This document shows, in pieces, positions 1 to 64,000 of a DNA stretch of 64,000 nucleotides (position 1 is its first letter; each line of letters begins with the position of its first letter). The notes under the pieces were generated by a model. The model saw only the letters and a program-made list of their open reading frames with translations. It did not search any database and was not told where the DNA came from. Location: NCBI RefSeq assembly GCF_001194135.2, contig NC_068981.1, forward strand, positions 160,804,792 to 160,868,791. The letters run 5' to 3'. Source of the stretch: Octopus bimaculoides (taxonomy: Eukaryota). Both the position numbers and the translations under genes were made by a program.

Positions 1-279
1 GACATAATTGATGACAGTTTAATTGACATGCTGTGCTGAGCTCAAATCTCATCATTGAAAATAATTTCAAGATTTATTCTCTTGAAATCATGCATTTATG
101 GACTCATCAGTTTCTGAAATCTCACTGCAGTTGACCCTTATGCCCATATTTCCTTGAAATAGATATGCAATTGATGAATTGATTGCTAGGACTGCAGTAG
201 TTTAGTTGATTAGAGTAAAAACATAATGAAAATATTCTGAAGTCATGAAAAAGTACTTTGGTTTTCATAAACATCAGTA

Positions 280-1370
280 TTTTTGTTGTTGATGTTATCC
301 AATCACAATTCAGCTCTGATCAAGCATACCTTTGATCAAAGGCACTCCAATCCTGACTAACCTTGTCTTTATTTCTAGCCATAGTGTATCTATGATTATA
401 TTCAGTATGTACGAGGTCTAATCAGTAAGTATTTAGACTGTTGCCATAGTAACATAGCTAAAGCACGCAGAGTGAAGCCACTTGGCAAAGATTCACCCTG
501 AACTCTGCTGTGCATGCACACTAAGTTTTAATGTTCTAGCTCACTTTCGCTGTTTACAGCAGTGTTTGGAAGGAAGGTATGTAGTGTGTGATCGTCACAT
601 AGATCCTGAGAGAGAAAGCTATCATGGCGATACCTGCTCAGAGGCCTATGCAATGTTGCAGAAAGTGTATGGAGAGCTGAACACAAGTGTATGAGTGGTT
701 CAGATCTTTCCAAGAGGGCTGAAAAAAATGTTGATATTGATGAATGTTCTGGGAAACCCACATCCAGCAGAACTGAGAAAAACATTGTAGATGTGTGTGT
801 ACAGCTGTGGGGGGAAATTGTGGAATTATCATCAAATTGTTGAGGATGTGCAGATTAGTTCCAGTTCAGTTCAATCCATTATCACTGAAGATTTTGGTAT
901 GAGACGTGTGTCTGCCAAGTTTGTGCAAAACTGCATTCAGCTGACCAAAAAGACACTTGGGTTTCAGTTGCACAAGATCTCTTTAATTGTGTTGAGTATG
1001 ATGAAAACTTTTTGATAGCTTTGCATAGGCCTCTAAGAAGGTATTACCAAGCTTTTGGCAAAATTTGATGTAGATTCTCTGCTTAACTTTTTCTGTCATG
1101 GTCAATGCGATGATCACATGCTACACACCTTCCTTCCAAGCACTGCTATAAGCAGTGGAAGTGAGCTAGAACATTAAAACTTAGTGCACATGCATAGCAG
1201 AGTTGAAGGTCAATCTCTCTGCATGCTTTAGCTTCGTTACTATGACAACAGTCCGGATACTTATTGATCAGACCACATACTTCCCATTTTGAGGTGGTTG
1301 TGTGTTCTTTGAAGGAGATTTCAGTTGCTACTATACTTGCAAGCCAAGTGACTGCATAGATGGTGCTTTG
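280..1370 (-). repeat. Family F interspersed repeat, split by the mariner insertion
   Basis: Halves at about 280-411 and 1278-1370 match the reverse complement of the repeat seen at 6780-7010 and 43915-44110 (ctgctagaaatagcagccaaat...aaacaacaa). Confidence 0.55.
412..1277 (+). mobile_element. Internally deleted mariner transposon
   Basis: About 42-bp imperfect TIRs (cgaggtctaatcagtaagtatttagactgttgccatagtaac / gttactatgacaacagtccggatacttattgatcagaccaca) and TA on both sides. Frameshifted N-terminal transposase (EAYAMLQKVYGE; SVQSIITEDFGMRRVSAKFV). No catalytic domain. Confidence 0.9.
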
Positions 1371-2254
1371 TTAGGATTTTTGTTTATTATAAACAGACTT
1401 AAATTAGCATGTGAGTATCTGTGTGCTTATTGGAAGACAGTAGCCATAGATTCTCTTCAGAATATTGAATGTATAACTAATGTAGCTAGCTCCTGCATTT
1501 TGTGATGATCATTAATGTACATTTAACTTGATTTGTAATAAATTTTTAATGGACTACTTGATGAAGCAATCCTTAAACTTGGTTTTATCACATATTTATA
1601 TATATTTTTCACAGTAGTGTATAATTGATTAGTTGACTGAATGACATTTGTTGTATGATTGCAACTTCAACACAGCTAATTTGTTTGCTTGGTTGCTTGC
1701 TGTACTATTTATTGATCCAAAAATGAAATTGAGTATCACATGAAGAAATATCTGTGGATAAATAGACATGGGCACTTTAGTCTCGTGAACAAATATGTAA
1801 ATAACTTGTTCAAAAATCAATTGTTCAATTTTTACATCATTGATTTCTAATTCAAATAAGCAAAAAAAGTAACCATTTATGAAAAGAAATCAGAAGATAT
1901 CTTCCATCTCCAAGTGATGTTGTAGATTAGCTTTGATTGGAAATTCAAACTGATTTACAAACTTAACCTTCATGAGGAGTTTACCACTTTCTTGCTCTAT
2001 GGTGCTTGACACAACTCTTGTGTTATATTAGATATTTAAGTTGTTAGTTCTTACTAAGTTGCTTTACCTTTGGTTTAACTGTTGTCTCCCTCCCAATTTT
2101 ATTCTTTATCATTCTTTAACATTTAAAAGTCTTGAATATAAAATTCAGTCCTGAAGACTTTCGTATTTATTGTATTTTCTACCATGAGAACATTTGACTG
2201 CTGATAAACCACATTTTTTTAATCCATCACTAATTATTCACATTATATCATCAT

Positions 2255-2530
2255 CAACACCATCATTTTACGTTCCTATTCTATGCTGGCATAGGTTGGA
2301 TGGTTCAACAGGATTTGATTAGCCTAAGGGTTGTGTTGATCTCCAATATCTACTGTGGCAAAGTTTCTATGGCTAGATACCCTTCCTAGCTCCAATCACT
2401 GTACAGAGTGTACTTGATGCTTTTTTTGTGGCACTAGCACTAGTGAGGTTGCCAAGTAATTTACAAAACAAGACTTCTTGAGAGAGTTGAGGTGCAGTAT
2501 TAAGAGAGGTGGCTTTGAGCTATGAAGTTG
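2255..2530 (-). mobile_element. Family A retroposon copy (RTE-type 3' tail, (GAT)n end), old
   Basis: Begins catcatttta...atgctggcataggttggatgg and contains the degenerate gatgcccttcctaacgccaacc motif shared by all family A copies. Confidence 0.7.
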
Positions 2531-2859
2531 TCTCTTTCATATTTCTGATTGTCTGATTTTCTTTTAATCTTTAGCCACTCCTACATTCCACTTGTTTTAG
2601 TCTTTCATTTAACTTTATACATTCAATGGAATGTGCTTAATTGATTTCTAACCCATATGTACCACAGATCTTCAACACTCAATACCAGTGTTTCATTTAC
2701 CATTACAGCAGTAACAGGTGTTAACTGTATCTAGGTCAATGAAGAATATCATGATTTAATTTGATATAGTTTTTAAATGACATCCTTAGCATAGGTGTGG
2801 CTTAGGGATGTGCCGCCTAGGTAGGCAGTGCTTACCTTCAGTAAAATTTTCCTTTTATG

Positions 2860-3745
2860 GCAAAATATTGCTTCCACACCTGAAACTTCTCCTTCAGATC
2901 TTGTAGTAATTCAGCTATTAGAGCAAGGTCATCAGCATACAGGAGCTCCCATGGGCATCCTGTCTTGAATTCCTCTGTTATTGCCTGGAGGACCATGATG
3001 AATAAGAGGGGCCTGAGGACTGATCCTTGGTGGACCCCTATTCCTACCTAGAATTCTTCACAATACTTGTTGCCAACCCCCACCTTACAGCTTCTCTGTA
3101 CATAGCTTATACAGCCTTAACTAACCATTCATCTATCCCTAGTTTCCACATTGACCACCAGATAAGGATCAGTGGACCTTGTCAAAGGCTTTCTCCATGT
3201 CGGTGAAAGCCAAGTACAGAGGTTTATCTTTGGCTAGGAATTTCTCCTGCAGCTGTCTTACCAGAAATATAGCATCAGTGGTGCTTCTTCCTGGCACAAA
3301 CCCATACTGCATCTTGTCTAAACTAACTCTCTTCCTGATTTGTTGGGCTATGACCCTCTCTGTGACTTTCATCACCTGATCCAACAATTTGATACCTTGC
3401 ATGACACTATTACCCAAAGTGGTCTTTTCTGTAGGCTTTTTCTTTCCATGGATAAACCTAATCTGTTTTCCCTTTTTACATTGACATTTCTGTGATACAT
3501 GATCCCTATTGATCGTCTCCCCCCCCCTTTTTTTTTCACGATCCCTTTTGACTGGAATTCGACCCATTTTTTTTTCTTCTTCTTCCCAAAAAGAAAAACT
3601 CCACTTTGTATTTTGTCCCCTCTGTGTTCAGCCCTGTGTGGCCAATAAAGAAACATATCTAATGCGTCACCTTTTCCTTCATAGCAGTTGACTATGGTGC
3701 TGCTACACCAGTCATTGGGTATGACTCCATCATGTATCACCTGGT
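2860..3745 (-). mobile_element. RTE-clade LINE reverse transcriptase fragment, decayed and interrupted
   Basis: Minus strand reads WCSSTIVNCYEGKGDALD, GIKLLDQVMKVTERV, QYGFVPGRSTTDAIF, FTDMEKAFDKV, GVHQGSVL and LLYADDL (YADD at 2928-2939), with stops and frameshifts. Confidence 0.92.
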
Positions 3746-5208
3746 TGACTATACAGATGACTAGACTATAGCCTACACTGCTAGATATGTAGAATCAATG
3801 TAGAATAAAATGCTTTTCCTCCAAAATCACAAAGAAACAAACCCCTGCAGTGCAGTTGAACTCGTAACCCATGGTTTTACTGTGATACTTTACTCACTCA
3901 CTCACTGCTGCTTATACAGATATGTAAATAGTAATTATTCTATCAGACTAGAGTCTGCTGAATGTATGTATACCTTGCTCTGTTTTTTGATTTTGTTTAA
4001 ATTCATTTTTTGTTTGTATATTTATATAAAAAAAGTAATATCATGGCTTTTGATTAAATAGCAAACAGAATCTTTTTTGTCCTTGCAGATATGGTTAATT
4101 GATAGCAGTGAAGCAAACTGCTTTAGGAATGGTTTATCCAAAAACTACTGTTATCAAATATGTAACTGTGTGGGTGTAGGAACCACCTTTTCCTCCTTGC
4201 TGTAGAATAGAAGCTACTGGCACAATCACTTTTACCATCATCACCATCGTCATTGCAACATTATCACATTTGTTATTGTATTTGTTGCTGTTGCCATTGT
4301 TATAGTTTCTATTGTCATTATTGATCATTTGTAGGAAAAAGAGATTATGTAATGTTCATGTCCTACTCAAGGGTGTTAATGCAAAGACTGTGAAATTAAA
4401 TGATGGTATTACAGCTTTAAATCAAATCAAATTGCTGAGTATTGAAAGACTGGTTTGACAAATTGTCAGAATTGTTAGAGTGGCAGATAGAATGCCTTGT
4501 AGTATTTGTTCCAACTAACTGCACATTAAGTTCAAACCTCACCAAGGTCAACTGCTTTACTCCCTTTCATGGTTGATAAATGAAGTATTAGTTTGATACT
4601 GAATTGATTCTTTCTCTTTCTTCTCTGCTGTTAGCCACATTGTATCATAAAAAGGATTGAGTGAAGGGTCAGCAATCTTTCCTTATCGAAAAACTGACAT
4701 CAAACTGGAACCATCCAAGAACGGTTAGATGTGCAGTACAGCATTGAACTGAAAATAGAAGTGTTGCTACATTATTACTTCAGACTGGTTCTTCAAGTTT
4801 GTTTGTGCTATATTCTTTCCTGATAATATCTGGGTTAATTTCTTCCTAGTCTTTCTAAATTTAGTCACCCAAAATACAATACATCATTTGTATCTATGAA
4901 GTAACAGCCAGACATACATATTTTCTCTATTTCTGCTTAAAACATTTGGATTCAATATTTCTGATTATCATCAGAAATATTGAATTTAGAGTATTTATAA
5001 CTTCGGGCTTTCATAGAGCAAAATAACTGAGAGACAAGCCAATTGAAGAATCTCTACAGGGAGCCTTTAAAATCTAATTAGAAATAATTTTGCATTTAGA
5101 AAAGAACAATATTAGTGAAAGACTAATATCATTTAGAGTTTTTTCATTTTTAATATCTGGTAATATATTTTCTTTTATATTTAGGATAGGTAAGATGACT
5201 AAGTGCAT

Positions 5209-5405
5209 TCATCATCATCATCATCATCATCGTTTAACATCTGTTTTCCATGCTAGCATGGGTTGGATGGTTCAACTGGGGTCTAGGAAACCAGGAGGCT
5301 ACACCAGGCTCCAGTCTGATCTGGTAGCGTTTCTACAGCTGGATGCCCTTCCTAACACCAATCACTCCATGAGTGTAGTGGGTGCTTTTTACATGCCACC
5401 GGCAC
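5209..5405 (-). mobile_element. Family A retroposon copy
   Basis: (CAT)n followed by cgtttaacatctgttttccatgctagcatgggttggatgg...gatgcccttcctaacaccaatcac. Further copies at about 7040-7190, 12296-12450, 17600-18130, 36225-36510 and 38708-39330. Confidence 0.85.
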
Positions 5406-5498
5406 AGTTGAGTATATAATTAGCTACCTTATTGGCTATAATTAAGTTTACTGTTGGCATTTTGTTGTAGTTATTGCTTTTAGTTTCAGATTGTAGTT

Positions 5499-5719
5499 TA
5501 ACCCTTTCGTTACTGTATTTATTTCGAGATTCTCTGTTTCTTTTAATTACTTTCAATATAAAGGATTTAGTAAAATAACTTAGTTATCATTCAGCTAGTG
5601 TTAGGAACATAAATTGTGATTAAGGTTTGATGGAAGATTTTAATTCAAAACTTATGAAAATACGACATTTGTACTCAGAGCCAGAGCTGGTTTCAGCTGG
5701 GTTGGTATCGAAAGGGTTA
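5499..5719. mobile_element. piggyBac-type MITE, family 2
   Basis: Ends TTAA-CCCTTTCGTTAC ... GTATCGAAAGGG-TTAG. Related decayed copies at about 9860-10087, 20630-20845 and 39820-40050. Confidence 0.7.
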
Positions 5720-5829
5720 GACTTACAGTCAAAAGTATTCCCTCTATGGCCATCCCAACTTTTTCCTTTATACAGAGAAACTGTGATTATATCAAGTGTG
5801 TCCTTTTAGGTGGAAGAATTTGTTTTTTT

Positions 5830-6225
5830 AGTCTCTTACTCGTTTCAGTCATTGGACTGCAGCCATGCCCCAGCTGCTGCGGCACTGCCTTTAAGGGTTT
5901 AGTCTAAGAAATTGAGCTCAGTACTTATTTCTAAGTCTGGTATTTATTCTGTTGATCTCTTGTGCTGAACTGCTAGGTTATGGGGATGCACACAAACCAA
6001 CATTAGTTGTCAAGAAGTATGTGTGTATGGGGCAAACATGCGCATGCACACACACATACACACAATGGGCTTCCACACAGTTTCTGTCTACCAAATTCAC
6101 TCACAAGGCATTAATCAACGTGGGGTTATAGTAGAAGACATTTGTTCAAGGTGCCAGACAGTGGGACTGAACCCAAAGTCACGTGGTAGCAAAGCGAGCT
6201 TCTTAACCACCCAGCCATACCTGTG
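5830..6225 (-). mobile_element. Family C tRNA-derived SINE
   Basis: Reverse complement has an A/B-box-like head, a central (TG/CA) microsatellite and the tail gcagtccaatgactgaaacgagtaaga. Further copies at about 8760-9305, 12240-12690, 26500-26730, 56700-57065 and 60825-60960. Confidence 0.8.
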
Positions 6226-6544
6226 CTTCTGGTATTACATTGTTTCTGGACAGTACAATTTATTCTTCATTGCCTTAGTTCATCTTTCTATCTGGTGCTA
6301 AGTTTCCAAATCAAACAAGAATATTCAGGTTCAGTTTGGAGTTTAGTAATTATCATAATCTTCTTTGCCATTACCATTGAATTAGAATCTCAGTTCTGGT
6401 TATGGATTGTGTATTATGGTAACCATATGCGACAGCTTACTTCACATGAAAATTTTCATTCATGGCTGTCCAACCACCAGCTGGATATCCTCCTCCAAAC
6501 ATCAGGTTTATTTAGTCTGGGAATCCCTAAGTGATATCAAGGCA

Positions 6545-7010
6545 ATGAGATAACTGTAGTGTGGTTACTTGATAGACTCACGACAGCAGCAAAATCTCTT
6601 TCAAATCATATCTTACCATCTGGGTACCTCCCCCACTAAAAAAAAGCAGAGAAAACACTGGATAATGAAGTTGTAGATATATTGTTTGAAAAAGGAGAGG
6701 ATGATAATCACAGTTTGTCTTTTATCACAGAGCTGACCAGAGATTAAACAGGGACAACTATAGTTACAACAAGCCAATGAGAAGGCCCTCTACAAGGTTG
6801 TTTGATCTGCTAGACCAAACTAGCTATTTTGCTGCTAGAAATAGATGCTAAATCTCTCTCATATCACTAGTACATTAAAAATAAAAGGATATTTTTGATA
6901 ATGTAGTCCTAGATAAACATTTAAAAAAAAAAAAAGTGGAAGATCATGTTAGAAATATCATCGGTGTGCTTGATCAGGGCTAACTTAGGATAAACAACAA
7001 TAGCAGAATC
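6545..7010 (+). repeat. Two tandem family F repeats
   Basis: Two successive decayed units, each ending in gggctaaacaacaa-like tails. Other copies at about 23440-23610, 28400-28560, 43915-44110, 47870-48060, 60170-60350 and 60650-60800. Confidence 0.6.
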
Positions 7011-8972
7011 TACTTAAACGATATACAAATTTGAACATTATCATCATAATTTAACGTCTGTTTTGCATGTTGCCATGGATTGGAATTTTGATAGGGGCTG
7101 GCAAGCTGGATTGCTGCACCAATAGGCACCAATTGTCTGTTTTTAGGCATCTACTGCAGGATGCGTTTCCTAACACCAACCACTTTACTATCCTGTTAAC
7201 CTATTTATATAAAATGGGCGATTTGCTGGTTAATTGTCTGTATCATGCAACTGTGTTTATTACATTTCTTCACTTTATTTAAACTATTATAAACTCAACA
7301 AGAATATTAAGATTTAGCAACTCAGATAAAATTGTTTTCTTGGATCACGTTAACTTATAAAAACATACTTGGGTGTGTAAGGAAGGCAGTGGTGGGACCC
7401 TGAAAATGGAAGATAAAATTTTAGTTGTATTTTTCTACAACAGTTTTTAAAATTTTACTTGAAATTGTTTTTAAGTTGAAATTAATCTGAAATATATTTA
7501 CAAAGAAAATACTACATGTCAACCACTTTGCTCCCATATCTAACCCTGTTTTCTTTGCTCCCTCTCCCACTCCTTATAAAGTTATAGTTTTTAGATAAAC
7601 ACATATGCAAACATATGTGGACTACACACCCAAAGTTTTAAGAGATAATTTTTCACTAGCTTGGATAAAGAGGATGGCAATGATGATGATGATGATGATT
7701 AAAATGACAGTAATAATAATGCTTTATTACTAAAAGGGCACAAAAGAAGAAACATTACAAAGGTGAAAACTAACAGAAACAGTGAGAAAACAAAATGTGA
7801 AATATTTACTGTGCAAATAAAAACCTTTTCTATAAATTTTAAATCAACATTATTGGTTTTCTCTCCGTTTTGTTCATACAATAGGAACATCACTTTCCAA
7901 TGACAACATGATGATTATTATGTAATCATCATCATTATTTTTTATATAATTGGTCTGTCAGTAATTGCTATCACTCCCAGCTATTAAAGTCAATCAATGA
8001 ACTTGTCATCAACTCATCATCATCATCATGTTTAAACTATGCTAATGATATTTATTTTGGTTGAGTGTTATTTTCATGTTTGTTTGTGCTGTGTTATCTT
8101 TTCTTTGTTTCATCCTCTCTAGAGATAGAGCAAATGTGTATTAAGAGACATACATCATAACTACAACTAACAAAAAAATCAAGGGACATCATAACTACAA
8201 TGCACAAAATTATTAAGAGACATCATAAGTACAACCAATGTGCTTAGAGACGATCATTTTGCCTCTTACTTCTTAGCATTTTTATTAGACAATTTAAAAA
8301 TCTCAATTATGTTTAGTTGCTAGGTGGCATTACAAAAATAAAGTTTATTTATCTGACCCTTAAAATTGTGTTTTAAAGGCAATAATAACTAAAATGTGAA
8401 AATCAAACTGTTCTCATGGTTTATAGCTGGTGGTGTAGCAAGTGAATGAAGGATATTTAAATAACTACAGTGTCTAATTACAAAAGCTAGAGTGACTCAC
8501 ACACATACAACAGTGTGTGTGTGTGTGTGTATTGATGATATAAATTTATGAAACATTGAACATTTCTCTATGAAATAGGAAATGCATTAATAACCTCTGT
8601 TTGCCCTATATTGACTTGCAATGTCAATAACCACACCTGTATATTAAAAGTGAGCATACCTAAAGATCCAGTAAATTCATTTTAAGGAAAGAAACATCAT
8701 GACCTTTCTAAATTATGTGTGTTTCTCTCTTGAACTTATATCAGGTTTTATCATTATCTTTTAGTTGCTTGACTCATTAGACTGTGGTCATGCTGGGGCA
8801 CCGTCTTGAAGGGTTTTAGTTTTAACTCATTGACCCCAATCCTTATCTCTTTTCTTTTTGCAAAGCCTGGTACTTATTCTATTAGTCTCTTTTGCCAAAT
8901 TGCTAGGTTACAGGGATGTAAACACATCAACACTGGTTGTCAAATGGTGATGGTGAATGACACATACTCAAT

Positions 8973-9140
<168 letters not shown>

Positions 9141-10189
9141 ATATATATATTAGACAGGCTTCTTTCAGTTTTCATCTAACAAACCCACTCCTTTGCTCAG
9201 TCTAGGCTATAGTAGAAAACACTTGCCAAACATGCCACACAGTGAGCCTGAACCCAGAACCATGTGGTTGGGTAGCAAACTTCTTACCACTTATCCACAC
9301 CCATGCCTATTATTAGATAACCAATAAACATTTTTTCCTCCGTGAAATACATTTGGTTTGGTCTCCTAACAGTTGAATACTTCCTCATAATGCTCTTGCG
9401 ATTCTTTGATGGCAGAGTTGTTACAATGCTGGATAAAATGCCTTTCAGTGACTCTGCACTTTGAGTTCAAATCCTGCTGAGATTAACTTTGCTTTTCATC
9501 ATTTCAGTGTTGAGAGAAAAAAAAAGATACCAATCCAGGGCAATAGACAAGTGGAACTGTCAGAACATTGCAATATTTATTCTAGATCCTTGTATTTTGG
9601 GTTCAAATCCACCTGTGGTCTACATGTATAGTAGACTTAATTTGCCATCTAGTTTCATTCTACCACCTGGCATCTTGAGTGCCTTTAGTACAATACACTC
9701 TGTCATGAGCATTTGGACTTGGCCTCCAGTTTGAGGTACCATCCGTCTTATCTCTCTCCCACAAATCTTGGAGATCCTGTAAAGGGTCATGGACATCGTC
9801 CTTCCTCCAGATTAAAAAATTAAAAAAGTACTACAAAAAAAAAAAATGCAAAGGATCTCTTAAGCCTTTTGTTAACATATTTCTACTGAAATGCACTTCC
9901 ATTGTTTCAATTGATTTTGAAAATAATGAAAAATTTAGTAAAATAGCTTTGTCATCATTAAACCGGTGTTTCGATCATAAATTAACACAAAACTTTGAAG
10001 ATTTTAATTTAGATCACTTTAAGAAAAAGGAAATTTGTATCATAGAACCAGGAGTAGTCTCAGGCAGGTTGGTATTAAAAAGTTCAACGACTTTGTGAAG
10101 TTACATGTAATTCCATTCCACATATATATAACTGGTCTCTATAAAATTGTTTATTAAATTTTACTGTTATCAAGATAATTATAATGGCT

Positions 10190-10305
10190 ATCTGCATGTG
10201 CAATCCCTGTGAGTCAGGGTGGCTGTTTCAGTGCATCTCCCTTGCCAGCCTCTGGGGCAACGCCTTTTCCATTTTGTCTACTGGGACCGCGAAGCAGTCT
10301 GACAA
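10190..10305 (+). mobile_element. CRE-clade non-LTR retrotransposon, extreme 3' ORF fragment
   Basis: ESGWLFQCISLASLWGNAFSILST resembles the CRE C-terminal motif E..FL.QR.S.A.QRGNA..ILGT. Near-identical DNA at 35625-35735. Confidence 0.65.
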
Positions 10306-11039
10306 GCCGTTTTAGATATTTTTCTGATGTGAGGAAGAGGAAAGATGTGATGACTTAAGAATATTATGGCAATTGTAAAGAAGACTAACATAAACAAAAG
10401 TGAAGAAATGTTGATATCAACAACAATATAGATATATATATATATATATATATCTATATATATAATATAAATTATCACAAATTCTCTCCATATAAATTTA
10501 GTACTAATGTGAAGAAATTCTTGTTTAAAAAACATCTAAGTTGAAGGATAAATCTGAAAATATATCACAAATATCTATTCTAGTAAGAATTCTGTTTTTG
10601 TAACTAAATAGCATTTCTGTATGTGAGAGAATAAATACATCACTTGTATGTATTAGACATTATATTTTAAATTGAAGTGAAATAGTGATCTTAAGAAGCT
10701 TTGAATTAAAAAAAAAAAAAAATTNNNNNNNNNNAAAAAAAAAAAAAAATTTATTTCTTTCCAAGCAAGACTAAATACATTTGCCTTTACTCCTTTGTGA
10801 AATGTAAATCAGGTCAACAAAGCTGTATTATTAACAGGTCAATTTGTGAATTTATCTTTCCAGTATTGCAAGAAGGATTGTGAGTCATCCACAAAACACT
10901 CAAGTTTCGTGAGATTAGAACGAATCTGTTTTTTGGTCTTGATAAAATATTGGTAACACCTTGTTGAAAGAAAATTCTTAATGAGCTGAGTCTATTATTA
11001 CCCAGTTTTGATTTCTGTTTGTACAGACAGATCTTTTTA

Positions 11040-11415
11040 CTTTTTTACCTGTTCCAGTCACTGGCTGTGACCATGCTGGGGCACCACCTTTAATGGTTTT
11101 AATTGAATGAATTAACCCCAGTACTTAAAATTTTTTCTTTTAAGCCTTGTACTTATTCTACTGGTTTCTTATACTGAACTGCAAATTTACAGGGATGTAA
11201 ACAAACCAGTACTGGTTGTCAGGTGGTGGTGGGAGACACTCAAATGCATAAACACATACATGTGGATATATACATACTTGTTTCTTTCAGTTTCCTTCAG
11301 CCAATTCCCCATTCAAAGCTTTGGTTGATCCAGGGCTACAGTTAAAGACGCTTGCAACTGAACCTGGAACTATGTGGTTGAGAAGCAAACTTCTTACCAA
11401 ACACCCATGCATGTA
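11040..11415 (-). mobile_element. Family C SINE
   Basis: Full head-to-tail match to the family on the minus strand. Confidence 0.8.
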
Positions 11416-11514
11416 CCTATAATTCTTCAAGTAATTTGGGTATCATTGTCATTAATTGTCATGTCTGTGTCTCTGAAGATCTATTGATTGATATATTTTG
11501 AATTCTTTGTATAG

Positions 11515-11905
11515 ACACAGGCATGGCTCTGTGGTTAAGGAGCTTGCTTTGCAACCATGTAGTTTTAGGTTCAGTCCTGCTGCACTGCATCTTAGGCTAG
11601 TGTTTTTTACTACAGCCCTGGGTCAAACAGCTGACCAATGCCTTGTGAGTGGATTTGGTAGACAGGAACCATGGAAACCTATTGTATGTGTGCATTTGTG
11701 TTTGTTCCCCAACCAATACTTGACAACTTGTGTTGGTTGTTTATGTCCCCATGACTTAGCAGTTCAGTATAAGAGACCAATAGAATAAGTACCAGACTTA
11801 AAAAAAAAAAATTGGCACTTTGGTTGATTTGCTTGACTAAACTTTTCAAGGCAGTGCTCCAGCATGTCTGTTGTCCAATGATTGAAAGAAATAAAAGATA
11901 AAGAT
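11515..11905 (+). mobile_element. Family C SINE
   Basis: Head ggcatggctctgtggttaaggagc...ggttcagtcc; tail gcagtgctccagcatg...aatgattgaaagaaataaaaga. Confidence 0.82.
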
Positions 11906-12740
11906 TAAAATCTATCAGATTCATGTCTTCATAAAATAGCAGTTAATTCTTTTGGAATATTTTATTTAAGATTTTCAGCATATAATGACATTAGACTTTA
12001 TATGTGCCAGTTTGAGTCAGAAAAGAGCGAAAGACTTGCCAGTAGGCCTGCTAATCATGTGTCTCAAATTAGATAAAAGTATTGATTTATTGATTTTAAT
12101 ATACTGGATTTGGTGAGTAGTAGGAAGAGGTTGTAATATTGTAGTGTGACACAGTTGATTAAACCAACCATAATATTTGACTAACAGGGCATGGTTAACT
12201 TTGGTAGGATTTGAAGAAAGAAAATAAAAACATAAACAAACTAACCCTGGTTGTCAAGTGGTGGGGACCAAACTCACACACACACATATTTACACATCAT
12301 CATCATCATCATTCTTTAACATCTGTTTTCCATGCTGGCATGGGTTAGACTGTTTGACTGGAACTGGTAAGCTGGAGAGCTGCACTAGGCTCCAGTCTGT
12401 TTTGGTATGGTTACTACAGCTGGATGCCATTACTAACGCCAATCACTCCACGCACGCACACACACACACACACACACACATTCATACAAACATACATAAT
12501 AAATATACACATACACACATACACATGACAAGCCTCCACACAGTTTCTGTCTGCCAAATTCAGTCAGATGGCATTGGTTGGCTCCAGGCTTTAATAGAAA
12601 ACACTTGCCCAAGATGTTATGCAGTGAGACTGAACCTGAAACAACATGGTTACAAAGCAAGCTTCTTAACCACAAAGCCATGCCTATATAATCTGTGTCT
12701 ATGTATAATTAGTAACAATTTGACTGGACTCCACATTATT

Positions 12741-12966
12741 TTAACCCTTTAACATTTAGTTTACCCTGTCAAAAGTAATGCTCATTCATTCATATTGTTT
12801 TGAATTAAGCGTACTTTATCTTGTCGCTTAAAGATTTCAATGATGTGATTGTTTATTTTTAGAAGGACATTGTAGGGTAGGTGTGAGATACTTGATTTAG
12901 CTGGTCTGAACATAAAACGGAGAATATTTTTGACAGATATGGCTGGTTTAAATGTTAATGGGTTAA
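12741..12966 (+). mobile_element. piggyBac-type MITE, family 1
   Basis: TTAA-CCCTTTAACATT ... AATGTTAATGGG-TTAA: TTAA target duplication and CCC/GGG termini. Confidence 0.8.
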
Positions 12967-13122
12967 ATAACATGGAGCTGAATCAAACTATTTTAAACTT
13001 TCAACTGCTACATGTACCACTGGTGGTTCATCGCAAACTTCACACGATTGCCATATGCACCACCCATGGTACGTTTTCATAATTTGAGAAAATATTTAAT
13101 TCTGTATCTTTGGTGAGGATAT

Positions 13123-13350
13123 TTAACCCTTTAGCATTCAAATTATTTTGTTGAATATAATGCTTGTTTATTCACATTCTTTTAAATTTACCATTCTCTA
13201 TCTCATAGATTTAAAATTTCAATGATATGATTGTGCATTTTTAGAATGACATTATAGGCTACTTGTGAGAGGCCAAATCTGTCTGGCCTGAAAATAAAAC
13301 ATGTACAATATTTGAGCTAGATATGGCTGGTTTAAATGCTAAAGGGTTAA
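13123..13350 (+). mobile_element. piggyBac-type MITE, family 1
   Basis: TTAA-CCCTTTAGCATT ... AATGCTAAAGGG-TTAA, with matching TIRs. Confidence 0.85.
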
Positions 13351-14473
13351 ATAACATGAGTGCTAAATATTAAAGTTTAATTATGAAATACATTAAAAAT
13401 GCCAAAAAATTAAATTTCCTTGTAATTAACCATTATGCAATGTGACTGCAAAATATGTGGCATGATCAGTAACTTCCAGTAACAGGTTGTGGCAGTTAAC
13501 ATGTTAAACCCACGTAACAGATGTGTTGAATGCTACTTTTTTTTCCATTTGTTCACCCAATTGTGTGTGTTTGTGTGTCTTCATGTCGACAGTTTGAGCA
13601 AAAATATAGCAGCAATTGTTTCTATCGTTTGTAAAGAGTATGTCTTGTAACTCAGCAGTTTCAATATATGAAGGAGATCAGTCAAATGAAAATTAAGTTA
13701 GGGTTGGTAAAGGATGACTAACTGTAGAATACTAACTCCATAAGTTACATCCAACCCCTGCCAGCATGGAAAAAGTGGACATACAAATGGTAATGGCATG
13801 TGTATGTTGTAACTTTCCTTTGACATTTTCCTGGATTGTTTCTGTCTCTTTTAGATAGTTGTTAATACAAAAGACTTAAATATATACAGACAGATTAGCT
13901 GTGATTTATCTTGTCAAAACACTGTGCTAAAATAAAATCCATTCATCTTTTCTTTTTTCCTTCTTTCCGTTTATACTTTTAAAAGAACTTTCTTGTATCT
14001 AATTCTGTCAGGGAGCAGCCATTTGATAAATATTTACAGCCATTTGCTGAAACACAAATTAATCTTGTGTTAAGCTGTATAACAAACTTGTCTCCATATC
14101 TGCTGATAAATGCTGACACATAGCTTGAGTGTATTCATTCTTAATGCTGGTAATTTGCATCTAAAATCCACATTAGAATTTTCAATTGAATATTATCTGC
14201 AACAGTTGTGATTGCAACTTATTTCTTTTACAATTTGTTTCTTTGCATTTCTCTCTATCATCCCTGCCGCTGATTTCTGTGTGTGTGTGTGTGTGTATGT
14301 AACTAATTAGCTATATTGATTTTTAGGGTTGTAACAAGGGTATTCAACATGCCTGTTGCCCTTCCTTTCTCCCCTTTATGTGTACATAGATGACTCACTG
14401 GAGTCTATCAGTCTGATTCACCTCTGTTCTGCTATTTCTATTCAAATATTCTGTTGATTTCATGACTTGTTGC

Positions 14474-14509
<36 letters not shown>

Positions 14510-15099
14510 GCATGCCTCCTCCTTTCAAACTTTTTTTTGTTATTTTTATTATCCACATATTTTATTTTTTCTTGCTCCCCCATCCCTTAATTTTTCTTTC
14601 CTCCTTTAAAAAGGGGAATTTGGGAAGGTTGTGCATTCCAATACGGATATATATTTTTAAAACTTTGATTGTTCATGTGTATTTTTTGAAGAATTTATTA
14701 GGAATTATTCCTGATAGAAAACACAGAATTACACAGATTGCATGCAGTATTCTACATTTTTGTTGATTTTTTTAATTATTTTTTTTTTAGCAAAATGCAT
14801 TACTGGGAGTTTGTTTAGATATATGTCGTTTGTTTATTATGTGGAAGTATTGCATGCATTTTCCATGGTGATTATGACTATTTAATGTAGCTACCAGTTC
14901 AAGGTGAGAAACTGGCTACTTAATTGAATACAGCATTTGAATGTAAAGGAATACATGCAACTATAGCTTTACTTGGATAAACTTAGTGTGACACATCAGT
15001 GGCATTGCTGGTTAATAACATGACCCAGATATGACAGGCTTAGCTGTGAGGCTTTACTGCTACAGCAAGAATGAAAGAGCTTCTGGATATTAATGATAA

Positions 15100-15650
15100 T
15101 AATAATCCTTTCTACTATAGAAACAAGGCTTAGAATTTTGGGAGAGTTGGCTAGTTGAATACATTGACCTCAATATTTGACTGGTATTTATTTCATTAAC
15201 CTCTGAAAGGATGAAAGGCAAAGTTGACCTTGATGGAATATGAACTCGAAACAAAGATTGATGAAATACCACAAAGCAATTTTGTCCAGCATGCTAATTC
15301 TGTAAGCTCACCACCTTATTGATGTCAATAATAATAATAAAAGAATAATTAACAAAAGCAGGTTATAATGGTTTTTATAAAAGTTTCTGTAGTAGTGGAA
15401 CCCATTCAATTTGAGGAAATATTAATATTATAAGAGATAAATCTGTCAAATTTTGGTTCAAGGCCAACAAGGGAGTGAATAAGTTGAATACACTGACCCC
15501 AGTGTACAACTGGTATTTATTTTATTGGCCCTGAAAGAATGAAAGGAAAAGTTGACCATGGCAGAATTTGAACTCGGGATTTAAACTTGGATAAAATACT
15601 GCAAAGCAGTTTGTTCAGTGTGCTCACGATTCTGCTAGCTCTCCACCTTA
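15100..15650 (-). mobile_element. Two family B SINEs (central domain resembling MetaSINE cores)
   Basis: Copies at about 15100-15320 and 15440-15650 carry the reverse complement of gttcaaattccgccgaggtcgactttgcctttcatcctttcggggtcgataaattaagtacc. The Meta-domain resemblance is from memory. Confidence 0.75.
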
Positions 15651-15688
15651 TTAATGACAACAACAACAACAGCAATAATAATAATAAT

Positions 15689-16678
15689 GGCTTAATGAGA
15701 TACCTAGCCCAAAGTAAAGAAACCTTACTAGTGAAAAGAATGAGGGAGTATTTAAAAGCAGAGAAAATAGGGAGAAAGAAAGAAGTACAAAGAGGACATG
15801 GAGAAGAATTAGGCAACAAGGGACTACTCAATCGTTTCCATGTAGTCACAACAGAAGTTGCTGGAAAAAATAGGTGGGATTGGCTGATGAAAGGAACACT
15901 AAAATAAGAGACTGAGAGCACTATACTGGCAGTGCAGGACCAAGCTTTGGCCATGAATTGGAGTGTCAACCAGAGGAATGAGCGTCTCCACTGTGCTGCA
16001 TCTGAAATAGAGTGGATGGAACCATAGCCCATATCACAAACAAATACCCTAGACTTGTCAAAACCAGTAGAAGTTGTGGCGACATGATCAGGTAGTGAAA
16101 GTGCTACATTGGAAACTGTGCAAAAAGTGGGGGTTAGAGAGAGGCAAGACATGGTATGAGCACAAACTGCAAAGAGTGGTTGAGTCGGAGACTAGCAAAA
16201 TCTGGAATTTCCCAATCCAAACAGATCAGGTGCTAGAGCATAACAGACAGGACCTAGTAGTGGTGGTAGACAAAGTGCACTACATATGCTATATAGTTGA
16301 TGTTGCATGCCCCTTTGACCCATGAATAGTCAAGAAGGAAGGTGAAAAGATAGATATATACAACTCTCTTAAGTACGAAATAGCCTGGCTATGGAAAATG
16401 AAGGTGAAGATAGTGCCAATTATTGTTGGGTCCTTGGTGACAGTATCAGAAGGCATCAAGAGGAATATAAAGGAAATTGGAATAGAGTGCCCAGTAGAAC
16501 TGTTACAAAAGGTTTGCCTTTTTGGCACAGCTAGAATAATTGGGAAAGCATTAGATAGCTACCAAAAAAAGAAAGATAGCATGGTACTGTAGGCTGTAGA
16601 TAGCAAGCCCACTACGCATGCCAGACTCCAGGAGCTGCAACAAAACCTGTAATAAAGAGAAATAATAATAATAATAAT
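15689..16678 (+). mobile_element. 5'-truncated R4/Dong-clade non-LTR retrotransposon (restriction-like endonuclease end)
   Basis: WDWLMKGTLK*ETESTILAVQDQAL, RHDQVVKVLHWKLCKK, NRQDLVVVVDKVHYICYIVDVACPFD, VKIVPIIVGSL and LQKVCLFGTARII. Flanked by (AAT)n on both sides. Confidence 0.88.
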
Positions 16679-18149
16679 TAACAAAAACAAAGTTATAATG
16701 GTTATTAAAAGTTTCTATAATAATGAAATCCCTTCAATTTGAAGAGATTTCAACATTATAAGAGATAATGCCACTGGTTCATGCCCAAAAAGAAATTGAT
16801 AATTTTGACATTCAATTGATCCAAAAATATTTTCAGGGATTACATGAGTCAGTTTCTTTTTTGTATATGCATTGATAAGATCAAATGTAAACTGATGAAA
16901 CTGCTTCCATGTCATCCAAAATCAAATTGAATTTCTGGAAGAATGGTTACGAGTATTAAAATTGGTTTAAAAGCATATTCACCAAGTAAATGTTATTAAT
17001 GCATGTCTCAGTCACATGTTTTTTGAATTATCTAACAATCTCTCGCTCAGCCAGATTCTAAGTCCATTTGCTTTGGAGGTCAAATTGATCATTAGTGACA
17101 ATGTCTTATGAAATTGGAGCTCCGGTTTGGTATGAATGCAGAAGAAGTGAACTACAAGCTCAGCTGTGATTCTTAAGGGTTAACAAATTATGCTAGATCA
17201 TGCAGAGTAAAATATACAATGACATGAATATTGATAGTGGACAAAATGCTGATATAGTCTCTCAGGTTTTGAAAATAAATGATTCTGCTAATAAGACTGA
17301 TAAAAGATGATTTAGATGCAGTTCTTGTTCAACAAAAGGAATTAAACCAGTCCATTTCCAAGATATGTGATGTCATTGTTATGCTAATATTACAAGCATT
17401 GCATATATTTTACATACAATTTAAAGTAGATATCAACTTAGCATCAGAGCTTAGTTTATTCAGTTGTATAAAACTTCTGAAAATAATCATGTGTAGCATG
17501 TACTTTACTTAGATAAACTTTGTATTACATAACAGCTTACATGCATGTGAGGAATATCTGCACGCACGCGCGTGTGTTTGTGTGTGCGCGCACACACATT
17601 TATAATCATCATCGTCATTTATTGTCCAAATTCCATGATTAGGTCAGAAGACTATTGAGCTCCATTGTCTGCTTTAGCATGGTTTCTGCAGCTAGATGCT
17701 CTTCCTAATGCCAACCACTTTAGAGTGTACTAGGTGCTTTTTCATATCATCACTACTGGTGATGTCACCAAGTTGCTCACAACACGTGATCCCTTAATTG
17801 AAGGGATGTAGTATTGAGAGAAGTGGATTATGCTAGCTGTTGAGAGTTAAGACTATGATAACGGGATCTGAAGAGGTGTTTTGCTATAGAGGAGATACAT
17901 GGCTACCCAAGCTGGTAAAGGATAGAAGAGAGTCATGATGAAGTGTCAGGGTTCAAGAGGGTGAATGTGAAGTGGATGGGGACAGAAGAATGGGCAAGGC
18001 GTATGAGATCAGAGGATCAAGTAAGTTTGCAAGAATGTGAAGTGAGCAATAGATGGTTGGAGGGAGGGAATATAGGGATAAATATGATGCAGTGAATAAG
18101 AGGGGAAGGTTATGGTCTTTGAATGTCAGTGTGAAGGTAGATATATGAA

Positions 18150-18475
18150 GGCACATGGCTCAGTAGTCAGTGTTCTGCTCACAATCATGAGGTAGTGAAT
18201 TTGATTTCTGGACGAAGCTGTGTGTTGTGTTATTGAACAAAACACCTTATTTCATGTTGCTCCAGTTCACTCAGCTGCAGAAAGGAACTGTGATGTCACT
18301 GGTGCCAAGATGTATCAGCCTTTGCCTTTCCCTTGGACAACATTGGTGGCATGGAGAGGGGAGGCTGATATGTATAGGCAGCTGCTTGTCATAATCAACC
18401 TTGCCTGGACTTGTGCCTTTGAAGGTAACTTTCTAGGTGCAATCCCATGGTCATTTATGACCAAAGGGGGTCCTA
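18150..18475 (+). mobile_element. Family D tRNA-derived SINE
   Basis: Head ggcacatggctcagtagtc, core atttcatgttgctccagttcactcagctg, tail caatcccatggtcatttatgaccaaaggggg. Homologues at 52882-53190 (+) and about 31455-31700 (-, related). Confidence 0.75.
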
Positions 18476-18478
18476 TAT

Positions 18479-19032
18479 NNNNNNNNNNNNNNNNNNNNNN
18501 NNNNNNNNNNNNNNNNNNNNNNNNNNNNNNNNNNNNNNNNNNNNNNNNNNNNNNNNNNNNNNNNNNNNNNNNNNNNNNNNNNNNNNNNNNNNNNNNNNNN
18601 NNNNNNNNNNNNNNNNNNNNNNNNNNNNNNNNNNNNNNNNNNNNNNNNNNNNNNNNNNNNNNNNNNNNNNNNNNNNNNNNNNNNNNNNNNNNNNNNNNNN
18701 NNNNNNNNNNNNNNNNNNNNNNNNNNNNNNNNNNNNNNNNNNNNNNNNNNNNNNNNNNNNNNNNNNNNNNNNNNNNNNNNNNNNNNNNNNNNNNNNNNNN
18801 NNNNNNNNNNNNNNNNNNNNNNNNNNNNNNNNNNNNNNNNNNNNNNNNNNNNNNNNNNNNNNNNNNNNNNNNNNNNNNNNNNNNNNNNNNNNNNNNNNNN
18901 NNNNNNNNNNNNNNNNNNNNNNNNNNNNNNNNNNNNNNNNNNNNNNNNNNNNNNNNNNNNNNNNNNNNNNNNNNNNNNNNNNNNNNNNNNNNNNNNNNNN
19001 NNNNNNNNNNNNNNNNNNNNNNNNNNNNNNNN
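18479..19032. other. Assembly gap (554 N)
   Basis: Run of N. Other gaps: 10725-10734, 20134-20199, 27707-28025, 40812-40936 and 41208-41217. Confidence 1.
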
Positions 19033-19252
19033 ATGTTATTTTTTGTATATTCTCCCACATATATATATATACATATATACATACATACATATATATATAC
19101 ATACATACATATATACACATACATACATATATGTGTATATATGTATGTATATACATATATGTGTGTGTGTATATATATATATACACACAGACACACACAC
19201 ACATATGTATACACCCACACACACATATGTATACACCCACACACATATATAT

Positions 19253-19290
<38 letters not shown>

Positions 19291-19328
19291 GTACACACAC
19301 ACATATGTACACACACACACACACACAT
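19033..19328. repeat. Degenerate (TA)/(CA)/(TACA) microsatellite field next to a gap
   Basis: Seen directly. Source of several spurious ORFs. Confidence 0.95.
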
Positions 19329-20199
19329 GAAATATTCTAGGTAGGTAATTTGTTCCTTCTTATAAATTCCAAACTGAAAATTTTGATGGAATTTCTCTTT
19401 AGTGTATATTGTGAACATCTGCATTCTCAAATAGTTCTTCAGATTGCTGGCACTTCTTAGTTTTGATGAATTTTTCATCATGATGTACAGTCTAATGCTA
19501 CAATATTAATATTATTTCTTGAGCTTGAGCTTTTAAATTTGTTCATGCGTTTGTATTTATTTATATCAAACAGTATGTTTAAGTTAGACATTACTTGGTG
19601 TGTGTGCTTTAGTTTCTTTTGGTCATCACAGCCAAGACCATGATGGAGCACCCCTTTATTTTTTGTCTTATTATACTAGCAGTCATTTTTCATTTTGTAC
19701 AATTTGCAGTAAGAAGGAAGTTGAATTGTTTTAATTGAAATGAGGTGTAGTTCAATCTACTGGTGACTGCAGCCGAAACACCCTCAAATCACACTCTTCT
19801 GTTTTCATAACTTATTGCTTTAGTTACACTGCTGAGTCTATTTAGAGTAATCTCTCTCTCTCTCTCTCTCTCAAGCATTCTTGTTAAATATTATTGGGTA
19901 TTCTTATGAAACCTGTGGAAACTCCACAGGTTTTCTATTGAACACACAGAACTTTAGTTGTTTGTTAGTGTGGTGGTTATAATAATGGCAAACAGCAGGC
20001 AAGAGAAATAGACAGACAGAGTAATAGGAAATCATGACAATTGTTAGATGAGGTGGTAACAGTGAAAGATAGGAGAAACAAAATGAAATGTTGTTAAATC
20101 ACTATAGACATATAATCATATATGTACATGCACNNNNNNNNNNNNNNNNNNNNNNNNNNNNNNNNNNNNNNNNNNNNNNNNNNNNNNNNNNNNNNNNNN

Positions 20200-20237
<38 letters not shown>

Positions 20238-21055
20238 TTCTCTCCTATACACATACATATTCATACATATAAACATACATTGAGGATTGTAATAGTTTGT
20301 TGTGATGATGCTGTTGGTAGAATGTTTAGTCAATGAAGGAAGGAGGTGGTAGTGGGTTTTTATGTTTGAAGGAGTTGATAGCAAATTATTTTAGTGAAAT
20401 GAAATTTGAAAAAAAAAAAGAATTGCCATATGATTTGACATATATGTCTTAGTACAAATAACCAACACCTCCACAACTACTAATAAATAAATATATTCAC
20501 TGTCACCTCCACCATTTGCAGTTATTTCTTATTTACCTGTTTTTTTAAGAGATCAGTGAAAGTTGTTACGGTTCCATAATTAATGAATTGCAAAAGTTTA
20601 GAATGAAACTATTTCACTTAGTTCTTTAGTCCTTTTTATATCAATCTGCCTGAGACTGTCCTTGGTTCTATGATACAGAATATCTGATCTAAATTAAAAG
20701 CCTTCCATTAAAATGTCATGTTAATTTGTGTTTCAAACAACAGGTTTATAACGACAGTTATTTTATTAAATGTTTTCATTATTTTCAAAATTCATTAAAA
20801 CAAAATCAATGAATTTCAGCAGAAATATAGTAACAAAAGGGTTAAATTCTCCTTTTATATCTCAGCAGACCTTATGTTCTGTGGGATTTCAATATTTATT
20901 TTGAAACTCTGTATAATATTGGTACAAAGCATGTCTTAAACTTAAGTTCAGGTAGTTCTTAGAGTAAAACGGCAAATATCATACTAGTGTAAAGTAGCTT
21001 GTGTAGAAGTTAGAGGTTTTTGCTTGAAATGTTTTACAGTATCTACTTAAACACC

Positions 21056-21271
21056 ATCATCATCATTTAACATCCGCTTTCCATGCTAGCATGGGTTGGG
21101 CGGTTTGACTGAGGACTGGCAAGCCAGGAGGCTGCACCAAACTCCAAATCTATTCTGGCAAGGTTTCTACAGCTGGATGCCCTTCCTAACGCCAACCACT
21201 CCGAGAGTGTAGTGGGTGCTTTTGGAGTGGTTGGCATTTGGAAGGGCATCCAGCTGTAGAAACCTTGCCAG
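21056..21271 (-). mobile_element. Family A copy with an inverted duplication at its 5' junction
   Basis: (CAT)n tail at left; 21155-21202 is repeated in inverted form at 21224-21271. Confidence 0.88.
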
Positions 21272-21682
21272 TTATGATTTGAAACATGATCAGCTACCTC
21301 CAGTAAGCACCAGTTATCTACTGGATTTTAAATCATCTACTATAGAACTAGAAACCTATTTCATATGAAGAGGATCTGCCTGGCAGATTGTTGCAGGGAA
21401 TATAATTATAACCCAATTTATGATATCAGTAATTCACAATATTCATGGATAGCTATGTCAAGTTGACCTCACTGCTAAGGTTGTGGTATTTTAGCTCCAG
21501 GTCAACACTAACTGAGGAGACCTATAATCAAAGACTGGCTCACTGTGACCATCCAGTCCTTTTTATTTCAGGGAATACATTGTTCTATATGTACTTCTTT
21601 AAGGTGGTAGGCTGTGATTTGAAGGAGCTTTAGCTTCTCTTTCTATTAGTTGAATGATCATGAAGAGGTTAGACTTATAAGG

Positions 21683-21725
<43 letters not shown>

Positions 21726-22576
21726 TATATTGTATATATATTGTCAACAGAAAAAGCAACCCAAATATTCTCTTGAGAGAGAGAGAGGAGTATTGACTCT
21801 GGTACTTATTTAGCAACTTTGTAAGGATGAAAAGCAAAGTTGACTTGGGAAAGATTTGAACTCAGAATGTAAAAAGCTGGATTATAACTGGAAGGTGTTT
21901 TTCTGATGCTCTAATGATCCTGCCAATTGGCTGCCCTACATGTATATTTAGTATATAAAAATAGTTTTTTTTCCCTAACGTAAGCTCAAGGTCACATTTG
22001 GGGGAGGAGTTGAGTCAAATAAATCAATCCCAAAGTTGACTGGTATGAATATGTATACAATTATGTGTACATATTGATGTTTATTTGTCCGTGTTTTTTT
22101 TTTTTTGCATGTGTCCATTTATGATCATATCGCATCATTAATTCAAACATTTTGTAATTTCTTAAAGATATTTCACCTGTAACATCAGCAAATTGGCAAT
22201 ATATATATTTTTTATTGTAATAAACCTCTGCCAGCCATCCAACCAGACAGCCTACTTTGTGTGTGTGTTTCTCTCTCTCTCTCAACTCCCCCTCTCTTTC
22301 TCAACTCCCTTGCAAGCATAAAGCTGTCTGGACAACTTAAGAAAATAAATGTAGGTTGCAGGCAAGAGAGCCTCTTGAGGTAAAGAGAGAATATGTATGC
22401 TGAAGGCGGTGAGAAGATTTGTTAATAAGTGGGGGAGGTAGAATTGGGCAGGTAAGGATTTAAGTGTTAGTGAAGAGTGAAGACTACCTGGGAAGAAATA
22501 CATTTACCTGAATTTCAATATTTCTTTTTTAAGTTCCATTTTTTTAAATTACTAAATATGAAAAAGAAAACTTACG

Positions 22577-22593
22577 ACAGAAGGAAAGTATTG

Positions 22594-22662
<69 letters not shown>
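22577..22662. repeat. (TG)n microsatellite
   Basis: About 43 uninterrupted TG units. Confidence 0.97.
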
Positions 22663-22667
<5 letters not shown>

Positions 22668-23645
22668 AGGAGGAGAAAGAGTTGCAGTGCAACGCCCAGC
22701 TAAAGTTTTGGCCTGCTGTTAGCCATGCGCAGGTAACAAAATACTCATTACCCACAACCAATTTGATGCTATCTATTTACTACTACCATTTAAATTAACT
22801 ACTACTACTATCACCACTACTACTACTACTACTACTATAAAGCTACATTATTGCTGTCTCTATTATTACCTCTACCTCTGCTACTGTCACTGCAACTGTT
22901 ACTGTCAATGTTAGCAATCAGTGGTTGTACTACTGTTAATACTTCTGAAGAAGAACAGTTCCCACTGCAGGCAGGCAAATCGTCGCCACCATTGCCAAGA
23001 TGACAAAAAAAGCTAAATAAGCTCTTGCATTTTTGTTATTGTTGTATTAGTGACATGACACTAGAAACATGACTTCCCTTCCACTCTCTATTGTTACCTT
23101 TGTGTTCTTCCTCTTGTAGCAAATCCGCCCCCCCCCCCGGGGTACTATTAGTAATAAGGTGAGCAGTTTTATGACCTCCAAAGAAATACATTGTAATACT
23201 TTATTGCCTGCTTTTGGTTATTGGCTGACTAGGTCAGCTTGAGAGTGGCCCCCTCAGATTGAGTCCCAAATTTTAAGACAGTGTAACTTACATTAATGAC
23301 AACCTAAGAAAATTGAATGTGTATTGAATTCTAAATACAAACCGACATCTTATACCTTCTATATCTTGAATGACTAACCCAGGATTGCTTGCAAGCTTCT
23401 AATTGGTTGCCTTCAAAATGAAGGCTCTGCTCAATGAACAAGCAAGCATAAGTAAGTATGACATCTTACAAAGTTGCTTAACCTGCTAAGAATTGCAGCC
23501 AAATTTCATTTGACAAAACTTTCTTCTGATAGTATATACTTGAGTCCCTATAGTGTTAAAGTCTTAAGTTTTAGAACAACATGTTAAGACTGGATGGTCA
23601 TGATTATTTTGTTCAACTATTATTATTATTATTATCATTATTAAT

Positions 23646-24322
23646 AAGGTGGCAAGCTGGCAGAATTCTTAGCACACTGGACGAAATGTTTAGTGGTATT
23701 TCACCTGTAGCTATGTTCTGAGTTCAAATTCCACCAAGATCGACTTTGCCTTTCATCCTTTCAGGGTTGATAAATTAAGTACCAGTGAAGCACTGGGGTT
23801 GATGTAATCAACTAGTCCTCTACCCCAATATTTCAGTCGTTGTGCCTGTAGTAGAAAGGATTATTATTAATAATCTTTTCCACTATAGGCACAAAGCCTG
23901 AAATTTTGGGAGAGGGGTCTACGCAATTACATTGCCCTTAGTGCTCAATGGTGCTTATTTTATTGACCCCAAAAGGATGAAAGGCAAAGTGGACCTTGGT
24001 GAAATTTGAACTTGGAGTATTAAGCTGGAAGAAATACCACTAAGTATTTTGTCTGGTATAGGAAGGATTCTACCAGCTTGCCACCTTAATATAACGATAA
24101 TGATAATAATCTTTTCTAGTATAGGCATAAGGCCTGAAATTTTGGGGGAGGGTTAAAGTGGATCACATCAACCTCAGTACTTGACTGGTACTTAATTTAT
24201 CAATCCCAAAAGGATGAAAGGTAGTCAACCTCGGTGGTATTTGAACTCGGAATGTAAAGATGGATGAAATACTACTAAGCATTTTACCCAGTGTGCTAAC
24301 GATTTTGCCAGCTCACCACCTT
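23646..24322. mobile_element. Cluster of three family B SINEs (+, -, -)
   Basis: Copies at 23646-23868 (+), 23869-24087 (-) and about 24105-24322 (-), joined through (ATT)/(AAT) repeats. Confidence 0.88.
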
Positions 24323-26271
24323 AATAAGGATAAAATAATAATAATTATGAAACATTGTATTTATAACTTTGAAGCAGATCATATCAGATCCTTTTTTTTT
24401 CTATTTTTTTTAAGCATTTATGTGCAAGTTTTTAAACATTTCTATGAAAGTTTTTTTTAAAAAAATCCATCAGCTGATTTCAATACCATGCCAGGCCCTT
24501 AAGTACCTTTAGCAGAGTCCTTTCTGCTGTATGCATTTAGACTAGACTTCCAGTCTGAATATAACTCAAGATCTAGATATTCTGCATCCAGCTGTGACTC
24601 ATGGTTTCTTCTCTTCTCAACCAGTTTCAAAGGCTCTACAAAAAGATTAAGGGTGTTTACACTTCCTTATCTGACTAAGCCATAATAATAATAATAATAA
24701 TAATAATTACTCCCTGTGAACAGAAACTGTTATTTCAATTTCCAGCCAAGGCTATTTTACTTTACTTGTGCAGCTGCAGGTTTTGGGAAAGGTGTGAACA
24801 TTATAATTTTGATGTGTTTCCTCTTCCCAAGAAGTGTTGCCCGTGTGTTCTATCAAAAGGAACCAACAAAGCAGCCAAAGACAGTTAAGACCTGTTCTGT
24901 AACTTTTACTGCAGATATTGGATTTCTTCATGGTTGCTTTAAGAAATGATGTAAAATGAAATGAAATAAAGTTAAAGAAAATAATAAAATTATTATTGTT
25001 GTTGATGTTGATGTTGTTTGCATCTTTGTTGTTTTTCTGAGTGTTTCTGATAAACCTTTGTCAGGTTATTTCCTGGTTTCTTTTAGAAAAGAACAACTCC
25101 CAGTTGACAAAAGATTTCTCTCTCAAAATGGATTGTTTTTGATATTTTGAAGAATAGAAATAACATTTGAAAATGTAACAGGGAGAAGCATTTTAATAGA
25201 AAGACTGCTCTGTTTGCTTTTTTTAATAGAAATGTTTTGCATATGGTGCATATTGCAGTCTTCATTCTTTCCGTATAATTGGTTAAATCATTGTCATCGT
25301 GTGTGTAACTGTGGAATTGGTAACAATCCAAGCCTTCATTATCTTTGTCTTTGTTGTGATTTTAGTTTTTTTGTTGTTGTTGTGATGCTCCTTTTTAAAA
25401 TGATATTTTATTTAATATTTTCTATTGTGTTCCACTTCACTGTTACTTGAGTGCCTCCTTCATGTTTTGTATTTCCTTCTCTTCAGTTATTTATGATGTT
25501 ATTTATTTATAAAAAAATAAGAAAATGAGGTGGTGGTGGTGGTGGTTGTAGGAAAAATTCAACAGAATTATTTAACAGCTTTTCAGCGAATTGCTAACCA
25601 AATTTAGCAAACCAAATGCCTTTGATATTTAGTTATATCCCTCATGGATTGGCAGAATTTATAAAATTGATTATTTTTCATCTCCGACAGACATTTCTAT
25701 GCTGTTTTATTTATTGCTACTGCTCAGTAAATAAAGAATAAAGACAAATAAAAAAAAAATCATTGTGGCATATAATAATTAAGGGTAATGGAAAGTTTAG
25801 TGTCCTATATTCTCTGAAACAATTAATAATCCTGTTGTTCTTAGATAATTATTTAATTTTTAAAATTATTTCTAGCCACATAAAAGTTGTGGATTGGTTG
25901 AATTAGTATTGCAGCAGACAAATTTTTTGATATATGTGTCCCTAATGGATAGACATAATTAAGAGAGCAGCTGACCAAATACCTTGGGATATTTAGTTAC
26001 ATCCCTCATGGATTGGCAGAATTAGTAGAACAGCAAATGAAATGCCTTGTGGTAGTTAGTTGTTTCTGTAAGTTCTGATTTCAAATCCTACCATGGTCAG
26101 TTTTTATCTTTCATCCTTCTGGTTGAGTGTTTGATCTACCTAGGGTTAAATTAGTAGTAACATGGAACATCCACTTTGATGTAGTGATTAACTTTACTTG
26201 TTAGTATAGTTACTACTCTCATCTCTGCTTGAGATTTTACAACTAGCTACTTTGCTTTTGTATATATATAC

Positions 26272-26409
26272 ATAGATCAAAGCAGTTTGATTCAGACTTC
26301 TTGGTACTCTGAGTTTCAAGCGTGTGGCTAGTCTTTGAATGGCCAAAGACAAGCCACATGCTTGAAACTCAGAGTACCAAGAAGTCTAAATCAAACTGTT
26401 TTGATCTAT
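26272..26409. repeat. Palindromic element (65-bp arms, 8-nt loop), MITE-like
   Basis: Arms 26272-26336 and 26345-26409 are reverse complements with 4 mismatches. TA-rich flanks. Confidence 0.9.
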
Positions 26410-26480
26410 ACATGTAACTCCCAATAAATGTGTTGAGTGCCCTTCTTTCGTTTATCTACTCACTCATGTGTGTGCATGTA

Positions 26481-26519
<39 letters not shown>

Positions 26520-27648
26520 GGATTGATTTGTCCCTGCTCCCTGCTTCACAACTAGTGTTGGTTTATTTATGTCCTTGTAACTTAGCAGTTTGGCACAAGA
26601 GATTGATACAATAAGTACCAGACTAAAAAAAAAAAAAAGCACTGAGGTTAGTTTGTTCAACTAAGCCCTTCAAAGCAGTGCTTCAGCATAGCTGCAATCC
26701 AATGGCTGAAACAGGCAAAAGATAAAAAAAGAAAAGTTTGGATTACAGATTGAACAGGCTTGTTTCACCTTACTTATGACTCATCAGGATTCAATGACAG
26801 CTCCTCAAACTAGCAAATATTAGCAGTAGAAAGATACTTATCAAAATCTAAACAAGATTGTATCAGACACATTTCATTTACATAATGTCCCACGGTTCAC
26901 TGCATGACATTAATTACTAGACTGGCAGGGATTTCTCCCCCCTCCCCCACCTCTGTGTATTTATTCTGACAGTGAAAATGGGGCCTGTGGTTAGCCTGCT
27001 CTGTAATATGTGATATGAGAAAAATGTAAATTTGATGCAGTAACAAAATGCTTGCTGTTGATTTGAACTCATGATCCCTGTGGTGCATTAAGGAATTAGA
27101 TTACCGTTTTGAATTAGCCCCCAGTGATTGTCCCATCTACACTTAAGTGTAAGGTTCAGTTAGTTTTGTAATATATATGTATTTATGCACTCGATTTGAT
27201 TGGGATTTATTATGTTTTAATATAGTAATTACATCAGTTCGAATTAATTGTAAACTCTTGTCAGATTCAGATATAACCATAAGAGAAATATGGAGAAGTG
27301 GGGCTGTTTGTCTGTTTGGTTTCTTACCTGTAAAAATTTGCTATATTCTCTCTCTCTCTCTGTAATATTATTTCTCTCCCTATTTTTCCTGACAGCACTG
27401 AGTGCCAATATTTACATTAGTCAAAATATCAAATGTTAAATCCTGTGAACCTATGCTTGTAATTTGATCTGTGGTTTCCTTTTAGGGAGGAGGAGGCTAT
27501 TTATTGTTGTGTCTATCATCATCATTATTCTATAAAACCAACCTTTTTTTCTCCTTTTGGTAATGTATCCTGTATACAGTAATGTACAAGAAATGTGTGT
27601 AGGATTTAATTGACAGGGAAGGACAGTTAAATCCATGTATAAACTTAA

Positions 27649-27680
<32 letters not shown>

Positions 27681-28994
27681 GCACGCACGCACGCACACAC
27701 GCACGCNNNNNNNNNNNNNNNNNNNNNNNNNNNNNNNNNNNNNNNNNNNNNNNNNNNNNNNNNNNNNNNNNNNNNNNNNNNNNNNNNNNNNNNNNNNNNN
27801 NNNNNNNNNNNNNNNNNNNNNNNNNNNNNNNNNNNNNNNNNNNNNNNNNNNNNNNNNNNNNNNNNNNNNNNNNNNNNNNNNNNNNNNNNNNNNNNNNNNN
27901 NNNNNNNNNNNNNNNNNNNNNNNNNNNNNNNNNNNNNNNNNNNNNNNNNNNNNNNNNNNNNNNNNNNNNNNNNNNNNNNNNNNNNNNNNNNNNNNNNNNN
28001 NNNNNNNNNNNNNNNNNNNNNNNNNGTACACACACGTACACACACACACACACGTACATACACACACGTACATACACATGTTTATATAACTAGTTTCATA
28101 ATCAGCCATTTGTTTAATTCTGTGTCTTACTTGAAAATTTTACTGTTATTTCTTTCTACTGTCAATTATTTAAGAAATTTTAGTTTCCTAGTATGCAATA
28201 CATGTAAAAGCTTACTTTGTGTATTGCTTCAGTATCACTGAAGAGGAGAATTTATGACTAATGAAAGAAATGCTACTGAGGCCATCATTTGACCTGATAA
28301 TGTAAAGGATATTGTCTGAAGTGCTGAGGCTTATCCTGAAGTGCAAATTCATGGAATAGTACTATGAACATTGGTCAGTGAGCAGGGGTGGGGAGTAGTG
28401 AGTGAGGGTTGCTTCCACATAGTCAGACTTGTTAGAAATTGCAGCCAAATCAACCTCAAATCATACCCTATTGTCTTAAAAAAAAGAAAAAGACACATTG
28501 AACAGTGTGTGTATGTGGTCCTAGATATACAAAAAGTTGATAGTTATGTCTGAGTAGAACTATAAAACTAATGCTGCTGTTGCTATCACCACCACCACTA
28601 CTACTGTATTTCAAGATAGGTGTACTGAGTACATACTAGCAGCTGTGTGGGGCTGGTTGGCAATCTGTATTTCTGCATTATTTTTGATGTATAGACACAA
28701 GCAGGTCCTGTTAAGTGAATGATAATCAGATGTGTCATAATTTAGTGATAAGCATTTAATCGTTCTTCTTCAACACTGTTTTATCTTTTAGAAAAGTTCA
28801 GAGAAGTATTTTACTCTTCTATCATTCTGAGTTCAAATTCTGCTGAGGTTGATTTTTGCCTTTTGTCCTTTCAGGGTTGATAAAATAGGTACCAGTTGAG
28901 CACTGGCATCAATATAATCAACTAGCTTGCTCTGCTCTCGAAATTTCAGACCTTGTACCTATAGTAGAAAGACTTGTTATTATGGGAGCTTTTT

Positions 28995-29980
28995 GAAACC
29001 ACAGACAGGCATTGAAAATCTTTGCAGATGATTCCAAACTCCAGAAGGCCATAAATGGTATGGGAGACCGAACATGCTTTCAGTTGGATCTGTTTGTTGT
29101 AGTCCAATGGGTGGAAAAGAACAATATGCTTCTAAATGAAGATAAGTTTAATTTGATCCATTTTGGAAAAGAGGATACTCTGAAATTACTATATGCCCCT
29201 CTCTTGGGCGACTCCCTAGTGTCATCCAACAACACCAGAGATTTTGGAGTAATTGTTAGTAACAATCTAAGCTGGACTTCCCACGTAAACAGCTAGGTTA
29301 ACTTGGCCCACAAGATGCTCTTCTGGATTCTGAGAACTTTCTGGTCTACAGATTCCCACACCATCATCCTTCGCTACTCTACTTTTGCTCGACCCCCACT
29401 TTAAATACTGTTGACCCACACGAAGCAACTCATTATGAAAATGGAAGCACTCCAGAGGTCAATAACAAGATAGATAGATGGCATAATAGGCATTGACTAT
29501 TGGGGTCAACTGAAAAAACTCAATCTCTACTCTCTCCAACTCAACTGGGAGTGCTACATCATTTGTACGATGTGGAAAATATTCCATCAACATTACACAC
29601 ATGATGTTGGCATCAGTTTTAAAATCCACCCAAGATTTGGCCCTTGTGCTATCCGCCCACTACAAAAATTGAACTTGGGACACATAACAACATTACAACA
29701 CAACTATTTTAACTTAACCAGTCCAGCTCTCTTTAATATCATACCAAAATACATCAAAACGTAAACAGATCCCATAAAATTCAAAAGCTCTCTGGAAAAT
29801 TTCTTCAAAAAATTCCGAACCAACCTCTTACACCCAGATATGACTCCAACAATAATTACTTTTTGCTAGAGTGGGCCATGGTGCCCCATATATGACTAAA
29901 AGACTTCACCAGGTGATGCAGTTAAGTTAGACATGGCTTAGGCCTATACTAACCAAAACCTATCAAAGTCATCAAAGTTA
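28995..29980 (+). mobile_element. 5'-truncated CR1-group LINE (RT C-terminal half and 3' end), decayed
   Basis: KIFADDSKL, WVEKNNMLLNEDKF, RDFGVIVSNNLSWTSHVN, EALQRSITR, DYWGQLKKLNLYSL and PALFNIIP, with several stops. Confidence 0.9.
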
Positions 29981-30639
29981 ATATAGAATTTTCAAAGTAA
30001 GTATTAAACAGTTTAGACTGAAGTGTATAAATCATCAACTTAGGCTGCTAATTCATTACCTTTTATACTGTGGGTAGAATTTATTACATCACTGAAAGAC
30101 AATGGACTCTATACATTATTCATCTATATTTCAAGCCAATACTTGTTTTACTGGTGTGTACAGTGAGACATTAAGAGTTAAGAACTTTTACCAGGGGCAT
30201 AGTATAATAATGGTGATTGACTATAAACTGATGACACATCAGTTCAGCACTGATGTCTTAATTTTTGCAAATTTAACTGGAAACTATCTTGATTTAACTT
30301 TGGGTAAATTTTTTTTATATCTAGTATCTTGAAGCAAAGAAAATATACAAAAACATCCATGAAAGTTGATGGGTAGAGAGAATATATTTTAAGATTTAGT
30401 TTATTTCATAAAAGATTTAAGATTCAAAATGTCCTCATGTTATAGATCCTCCTCGTCAAAACCTGTTCTGATAAATGGGGGTAAATGTATAAACTATTTT
30501 TAATTTATCAAAAGTAAAAGTAATTCTGTCTCATTCATGTCTAGCTACCAGCATGGCTGACTGAGTTGATGACAACAAAAGCCCATGAAGGGGAGAGGGA
30601 ATAGTGGCTGCACATATGTGGTTACTTGAGTTGCTGGGT

Positions 30640-31400
30640 GGGGGTCAAGTTGATTACATTGGCCCTATTGATTTGAAGAAGTTGAAGGGCAAAGTTGACC
30701 TCAGGATGTATAGAGCTGGAAGAAATGCTGCCTAGCATTTTGTCTGATGCACAAACAATTCCTCCAGGTTGCTGCCTTCACACCTCCACATAATCCTTTT
30801 TACTATAGACACAAGGCCTGAAATCTTAGGGGAGGGGATTAGTTGATTACATTAACCCCAGTGTTCAACTGATATATATTTTATCAATCCAGAAAGGATG
30901 AAAAGCAAAGTCAGCCTTGATGGAATTTGAACTTCAAATGTAAAGATGGCTGAAATGCTGCCAAGCATTTCGTCTGGCGTGCTAACAATTCTTCCAACTC
31001 ACTGCCTTCATACCCCAAATATTAATAATAATAATAATAATGATAATAATAATTATTTCAAAATTTTTGTCACAAGGGCACCTTGGGTGGGGATGAGTCG
31101 ATTACATCAATCCTATTGTTCAACTGGTACTTATTTTATTGACCCAAAAAGGATGAAAGGCAAAATCGACCTCAGCAGAATTTGAATTCAGAACGTAGTG
31201 ATGGGCAAAATACTGCTAAGCATTTCATCCACCATGCTAATGATCCTGCCAGCTCATTGCCTAATAATAATAATGATTTCTAATTTTGGTATGAGCCTAA
31301 TAATTTTGAGGAGACCCTAGTATTTGACTGGTACCCTGAAAGGATGAAAGGAATAGTTGAACTTGGTAGGATTTGAACTCAGAGCATAAAATACAATAAT
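30640..31400 (-). mobile_element. Head-to-tail array of about four family B SINEs
   Basis: Repeated aaggatgaaaggcaaagttgacc core at about 30675, 30895, 31150 and 31340, separated by (AAT)n. Confidence 0.8.
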
Positions 31401-32818
31401 AATTATGATTTATTTTATAAAAAAACAATAAATATTTCTGAAGTAGATGTTTAGTCCATATCACTCCATAAGGAGCATAGGGCTGGTTTCTCAGTTTCTT
31501 TGGCCTATATATTCCTTTGTGGACAGGACACTGGTCTGTCGTAGGATTACTCATTTTTAGCACCTGAGTGGACTGGAGCATCATGAAATGAAGTCTTTTG
31601 CTCAAGAACACAATGCATTGCTTGGTCTGGGAATTGAAACCACATGCCTTTGATCCTATGTCCAACACCCTAACCACTAAGTCGTGTGTCTCCACAAGTT
31701 GATACAAGGCACAAATTTGAAGCAAGAGAATATTTCCTCCAATCTACTTCACTAATTGACTGCTGCTTATTTTATCAACCTCAGAAGGTCGTATCTGGTA
31801 GGATCCAAATTCAGAAAGTAAAGTGACAAAAATAATTGAAATGAAATAGCTACAATCAGGTAATTGAGGCTGGGTTGTGAACTTAGCTCACCAAAATCTT
31901 TCCTCCTTCCATACCTTTCTTAACCTTACCTTATTGTCAGTTCATGTACCCAACTGATTGTTGCTGCATTACTTAATACTTGTAGCTAATTTAAGAACAA
32001 ACTGAGTCTAGTTGTTAGTTGTCAATTAAAGAAAAAAAATAAAAAAATAAAACAGAGCTAATGATTACCTGCTTGCATTTCAAATATTCATCAGAGACCT
32101 GTCCACTCCTACCATTTATTGTTGCTAGTGGCTTCGATTCAAGTGCTTCAGATAGCCAACTTGATGTCCAGCTGGTCAGTAACACACATGTTTCTTGATG
32201 GCCTGCAACCATGTACACAGTGTTATTGTCCGTCTGTCATGTAGACTCCACAGATGGTTCAGAATGAGGAAAGCAAAGAAGAAATTTGCTCAGTTATGGT
32301 GATCATTTCTCAAGCAGTTCTATTTTTTTTTGCCCTTGTTTTTGATTTTTGCAAATTGTATCATTCTTTATTTGTATATTTATTTTCTTTCATTCTTAAA
32401 ATATCTTTTTAGATATACTTCATAATAGTTTTTTTAAAACTCACATTAAACTCTCTCTTTTCCTCTTTCTGTCTTGTTTGTACCTCCTTCTTTCTTTTTT
32501 CTATTGCTTCCCTCCTTTTCTTTTTCTGTTTCACTCTCTCTCTCTTAATTTCCACTCTTTCCTTTTATTCTCAAACATTGTCTCTCTCTTTCTCTCATTC
32601 TCTTGTTTTTGCTATCCTTATCCCATTTTCTCTTTGCTTATCTTCTTATTCTAGTTTTTTGTGTTCCCCCTCCTTCTTTCACTTATGTTCTCCCTCCTCC
32701 TTTCACTTTTATATCTCCTTCCCTCTTTTAGCTCTCCTCTCTCTCCAACATTATCACTTTTCCTCTCTTCATTTCCTTTATAATTTGTTCTCTTTCTCTC
32801 TCTCCCTCCCCAGCTTGT

Positions 32819-32880
<62 letters not shown>

Positions 32881-34271
32881 AGTTATTTAACAGTTGTCCT
32901 TAAGCATTACTAAGTGTACTCCTGATATTCCATCATCAAACCCACTAACTATCCCTCATACTAACACCACTACTATCCACTCGTACCACTATCGCTAAGG
33001 TTCCAGTAACACCACCAACTATAACTAATCATCATCACCATTATTTGATAGTTTCTTTGACATTTCATCCTTAATTAATAACTTCCAATTCTTAGATCAC
33101 AACTTGAGAGAGAGTATGGGTGTGTGTAAAATTCTGCTTGTTTTTCTTCTCCCATTTCCTTTTCTTTTTAGAATTATTATTATTATCATTATTATTATTA
33201 TTTTAATATTTTAAACATTTTATTTAATTTCTCCAATTTAAATGTTAAAAATTTTTTAATGATCTTTTTGTCTGTATTTTTCCCCTCCTTTTTCTCTCTC
33301 TCTCTTCATTTCTTCTACGTTTTTTACTGTCTCACTAACAATCACATATTCCTGTGCATAATATCACCCATACGCAAGCATGCCATGCTAAGATGATAAT
33401 TTTATCAGTTACTTAAACTAGGTTTAGAATGATTGAAATTCTTTGATAACCTTTTTTTTCTTTTTTTGCTTTTTCTTAACTTTGTTATTTCTTTTTAATT
33501 CTATATCCAATAATATGTCAGTGTATTGAAGTAGCAGAAACAGTATAATGTTAGGTGAAAGACCACGTGGTATTTAACTATATTTAATTGTCCTGAGTTC
33601 AAATCTTGCTGAAGTCAATGTTGATGTTAATTTTTCTGGGATTGACAAAATAACTACCAGTCATATATATATGAGACTGGGTCTGGCATGGAACTCAATT
33701 AAATTCACACTGCCCCTCCTCTTTGAAATGGTGTAGCTTTGTGTCAAAGTTAAGAAATCAATATTTGGGTAGCTGATTTCACCTTATCATCACCACTATT
33801 AATGACATTATCACTATTATGTCATTAATAGCTTCTTCATCCTCATCATTGTCAACCCAACTATCATTATGACCATTGTCATTATAATCCTCCCTACTAG
33901 CACCAACGCTGTCCTATCATCATCATTGTCAACACAACTATAATCACCACCACTAGTGCCTACACTACTATCATCCTCAACACCGCAATGACAACGACAA
34001 CCACCACTACCCAAGCTTGAACACTGCAATATTATCATCACTATCATCATTGTCAACACCACTATTATGATGATGATCATCATTACCACTATCATCAGCT
34101 CTATACATGTACCAACACTGCCATATCATCATCACCATCCCCCACTAGCTGCTGTTATAGTTATCAGTCTGGTGTCTTTGTTGAAATATCAGTCTGTGAA
34201 AATGTTACTGAGAATTTTTTCCATATCTTATCTTCCTTACTGCTTATATATTTATTATTATTAGTATTATT

Positions 34272-34690
34272 AAGGTGGTGAGCTGGCAGAATCGTTAGCA
34301 TGGCAGGCGGTATTTTGCCCATCTTTACATTCTGAGTTCAAATTCTGTCATGGTCGGCTTTACCTTTCATCCTTTTGGGGTCGATAAATTAAGTACCAGT
34401 GAAACACTGGGGTCGATGTAATCAATTAGTCCTCTCCCCTTAAATTTAAGGCCTTCTGCTTTTAGTAGAAAGTATTATTATCATTATTATTATTAAGGCG
34501 GTGAGCTGGCAGAATCATTAGCATGCCAGGCAAAATGCTTAGTGGAATTTTGTCCATCCTTATGTTTTGAGTTCAAATTCTGCTGAGGTTGACTTTGCCT
34601 TTCATCCTTTTGGGGTTGATAAAATAAGTACCAGTTGAATATTGAGGTTGATGTAATTGACTATCCTCTCCCCTCAAATTTCAGGCCCTG
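34272..34690 (+). mobile_element. Two head-to-tail family B SINEs
   Basis: Each starts tattattaaggYggtgagctggcagaatc and carries the core; (TAT)n spacer. Confidence 0.85.
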
Positions 34691-34799
34691 TTCTAATGAT
34701 TAGTGTTCTTTGTAATGTCTTTTTTATCCATCAGTCCCCCTCTCTGTTTTTATAATTTATATCATTAAACATAAGCCCTCATGTAAACATTACTTCACC

Positions 34800-35272
34800 C
34801 CTTCTTTAGCATTCAGATTACCCTGTCAAATGTAATGCTTATTTATTCACATTGTTTTAAGTTGATCAGTCCTATTGTAGCTTTGAGATTTTGACATTGT
34901 AATTGTTTATTTTTAGAATAATATTGTAGGATAAGTAGCAGAGGTTCAGATCTGGTGACTTTGAACATAAAACAGGTATGATTGTTGTATGGTAGTTAGT
35001 AAAGTTTCGCTTTAGCTATTAAGCTTATAAAAAGATAGATGGTAGCAGTGATCATTGCTTTAAAGTGGCCATATCCAGCCAAAATAATCTACTTGTATTA
35101 GCTTCAAACTGGCCAGATCTGGCCTCTGTCACTTATCCTACAATATTATTCTAAAAATAAACACTCATGTCATTGAAGTCTCAAAGCTACAAGGTAATAC
35201 ATGATTAATTCATATAAATGTGAATAGATAAGCGTTACACTTGAAAGAGAAATTTGAATGCTAAAGGGTTGA
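34800..35272. mobile_element. Inverted pair of piggyBac-type family 1 MITEs
   Basis: About 34800-34980 (+, 3'-truncated) and 35055-35272 (-, ends gaatgctaaagggttga). Confidence 0.75.
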
Positions 35273-35329
35273 ATTCAAAACTTCACCCTTATCTCTCATT
35301 TGTCATTTGTCCATCTTTCTGGGAATTGA

Positions 35330-35735
35330 TAAAATAAAGCTTGACCTAGATACTGCAGGCTTGCCTGACAGTATGGCAATTTTTCTGTTCCATGGTGGTA
35401 GGCCCCCTCATCTGGGATTCCATATGCTGTGACACCGTCTCTGGCTGGCGTTAACTTGGTGTGTTCAGTTACTAGCCCAGGCTCCACTGTTTGACAGACT
35501 GAGAAGAATCAACTGTCAAAGTATTGGCTGCTCTCTGACAGGCCTATGGTTGAGCCTAAGGCAGTTGAGACCTCTGGTGTCCTCGGTCCCCAGATCATGT
35601 CCCTGCTCACTGCTAGCAGGATAGAGATGACTATCTGTAAGTGCAAGCCCTATGAGTCAGGGTGGCTGTTCCAGGGCATCTCCAGGGCAATGCCTATTCC
35701 ATTTTGTCAGCTGGCACCATGAGGTGGTCTAAATT
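35330..35735 (+). mobile_element. CRE-clade non-LTR retrotransposon endonuclease-domain relic
   Basis: PDSMAIFLFHGGRP/LIWDSICCDT, VEPKAVETSGVLGP and ESGWLFQ...GNAYSIL resemble CRE motifs RPDG.TL.PW..G..L.WD.TC.DT, F.P.AVET.G..G and QRGNA. Confidence 0.75.
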
Positions 35736-35844
35736 ACAGGAAGTTGAAAGAATGTTAGAATTTCATAGCTTACTGCACAAATAATAAAATTGAGAAAATA
35801 TAAAGAAAAAATAACCTAAAGTAACAATTAAGTGCTGGGATGGT

Positions 35845-36072
35845 TTAACCCTTTAGTATTCAAATTACTCAGTCAAATGTAATGCCTATTTATTCATATT
35901 GTTTTCAATTAATCATGCATTATCTCTTAGCTTTGAGATTTCGATGATGTGATTGTTTATTTTTAGAATGACATTGTATGGTAAGTGTAAGAGGCCAGAC
36001 TCGACCAGCTTTAACGTAAAACAAGTAGACTATTTGGTCTGGATATGGTCTGCTTGAACACTAAAGGGTTGA
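35845..36072 (+). mobile_element. piggyBac-type MITE, family 1
   Basis: TTAA-CCCTTTAGTATT ... CACTAAAGGG-TTGA. Confidence 0.8.
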
Positions 36073-36913
36073 TTAACTATAGACACTCCAGCATCTCCCT
36101 CCTACAAAAATTGTGACCTTGTGCCTCCTTTTTTTCTATTTTTCTTGTTCAGCTATAGGACTGTGGCTGTGCTAGGGTACAACCTTAAATGGTTTAGTTG
36201 ATCAAATTGACCCCTTTGGTATTTATGTCATGCTTGAGAAGACCCATTGAGCTGAGCAAAATTGCAGTCATGACAGATACCGGTGTCATACAAATTGGCA
36301 CCTATGCCAGTGGCACATAAACACATCCCGGTGTCATGCATATGGCACCCATGCCAGTGGAATGTAAATGCATTCGTTAGACTCTTGAGGTGGTTGGCAT
36401 TAGGAAGATTATCCAGCCATAGAAAACCATGCCAAATCAGACTGGAGCCCAGTGAAACCATCCAATCCATGCCAGCATGGACAATGGCTGTTAAATGATG
36501 ATGATGATGATACACATGCTGTGCATGTGTATATACACACATACATATACTGTGAAATTTTCTGACTAAATCTAAATTGCATTTCTTTATTATCATTCTC
36601 CCCACACATGTTGTTATCCTCAGTCTCCCTCTTTATCTTTCTATCTTTCTTTCACTCTCTTTCTTTCACTCTCTTTCTCTTGTTAATCACAGCATTCTGT
36701 CATTTAAAATTTTTTTACAATTTTGTAGAAGATATGTGTATTGTTCTATATTTTTAAAACTTGTTTGTCAAGTTTTTTTAAATATTGCATTTATTCCCTG
36801 AATTTGACGTTTTTTTTTGTGCTAACACTTTACACACACACACACACACACACCAATCTATATTTTTTCTATTTCTATCCTCAACTTTTCTTGTATAACT
36901 ACTTATACATTTT

Positions 36914-36954
<41 letters not shown>

Positions 36955-37598
36955 GTGTATGTATTCTTTATCAGTTCTCAATCTTTCTATTTAAGTCCTC
37001 CCACATATAACTGCATATCAATTTCTATGGGAGAAAGCTTTTTATATTCTCAAATATTCTCACCACCAAACATTTTCATAGATATTAATGTCAGAAAGTC
37101 ATAAGATTGTAATTTTTTTTTTCCTTTTTTTATTCCCTTTGTTTTCGTGAACTGTGAAGGATATTTTCTTGTGTTAGAATTTTTACTATCATTTTACTGT
37201 CTTCATGTATTGAACTGTTAGCCCTAGTGAAGCATCACCCAGTGTAGTGTTTCCCACCAATTTCACTAATGAGGATCTCTTTTATGTGAATAAATTTTCC
37301 CACAGCTCCTGGGCTATTCCATAAACCGATTTTTAAAAAATTTTTTTTTTTTACTTTTTTAACTAACAACAAACTTGTTTGCTGAGTTTCAGATTTTAAA
37401 TGAAACCTATATGTAACTGAATAATTAAACATCTTACATTGTGTGTGTACATTTGTGAGCTATATGCAATATAGTTCTGTTGAATTTCTTATTGTTTACA
37501 TTCATAATATACACCTTAAATTTAGTTATATTCAATTAAACTTTTAGAAAAATTATTTTCAATCAACATTTCAGTGTTTATTTATTTTTTTTTTATAG

Positions 37599-37701
37599 GT
37601 TGGAGTAATTAGAAAATACCTAGAAAAAGAAATTCATTTAAAGGTCCATGATCTTATGGATCCGAATGCTCTACTGGATGGAGGGGACGTTCTCTTCACT
37701 G
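37599..37701 (+). CDS. DDAH: DDAH-like gene, internal exon (equivalent to human DDAH1 exon 2)
   Basis: Acceptor tttttttatag and donor g|gtatgt. Translates VGVIRKYLEKEIHLKVHDLMDPNALLDGGDVLFT(G), matching the DDAH motif NATLDGGDVLFTG, with a phase-1 intron inside the final Gly as I recall for human DDAH1. Confidence 0.93.
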
Positions 37702-40700
37702 GTATGTATTTGCTGTTTCTTACATTTTCTTTTTTCTTTATTCCTAGTCAAATATATTTTGTAGTGATTTGATAAAATAGACATTATTGGTAGAAAAGTG
37801 TAGCTTTACTTGAAGAATGAGTTTCCAGTTCTAAGATGGGATCAGATTTTGCTCTCATTTCAATAGAAAGAAAGAATCCTCTACTCCCTTGCTATAAAGA
37901 CTGAACCTTTTTTTTTAAATAACTCAATTGGTTTGAATTGTTACACTGTTATCATCTATACCCATTGTTTCCGGTGTTATAAATTGGACAAAGTTCAGAA
38001 TCTTGTACCTGTAGGGACAGAATGCTGTGGTACCACAGAAAAATCTCTGTCCCAAACTTTGTATTTCTCTTTTTACTATACATTGCTTTCACTCTTTCTC
38101 AAAAAGCAAATTTCATAGTTTCATCATGATCAACTCAGTTGTAAAAAATGACAAATTTAGGCTAAATAGGAGCTAGAATGGGAAATTTTTTCAATATTTT
38201 AACATTATTCAAATTCTGCCAAGGTTGACTTTACCTTTCACCCTTCCAGAGTTGATAAAATAAGTACCAGTTGAGCACTGCGGTCGATGTAATCAACTTA
38301 CCCCTCTCCCAAAATTGCTGACCTTGTGCCAAAATTTGAAATCAATATTTTAACATTAAATCAATATTCAATTTTCTAACTGAAGAGCCTGCTGCTAAAA
38401 GTGCCTAAATCACATTGATCTTCATGTGACACAAGTACTTTTCTAACTAGGGTCTTCAGTTACGCATTTAACTTTTTTTTGAGGGGTGAGTCATTAGTAA
38501 AACTGTCTGAACCAACACGTCCTTTTAGTGATGTGTTAATAGTCGTTTTTCTTTTCTTTTTACATAACTCTTTATTTCTGTGTATTTAGGAATTGTGAAA
38601 TTTATAACCTTGATTAGTAAATCATTGGGATTAATTGGGTTTTTCTTTTGTATTTATTATTTATTAATTTCTTGAATGTGTGCGTAATTCATTTGAAAAA
38701 TTACTGTTCATCATTATCGTTTTATGTTTGCTTTCCATACTGGTATGGTTTGAATGGGTAGTAATGGTTCATACTTGAAGTAATTTCCTCCTAGATGAGT
38801 TGGAGACTGTCTTGCTTTCTGTTGCAATTTTGGCATGATTTCTCTGACTGAATGCCCTCCATCATACCAATCTCTTTTCAGTGTATACTGGGTCATTTAA
38901 ATTGTACCAGCATAGGAAAGGTTGCCCTCTCTTCATTCAGTGTTCATTTAAGGCAAAAATGACGAAGAGGGTGAACAGAAGAGAGCATGATGATAGAAAG
39001 AAAATAAGAGAGAGAGGATGAATACAATGGAAAAAAACAATGAGGAGAGTGAGAGTGAGAGGTTAATGGTAAAAAGAATGATAGACAGCTACATGTTGTT
39101 GGTAAAAAGATTGAATAAAAAAAATATCTTGAGTAGTGTGATGGGGAGAAGGGGTGATAAGAGGGACAAAGTAATAGAAGTAAAAGTGGGTGTGATATAT
39201 GGGGTATGTTGATAGAGAGGAATGGGATGGAGGGTACAGGGGGATCGAAGGATTGGAGGATAATAAAAGAGAGCAACTGATGGGTAGCTATAGAGAAGGC
39301 ATCTGGTCATAGAATACTGCCTTAGTAACTCTTGTCCAGCCCATGCTATTATGGAAAGAAACAGACATAAAAGTGACAAGAAAAATGATGATAACACTTG
39401 AGGTGGCGAGTTGGCAGAATTGTTAGAATGGCATGCATTTCGTCCATCTTTACGTTCTGTGTTCAAATGCTGTCAAGGTTGGCTTTGCTTTGCAAACTTT
39501 TGGGGTCGATAAAATGAGCACCAGTAGAGAACTGGGGTTGATGTAAGCGACTTACCCCACCACGAAATTGCTGGCCTTGTGCCAAAATTTGAAACCAATA
39601 ATAATGATAAGGCTTTTCACAACTGTAGTTTTTGTGCCTTTTCTCTTTAATGAGACTGGCATCTTCTGTGTAGATTTCTAGAAACTGGAGGGAGAGATGG
39701 AAACAGAGAAATCTCATTCATTTGCAGGCAAATTTGTTGAACAAGCAGCTAATATATGATCATTTAATTTGTTGAAAATAAGTAGCCAAAACTTTCACAG
39801 ATCACACCCTACTATCTTAACCTCTTTTATACTAACCCACCTGAGACCACCCTTGGTTTTGTCATATAAAATTCCTATTGAAAGTGATCTAAAGGAAAAT
39901 TTTCCATTAAAATTTCATGTTAATTTACATTCCAAACATGAGCTTAATTTATTACTATACATTTATTTTACTATATTCTTGATTATTTTCAAAATTAACT
40001 GCACCAAATATGGTATATTTCAAGAGAAACATAGTAACAAATGTGTTAAATAAAGGCTATGCTGAACAGTATAGTCTCTGACATACAACAGACAGGATTG
40101 TTACAGCTAGAATGCCTTTTGTCAAATTTATTTAACTACAACTGATCTGGGAATACACAGTAACAACAAAGTTTACTTTAAGCCAACAAAGGAAAGCCTC
40201 TGTTTGGGTGTGCAACCTTACTAGATATAAGTCAAATTTCCTTCAGATCACTTTCTACAGTTTTAAATTTGGAAAAAAACAAAAAAAACATTGAAAACTT
40301 TAGTTCCATGTATATCTCTTATATAAAATAGACCTCTGTGTGTGTATTCGCTTTTCATATGAAAATGGCTGCATGAATTGCTTCCAAACTTCAGATGCAT
40401 GAATAATTTGACCTCTGGTACATAATGGGGTCTTAAGTTTATTTTTTTATTAAAAATAAATAATATTGTTTTATATATACGATTCACTTCATTAAAAAGG
40501 TTTCTCAATGTCAACTTCCGGTATTGAGGTAGCAACAGTGAAATTTTCCATTTTCGTTTGCCAGGCCTCTCACTCTCTATTTTAATGTTTTCATTTCAAG
40601 TTTTAATTTGCTATTTGCAAACAACTACTATAAATTACTGAAAGAAATATTTTCTAAGTTCACAAATTTAAATATTTGGCACAAGATAGTTTTTAACGAA

Positions 40701-40758
40701 CTTTTATTTATACAATTTTTTAATTTCATGTTTATTTCATTCATTGTTTGCAATGTTT

Positions 40759-40811
<53 letters not shown>

Positions 40812-40938
40812 NNNNNNNNNNNNNNNNNNNNNNNNNNNNNNNNNNNNNNNNNNNNNNNNNNNNNNNNNNNNNNNNNNNNNNNNNNNNNNNNNNNNNNNNN
40901 NNNNNNNNNNNNNNNNNNNNNNNNNNNNNNNNNNNNTC

Positions 40939-40986
<48 letters not shown>

Positions 40987-41002
40987 TCACAATCTCTAAT
41001 AT

Positions 41003-41040
<38 letters not shown>

Positions 41041-41233
41041 CAGGTTTGATTTTGTTATTACACAAATATCACATTAGATTTTTACAATTCAACAAGGGAC
41101 ATCCCAAAAAGTATGGGCTTTCTTTCGCTTGAAATCACACACTTCGTTAATTTTCATAAAATATTTTTATTTATTTACCTTTTGAGCACTATGTTCAGCT
41201 CTATGTANNNNNNNNNNATGCACACATGTGTTT

Positions 41234-41264
<31 letters not shown>

Positions 41265-42384
41265 AATGATACCATTTGAAGTGTATTTCCCATCACCTAA
41301 AAGTTTTTCTTGAATGTATTTATGAGATAACAGAATGAGATCACAAATAACATTTTCAGGCCATCCAGTGTAGGCAACTAGTTCAACTATTTAATTGGGT
41401 TGATAATTTCTAATCAAGCCTAGTTATTTGGAACAGTAAAACCAATGTTTTATACCATAAAAATGACGAATAATAGGAAGACACTCCTTTGTCTATATTA
41501 TGTGGTTGTGACAAAGGACACGTAAGATAGTAGAGGTAGTAGTGACAGTTAGGAACATATTGCATAGTTGCTGTCCTTTCATATAGATGTTTAATATTTT
41601 CAAACTTAGTTTTAACAAAGGTATTTCTCTTCCCTTTAGTGGTCAAATTTCAGGAAAACTCCTCCACATCTGATTTCAAAATATGTTAGTTATTGTCACT
41701 TTTATCTAGCTGGCTTGTCTTTAAATACTGTTCAAAGTATCTGAATCTGCCAACTATTTTCTTTGCACTTTATAGAACAGTCTTATTAGAATACATTGTT
41801 TATGAATATGTTCTTGTCTGATTGATGTTTGTTTCTAGTAGGAGGTTATTTAGGTCTTAAGCATTTACCTTTTATATATAGGGTCTTTGATGTCTGAATG
41901 GACAAAGAGTTGAATTTGGACTGAAAAATTCATGGTTTATGTTTTCTCATTGATACTTGCACTTCATTCTAGGGAAAGACACTAAACCCTACCATATTAG
42001 TTTAATCTACTATGCTATCTCTTAAGCATCAAGCAACATTTTAAGGATCTGTGCTTACCCCTAATTTCATGGTGTTATGTAAATGAGAAAATAATATTTT
42101 AGAGATGCTACTGGTCTATCACTTGTTTATATCCCCATATGGTACAGTTGCTAAAACAAACAATGAATTCTGGTTAGAAATATCATGAAATGTCTCCTGT
42201 ACATTTGAACTTATCAGAAATAGATAATTCCTAATTCATAATTATCCGTTTAGCTCTTCTGTTTACTAATAAGCAGATGGTATGCTATATAATTAACAAA
42301 TATCTCATTAATTTGCCATGCTTAGCTTAAGTCCTGCCATATATTGGGGCCACCATAGAATCAGCATTGTTTTAACCGCTTATA

Positions 42385-42765
42385 ACCATCACACCAACAA
42401 TCACCTTGAGCACCTTTTTGAGCTCCATGTGTCTAACACACATGGGCATGCCTACAAAGTCAGAAAAAAGCACAGCTCCCATGACTTTCAGAAACATTTT
42501 TTCACACTCAGAGTTGCTGGAGCATGGAACAAACTGCCTGCTTCAGTTGTTAGTTGCCAAGTCATTGCATCCTTTAAACCTCCATGCTTCCTGAAATTCG
42601 CCAACACAACACCTGATATCTCCCCTCTATATGCATACACATATGTATATCATGACTCATACACTGTTCACTTTCCTGACTTTTGTACATAATTCTATTG
42701 ACTATACATGCACCTTTGATGAGTTGTAGTGCACTTGCGCACTATACACTATAATTTCATTATTT
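42385..42765 (+). mobile_element. CR1/L2-group LINE 3' fragment
   Basis: SNTHGHAYKVRKKHSSHDFQKHFFTLRVAGAWNKLPASVV...SFK matches the CR1-type C-terminal TRGH..KL...FFS.RV...WN.LP motif; 3' UTR ends aatttcattatt. Confidence 0.85.
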
Positions 42766-43139
42766 TTTATCATCACTGAATTATATTCAGTATGAATTAT
42801 TTATTATGTCTTTATCTTTGTATTAAATATATCTTTTTATAATTGTTTATTCAGAATTAGTAGGCAATTTCAAAATGTGCTTTTTATCTCATAAAGATTT
42901 AAAGGAAAAAATTAATGTTGGAATGAAAACAAAAAAACATTAAAAAGCAGAATACAGTGGAATTTTTAAGGAGTTGTGAATGAGAAAATTGTTCACTGAT
43001 GGGTTAGAAATAATAGTTGAATAAAGTTCACACTCCAGTTCCTTTTGTATTTACAATTCAGTTATGTTGAACATTTTTATATTCTCTATTATTATTTGGG
43101 AATATCATTTGCCTTACAAACTAGTAACAATTAATCAAG

Positions 43140-43600
43140 CAGAAACTGATTTCATCAGTTGTGGGGGAATTCAGAGCCACCAAGGTAAGAGCAATCAGTA
43201 CATTGTTTCTATCCAAAAATGAGAAAGTCCGATATGCCAACAAAACCATAAAGTGTAGCAGAAATTTGAAGCCCCACGAAGCTGTGAAGGAAGCAGAAAA
43301 GTACTGGAAGCACCGGGAAATTGTGTAAATAGTCTGTTCAAGATCAGCTATGACTTGGTAACTATAGTATCAAGTGACAGGAAAAATACCAGTGCCAAAG
43401 GCAAGAGAGAGGTCACAGTGTAAAGAGTTTACAATTCAACAGAAGTTTGCTGTGTAAAGTAGGGCTTGTTTGCCAGGGATGATGGATACATTGGTTGGTG
43501 AAGGCTAATTCAGTCCTCACTTCCTCACTCAGGCAAAATATAGAGGCTGAGGGATGGAACACCTATGACCCTGGGATACCTGCTGATGATATACAATGTT
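43140..43600 (+). mobile_element. HERO/NeSL-like non-LTR retrotransposon relic
   Basis: RNLKPHEAVKEAEKYWKHREIV, VQDQL*LG, NTSAKGKR and VGLVCQG*WIHW resemble the post-RT region of such elements. Heavily decayed; clade assignment is from memory. Confidence 0.55.
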
Positions 43601-45254
43601 TTCTGACAGATTCAGAAGACCTTGCTGTATTTTTGAGTATCTTCTACAGTTTCTGCATCGGGCAAAGCATCCCCATTGTTTATTTCACCTTTGCTTATTT
43701 AATGCCAAAAACTGGAAACTAAGTACTGGGTCTGAGTTTTGGAAATATTTTCACTTGTTTCTACTCCTGCTACCATAAGCATTGCTACTACCACTGAATT
43801 CACTAACATCATCACCTCCAATACCACCACTTCTGGAATCACTGACCGCAACATCATTTCCAACTCTACAACTGTCCCATTCTATCACTGCAAATCATAC
43901 AATTACTATTGAATGGACCCTGTTATATGGTTACTCGATCTGCTAGAAATAGCAGCCAAATTTTCCTTAGATCATATCTTTCCATTAAGCACATTGCGTA
44001 ATGTGATCCTGGTTTTTACTTTGCCTAAGAAAATAAAAGGATGGTCATAGTCAGAATGCTTTTAATCATGGATTTGCTTAAACAGGTTGACCTAGCACTA
44101 AGCAACAACACTATCATCATCATCATGACCACCTCCACTGTTATTACTGTGCTGCCACCACTGTTTTCACTTTGGCTGTTCTATGCTATCATAAGTTGAA
44201 TGAATCTACAAAAATGTTGTTTACAATCTGTCCTATGTGTAATCCTGTTTCTAACTGTAACTCTAAATTCTTGTCAATTCAGATTACTTTATTCCAATTT
44301 TTTTCCCCTTAAATTCTCTTTAGCTTACAATCTATTACAATTTCTTGATATTATTTCATCCAGCTCTCCTCGTCCATTCCCATCCATTATTACATGTCAA
44401 TACCATCTATGCCAGCTTTCCTATAAGCAACATTTGATATCTTTAGTTCATAGCTTTGGATTGTTTAAAAACAAACAAACATTTTTTTATATATATATAA
44501 AAAAAAGACTCCCACTTTTTTTTCTGTTTTGGCATGCAACCCCATCCCCCAATTTCTCATGTCAAAAGGTTTTAGGGGATGGTGACCTTTATAGGAGAAC
44601 CAGCTGACATAACTAAGTTAATTTGTTCTGTTTTTATCTGTGGAATAGCTTTCATCTGACAAAGCCAAGCTATATTTCCCAAAGCAGTTTAGATAATACT
44701 TTATTTTTATTCTACCTTCTAAGTTAATGGTAGTAATTTTTCATTTCAACTTGACTTTTGTTTTATAAATAAGTTTTGATGCGATTTCCTTAGAAATGGT
44801 TTATTTAGTGTGTTTTATGCTCTCTCTCTGTCTCCTTGTTTTGAGTCATGTTTGCCAAATTGAATGCAATGGAATTCACATAAATGCTTTCTTGGTAGAC
44901 TTCCTAAACTTATTATGATGGAATGTTTCCAACAATGCCACAATGCCCTTTGTTTAAAAATCACTGAATCGTGTATATACGTGTGTATCTGTATTTTATG
45001 TGAATAAATCACTGATTACCTTCTATCTGTAAATGTGCAAAGCTGAAGATTTGCTAAACTTTTAAACTCACCAGGTTGTACTGCCAACAAAAGCCTAAGT
45101 CATCAGCTTTCCCATGGATTTCATTTGTTATATGCAGTTCTTCATTTTATCCAGTATTGTTCAATAAGGGGAATGATTTCTGTAACTTCTTTCAATATTC
45201 TTTGTAAAACTAAATGATTGATTATATAACACCAGAAGTAAGATTTAATTGCAA

Positions 45255-45870
45255 GTATGGTTGTGTGGTTAAGAAATTTGCTTTCCAACCATATGATTTT
45301 TAGTTCAGTCCCACCGTGTGGTAGTTGGGCAAGTGTCTTGTGAGTGGATTTGGTAGATGGAAACTGAAAAAAGCCCAGTGTGTGTGTGTGTGTGTGTGTT
45401 TTTGTTTGTGTTTGTGTCTCCCTGACTTGACATCATGTTATTTCTTTATTGCCCACAAGGGGCTAAACATAGAGGCGACAAACAAGGACAGACAAAGGGA
45501 TTAAGTCGATTACATTGACCCCAGTGCATAACTGATACTTAATTTATCGACCCCGAAAGGATGAAAGGCAAAGTTGACCTCGGCGGAATTTGAACGCAGA
45601 ACGTAAAGACAGACGAAATACCGTTAAGCATTTCGCCCGGCGTGCTAACGTTTCTGCCAGCTCGCCTGACTTGACATCATGTGACAGCTGTAAACAAGTG
45701 TCATCACCATATAAATGGAGTCATTAGTTTCCAGTCTTTCATGAAAACATGTCTGGCCATGGGGGAAATATCTTGTTTAGAAACAAATTCAGGTTGCCAA
45801 CAGGAAGTCATCTGCCACAATAAACTTTGTCTGACCCATGCAAGCATAGAAAAATGGAAATTAAAATAAC
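45255..45870 (+). mobile_element. Family C SINE variant with an RTE-like (GAT)n tail, interrupted by a young family B SINE
   Basis: C-type head at 45255-45420; resumes at 45683 and ends cccatgcaagcatagaaaaatggaaattaaaataacgatgatgatg. Confidence 0.7.
45439..45664 (-). mobile_element. Young family B SINE with an 18-bp target-site duplication
   Basis: cctgacttgacatcatgt at 45421-45438 and 45665-45682; CpG-rich body. Confidence 0.92.
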
Positions 45871-46414
45871 GATGATGATGAATTTTAACTTGGCTGATCT
45901 GTCCCTCATATATATTTTTGAGTTTGAGACTTGTTGCACATGGTTTAATGTCACTATAAGCCTGCCTATGAGATTAAGACATTATCTTTGTAATGTTTTC
46001 TGGGTTTGATCTCCCAGCTTGACACTTTGGGTGTGAGTCTTCTGTCATATTCTTGCACTGGTTATTGCCTCATGAGTGACATTTGGTAGACAAGACCCGT
46101 ATGAAAGGTTATCATGTGAGCATGTTTTTGAGTGTAAGTGTGTATACACAAGTGTGTAAGTGTGTATGCACAAGTGTGCATGTGAATCAATATATTTGAG
46201 CAAAATTACCTCATGGTATTTATTCCGGTTCAGTTGCACAGACACTCTTATCATTCTTGCCATTCAGTAAACAAGTGATTGGCCCATTTGATACATATAA
46301 CCAGAGACAATATTAAAATAAAAGATATAAAATAGATAAATTAAGAAATAATAAGACTATTTATTTACCATGTTTTTTCCATTTTCTTTTGAGAGAGAGA
46401 GAGAGAGGGAGAGG

Positions 46415-46445
<31 letters not shown>

Positions 46446-46789
46446 TCTTTTGTGTGTATCTGTATTTAAAACAATTCTTTGATTCAAATTGCTGTTATCT
46501 TGCTAATGAATAAACTTTGGAGTTATAAGAAACAATGAAACCCACTTCTGAAGTATAATGATTTCTATATTCTGTTGATTGGAGAATTTGTCTGGCTTGT
46601 ATGAAATGAGAGCCTCTATACCAGCGGTGGCAAACTACTTCATCCATTGACAAAATTTTACTGATATTCTAATTTCAAACTGCTTACTGATGAAGTCACT
46701 AAAAACCCATAAAAAAAAATTACAAGCAAAAATGTTTAACCTAAAACTATAACAGTAATTTAATACATGTTGTATATCAATGTATAAGC

Positions 46790-47755
46790 ACAGGCATGGC
46801 TGTGTGGTTAAGAAGCTTGCTTTACAACCATGTAGTTTCAGGTTCAGTTCCACTACACAGCATCTTGTGTGTTCTGTTATAGACAAATGCCTTCTGAGTG
46901 AATTTGGTAGATGGAAACTGTGGAAGCTCATCTCACATGCACTTGCACGTGTATGTTCAACAAAGATCCTTGTGGGTCAAGCAATCCGACCCCCAAGGGC
47001 TCCTTTGATGTGGCTACAGGAGCCTATGACAGTGCTGATGTCTGCTATCTTATTGGATTGTACATCCTGGACATCTTAGGAAAGAGGTTTCCTTTGGTCC
47101 TCTTCGATCTCTACAGAGATGGCACCTTAGCCATCTCTATAGAGATAGCACCTTAGCCATCTCTAGAGGAGCCAACAGGTACACACTAGATATACTTAGA
47201 AAGGACCATTGAGACTTGTCTCATCACAGTAGATTGCCTAGATGTTACTTTAGATCTGGGCTCTGGTACATACAGGCCCTATCACAAGCCAAACGAGATG
47301 TCCTATATTAGCACAGCCTTCTGCCACCAACCTATAGTTTTTAAGAACCTAGTGAAGGGTGTAAGCAAGAAGATTTTGAATCTATCCTCTACCCAAGATA
47401 TCTTCGTTGCCACTACCCCCTACTACAGTGAGGCACTGCATCTCCTACATGCCAGGATCTAACACCTGGAAAACGAAGTACCGTAGAAACATCATTTGGT
47501 TTGCTCCACCCTTCTCTCTCAACATCAAGACTTGTGTGTCTTTGTGGCTGTATTTGTCCCCAACCCATTGCTTGACAACTGGTGTTTGTTTGTGTCCACC
47601 TAACATAGCAGTTTGGCAATAGGTATTGATAAAAGAAGTACCAGATTTTAAAAAAATAGGTACCGGGGTCAATTTGTTCTTCTAAAATCCTTCAAAGTCG
47701 TGCTTCAGCATGGCCACAGTCCAATGACTGAAACAAGTAAACAATAAAAAGATAA
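46790..47755 (+). mobile_element. Family C SINE split by a Penelope-like fragment
   Basis: 5' half at about 46790-46945 and 3' half at about 47530-47755. Confidence 0.78.
46945..47530 (+). mobile_element. Penelope-like element RT fragment, internally deleted
   Basis: FDVATGAYDSADVCYLIGLYIL, LYRDGTLA, LDVTLDL.SGTYRPYHKPN and RNIIWFAPPFSLN match PLE motifs FDVTMGS.DGAE.CELVGLYIL, GLYRDDGL and RNIIWFNPPFS. Confidence 0.82.
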
Positions 47756-48526
47756 AACATAAAAATTAAAGTTTCCTTATTTCTTTGACAGATGCCTTCC
47801 CTGCCACCAGTTTCTTATGCACTTGCAGTTTGTCCCTGATACTAAAAATCATTTCCCCACTGTTGCTCTACATGATTGCCTGACCTGTTAGTAATAGCAA
47901 AGAAATTTTTATCGAGCCACACCTTATCGTTTAAGATAATGAAAGGACTGCATTAGATAATGCAATCCTACATGTTCTCCTGCCACCACATATGTTAAGA
48001 AAAGACAAAATTATTGTTGTAATACCTTTGATTATCGGTTTGTTAACTTAGGTCTATACAGGCCATCTGCATAAGCATATGCACCATATTATTAAGAAAT
48101 CTATCAATTTTCATGACTCAGAATGTGCAACATGCATGTTAGGATTATATCATTAGTGCAACATACACACGCTTTCTATACATACAAACCCATACATGTA
48201 CATAATACAAAAAACATACAAAAAAAAAAAATACAAAAAACAAACAAAAGGAGCAGACAGATATTTTTTTTCTCTCTTTAATATTATTTGTATTTGAGTA
48301 TGAATAATCTCAGATTTTAAATAAAGAATATAAAATGTATATCATATGTGTGGGTGTAGCTGTGTATATAATTCTCTTTCTATATATGTACATACACACA
48401 TGTAAAGAAGTAGTATAAGACATCAATTCAGTGAATCATGTGGTTATCGCAGTGAGCTCCTTGTACAGACTTGGTTATTAGTCCATCCCATTGTAATCAA
48501 CTGCAAAGTAGTGTAATGTAAATTGT

Positions 48527-48935
48527 GTCATCATCATCGTTTAACGTCCGTTTTCCATGCTGGCATGGGTTGGACGGTTTGACTGAGGTCTGGAAAGCCA
48601 ATGGCTGCACCAGGCTCCAATCTGATCTGGCGATGTTTCTACAGCTGGATGCCTTTCCTAACACCAACCACTCTGAGAGTGTAGTGGGTGCTTTTTACGT
48701 GATATATATATAAAATCGTGGCAGATACTGGTGTCAAGCAAATGGCACCTGTGCTAGTGGCACGTAAAAGCACCCATTTACATTCTCAGAGTGGTTGGCA
48801 TTAGGAAAAGCAACCAGGTGTAGAAACCATGCCAAATCAGACTGGAGTCTGGTGCAGCCTTCCAGTTTGCCAGCCCTGGTCAAACCGTCCAACCCATGTC
48901 AGCATGGACAATTGACGTTAAATGATGATGATGAT
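48527..48935. mobile_element. Inverted pair of family A copies
   Basis: 48527-48701 (-) and about 48760-48935 (+), with (CAT)n and (GAT)n at the outer ends. Confidence 0.9.
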
Positions 48936-49514
48936 ACATACATGTACACACACACACACACACAGAAAAGGCACATGCACACAAAATCAACTGGTGCATG
49001 TGTGTGGAACAACCTTTGTGTATTTATGTGCATATATATACACATGCATACATTAACTTCAGTTTTATATATATATGTACACACACACACACATATCGAA
49101 AAGACATAGCGTGTTGAGCCTTAATTTTGATTGCATTTGATTGTCTTATCAATCATTCTCTTCCAGTAGTTTTTACTGGGAGTTGGGGCATGGGTAGTGT
49201 AAATAATGCAGTAGCTGCTTTTAGCACTTGTAGGATTGGCATTCACTACAAAATGTATTAAATCAATGCTTGATATAAAGATGAACAATGCAGTTATGTT
49301 GGTGTAATGTGCAGTTAGCTGACTCACACTAGCATGAAACAACCTTTGATATTGTTCCCAGTGCATTAACCCTGAATAGCTCTGCACAGCACTTAGTCTC
49401 TTTATAATTGATGTGTTCCCATGTTAATTCTCTTTTGTTTTTCCACCTCCCCTTTTTGTTGGGTTAATAAATTTAATTTTTTGTCTTATAACTAAATCTT
49501 TCTGTCTGTTTATC

Positions 49515-49735
49515 TCTGTCACTCTCTCAACCCCTCTCTCCGTCACTCTCTCCGTCACTCTCTCAACCCTCTCTCCGTCACTCTCTCAACCCCTCTCTCC
49601 GTCACTCTCTCAACCCCTCTCTCCGTCACTCTCTCAACCCCTCTCTCCGTCACTCTCTCAACCCCTCTCTCCGTCACTCTCTCAACCCCTCTCTCCGTCA
49701 CTCTCTCAACCCCTCTCTCCCTCACTCTTTCATCC
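49515..49735. repeat. 24-bp pyrimidine-rich minisatellite
   Basis: About nine copies of ctctctcaacccctctctccgtca, with small length variants. Confidence 0.92.
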
Positions 49736-52099
49736 CCCTCTCTCTCCTCCCTGCTTGTCTTTCACTTTTGAATTTTTGAATTGAAAAGGATCATCAGTGT
49801 AGTCTTAATTATCATTAATGTTGCTAATTTGAATGATTATGTTTTCCAGTAAATGAAATTTGTTATAATAAAAACAAAATATCATGAATAAATATTGGTA
49901 TTGATTAATTGATTGGTTAATCAGTTAGGAAAATTCATTCCCGATCATGACTTTTAGTTGTTACCTAATGTTTCACTTTCCCTAATCACACATAATTAGC
50001 ATTGAAAGTCATTAAAACTCCTTGTCAATTATAAAGCAACCTTGCTGCTTCTAGTAGTAAACTGTACTCTCCATGGTTCTATTTAGATGTGTAATTAATC
50101 AGTGAGATAAGATTATAATTTTTCAAATCATTAACCTCCACCTTAACCTTCTCAGAACTGAGCCCTCTGTCTAACTTTACCTTCTACCTGGACTCCTGAG
50201 CAAAAAAATAGATAGTTTCATATACAGCTCAAGAGTGACGACTAGTTTAATGAACAGAATCAGCTGCATGTTCTTTTTCTACATGTGTTGTTTATTTGTA
50301 TTATATAAGTAAATGACAGTTACTGTCTTGCACTTCTTAAGTAAAACTGTCCTTAACTTAGCTTTCATGAAAGAAATTAGGGAGAATTAGTACTCAAAGT
50401 AACTCAAGTCTGGCAGTATCTTTCAAACTAGTCTCAAATTTGTCATCAAACTTAGGAATCCACAATTGTAATGTATTATATATATTTTTTTATAGTAAAA
50501 CAAATAGCATTGTTAATGCCTGGGTGACCATGAAGATACTCTTATGTTGTATCTTGACCATTACTTGATACTCTCTTAGCCTAAACCTATATAAAAATGC
50601 CAACAACCAATTTGTTTTACTAATTCAGTGATATTCTTCTCTAACCTCTGTGTTTTCTGAAAAACTAAATGCTGTCAAATATAACAACTTTCGAAATGGC
50701 AAACAAATAGCTCTGTACTTTGAATTACTCTGTTGAATGTCAACAGTGATGGAAAAATCTTGAGTAGGCCACACTAGATTTTAAGTAGATTAAATTTTTG
50801 GGCTGGCCTGCTTGTTCTCTTTTGTTTTTGCATAGATTTAATTTTTTTCCTTCCTTTTTAGTTTTGGTGTAACTGCTGTGAAATGTCATTGCTCTATTTA
50901 AAGTCTGACATCAACTATTGGAATAATTATTCTTACCATTTCTTGCTTTTATCTTTCAGTTCAAACATATTATTTTTCTGTAGATTTTCCCCAAATCTAA
51001 GTTTTTTGGTCTTATCAGATTTTTATATAACTGATTTAAAGTGAAAATGTTTGTTGCAAGATTTAGTAATTTTTCTTGTGATTGAAACAAATCTAAAAAT
51101 GAAAGCTTCTCTACCTTCAAAATAAGTCATCAGAGAAATGAAGAGATCACACGAATCACTGCTTAGCTCCAATGTTGTTGTCTTGGGGGAGCCCCCACCC
51201 CAAAAAACTCAGTTTATTGTAAATATTTCCAGAAATTCTGAAACTTATTCCTATTGAACTGAGTTGTTTAAAATAAAATGTTGTATCCCAAGAGAGGAAA
51301 GGTAATACCTACAGAATATTAGAACTTGAGACTATATCTTACTGTCTAGTACCTCATCTGTTCAGCCATTTAACCTTGGTTCTTTAGCCCTCCTGTCCTT
51401 TTACCATGCAACATTTAGTTGAGATATTTTTCTGATTATTTCTTAATTTTAAAAGTGGTTTCAATATTTCTTCAAATTGATCTTGCCAATGCCAACTTTA
51501 CCTTCCATGGATTCTAGTTTATTGCAGTTGAAGCTTGATATTTATTCTTCAGGTAGGCAATTTGAAATAAGTAGAATTATTTTGTATGGCAATTAAACTT
51601 CAAAGATTTTGTTAGATACTTCACATTTCTATGAAAGATGTTGTAATGGGTTAGTTATATGAAAAAAAAATCTTTTTTTAATCATTAGTCTTTTTTTATG
51701 GTTTTAAATTAATAATTTATTTGTATTATTTAAAGAATGCCCTGTTGCTCTTGCTCTGTTACGTTCTCCTACTTCTTTTCTCAACTCTTGCTCTCTTATA
51801 ATCCATTAACTCAATCTGCCTTAATTCAGTCGTGTTGTTTATTTCAATGTGTTAGTCTTCTAGTAACTTTTGTCTAGCAGTAAAATACATAATTTGAAAA
51901 TAAATTGACACATTATTGTGTTACCAATTTTACAAAATTATTTCAGTTAAGTCCTGTCAGTTATTGCTCTTAGAGAAACTTATTGTTCTTAAAGTATTTA
52001 ATAAACTGAACATTTAAAATTCATTTCATGTAGTTTTTCATAAAGACAAACTCTTAAAACATATATGCATTCATTCTGAAATACATTTTTAAATAACTT

Positions 52100-52417
52100 A
52101 GCACAGAATTTTGTCAGTGAACAGGTCGTGGTCTCAAAGCGACGAAAATATTTTGACAAATTAAATTTAAATGTTGAAGTGAATCTAACGGTTTTTGTGT
52201 GTTATTTTAAATGGCTTATAAACACCTTCCACGCTGCAATTGTTTTCGTTCCAGCACACGATCTCAGATCAGGTCACTTGCTATGCAAGTACATCTCCGC
52301 AATTATTTACAATAATATTTACATCACTATATGATTACAAAGCAAATCATACATGAAAAATATAAAAGTAAAGAATAAACACTTATTTATGCATCATTTC
52401 AATAAAATCAAGAATAA
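52100..52417 (+). repeat. CpG-retaining element carrying the hammerhead-like motif; possible Penelope pseudo-LTR
   Basis: About 8 CpGs retained in a CpG-poor intron. Hammerhead followed by gtgaatctaacggtttttgtgtg, resembling PLE terminal layouts. Single copy in this window. Confidence 0.45.
52110..52160 (+). ncRNA. Candidate minimal type-I hammerhead ribozyme with G3-C8 core variant
   Basis: Stem I tttgtca/tgacaaa; core GUGAACA; one extra G; stem II gtcgt/gcgac with a 9-nt loop; GAAA; palindromic stem III aatatt; U17 at 52153. Confidence 0.5.
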
Positions 52418-52678
52418 NNNNNNNNNNNNNNNNNNNNNNNNNNNNNNNNNNNNNNNNNNNNNNNNNNNNNNNNNNNNNNNNNNNNNNNNNNNNNNNNNNN
52501 NNNNNNNNNNNNNNNNNNNNNNNNNNNNNNNNNNNNNNNNNNNNNNNNNNNNNNNNNNNNNNNNNNNNNNNNNNNNNNNNNNNNNNNNNNNNNNNNNNNN
52601 NNNNNNNNNNNNNNNNNNNNNNNNNNNNNNNNNNNNNNNNNNNNNNNNNNNNNNNNNNNNNNNNNNNNNNNNNNNNNN
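52418..52678. other. Assembly gap (261 N), predicted to hide DDAH-like coding sequence
   Basis: Run of N immediately before an in-frame exon end and consensus donor. Confidence 0.95.
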
Positions 52679-52702
52679 TCTGAATCAAAACTTCTGTTTC
52701 AG
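52679..52702 (+). CDS. DDAH: DDAH-like gene, visible 3' end of an exon otherwise hidden in the gap 52418-52678
   Basis: 24 nt after the gap read SESKLLFQ and end at a consensus donor CAG|GTAAGT in phase 0, compatible with the next exon. Position corresponds to human ...SSESAQKALK|. Confidence 0.6.
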
Positions 52703-54204
52703 GTAAGTTTATAAAAAAGGGGAGGATATAATATCAGAAATTTTGTTCCATTTTAGAAGTGATTTAGTCAATATGACTTTGATATATTTTAATATAAATT
52801 ATACCTTCACTTTTCACCCTTTGGGGTTGTTGGTTAAATAATTATACTTTTATCCTGAAATGCTTGACCTTGTACCTAGAGGGCCAGGCTCACAACCATG
52901 AGGTTGTGAGTTTAATTCCTGGACCAGGTTATGTGTTGTGTTCTTGAGCAAGACACTTTATTTCATGTTGCTCCAATTGACTCAGCTATAGAAATGAGTT
53001 GTAATGTCACTGGTGCCAAGCTGTATCAGCTTTTGCCTTTCCCTTGGATAACATCGCTGGCATGGAAAGGGGAGGCTGGTATGCATGGGCAACAGCTGGT
53101 CTTCCATAAACAATCTTACCTGGACTGGTGCTTTGGAGGGTAACTTTCTAGGTGTAATTCCATGATTATTCATGATTGAAGGGGGTCTTTACCTTGTACC
53201 TAGTTAGTAAATATTATCTGGTTTGAGACAGTGCTATTTCAGTTTTTTCCTCATGTTGGACAGCTAACAGTTATAAAAAAGACATTGTTTTTGATATTGT
53301 GAAGAAAATCAAACTTTGTCGGGTAATGGAGGAAAGAAAGACAGCTTCATCATTATCATCATCTTATATTACATTGATGCTGTGACCAAGAAATTGTTGA
53401 GTTGGCAACAGAGATTTCATCTTTTGTGTGGTAGTCAAATGCATTTCATTCCAAATGAGCTCATTTCTCTCCAACCTATTGGTTTATTAAATACATTGAA
53501 CTGACTTAGCTGGAAATCGAACCTGCATTCCAAGTCTTGCTTTACATGAACTCTATACCATCCTATGACTCTCAAACAAGTTTATCATAACAGTAAATGA
53601 CTTGTGAAAACTTTGTTTTATTAGGTGATGACAATTGTAGCATTCATTACTTTCCAATGTTATTAACCTGTGCCAGTTTGCTTTCCTGACATAGTTTTTC
53701 AAAATCGTTCTCAATTATGTTGGTTAAATATTCTAGTTTATTTTTATTATGAAACATAAGCAGCAGGTAACAGATGTCAGTTGAGATTGCACTACACATT
53801 CACCCATATACCTAGAAACATGACAACTAATGTTGTGATAACAATTAATCACAATAACCTTTCTATAGTTATATGTAGTTTAAATACCTCTAAGATACAA
53901 TGTGACTTTGCTTTGCTTATTGCTGTATTTGTTACTTGCCCTCCCATGGTGTTTTAATTATTTGAAAATCAAACTTGTTTCAAACGTTGGTGCTTGGTTC
54001 AGAATCTGTCATCTTGTTGCGTAAAATATTCTATGAAAACAACCATGCCTTAATTACAATTTTTACACTTGGTTAACCAACTGATAAAATGTTCAAATAT
54101 GTCACACCTGTTTGATTGGGTTCATTAACTTATAACTAAGAGAATGAGATTCTCAAGGACTTTTGGTTTAGTAACAGAAAGTTGGTGGGAAGAAGGTTGG
54201 CTTA

Positions 54205-54592
54205 AAATCATCTACAGATTTTTATTGCAGATTGTTCACTGCTAACAAGCAAGAGACATCGGCCGTTGCCAGTACCGCCTGACTGGCCTTCATAGGATTT
54301 TCGAGCGAGATCGTTGCCAGTGCCCCTGGACTGGCTCCTGTGTGGGTGGCACATAAAATACACCATTTTGAGCGTGGCCGTTGCCAGTACCGCCTGACTG
54401 GCCTTCGTGCGAGTGACACGTAAAAGCACCCACTACACTCTCTGAGTGGTTGGCGTTAGGAAGGGCATCCAGCTGTAGAAACTCTGCCAAATCAGATTGG
54501 AGGCTGGTGTTGCCATCCGGTTTCACCAGTCCTCAGTCAAATCGTCCAACTCATACTAGCATGGAAAGCGGATGTTAAACGATGATGATGAT

Positions 54593-54595
<3 letters not shown>
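54205..54595 (+). mobile_element. Young family A (RTE-type 3' end) copy
   Basis: CpG-rich; internal repeat ggccgttgccagtaccgcctgactggccttc present twice; ends gttaaacgatgatgatgatg. Confidence 0.88.
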
Positions 54596-54632
<37 letters not shown>

Positions 54633-55215
54633 GTATGGTTGGCGACAAATTTTTCTGCTCTTAAAAGGATTTTATCCTCTATATATACTGTTCAGTATTT
54701 ATGTGTTGGAAAAATATGTTTCTACTTGTTCTACTATATATATATATATGTAGATGTCTCTATATATATGTATGTTTATATGTATGTGTGTATATGTATG
54801 TATATATTTGTATGCGTATATGTGTGCGTGTATGTATGTGTATATACATGTATGTATACATATATGTATATATGTGTATATGTATACATATATTAGGTAG
54901 ATAGATATAACATGTCATATAATAAATAGATTCCTTTTTCAAATTCAGAGGTATAAAAACCTGTTGCTTCAGTAATGTTGATGATGGTCTCTAATTGCTA
55001 AAATTTCTCAACATTAAGCACATTCTGAAATTTTTTTTTTTTTTTATGAATCTACATTCCATTTCATATTGATTTCATATTGTACTTTTTTTAAAATGTG
55101 CAACCAGATAAAACCTACAAACATTTTTATTACTTAGTATTTGTTTATTTTTCTATCGTAATCAAATATGTTATACCCTATAAGTAAAATGTTCTTTTTC
55201 TACTTGGAATTGTAG

Positions 55216-55347
55216 CAAATTAAAGAGCGCACCTCTAACACATACTTCAAATTAGACTTTGACAGTGATGTACCAGCCAGTGTGTTGTTTGCAAATGGTA
55301 CACTGATCCATCGCAGCCGAGAAGAAATGGGAGTGACTAACTGCAGT
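55216..55347 (+). CDS. DDAH: DDAH-like gene, penultimate coding exon
   Basis: ttgtag acceptor and agt|gtaaat donor, 132 nt. QIKERTSNTYFKLDFDSDVPASVLFANGTLIHRSREEMGVTNCS aligns with human [27 protein letters not shown]...LLHRTPEEYPESAK. Confidence 0.88.
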
Positions 55348-55544
55348 GTAAATATCACTTTTATTTTCACATTTATAGTTTTCCAAAATTTTGTGTGTAA
55401 ATAAATATACATCCTTCAATTGCAGGTGGAGAGGGATGAATTAGATGTTTTTCACTGGATATGTAATGTGAATATCAAAGATATGTGTAAATTGAGAAGA
55501 TATTGGCAGTGGCATTAACTTGTATTCGAGTAGTTAATATGTAG

Positions 55545-56010
55545 TGAGTGATTTTAAATTCGACGACTGGCACCCATGCCAACGTCGTCTCCTTCATTGG
55601 AAACGAAACTTGGCTTGCAAAGACTTATTGGGGCAAGCGAAAGCGAAACCGTCAATGGGCTTGCGAAGACTTACTGGGGCAAACGAAAGCAAAACCGTCA
55701 ATGGCACCTGTGCCCAGCATCGCCTTCCTGGCACATGTAAAGACATTCGAGCGAGATCGTTGCCAGTGCCGCTGAACTGGCTCCTGTGCGGGTGGCACGT
55801 AAAATGCACCGTTTTGAGCGTGGCCGTTGCCAGTACCGCCTGACTGGCCTTCTAGCGTTAGGAAGGGCATTCAGCTGTAGAAACTCTGCCAAATCAGATT
55901 GGAGCCTGGTGTAGCCATCTGGTTTCACCAGTCCTCAGTCAAATCGTCCAACCCATGCTAGCATGGAAAGCGGACGTTAAACGATGATGATGATGATGAT
56001 GATGATGATT
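55545..56010 (+). mobile_element. Young family A copy with a longer 5' part
   Basis: CpG-rich; about 46-bp tandem duplication (ggcttgcRaagacttaYtggggcaa...aaaccgtcaatgg); long (GAT)n tail. Confidence 0.88.
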
Positions 56011-57337
56011 GAGCCTCTTCAAGCCAGATGGGTGCAAAGAGTACCAGTGTCTGATGTGACTGTTCAGGCCAAGAGTGCTTTAGAAGAGCTAGGGAAATTG
56101 ATCACAAGGGTGAGTTGGCAGGGAACAAGAAAGTGTGAGTCACTCTTTTATGTATTCAGTCTCTGATCTCTGTCTCTTGATAAGATGTGTGTGTGTTATA
56201 TATATATATATATATATTCAAAAATTAGGGAATGGAGTAGATAAAATCTAGGCTACATAGGTTTCATAGATAGTGGAATCTCAGAAGTAGGGTATTATCC
56301 AAACGAGGGGTAGACTGCAAGCTACTCTTTAGGTCAAGGCTACTTTCCAGCCTATCACGCTTCAATATAGGAAAAATTCATAATCTTCTGCACCAACAAA
56401 TCACTATTGTTCCTGAAAGTTGTTTTCTTTAGCTTCTCTGGGTTGCTTGAAGCTCACTAACTTCCTATGCATTGATCCTTGAATTTTACCTGTACACACA
56501 CACACACACACGTGTATGTGTGTGTGAGTGTTTGGTTGTAAAAATAGGAGAAAAGTATTAATTCAAAGCTGATGATCCAAATGATGTTCCTTGATCAGAT
56601 ACACAAAAGCAGGGAATTTGAAGTAGTGATGGAGTGAATCTCCACCTTCAAATGATTTGCATGTGTGTGTGCACGTGCACATGCATTATTTATCTTATAG
56701 TTGTTTCAGTCATTAGACTGCAGCCATGAAGGAATTTTAGTTGAATGAATCAACTTCAGTACTGATTTTTTTTTAAAGCCTGGTACTTAATCTTTTGGTC
56801 TCTTTTGCCAAACCACTAAATAATGGGGACATAAACACACCAACACCAGTTGTCAAGTGGTGGTAGGGAACAGAAACAGACAAAGACACATGTACACGTA
56901 CATAGACGGCAGGTTTCTTCCAGTTTCCATCTGCCAAATCTACTCACAAGGCTTTGGTCAGCTTGAAACTGTAGTAGAAGATGCTTGTCTAAGGTGCCAT
57001 ACAGTGGGACTGAGTCCAGAACCTTGTGGTTGGGAAGCAAACTTCTTACCACATAACCACACATGCATGTGCAAAATTTGAAACTAGTATGAATATAAGT
57101 ATAGTGACTGTATTGTAGAACTGCATGCAAGTGGATAATTATATTTGTAAGTATTCTATGATCTGAATAGGTATAATGAGGTTGTGTAGCAAATAAAATC
57201 AAAATGACATACAATTGAAAAACAAAAATCATTTTTGAGAATGTTTTACCCTTATCAACATCGATGAAAGAAATAATGTTGGAGAAATTACAATTACAGA
57301 TCTTGGCTTTTGGTTAGATACAAGAGCAGATGTTCTA

Positions 57338-57565
57338 TTGGGTTGTCCAGAAAGTTCGTGCCGATTTATAGTAGCTTACCTTTCGACTTACTTGCCATGA
57401 AACCACCTCAATTCTGGGAAGAGGGTATTTTCAAATTAAAGGAAAGATGGAGACGCATTGTGCAACAAAATGGTTCATATTTAGTTGATTAAAAATGTAA
57501 TGGCAAGTATTTATTGACCTTTTTCTTTCCTTTAAAAATCGGCACGAACTTTCCGGACAACCCGA
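57338..57565 (+). mobile_element. 228-bp mariner-derived non-autonomous element
   Basis: TA target duplication; about 30-bp TIRs ttgggttgtccagaaagttcgtgccgattt / aaatcggcacgaactttccggacaacccga; retains the transposase C-terminus PQFWEEGIFKLKERWRRIVQQNGSY. Confidence 0.92.
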
Positions 57566-58087
57566 TATTTTTTTAAGGAAAATTGGATTTAAAGAAATGA
57601 GTTGAGTTTAGTTTATCACTAGTATTTTTTTTTTTTTTTAACTTGTTAGAAATAAATGAATTTGGATGGTTATACATATTTTTCTCTCATGGAACACATC
57701 AGTGGTCTGAGAAGGGAGACAACCACCAGTTACAATGTTGGCTTCCCATTTTGATTGTATTTTAGTCAAACACTACTGATGTATTTAAAATTGTTTAACC
57801 CCAAGAAAGATCTTATCGTGAAGACATATGCTTTAAGTTGTTGTACTTGATGTGCAATTGACATTTAAGGAATTTGGATTCTTCATATGCAAAAGATTCA
57901 AGTTGGTAGAGGCTTTTATCTCTCTGTATATATATATTGACTTAAAAGCCATTTTTTGATATTTTATAAATATATAAAGTTCAATAAATAATATTATTTT
58001 ATAAGTAAATGTTTTGGTCAGTGTAGTGGTTATTATTTATATGCATTCTTAGAAACTTGAATAATTTTCATAAATTTTTTATTTCAG

Positions 58088-58285
58088 ATTTTAGATGAGA
58101 AGATTGGGTATGACCGGGACGAGGTAGAACTGCGAGAATTTGACAAGCTAAACCGTACCATAAGTAGCCTGTGCCTGCTTATCAACAGAATCAAGACTAC
58201 CCGACAGATCATGTCGGATATCAATGACGAAGATATCAACAGCTATTCTACGTTGACCAGAAAAAGCAAGGATTATTACAAATAG
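58088..58285 (+). CDS. DDAH: DDAH-like gene, last coding exon with TAG stop
   Basis: ttttatttcag acceptor. ILDEKIGYDRDEVELREFDKLNRTISSLCLLINRIKTTRQIMSDINDEDINSYSTLTRKSKDYYK* aligns with the DDAH C-terminus (SELEKVDGLLTCCSVLIN / SELEKAGAGLSSLCLVL). Confidence 0.9.
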   Translation: MLDEKIGYDRDEVELREFDKLNRTISSLCLLINRIKTTRQIMSDINDEDINSYSTLTRKSKDYYK

Positions 58286-58923
58286 TCTGTCATTAAGCTA
58301 TCTCTTTCTTATTGTTTTGTCGATTTTTCTTTTTAAACTCTGAGTAAAAATTTTTTGGTGGAGTGGAAACTATATATTTTTTTTTTAATTTTTCTTTTTT
58401 AACTCCCCATTTGCTGCTCTAGCTTAATTATCATCCATAAATTTAAGCTAATTTGGAGACTTCAATGACAAATGCAAACACTTAAATACTAATAATCATA
58501 GTTACAAGACAATAAGTTCCAAGAGATAACAGTTTCGTTGTAAGTTGTTAGCATTAATACATCAGTATGATTTTAAAGAAACCATGAGGAAATGAAATGC
58601 TAACGAAAATATACCCATTAATATAGGATTTTGGTGAAACTTCATTCCAGCTTCTTTATTTCGGTTCATTTCATATTTTATGTACTCTTTAAGTTGAGTA
58701 TGTGATGAAATTAAATTTTTTTTTTTTTTTTTGCCCATTCTTCTTTCCATACCGATTCCATACTGCTGTTGTAGTTTTTATAACAAAGCCAGCATTTATT
58801 TTAACATTCAACGATGTTTTAAAATTTTATTAATCGAGTTTTTCAATTTATGCCAACTGGTTTTTATAATATTTTATTTATCTTCTAATATGATTTTGTT
58901 AAAACTGCTTTGATGTAGATGTA

Positions 58924-58975
58924 AATAAAAGATTTCTATCCTTCATCAGATTTGTTTTAAAGATGAGATAATAAA
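58924..58975 (+). terminator. Candidate polyadenylation signals for the DDAH-like gene
   Basis: AATAAA at 58924-58929 and 58970-58975, followed by a T-rich tract, about 650-700 nt after the stop. AATAAA is common by chance in this AT-rich DNA. Confidence 0.35.
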
Positions 58976-59149
58976 AAGATATATTTCAAATGTTTGTTTT
59001 TCTGAATTATTTCTTTTGAACTTATCCTATCTTCATCTGTAAATTGTATATGAAAAATGAACTCTGGGTAGAAAAATACAGGATGTTTTGGCTAAATTTG
59101 ACAGTTTGCATAAAAGGAAAAGAAAACAATATCCCATCCAAAAGTAAGG

Positions 59150-59770
59150 GTATTTTTTTTAAAAAAGTCAAAAAATATCAACTAGATTATGGCTGGGAGA
59201 TAAGTTTACTTGAAGTAGCCATCCTCCTAGCAGCTCCAGAATCTGGCACACGCATTCTTCAGTGTCTCTGGAAAGATCTTTGAACATCTCCTTGATCTTG
59301 TTCAACAGCTCAGCCTTAGTGTTGTAGGTAGAGTGGTTGGTGTCTTTTTCAACAATGCCCCATGCATAATAATTTATGAGATTACAATTGGGGGAATTAG
59401 GAGGCCAGAAATTGGGGCTGGTGAAGTTGTAGAAATTCTCTGACAACCACTTCTCTTTCTGCTGTCAAACAAATGGCCTTCCAGTGGCAACCGTCTCCAC
59501 AGTCTCTTGCAGTTTCAAATGGCTGTCTGAATTGAATCTAAAGCCCTGTTCAAAGATGTGAGGTGGCATGACATCACTCTCACTGGAAACACGACCAAAG
59601 ACCATCACAGTTTGGGGGGAACTTGGTTTTCATGATGTCCATTTCACGTCATACAGTGTTCTCAGAGCATTGAGCAGCAGTCATGATGTTGGCATTTTGA
59701 CACCTAGTGTGAATCATCATAATACAGGTAACTCTTATGCAATATTCAGATCACTTCTAGTCCTCTATGT
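59150..59770 (-). mobile_element. IS630-Tc1-mariner transposase relic (maT/DD37D-like)
   Basis: MKTKFPQTVMVFG.VSSESDVMPPHIFEQG, VATGRPFV*QQ and WLSENFYNFTSPNFWPPNSPNCNLINYYAWGIVEKDTN; decayed. Confidence 0.8.
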
Positions 59771-61643
59771 GAGCTAACATTGAGGAAAAAGTTAGAAAGA
59801 CGGTGAAGATTGAAAGGGTTCTCTACGTCACCTGATTTACCAAGTTGCATGAATGGTTTATAAGGATCCTATTTTCTAATCTAATATCAATTTCAAATTT
59901 TGGTGCAACACCAGCAATTTCGAGGGAGGTGTTAAATCAATTACATTGACAGAACTTATTTTATTGACCCCCAAAAGGATGAAAAGCAAAGTTGACATTA
60001 GCGGAATTAAGGATAGATGAAATGCTACTAAGCATTTTATTCAGCATGCTAATGGTTCTGCCAGCTTGCCACTTTAAAGAAATGGCACTAAACATTTTTT
60101 CTTGTGCGCTAACAATTCCACCAGCTCGCCACCCTCTGACTTTTTAATCTTATACTAACAGAACAATTTACCTGCTTGATCTCCTTGATATAATGGCTAA
60201 ATCTTCACACCATCTTGTAAAGAGAGTGAAATAATGGATTATGTAATTCTAGATACACTATGTCCAACTGAAGGTTGGGATGATTTGGCTTGGGAAGCTT
60301 TTGATCCTAAGTCTGCACAATTAGCCATCCAAAGCTAAACAACACCAACATATTAGTTACTTCTTACATTTACAGAAGAGCAAAGACTATAAAGATTTAT
60401 ATAAGAAAGATATGTAAAGTATCAACGCTCTCACTCTTGAGATGAAAATCAAAATTAATCCCAGTGGAATTTGAAACCAGAATGCAAAGAACTGTATCAG
60501 GAATATCATAGAATGTTTTTCCCAGTGCTCTGCTGATTCTGTTATTCACTGATACCTCAACATCGTATTTTAGAGCTAAATGCTGAGAATGTTGCAGTGC
60601 TTTTAACTACCAATGGAAATGATATGAGTCATTAAGGGGGCCTCTACGTAGTCAGACAGCCTATTAGAAACAGCAACCAAAGTTTCTTCAAATCACACCC
60701 TACTATAGTTAAAAATAACAGATCATTGGATAAGATGGTTCTTGAAACAGTCAGTGGTTAAAAAACAAAACAAAAAACAAAACAAAGTCAGTCACGGCTG
60801 GAATGACGTCGATGATGGGCGAAGACACGGCTGTGCAATTAAGCATGCTTTGCAACCAAGCAGTTCTAGGTTTAATTCCAGTGCTTGTCTTCTACCGACC
60901 TTGGGTTGGCCAATATTTTGTGAACGAAGTTCGATGGATGGAAATTGCAAATGCCTTGTGTATCTTTTTCAATGAAGAGCCTTGCAACATTTGTTCTCCA
61001 CCAAGCTGCTGTTACTCCTTGTCACTCTTGCAGTCAGAAATGCAGCAAACTCATTGGCTGGTTGGGAACATGTAACCAAAGACGCTTTGTTCACCAATTG
61101 CGATATAAAATAGATAAATAGGTTTTCTTGACCGAGGCTGAGCTGAGGTTAAAGAGTAACTACTAAGTTGGTACGTTAACAACTCGATTTTAGTCGGGAT
61201 TTGGTCATCTTCACATTTGCTCAACAAATGACATTCGTATTTTGATTACAAAAGAAAATAAATTATACTAAGGGACATAATTACGAAGTGAAGATTACAT
61301 TGATCAAAGGGAGACAACTTTGTGGATTCTTTATTTTCGACGTAAACAGTTTTTGAGATGGAGTTAAAATCTTAATTCAACTCGGATCGAAAGAAGTCTA
61401 TAATTTAAAGGCATTCAAGCAATGACCATCTTGTCTTTTTGTTATTATTTTCGAGAACTGTGTAACCATAAATCACATTATTCAATGTGTCAATTTTTAA
61501 AATTGTAGGGTGGTTTGAGGGAGATTTGGCGACTGCCTCTAGCTTTGTAATCTTTTCGTGAAGATTTTCGTTGCAGAGAAAGGAAACGTGATTTTAATGG
61601 TTTTCGTAGAGGCACTAGCTATGTAAATGAAATGAGAGTTTTA

Positions 61644-61835
61644 CAGTATTTGGTGGCGTATAAGACGCACTTTTGCATAAGACAAGCCCCTACTTATGTA
61701 GAAAATCATTATATTTTGTGGGATGAGTTGGGGAGACAAATTACATCCATAATAAAGTTGCATTTGGCGCATAGCAATTCTTTGTTACATTTAAGAATTT
61801 AAAAAAAAGCGTGTCTCATACACCGACTTATACGG
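61644..61835. mobile_element. Tc1/pogo-type MITE
   Basis: TA flanks; imperfect TIRs cagtatttggtggcgtataagacgc / gcgtgtctcatacaccgacttatacgg. Confidence 0.6.
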
Positions 61836-63584
61836 TAACTGAGAATCGAAACAGGGTAGTGGATTTGGTTCAGCGAGAACTTACCTAAAATTAATTATAC
61901 ACAATGTATAATTGGCGAAATGTCGATATACTGATCGAAAAATCGCAGCTTCACATCCTGCAACGCTGTAAATCCAGTTGAACCAATAAATGCAGGATTT
62001 ATCTCCCTGCTAGCGATATAAGTATGACTGCATTTCGTATCAAAAACCAATATGAGTTTCTCTTATGATATCTACTGCAATGTACTCACAAAAAATCCAC
62101 ATTTACGTGGGATAAACATTGCCCCTCGGTATTGATAGTCTCTGTCGCTAATATATACTTTTAACAAGCACAATGTGAAATGTATTGTCGAAACATGAGC
62201 CAAGGAGAGTTCTTCTATGTGGCTTCTTGATCAGTTAGAAATAGCAGTCAAATCTCACTCAAATTACAACCTACCGCCATAAATGTAGAAGTGCGAAGAT
62301 TAGAAAACGTCTTTGTCAGTCAAAATTGACCATGCATCTGAAGGTCTGGATAAGACTTTTTTTTCAACAACAACCTTCCCTGAAAGTTGTTAGTGCTTGA
62401 ACTTAGAGGAAGAGAACAGACACCGCAAAGTAGTCATCCGATTCACTACTTTAACCTTGTTGGAGTTATTAGTTATGCGTACAAGCTTGCGTCTACCCAC
62501 TCGAGATAATAGGTGAATAACTTAAGTGCTGCACAGTCAATCAAATCCGGTGTATATGGTCGTCGAAGAGTTTCCTAACTATGCATTCATTCCTGGAGAA
62601 TATAAATTTTGATGTACAAACAGATTGATGCTTAACGTTGAAATCCTTTTGATCAATCAGGGCCTAACTAGAGCTACACAACAGCAGCCGGAAGATTATT
62701 CTGCTGGTTTGCAATACATTGTTTAAATTAATATACAGAGGGTACACTCCACCAAAGCGGACTGGCGGATTTTCGGAATATTTGTCACATACACATAAGT
62801 CAGAATTTCTGGTTTTTGTTTTTTATAAATTTTTCCAAAACACTGGGTAAAGAGCTTTAAAAAAGAAAACTCCGAACAGCAGCCGCCACCCAGAATTTTT
62901 TTCGTCTTTTTTTCATCATGTTATATAGTATTCCAAATTCTGAAACACTTGTAATCAATATTTTCAGAGAGAAAAAAAATTTCCTAAACCTTCTCCTCGC
63001 CCTTCATCACTCTTTTCTCAGGTCAGGCGCCGTTGCAGCATCCAGTATCTGTTCGTGTCATTCCAGGCAACTCTCCGAACTGTGTCCCAGTCAGTTCTCA
63101 TCTCTGTGAAACACTTCCTTTCTCGTCTGCTGTGACCACGAGGCATTTGACTGACCAACACGAACCACATTTTACGATCAGAATTAATTATTTTTTTGTC
63201 CTTTCCACTCTCTGAAACGCGACTGATACTTGTAATTTGCATTAAAAAAATGTTTTACAGATACTTCTTTCAAAATTCCAGTATTGTTTTTCACACAGCC
63301 ACTTCAGAACATTTTCCCGCCACTGATGCGCACACATTTATTTCAAAACAAAATCTACAAAAAGTCAGTTGTGTAAAATACTCGGCGATCTATCGATACC
63401 AGTCCGAAATATCGGCCTTTTCCGTAAAAAGTGTCTTCTAAGAGGACTGTTTCGTTGGCAGGAAAAGTGAAGTTTCTTCATATGAAAATAGCTCCCACTT
63501 CTTTACTTTAACCATAGAAGAACAATTTGGTCGAAATTCTGTTTTAAGCACCACATATAACCCCTCATAACTTTATTTTTTGTA

Positions 63585-63995
63585 ATTTTTCAGAAATCGT
63601 TTTGTAAATTTGTGTTCTACACACGAGAATTCATACGATTATGCAAAAAAAAAAAAGTGATTTAAGGGTGATTTAGCTGTTGTTTTAGCATATCACACAA
63701 CCACCTTATACCTACCTTCCTCGTTTCTGTGTCACTGTGACATGTATTGATATTTTTCAATATTTTTCTCCCCATAAACGCATTTAATGGAATGATGATG
63801 CACCCAAGGACGGTCCATTGCTAGGATTTAAGCAAAAAATTCGGACCGTCCATATTTTAAACTCTGATTAAAAAAATTGAAAAGAAGTGAAACTTTTAGG
63901 ATTTAAGGGTGGGAGGGATTAACCATGAATTCTTTTCATAATCGTATGAATTCTCGTGCGTAGAACACAAATTCGCAAAATTTTTCTGAAAATAC
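63585..63995. repeat. Element with about 65-bp inverted repeats, probably MITE or DNA-transposon derived
   Basis: tttcagaaatcgttttgtaaatttgtgttctacacacgagaattcatacgattatg versus cataatcgtatgaattctcgtgcgtagaacacaaattcgcaaaatttttctgaaa. May continue past the window edge. Confidence 0.65.
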
Positions 63996-64000
63996 CCCCC

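What the first reader, a model, noticed from the sequence alone, without database searches (positions are those of the whole stretch)
58142..58186. DDAH-like protein lacks the catalytic cysteine and carries a DDAH2-type SSLCL motif: probable pseudoenzyme
Seen: DKLNRTISSLCLLIN. Aligned without gaps to human DDAH1 EKVDGLLTCCSVLIN, the nucleophile position (C274) is Ser (AGC, 58166-58168), D269 is Asn, G270 is Arg, and a Cys lies two residues later. The triad Asp (D127, LDGGD) is retained at 37677-37679; the triad His is in the gap. Known: human DDAH2 has LSSLCLVL here and is reported not to hydrolyse ADMA. Inference: a non-catalytic or neofunctionalised DDAH in an invertebrate. The SSLC state may predate the vertebrate DDAH1/DDAH2 split or be convergent. 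The intact frame and splice sites imply a retained function such as methylarginine sensing or scaffolding.
Basis: partly seen in the sequence, partly recalled or inferred. Interest (0 to 1): 0.7.

Follow-up and report, generated by a model that had tools for sequence, protein, structure and literature searches.

The report
Octopus DDAH-like protein without catalytic cysteine
An expressed, conserved octopus relative of the enzyme that clears the nitric-oxide-synthase inhibitor ADMA has serine where the catalytic cysteine should be, a loss shared by all molluscs sampled and separate from the loss in human DDAH2.

Summary
Window 58142-58186 encodes DKLNRTISSLCLLIN in the last exon of an Octopus bimaculoides DDAH-family gene (RefSeq XP_014791248.1, "DDAH1-like"). 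phmmer, MAFFT, hhalign and the secondary-structure register of two AlphaFold2 models all put Ser (AGC, 58166-58168) on DDAH1 Cys274 and the Cys (58172-58174) on DDAH1 Ser276. Asp269 is Asn, Gly270 is Arg and Arg145 is Asn. Asp127, Glu78, Asp79 and Arg98 are kept. His173 is also kept: its exon lies in the assembly gap 52418-52678 and was recovered from a 100%-identical spliced RNA contig.

The same codons occur in O. sinensis, so this is not a sequencing error or a pseudogene. Ser274 is shared by every cephalopod, bivalve and gastropod copy of this clade (NJ bootstrap 94), together with a conserved C-terminal tail.

The link to DDAH2 is convergence. Vertebrate DDAH1 and DDAH2 form their own clade (98-100%), and shark and snake DDAH2 read SSCS, not SSLC.

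Most likely this is a protein that does not hydrolyse ADMA but keeps a binding pocket. Loss of activity is inferred, not measured. No canonical paralogue was found for cephalopods, although some gastropods have one.

The parts
58166..58168 (+). AGC, Ser at the column of the DDAH1 nucleophile Cys274
   Evidence: The same codon is present in O. sinensis.
58172..58174 (+). TGC, Cys at the column of DDAH1 Ser276. It is conserved in cephalopods but is V/L/A/H/F in most other molluscs.
58151..58156 (+). AAC CGT, Asn-Arg at the columns of DDAH1 Asp269-Gly270
58088..58285 (+). Last coding exon (ILDEKIGY...DYYK plus TAG stop). The 3'UTR continues to at least 58732.
   Evidence: The acceptor is TTTCAG|ATT. 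RNA contig L002 nt 450-1094 is 100% identical to 58088-58732.
58187..58282 (+). 32-residue C-terminal tail RIKTTRQIMSDINDEDINSYSTLTRKSKDYYK. It is absent from canonical DDAH and conserved in molluscs, an annelid and a nemertean.
   Evidence: dN/dS is 0.22 for the tail against 0.65 for the core, on few sites. AF2 pLDDT is 56-69 in this region.
55216..55347 (+). Coding exon 4 (QIKERTSN...TNCS)
   Evidence: AG and GT flanks are present. It matches L002 nt 318-449 at 100%.
52679..52702 (+). Visible 3' end of coding exon 3 (SESKLLFQ) followed by a GT donor
52418..52678 (.). Assembly gap (261 N) hiding about 170 nt of exon 3, including the Asn at the Arg145 column and the His173 codon
   Evidence: O. 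sinensis is collinear on both sides of the gap. The missing sequence is present in RNA contig L002.
37599..37701 (+). Coding exon 2 (VGVIRKYLEK...LDGGDVLFT plus the first base of the Gly codon). It contains Asp127 at 37677-37679.
32254..32298 (+). Putative alternative first coding exon (MVQNEESKEEICSVM), as in O. sinensis isoforms X2 and X3. The main first exon (residues 1-92) lies outside the window.

Best explanation
This is the 3' part of the Octopus bimaculoides member of a mollusc-wide (probably lophotrochozoan-wide) branch of the DDAH family. It keeps the DDAH fold. It keeps the pocket residues Glu78, Asp79, Arg98, Asp127 and His173. It has Ser in place of the nucleophilic Cys274, and in cephalopods it has also lost Asp269, Gly270 and Arg145 and changed Asp73 to Glu.

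It most likely cannot hydrolyse ADMA or L-NMMA. It is retained under selection as a non-hydrolytic binding or adaptor protein: the pocket would hold a guanidino-type ligand without turnover, as engineered Cys-to-Ser DDAH variants do, and the added acidic and aromatic C-terminal tail would provide a partner-binding element.

Shown here: the residue states, the fold, expression, conservation, and an origin separate from DDAH2. Inferred: loss of activity, ligand binding, and the role of the tail.
For: - Residue states: four alignment methods agree.
- Register: DSSP on the canonical DDAH1 model gives helix 272-275, coil 276, strand 277-279. The octopod model gives helix 261-263, coil 264, strand 265-267, with Lys267 = Lys255. 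Hence Ser262 = Cys274.
- Fold: the AF2 model has pLDDT 92.9 and matches DDAH1 crystal structures at target-normalised TM 0.85-0.94 and rmsd 1.7-2.3 A.
- Canonical baseline: C274, R145, H173, D73, D79 and R98 are invariant in 61 canonical DDAHs.
- Co-variation: across 349 homologues, loss of C274 goes with loss of D269 and R145.
- Published data: human DDAH2, with Ser274, does not hydrolyse ADMA, and a Cys-to-Ser DDAH fails to catabolise ADMA (PMC10256801).
- Ligand-bound Cys-to-Ser variants: these exist as crystal structures (3p8p, 1h70).
- Expression and splicing: RNA contig L002 is 100% identical to the window exons.
- Conservation: identical codons in O. sinensis and dN/dS 0.55. Cephalopod orthologues are 60-87% identical, with an almost invariant tail.
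- Age: the mollusc clade with Ser274 has bootstrap 82-94, and E78, D79, R98, D127 and H173 are retained in nearly all its members.
Against: - No activity or binding was measured.
- A dead site should drift, yet Ser274 is very strictly kept, and cephalopods, insects and mammalian DDAH2 all keep a Cys at column 276. This hints at a chemical role for these residues.
- dN/dS of the core (0.65, only about 30 substitutions) shows weak constraint between the two octopus species.
- No atomic coordinates could be inspected, so the distance of Cys264 from the pocket is unknown.
- The model is of the Argonauta orthologue (89% identical), not of the O. bimaculoides protein itself.
Confidence: 0.6

Rival explanations
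1. It is still an enzyme. Either Ser274 (with His173 and Asp127) or the relocated Cys at column 276 acts as the nucleophile on a substrate other than free ADMA, for example a peptidyl or otherwise modified guanidino compound. The altered Arg145, Asp269 and Asp73 positions would have re-tuned specificity.
For: - His173, Asp127, Glu78, Asp79 and Arg98 are retained.
- Ser is kept at column 274 in 121 of 153 Cys-less homologues. Cys is at column 276 in 93 of those 153, against 4 of 196 canonical ones.
- The 276 Cys arose in several separate lineages: mammal, bird and catfish DDAH2, insects, cephalopods, Haliotis, Sinanodonta and Sarcoptes.
Against: - Engineered Cys-to-Ser DDAH is inactive, and DDAH2 shows no ADMA hydrolysis. 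Published simulations placed DDAH2 Cys276 away from catalytic distance (PMC10256801).
- Most bivalves and gastropods of the same clade have no Cys at all in the motif (SSLV, SSLL, GSLA, ASLH), so the Cys cannot be essential to the function of the clade.
- The AF2 register puts the Cys on Ser276, not on Cys274.
Confidence: 0.25
2. It is the invertebrate orthologue of vertebrate DDAH2, and SSLC is an ancient state that predates the DDAH1/DDAH2 split.
For: The S-S-L-C-L string is literally identical to mammalian DDAH2. The Arg145 and Asp269 columns are lost in both.
Against: - Vertebrate DDAH1 and DDAH2 form an exclusive clade with bootstrap 98, and 100 when the active-site columns are removed.
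- DDAH2 of shark, ray and snake reads SSCS, bird SSCC and catfish SSFC.
- The octopus protein groups with mollusc proteins (82-94%).
- Column 145 is Trp in most DDAH2 but Asn in cephalopods.
Confidence: 0.03
3. It is an artefact: a sequencing or assembly error at 58166, or a decaying pseudogene.
For: The assembly is gapped (1345 N in the window), and the RefSeq model of this gene is wrong in the middle.
Against: - An independent RNA contig is 100% identical across the exons.
- The O. sinensis genome has the identical codons.
- The reading frame is open and the splice sites are canonical.
- The state is conserved in all molluscs sampled.
Confidence: 0.02

Closest known systems
Vertebrate DDAH2 (HGNC name 'DDAH family member 2, ADMA-independent')
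   Same: It has the DDAH fold with Ser at the nucleophile column and has lost the Asp269 and Arg145 columns while keeping His173 and Asp127. Mammalian DDAH2 even shares S-S-L-C-L. It is reported not to hydrolyse ADMA (PMC10256801).
   Different: The origin is separate. DDAH2 is a vertebrate-specific sister of DDAH1, and its early-branching members read SSCS. DDAH2 has Trp at column 145 (Asn in octopus), lacks Asp73 and Glu78 in human (from my memory of the sequence), and has no C-terminal tail.
Canonical DDAH1 / bacterial DDAH (EC 3.5.3.18; PDB 2jai, 2c6z, 1h70)
   Same: The fold matches (target-normalised TM 0.85-0.94). Sequence identity is about 30%. Glu78, Asp79, Arg98, Asp127 and His173 are shared.
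   Different: Cys274 is Ser, Ser276 is Cys, Asp269 is Asn, Gly270 is Arg, Arg145 is Asn and Asp73 is Glu. There is an extra 32-residue tail. In effect it resembles a natural version of the engineered C274S (3p8p) and C249S (1h70) variants.
Insect 'DDAH1' proteins (Tribolium, Nasonia, Zootermopsis and others)
   Same: They also have Ser (or Ala) at column 274, Cys at column 276, a lost Arg145 (Trp, Phe or Tyr) and Asp73 changed to Glu.
   Different: They group with arthropod sequences, next to canonical crustacean and chelicerate DDAHs, although the deep nodes are weak. They have no lophotrochozoan tail.
Trypanosoma brucei RESC5 (PDB 8dpk)
   Same: It is a DDAH-fold protein and is a structural match to the model (query-normalised TM 0.72). 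From my own knowledge, not tested here, it is a non-catalytic subunit of the RNA-editing substrate-binding complex.
   Different: Sequence identity is only 15-16%. It is a different lineage in a different cellular context.

Membership tests
DDAH family / pentein (guanidino-group modifying enzyme) fold | Five-module beta/alpha propeller fold, with significant sequence similarity to DDAH | tested here: met
   phmmer against PDB DDAH1 gives E 1.5e-23. hhalign against the canonical profile gives probability 100% and E 1e-63. The AF2 model (pLDDT 92.9) matches DDAH1 structures at target-normalised TM 0.85-0.94. NCBIfam dimethylargininase models score far below their cut-offs (92 bits against 340).
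Catalytically competent dimethylargininase (EC 3.5.3.18) | Nucleophilic Cys at the DDAH1 Cys274 column | tested here: not met
   The residue is Ser (AGC, 58166-58168) in four kinds of alignment and in the AF2 register. Cys274 is invariant in 61 canonical sequences.
Catalytically competent dimethylargininase (EC 3.5.3.18) | His173 and Asp127 of the catalytic triad | tested here: met
   Asp is at 37677-37679. His is in exon 3, recovered from RNA contig L002 (KLHLKN) and present in O. sinensis.
Catalytically competent dimethylargininase (EC 3.5.3.18) | Substrate-binding residues Asp73, Glu78, Asp79, Arg98, Arg145 and Asp269 | tested here: not met
   Glu78, Asp79 and Arg98 are kept. These three lie in exon 1, outside the window, and were read from the RefSeq model P0129 and from orthologues. 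Arg145 is Asn, Asp269 is Asn and Asp73 is Glu.
Catalytically competent dimethylargininase (EC 3.5.3.18) | Conversion of ADMA or L-NMMA to citrulline | not testable with these tools
   This needs a recombinant enzyme assay.
Vertebrate DDAH2 orthology group | Phylogenetic placement with DDAH2 | tested here: not met
   NJ trees with 100 bootstraps place vertebrate DDAH1 and DDAH2 in an exclusive clade (98 and 100). The octopus protein falls in the mollusc clade (82 and 94).
Vertebrate DDAH2 orthology group | Ser at column 274 with no Cys there | tested here: met
   This state is convergent; see the row above.
Lophotrochozoan Ser-type DDAH-like clade (defined here) | Ser (rarely another residue) at column 274, plus a C-terminal tail of the form [KR]xx[IVM]xS[DNT][IL]xxxD...[YF]xx[hydrophobic] | tested here: met
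   The tail and Ser274 are shared with bivalves, gastropods, Owenia and Tubulanus. Clade support is 82-94 for molluscs and weak beyond them.

The most novel reading that the evidence does not exclude
The paired change Cys274-to-Ser with Ser276-to-Cys is a recurrent, selected relocation of the thiol. On this reading it defines a functional class of DDAH-fold proteins across animals: mammalian DDAH2, insects, cephalopods and some gastropods, bivalves and mites. These would share an ADMA-independent chemistry, such as redox, NO or metal sensing, or hydrolysis of a different substrate. Cephalopods, and probably insects and bivalves, would then have no canonical ADMA hydrolase at all and would have to control methylarginines by another route, despite prominent nitric-oxide signalling.
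Probability: 0.2. Interest if true: 0.8.

Novelty: new variant of a known kind. Interest (0 to 1): 0.5.

Why it matters
Since 2023, DDAH2 has been accepted as not being an ADMA hydrolase, and its real biochemical role is open. This octopus gene shows that the same loss of the nucleophile happened separately and very early in molluscs. The survey made here shows it also in insects, some mites, a shrimp paralogue, a priapulid and a tardigrade.

Two points follow. Cysteine-less DDAH-fold proteins are repeatedly kept by selection, so they do something. And invertebrate models could be used to find out what, which would bear on the DDAH2 question.

There are practical consequences as well. 'DDAH1-like' annotations in molluscs and insects should not be read as ADMA-clearing capacity. 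The RefSeq model of this particular gene is wrong in its middle exon.

Tried and rejected
- **tblastn with DDAH1 from memory:** Close homologues were needed to go further.
- **N-terminal exon:** searches of the window with O. sinensis and other cephalopod proteins found nothing. In O. sinensis the first intron is about 68 kb, so exon 1 lies outside the window.
- **Exon 3 as an ORF between 37.7 and 55.2 kb:** absent. It is in the gap.
- **Pfam:** it gives only partial ADI and DDAH_eukar hits that do not reach the C-terminal motif, so it could not be used to place the nucleophile.
- **PF26170:** this family is listed in the precomputed annotations but was not returned by the local Pfam scan.
- **Literature:** searches for mollusc or Drosophila DDAH biochemistry, and for 'DDAH' with 'pseudoenzyme', found nothing relevant.
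- **Deep phylogeny:** nodes linking lophotrochozoan, ecdysozoan and gastropod-canonical groups have bootstrap below 40. I therefore do not claim how many separate Cys losses occurred within protostomes, nor when the gastropod canonical paralogue arose.
- **Structure tools:** they return no coordinates, so the distance from the Cys thiol to the pocket could not be measured. Only the DSSP register was compared.
- **DDAH2 orthology and artefact or pseudogene readings:** both were considered and rejected; see the rival explanations.

Full report
**1. What is in the sequence**

Window 58142-58186 (+) translates to DKLNRTISSLCLLIN.
- AGC (Ser) at 58166-58168
- TGC (Cys) at 58172-58174
- AAC CGT (Asn-Arg) at 58151-58156
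- GAT (the first Asp of LDGGD) at 37677-37679

The window has 1345 N in seven runs.

**2. Gene model**

The closest named proteins are 'DDAH1' isoforms of Octopus sinensis, at 86-87% identity. The RefSeq protein XP_014791248.1 of Octopus bimaculoides (P0129) has the same C-terminus as the window, so the window is O. bimaculoides.

Coding exons on the + strand:

| Exon | Coordinates | Content |
|---|---|---|
| Alternative first exon | 32254-32298 | MVQNEESKEEICSVM |
| Exon 2 | 37599-37701 | VGVIRKYLEK...LDGGDVLFT |
| Exon 3 | only its last 24 nt, 52679-52702 | SESKLLFQ |
| Exon 4 | 55216-55347 | QIKERTSN...TNCS |
| Exon 5 | 58088-58285 | ILDEKIGY...DYYK and stop |

All have AG/GT boundaries.

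The rest of exon 3 is hidden in the N run 52418-52678. The O. sinensis locus L001, where the gene spans 92 kb, is collinear with the window up to 52417 and again from 52680.

An RNA-derived contig (L002, Logan SRR32601320) confirms the model. It is 100% identical to exon 2, the exon 3 tail, exon 4, exon 5 and the 3'UTR to 58732. It joins them exactly at these boundaries and supplies the missing exon: KEIFVGVGQNTNEAGAIAVARLYEDYSVISLSLSSKLHLKNLISMAGRGVVVIGNS. The triad His is therefore present.

The main first exon (residues 1-92) is not in the window. In O. sinensis it lies 68 kb upstream of exon 2.

The RefSeq model fills the hole with a spurious exon, ELVGNFKMCFLSHKDLKEKIN, at window 42855-42916.

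**3. Which residue sits at the nucleophile position**

Four lines of evidence agree:
- phmmer against PDB chains aligns ...FDKLNRTISSLCLLINR with ...LEKVDGLLTCCSVLINK without gaps. The best-scoring chain is the human C274S variant 3p8p.
- MAFFT alignments of 124, about 100 and 349 homologues give the same columns.
- hhalign of a cephalopod profile against a profile of 61 canonical DDAHs gives the same columns, with probability 100%.
- AF2 models have the same secondary-structure register around the motif, as shown below.

| Model | pLDDT | Helix before motif | Coil | Helical turn | Coil | Strand |
|---|---|---|---|---|---|---|
| Bat DDAH1 (canonical) | 95.0 | 263-266 | 267-271 | 272-275 | 276 | 277-279 |
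| Argonauta orthologue (89% identical to the window protein) | 92.9 | 251-254 | 255-260 | 261-263 | 264 | 265-267 |

With Lys267 = Lys255, this gives Ser262 = Cys274 and Cys264 = Ser276. The octopod model matches DDAH1 crystal structures at target-normalised TM 0.85-0.94 and rmsd 1.7-2.3 A.

No coordinates were available, so the register is indirect evidence. Nothing supports a shifted alignment that would put the Cys at the attack position.

**4. Other active-site columns**

In 61 canonical sequences, D73, D79, R98, R145, H173 and C274 are invariant, and E78, D127, G270, T273 and S276 are nearly so.

The cephalopod proteins read as follows:
- Kept: E78, D79, R98, D127, H173
- Changed: D73 to E, R145 to N, D269 to N (S in Argonauta), G270 to R, C274 to S, S276 to C

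Half of the pocket is therefore kept: the residues that in DDAH1 hold the guanidino group, plus the His/Asp pair. The nucleophile and two of the residues that hold the amino-acid end are gone.

**5. Is it real and constrained**

- O. sinensis has the identical codons AGT AGC CTG TGC.
- Octopus, Argonauta and three further cephalopod sequences keep SS[LM]C and an almost invariant tail.
- Between O. bimaculoides and O. sinensis, over 151 codons, dN/dS is 0.55: core 0.65 and tail 0.22. This rests on only about 34 substitutions.

Selection is visible but modest in the core over this short distance. The deep conservation across molluscs is the stronger argument.

**6. Relatives**

A profile search returned about 300-residue 'DDAH1-like' proteins from many molluscs: Dreissena, Mya, Mercenaria, Sinanodonta, Pinctada, Haliotis, Patella, Pomacea, Babylonia, Batillaria, Biomphalaria, Arion, Candidula and others. 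All have Ser at column 274 and a related C-terminal tail.

The Cys at column 276 is present in cephalopods, Haliotis, Sinanodonta and one unnamed sequence. Elsewhere it is V, L, A, H or F. An annelid (Owenia) and a nemertean (Tubulanus) have Ser and a similar tail.

In NJ trees (Kimura distances, 100 bootstraps, with and without active-site columns), support was:
- Mollusc Ser-type clade: 82 and 94
- Cephalopods: 100
- Vertebrate DDAH1 + DDAH2 as an exclusive clade: 98 and 100
- DDAH2 alone: 100

DDAH2 of whale shark, skate and cobra reads LSSCS. A finch reads LSSCC, catfish LSSFC and mammals LSSLC (PMC10256801). The SSLC string of octopus and mammals is therefore convergent.

Ser at column 274 also occurs in other lineages:
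- all insects sampled (SSCC, TSCC or SSSC, with Trp, Phe or Tyr at column 145)
- sarcoptiform and mesostigmatid mites, next to canonical trombidiform mites
- one Penaeus protein nested inside canonical crustaceans (Crustacea bootstrap 100)
- a priapulid
- a tardigrade

Deep protostome nodes are weak (bootstrap below 40). The number of separate losses is therefore not fixed. At least the vertebrate, mollusc and Penaeus events are separate.

**7. A second paralogue**

A canonical protein (D-E-D-R-D-R-H-D with T-C-C-S) exists in three Haliotis species, Babylonia, Lottia and Gigantopelta. Haliotis and Babylonia carry both types.

The search with the Haliotis canonical protein listed no cephalopod or bivalve protein among the 120 best hits (cut-off E 3e-48). 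The annotated proteomes of O. bimaculoides, O. sinensis, O. vulgaris and Argonauta hians contribute to the database. An orthologue at about 45% identity should have ranked near the top.

This is good but not conclusive evidence that cephalopods lack a canonical DDAH. No cephalopod genome could be searched directly.

**8. A pattern across the family**

Among 349 homologues that cover the motif:

| Set | n | Ser at 276 | Cys at 276 |
|---|---|---|---|
| Cys at 274 | 196 | 185 | 4 |
| No Cys at 274 (Ser in 121) | 153 | 8 | 93 |

In the second set, D269 and R145 are mostly replaced, while E78, D79 and R98 are mostly kept. H173 is kept in 106.

These counts are not phylogenetically independent, because insects dominate. 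Even so, the 276 Cys appears in several separate lineages. This is unexplained and is the main reason to keep an 'altered enzyme' rival alive.

**9. Interpretation**

The most likely reading (0.6) is a DDAH-fold protein that cannot hydrolyse ADMA, retained for a non-hydrolytic role.

The evidence for loss of activity is by analogy. Engineered Cys-to-Ser DDAHs are inactive but still bind ligands (PMC10256801; PDB 3p8p and 1h70). DDAH2, which carries the same replacement, shows no ADMA hydrolysis in a multicentre study.

Two things suggest a retained function: the kept half of the pocket, and the strongly conserved tail. The tail is an acidic run followed by an aromatic-x-x-hydrophobic motif, with low pLDDT. 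Together they suggest ligand binding plus partner binding.

The rival, an enzyme with a different nucleophile or substrate, is given 0.25. DDAH2 orthology (0.03) and artefact or pseudogene (0.02) are contradicted by the data.

**10. Novelty**

Cysteine-less DDAH-fold proteins are known. DDAH2 is one. From my own knowledge, trypanosome RESC5 is another, and it appears among the structural matches.

The following do not appear in the searchable literature (the library is incomplete):
- an ancient, phylum-wide mollusc lineage of separate origin
- its own C-terminal tail
- the apparent absence of a canonical copy in cephalopods

I rate this a new variant of a known kind, with interest 0.5.

Noticed in passing
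window 42855-42916 (+): The RefSeq protein XP_014791248.1 for this gene contains a spurious 21-residue exon (ELVGNFKMCFLSHKDLKEKIN, AG/GT flanked). It stands in for the true exon 3, which is hidden in the assembly gap. The public model therefore lacks the His173 region.
   Followed up: yes
window 52418-52678, with further N runs at 10725-10734, 18479-19032, 20134-20199, 27707-28025, 40812-40936 and 41208-41217: These are assembly gaps. The one at 52418-52678 removes about 170 nt of coding sequence. Several of the others are flanked by CA/TC microsatellite-like sequence.
   Followed up: partly
related proteins P0155, P0285, P0286, P0288, P0289 and P0290 (Haliotis x3, Babylonia, Lottia, Gigantopelta): These gastropods carry a second, fully canonical DDAH paralogue (T-C-C-S with all binding residues) beside the Ser-type copy. 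In the NJ tree this clade (bootstrap 92) falls outside the other metazoan DDAHs, with weak deep support. Its origin is unclear.
   Followed up: partly
Canonical proteins read Cys...Ser, and 61% of Cys-less proteins read Ser...Cys. The 276 Cys occurs in several separate lineages. All insects sampled lack Cys274 and Arg145.
   Followed up: partly
window 58187-58282 (+) and orthologues: The lophotrochozoan C-terminal tail has an acidic run followed by [YF]-x-x-[LIVW] (DEDINSYSTL, DEDMDRYATI, QDCIQYSDV). It resembles an LC3-interacting or YxxPhi-type short linear motif. AF2 predicts a short helix with low confidence there.
   Followed up: no
related proteins P0118 (Babylonia X2), P0096 (Littorina X2) and P0042 (Physella X2): Some gastropod Ser-type genes have alternative last exons that give a different C-terminus (for example ...AIRRMVLPFLKLKYYKHLVSSAP). 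These also lack any Cys at the motif.
   Followed up: no
window 3169-3567 (-): This ORF has LINE-type reverse-transcriptase motifs (…GFVPGRSTTDAIFLVRQLQEKF…YLAFTDMEKAFDKV). It is a retroelement fragment upstream of the gene.
   Followed up: no
L001 (O. sinensis CM016859.1, 170238287-170336462): The orthologous gene spans 92 kb for a 300-codon CDS, with a first intron of 68 kb. Intron sequence around exon 3 is about 92-93% identical between the two octopus species.
   Followed up: partly
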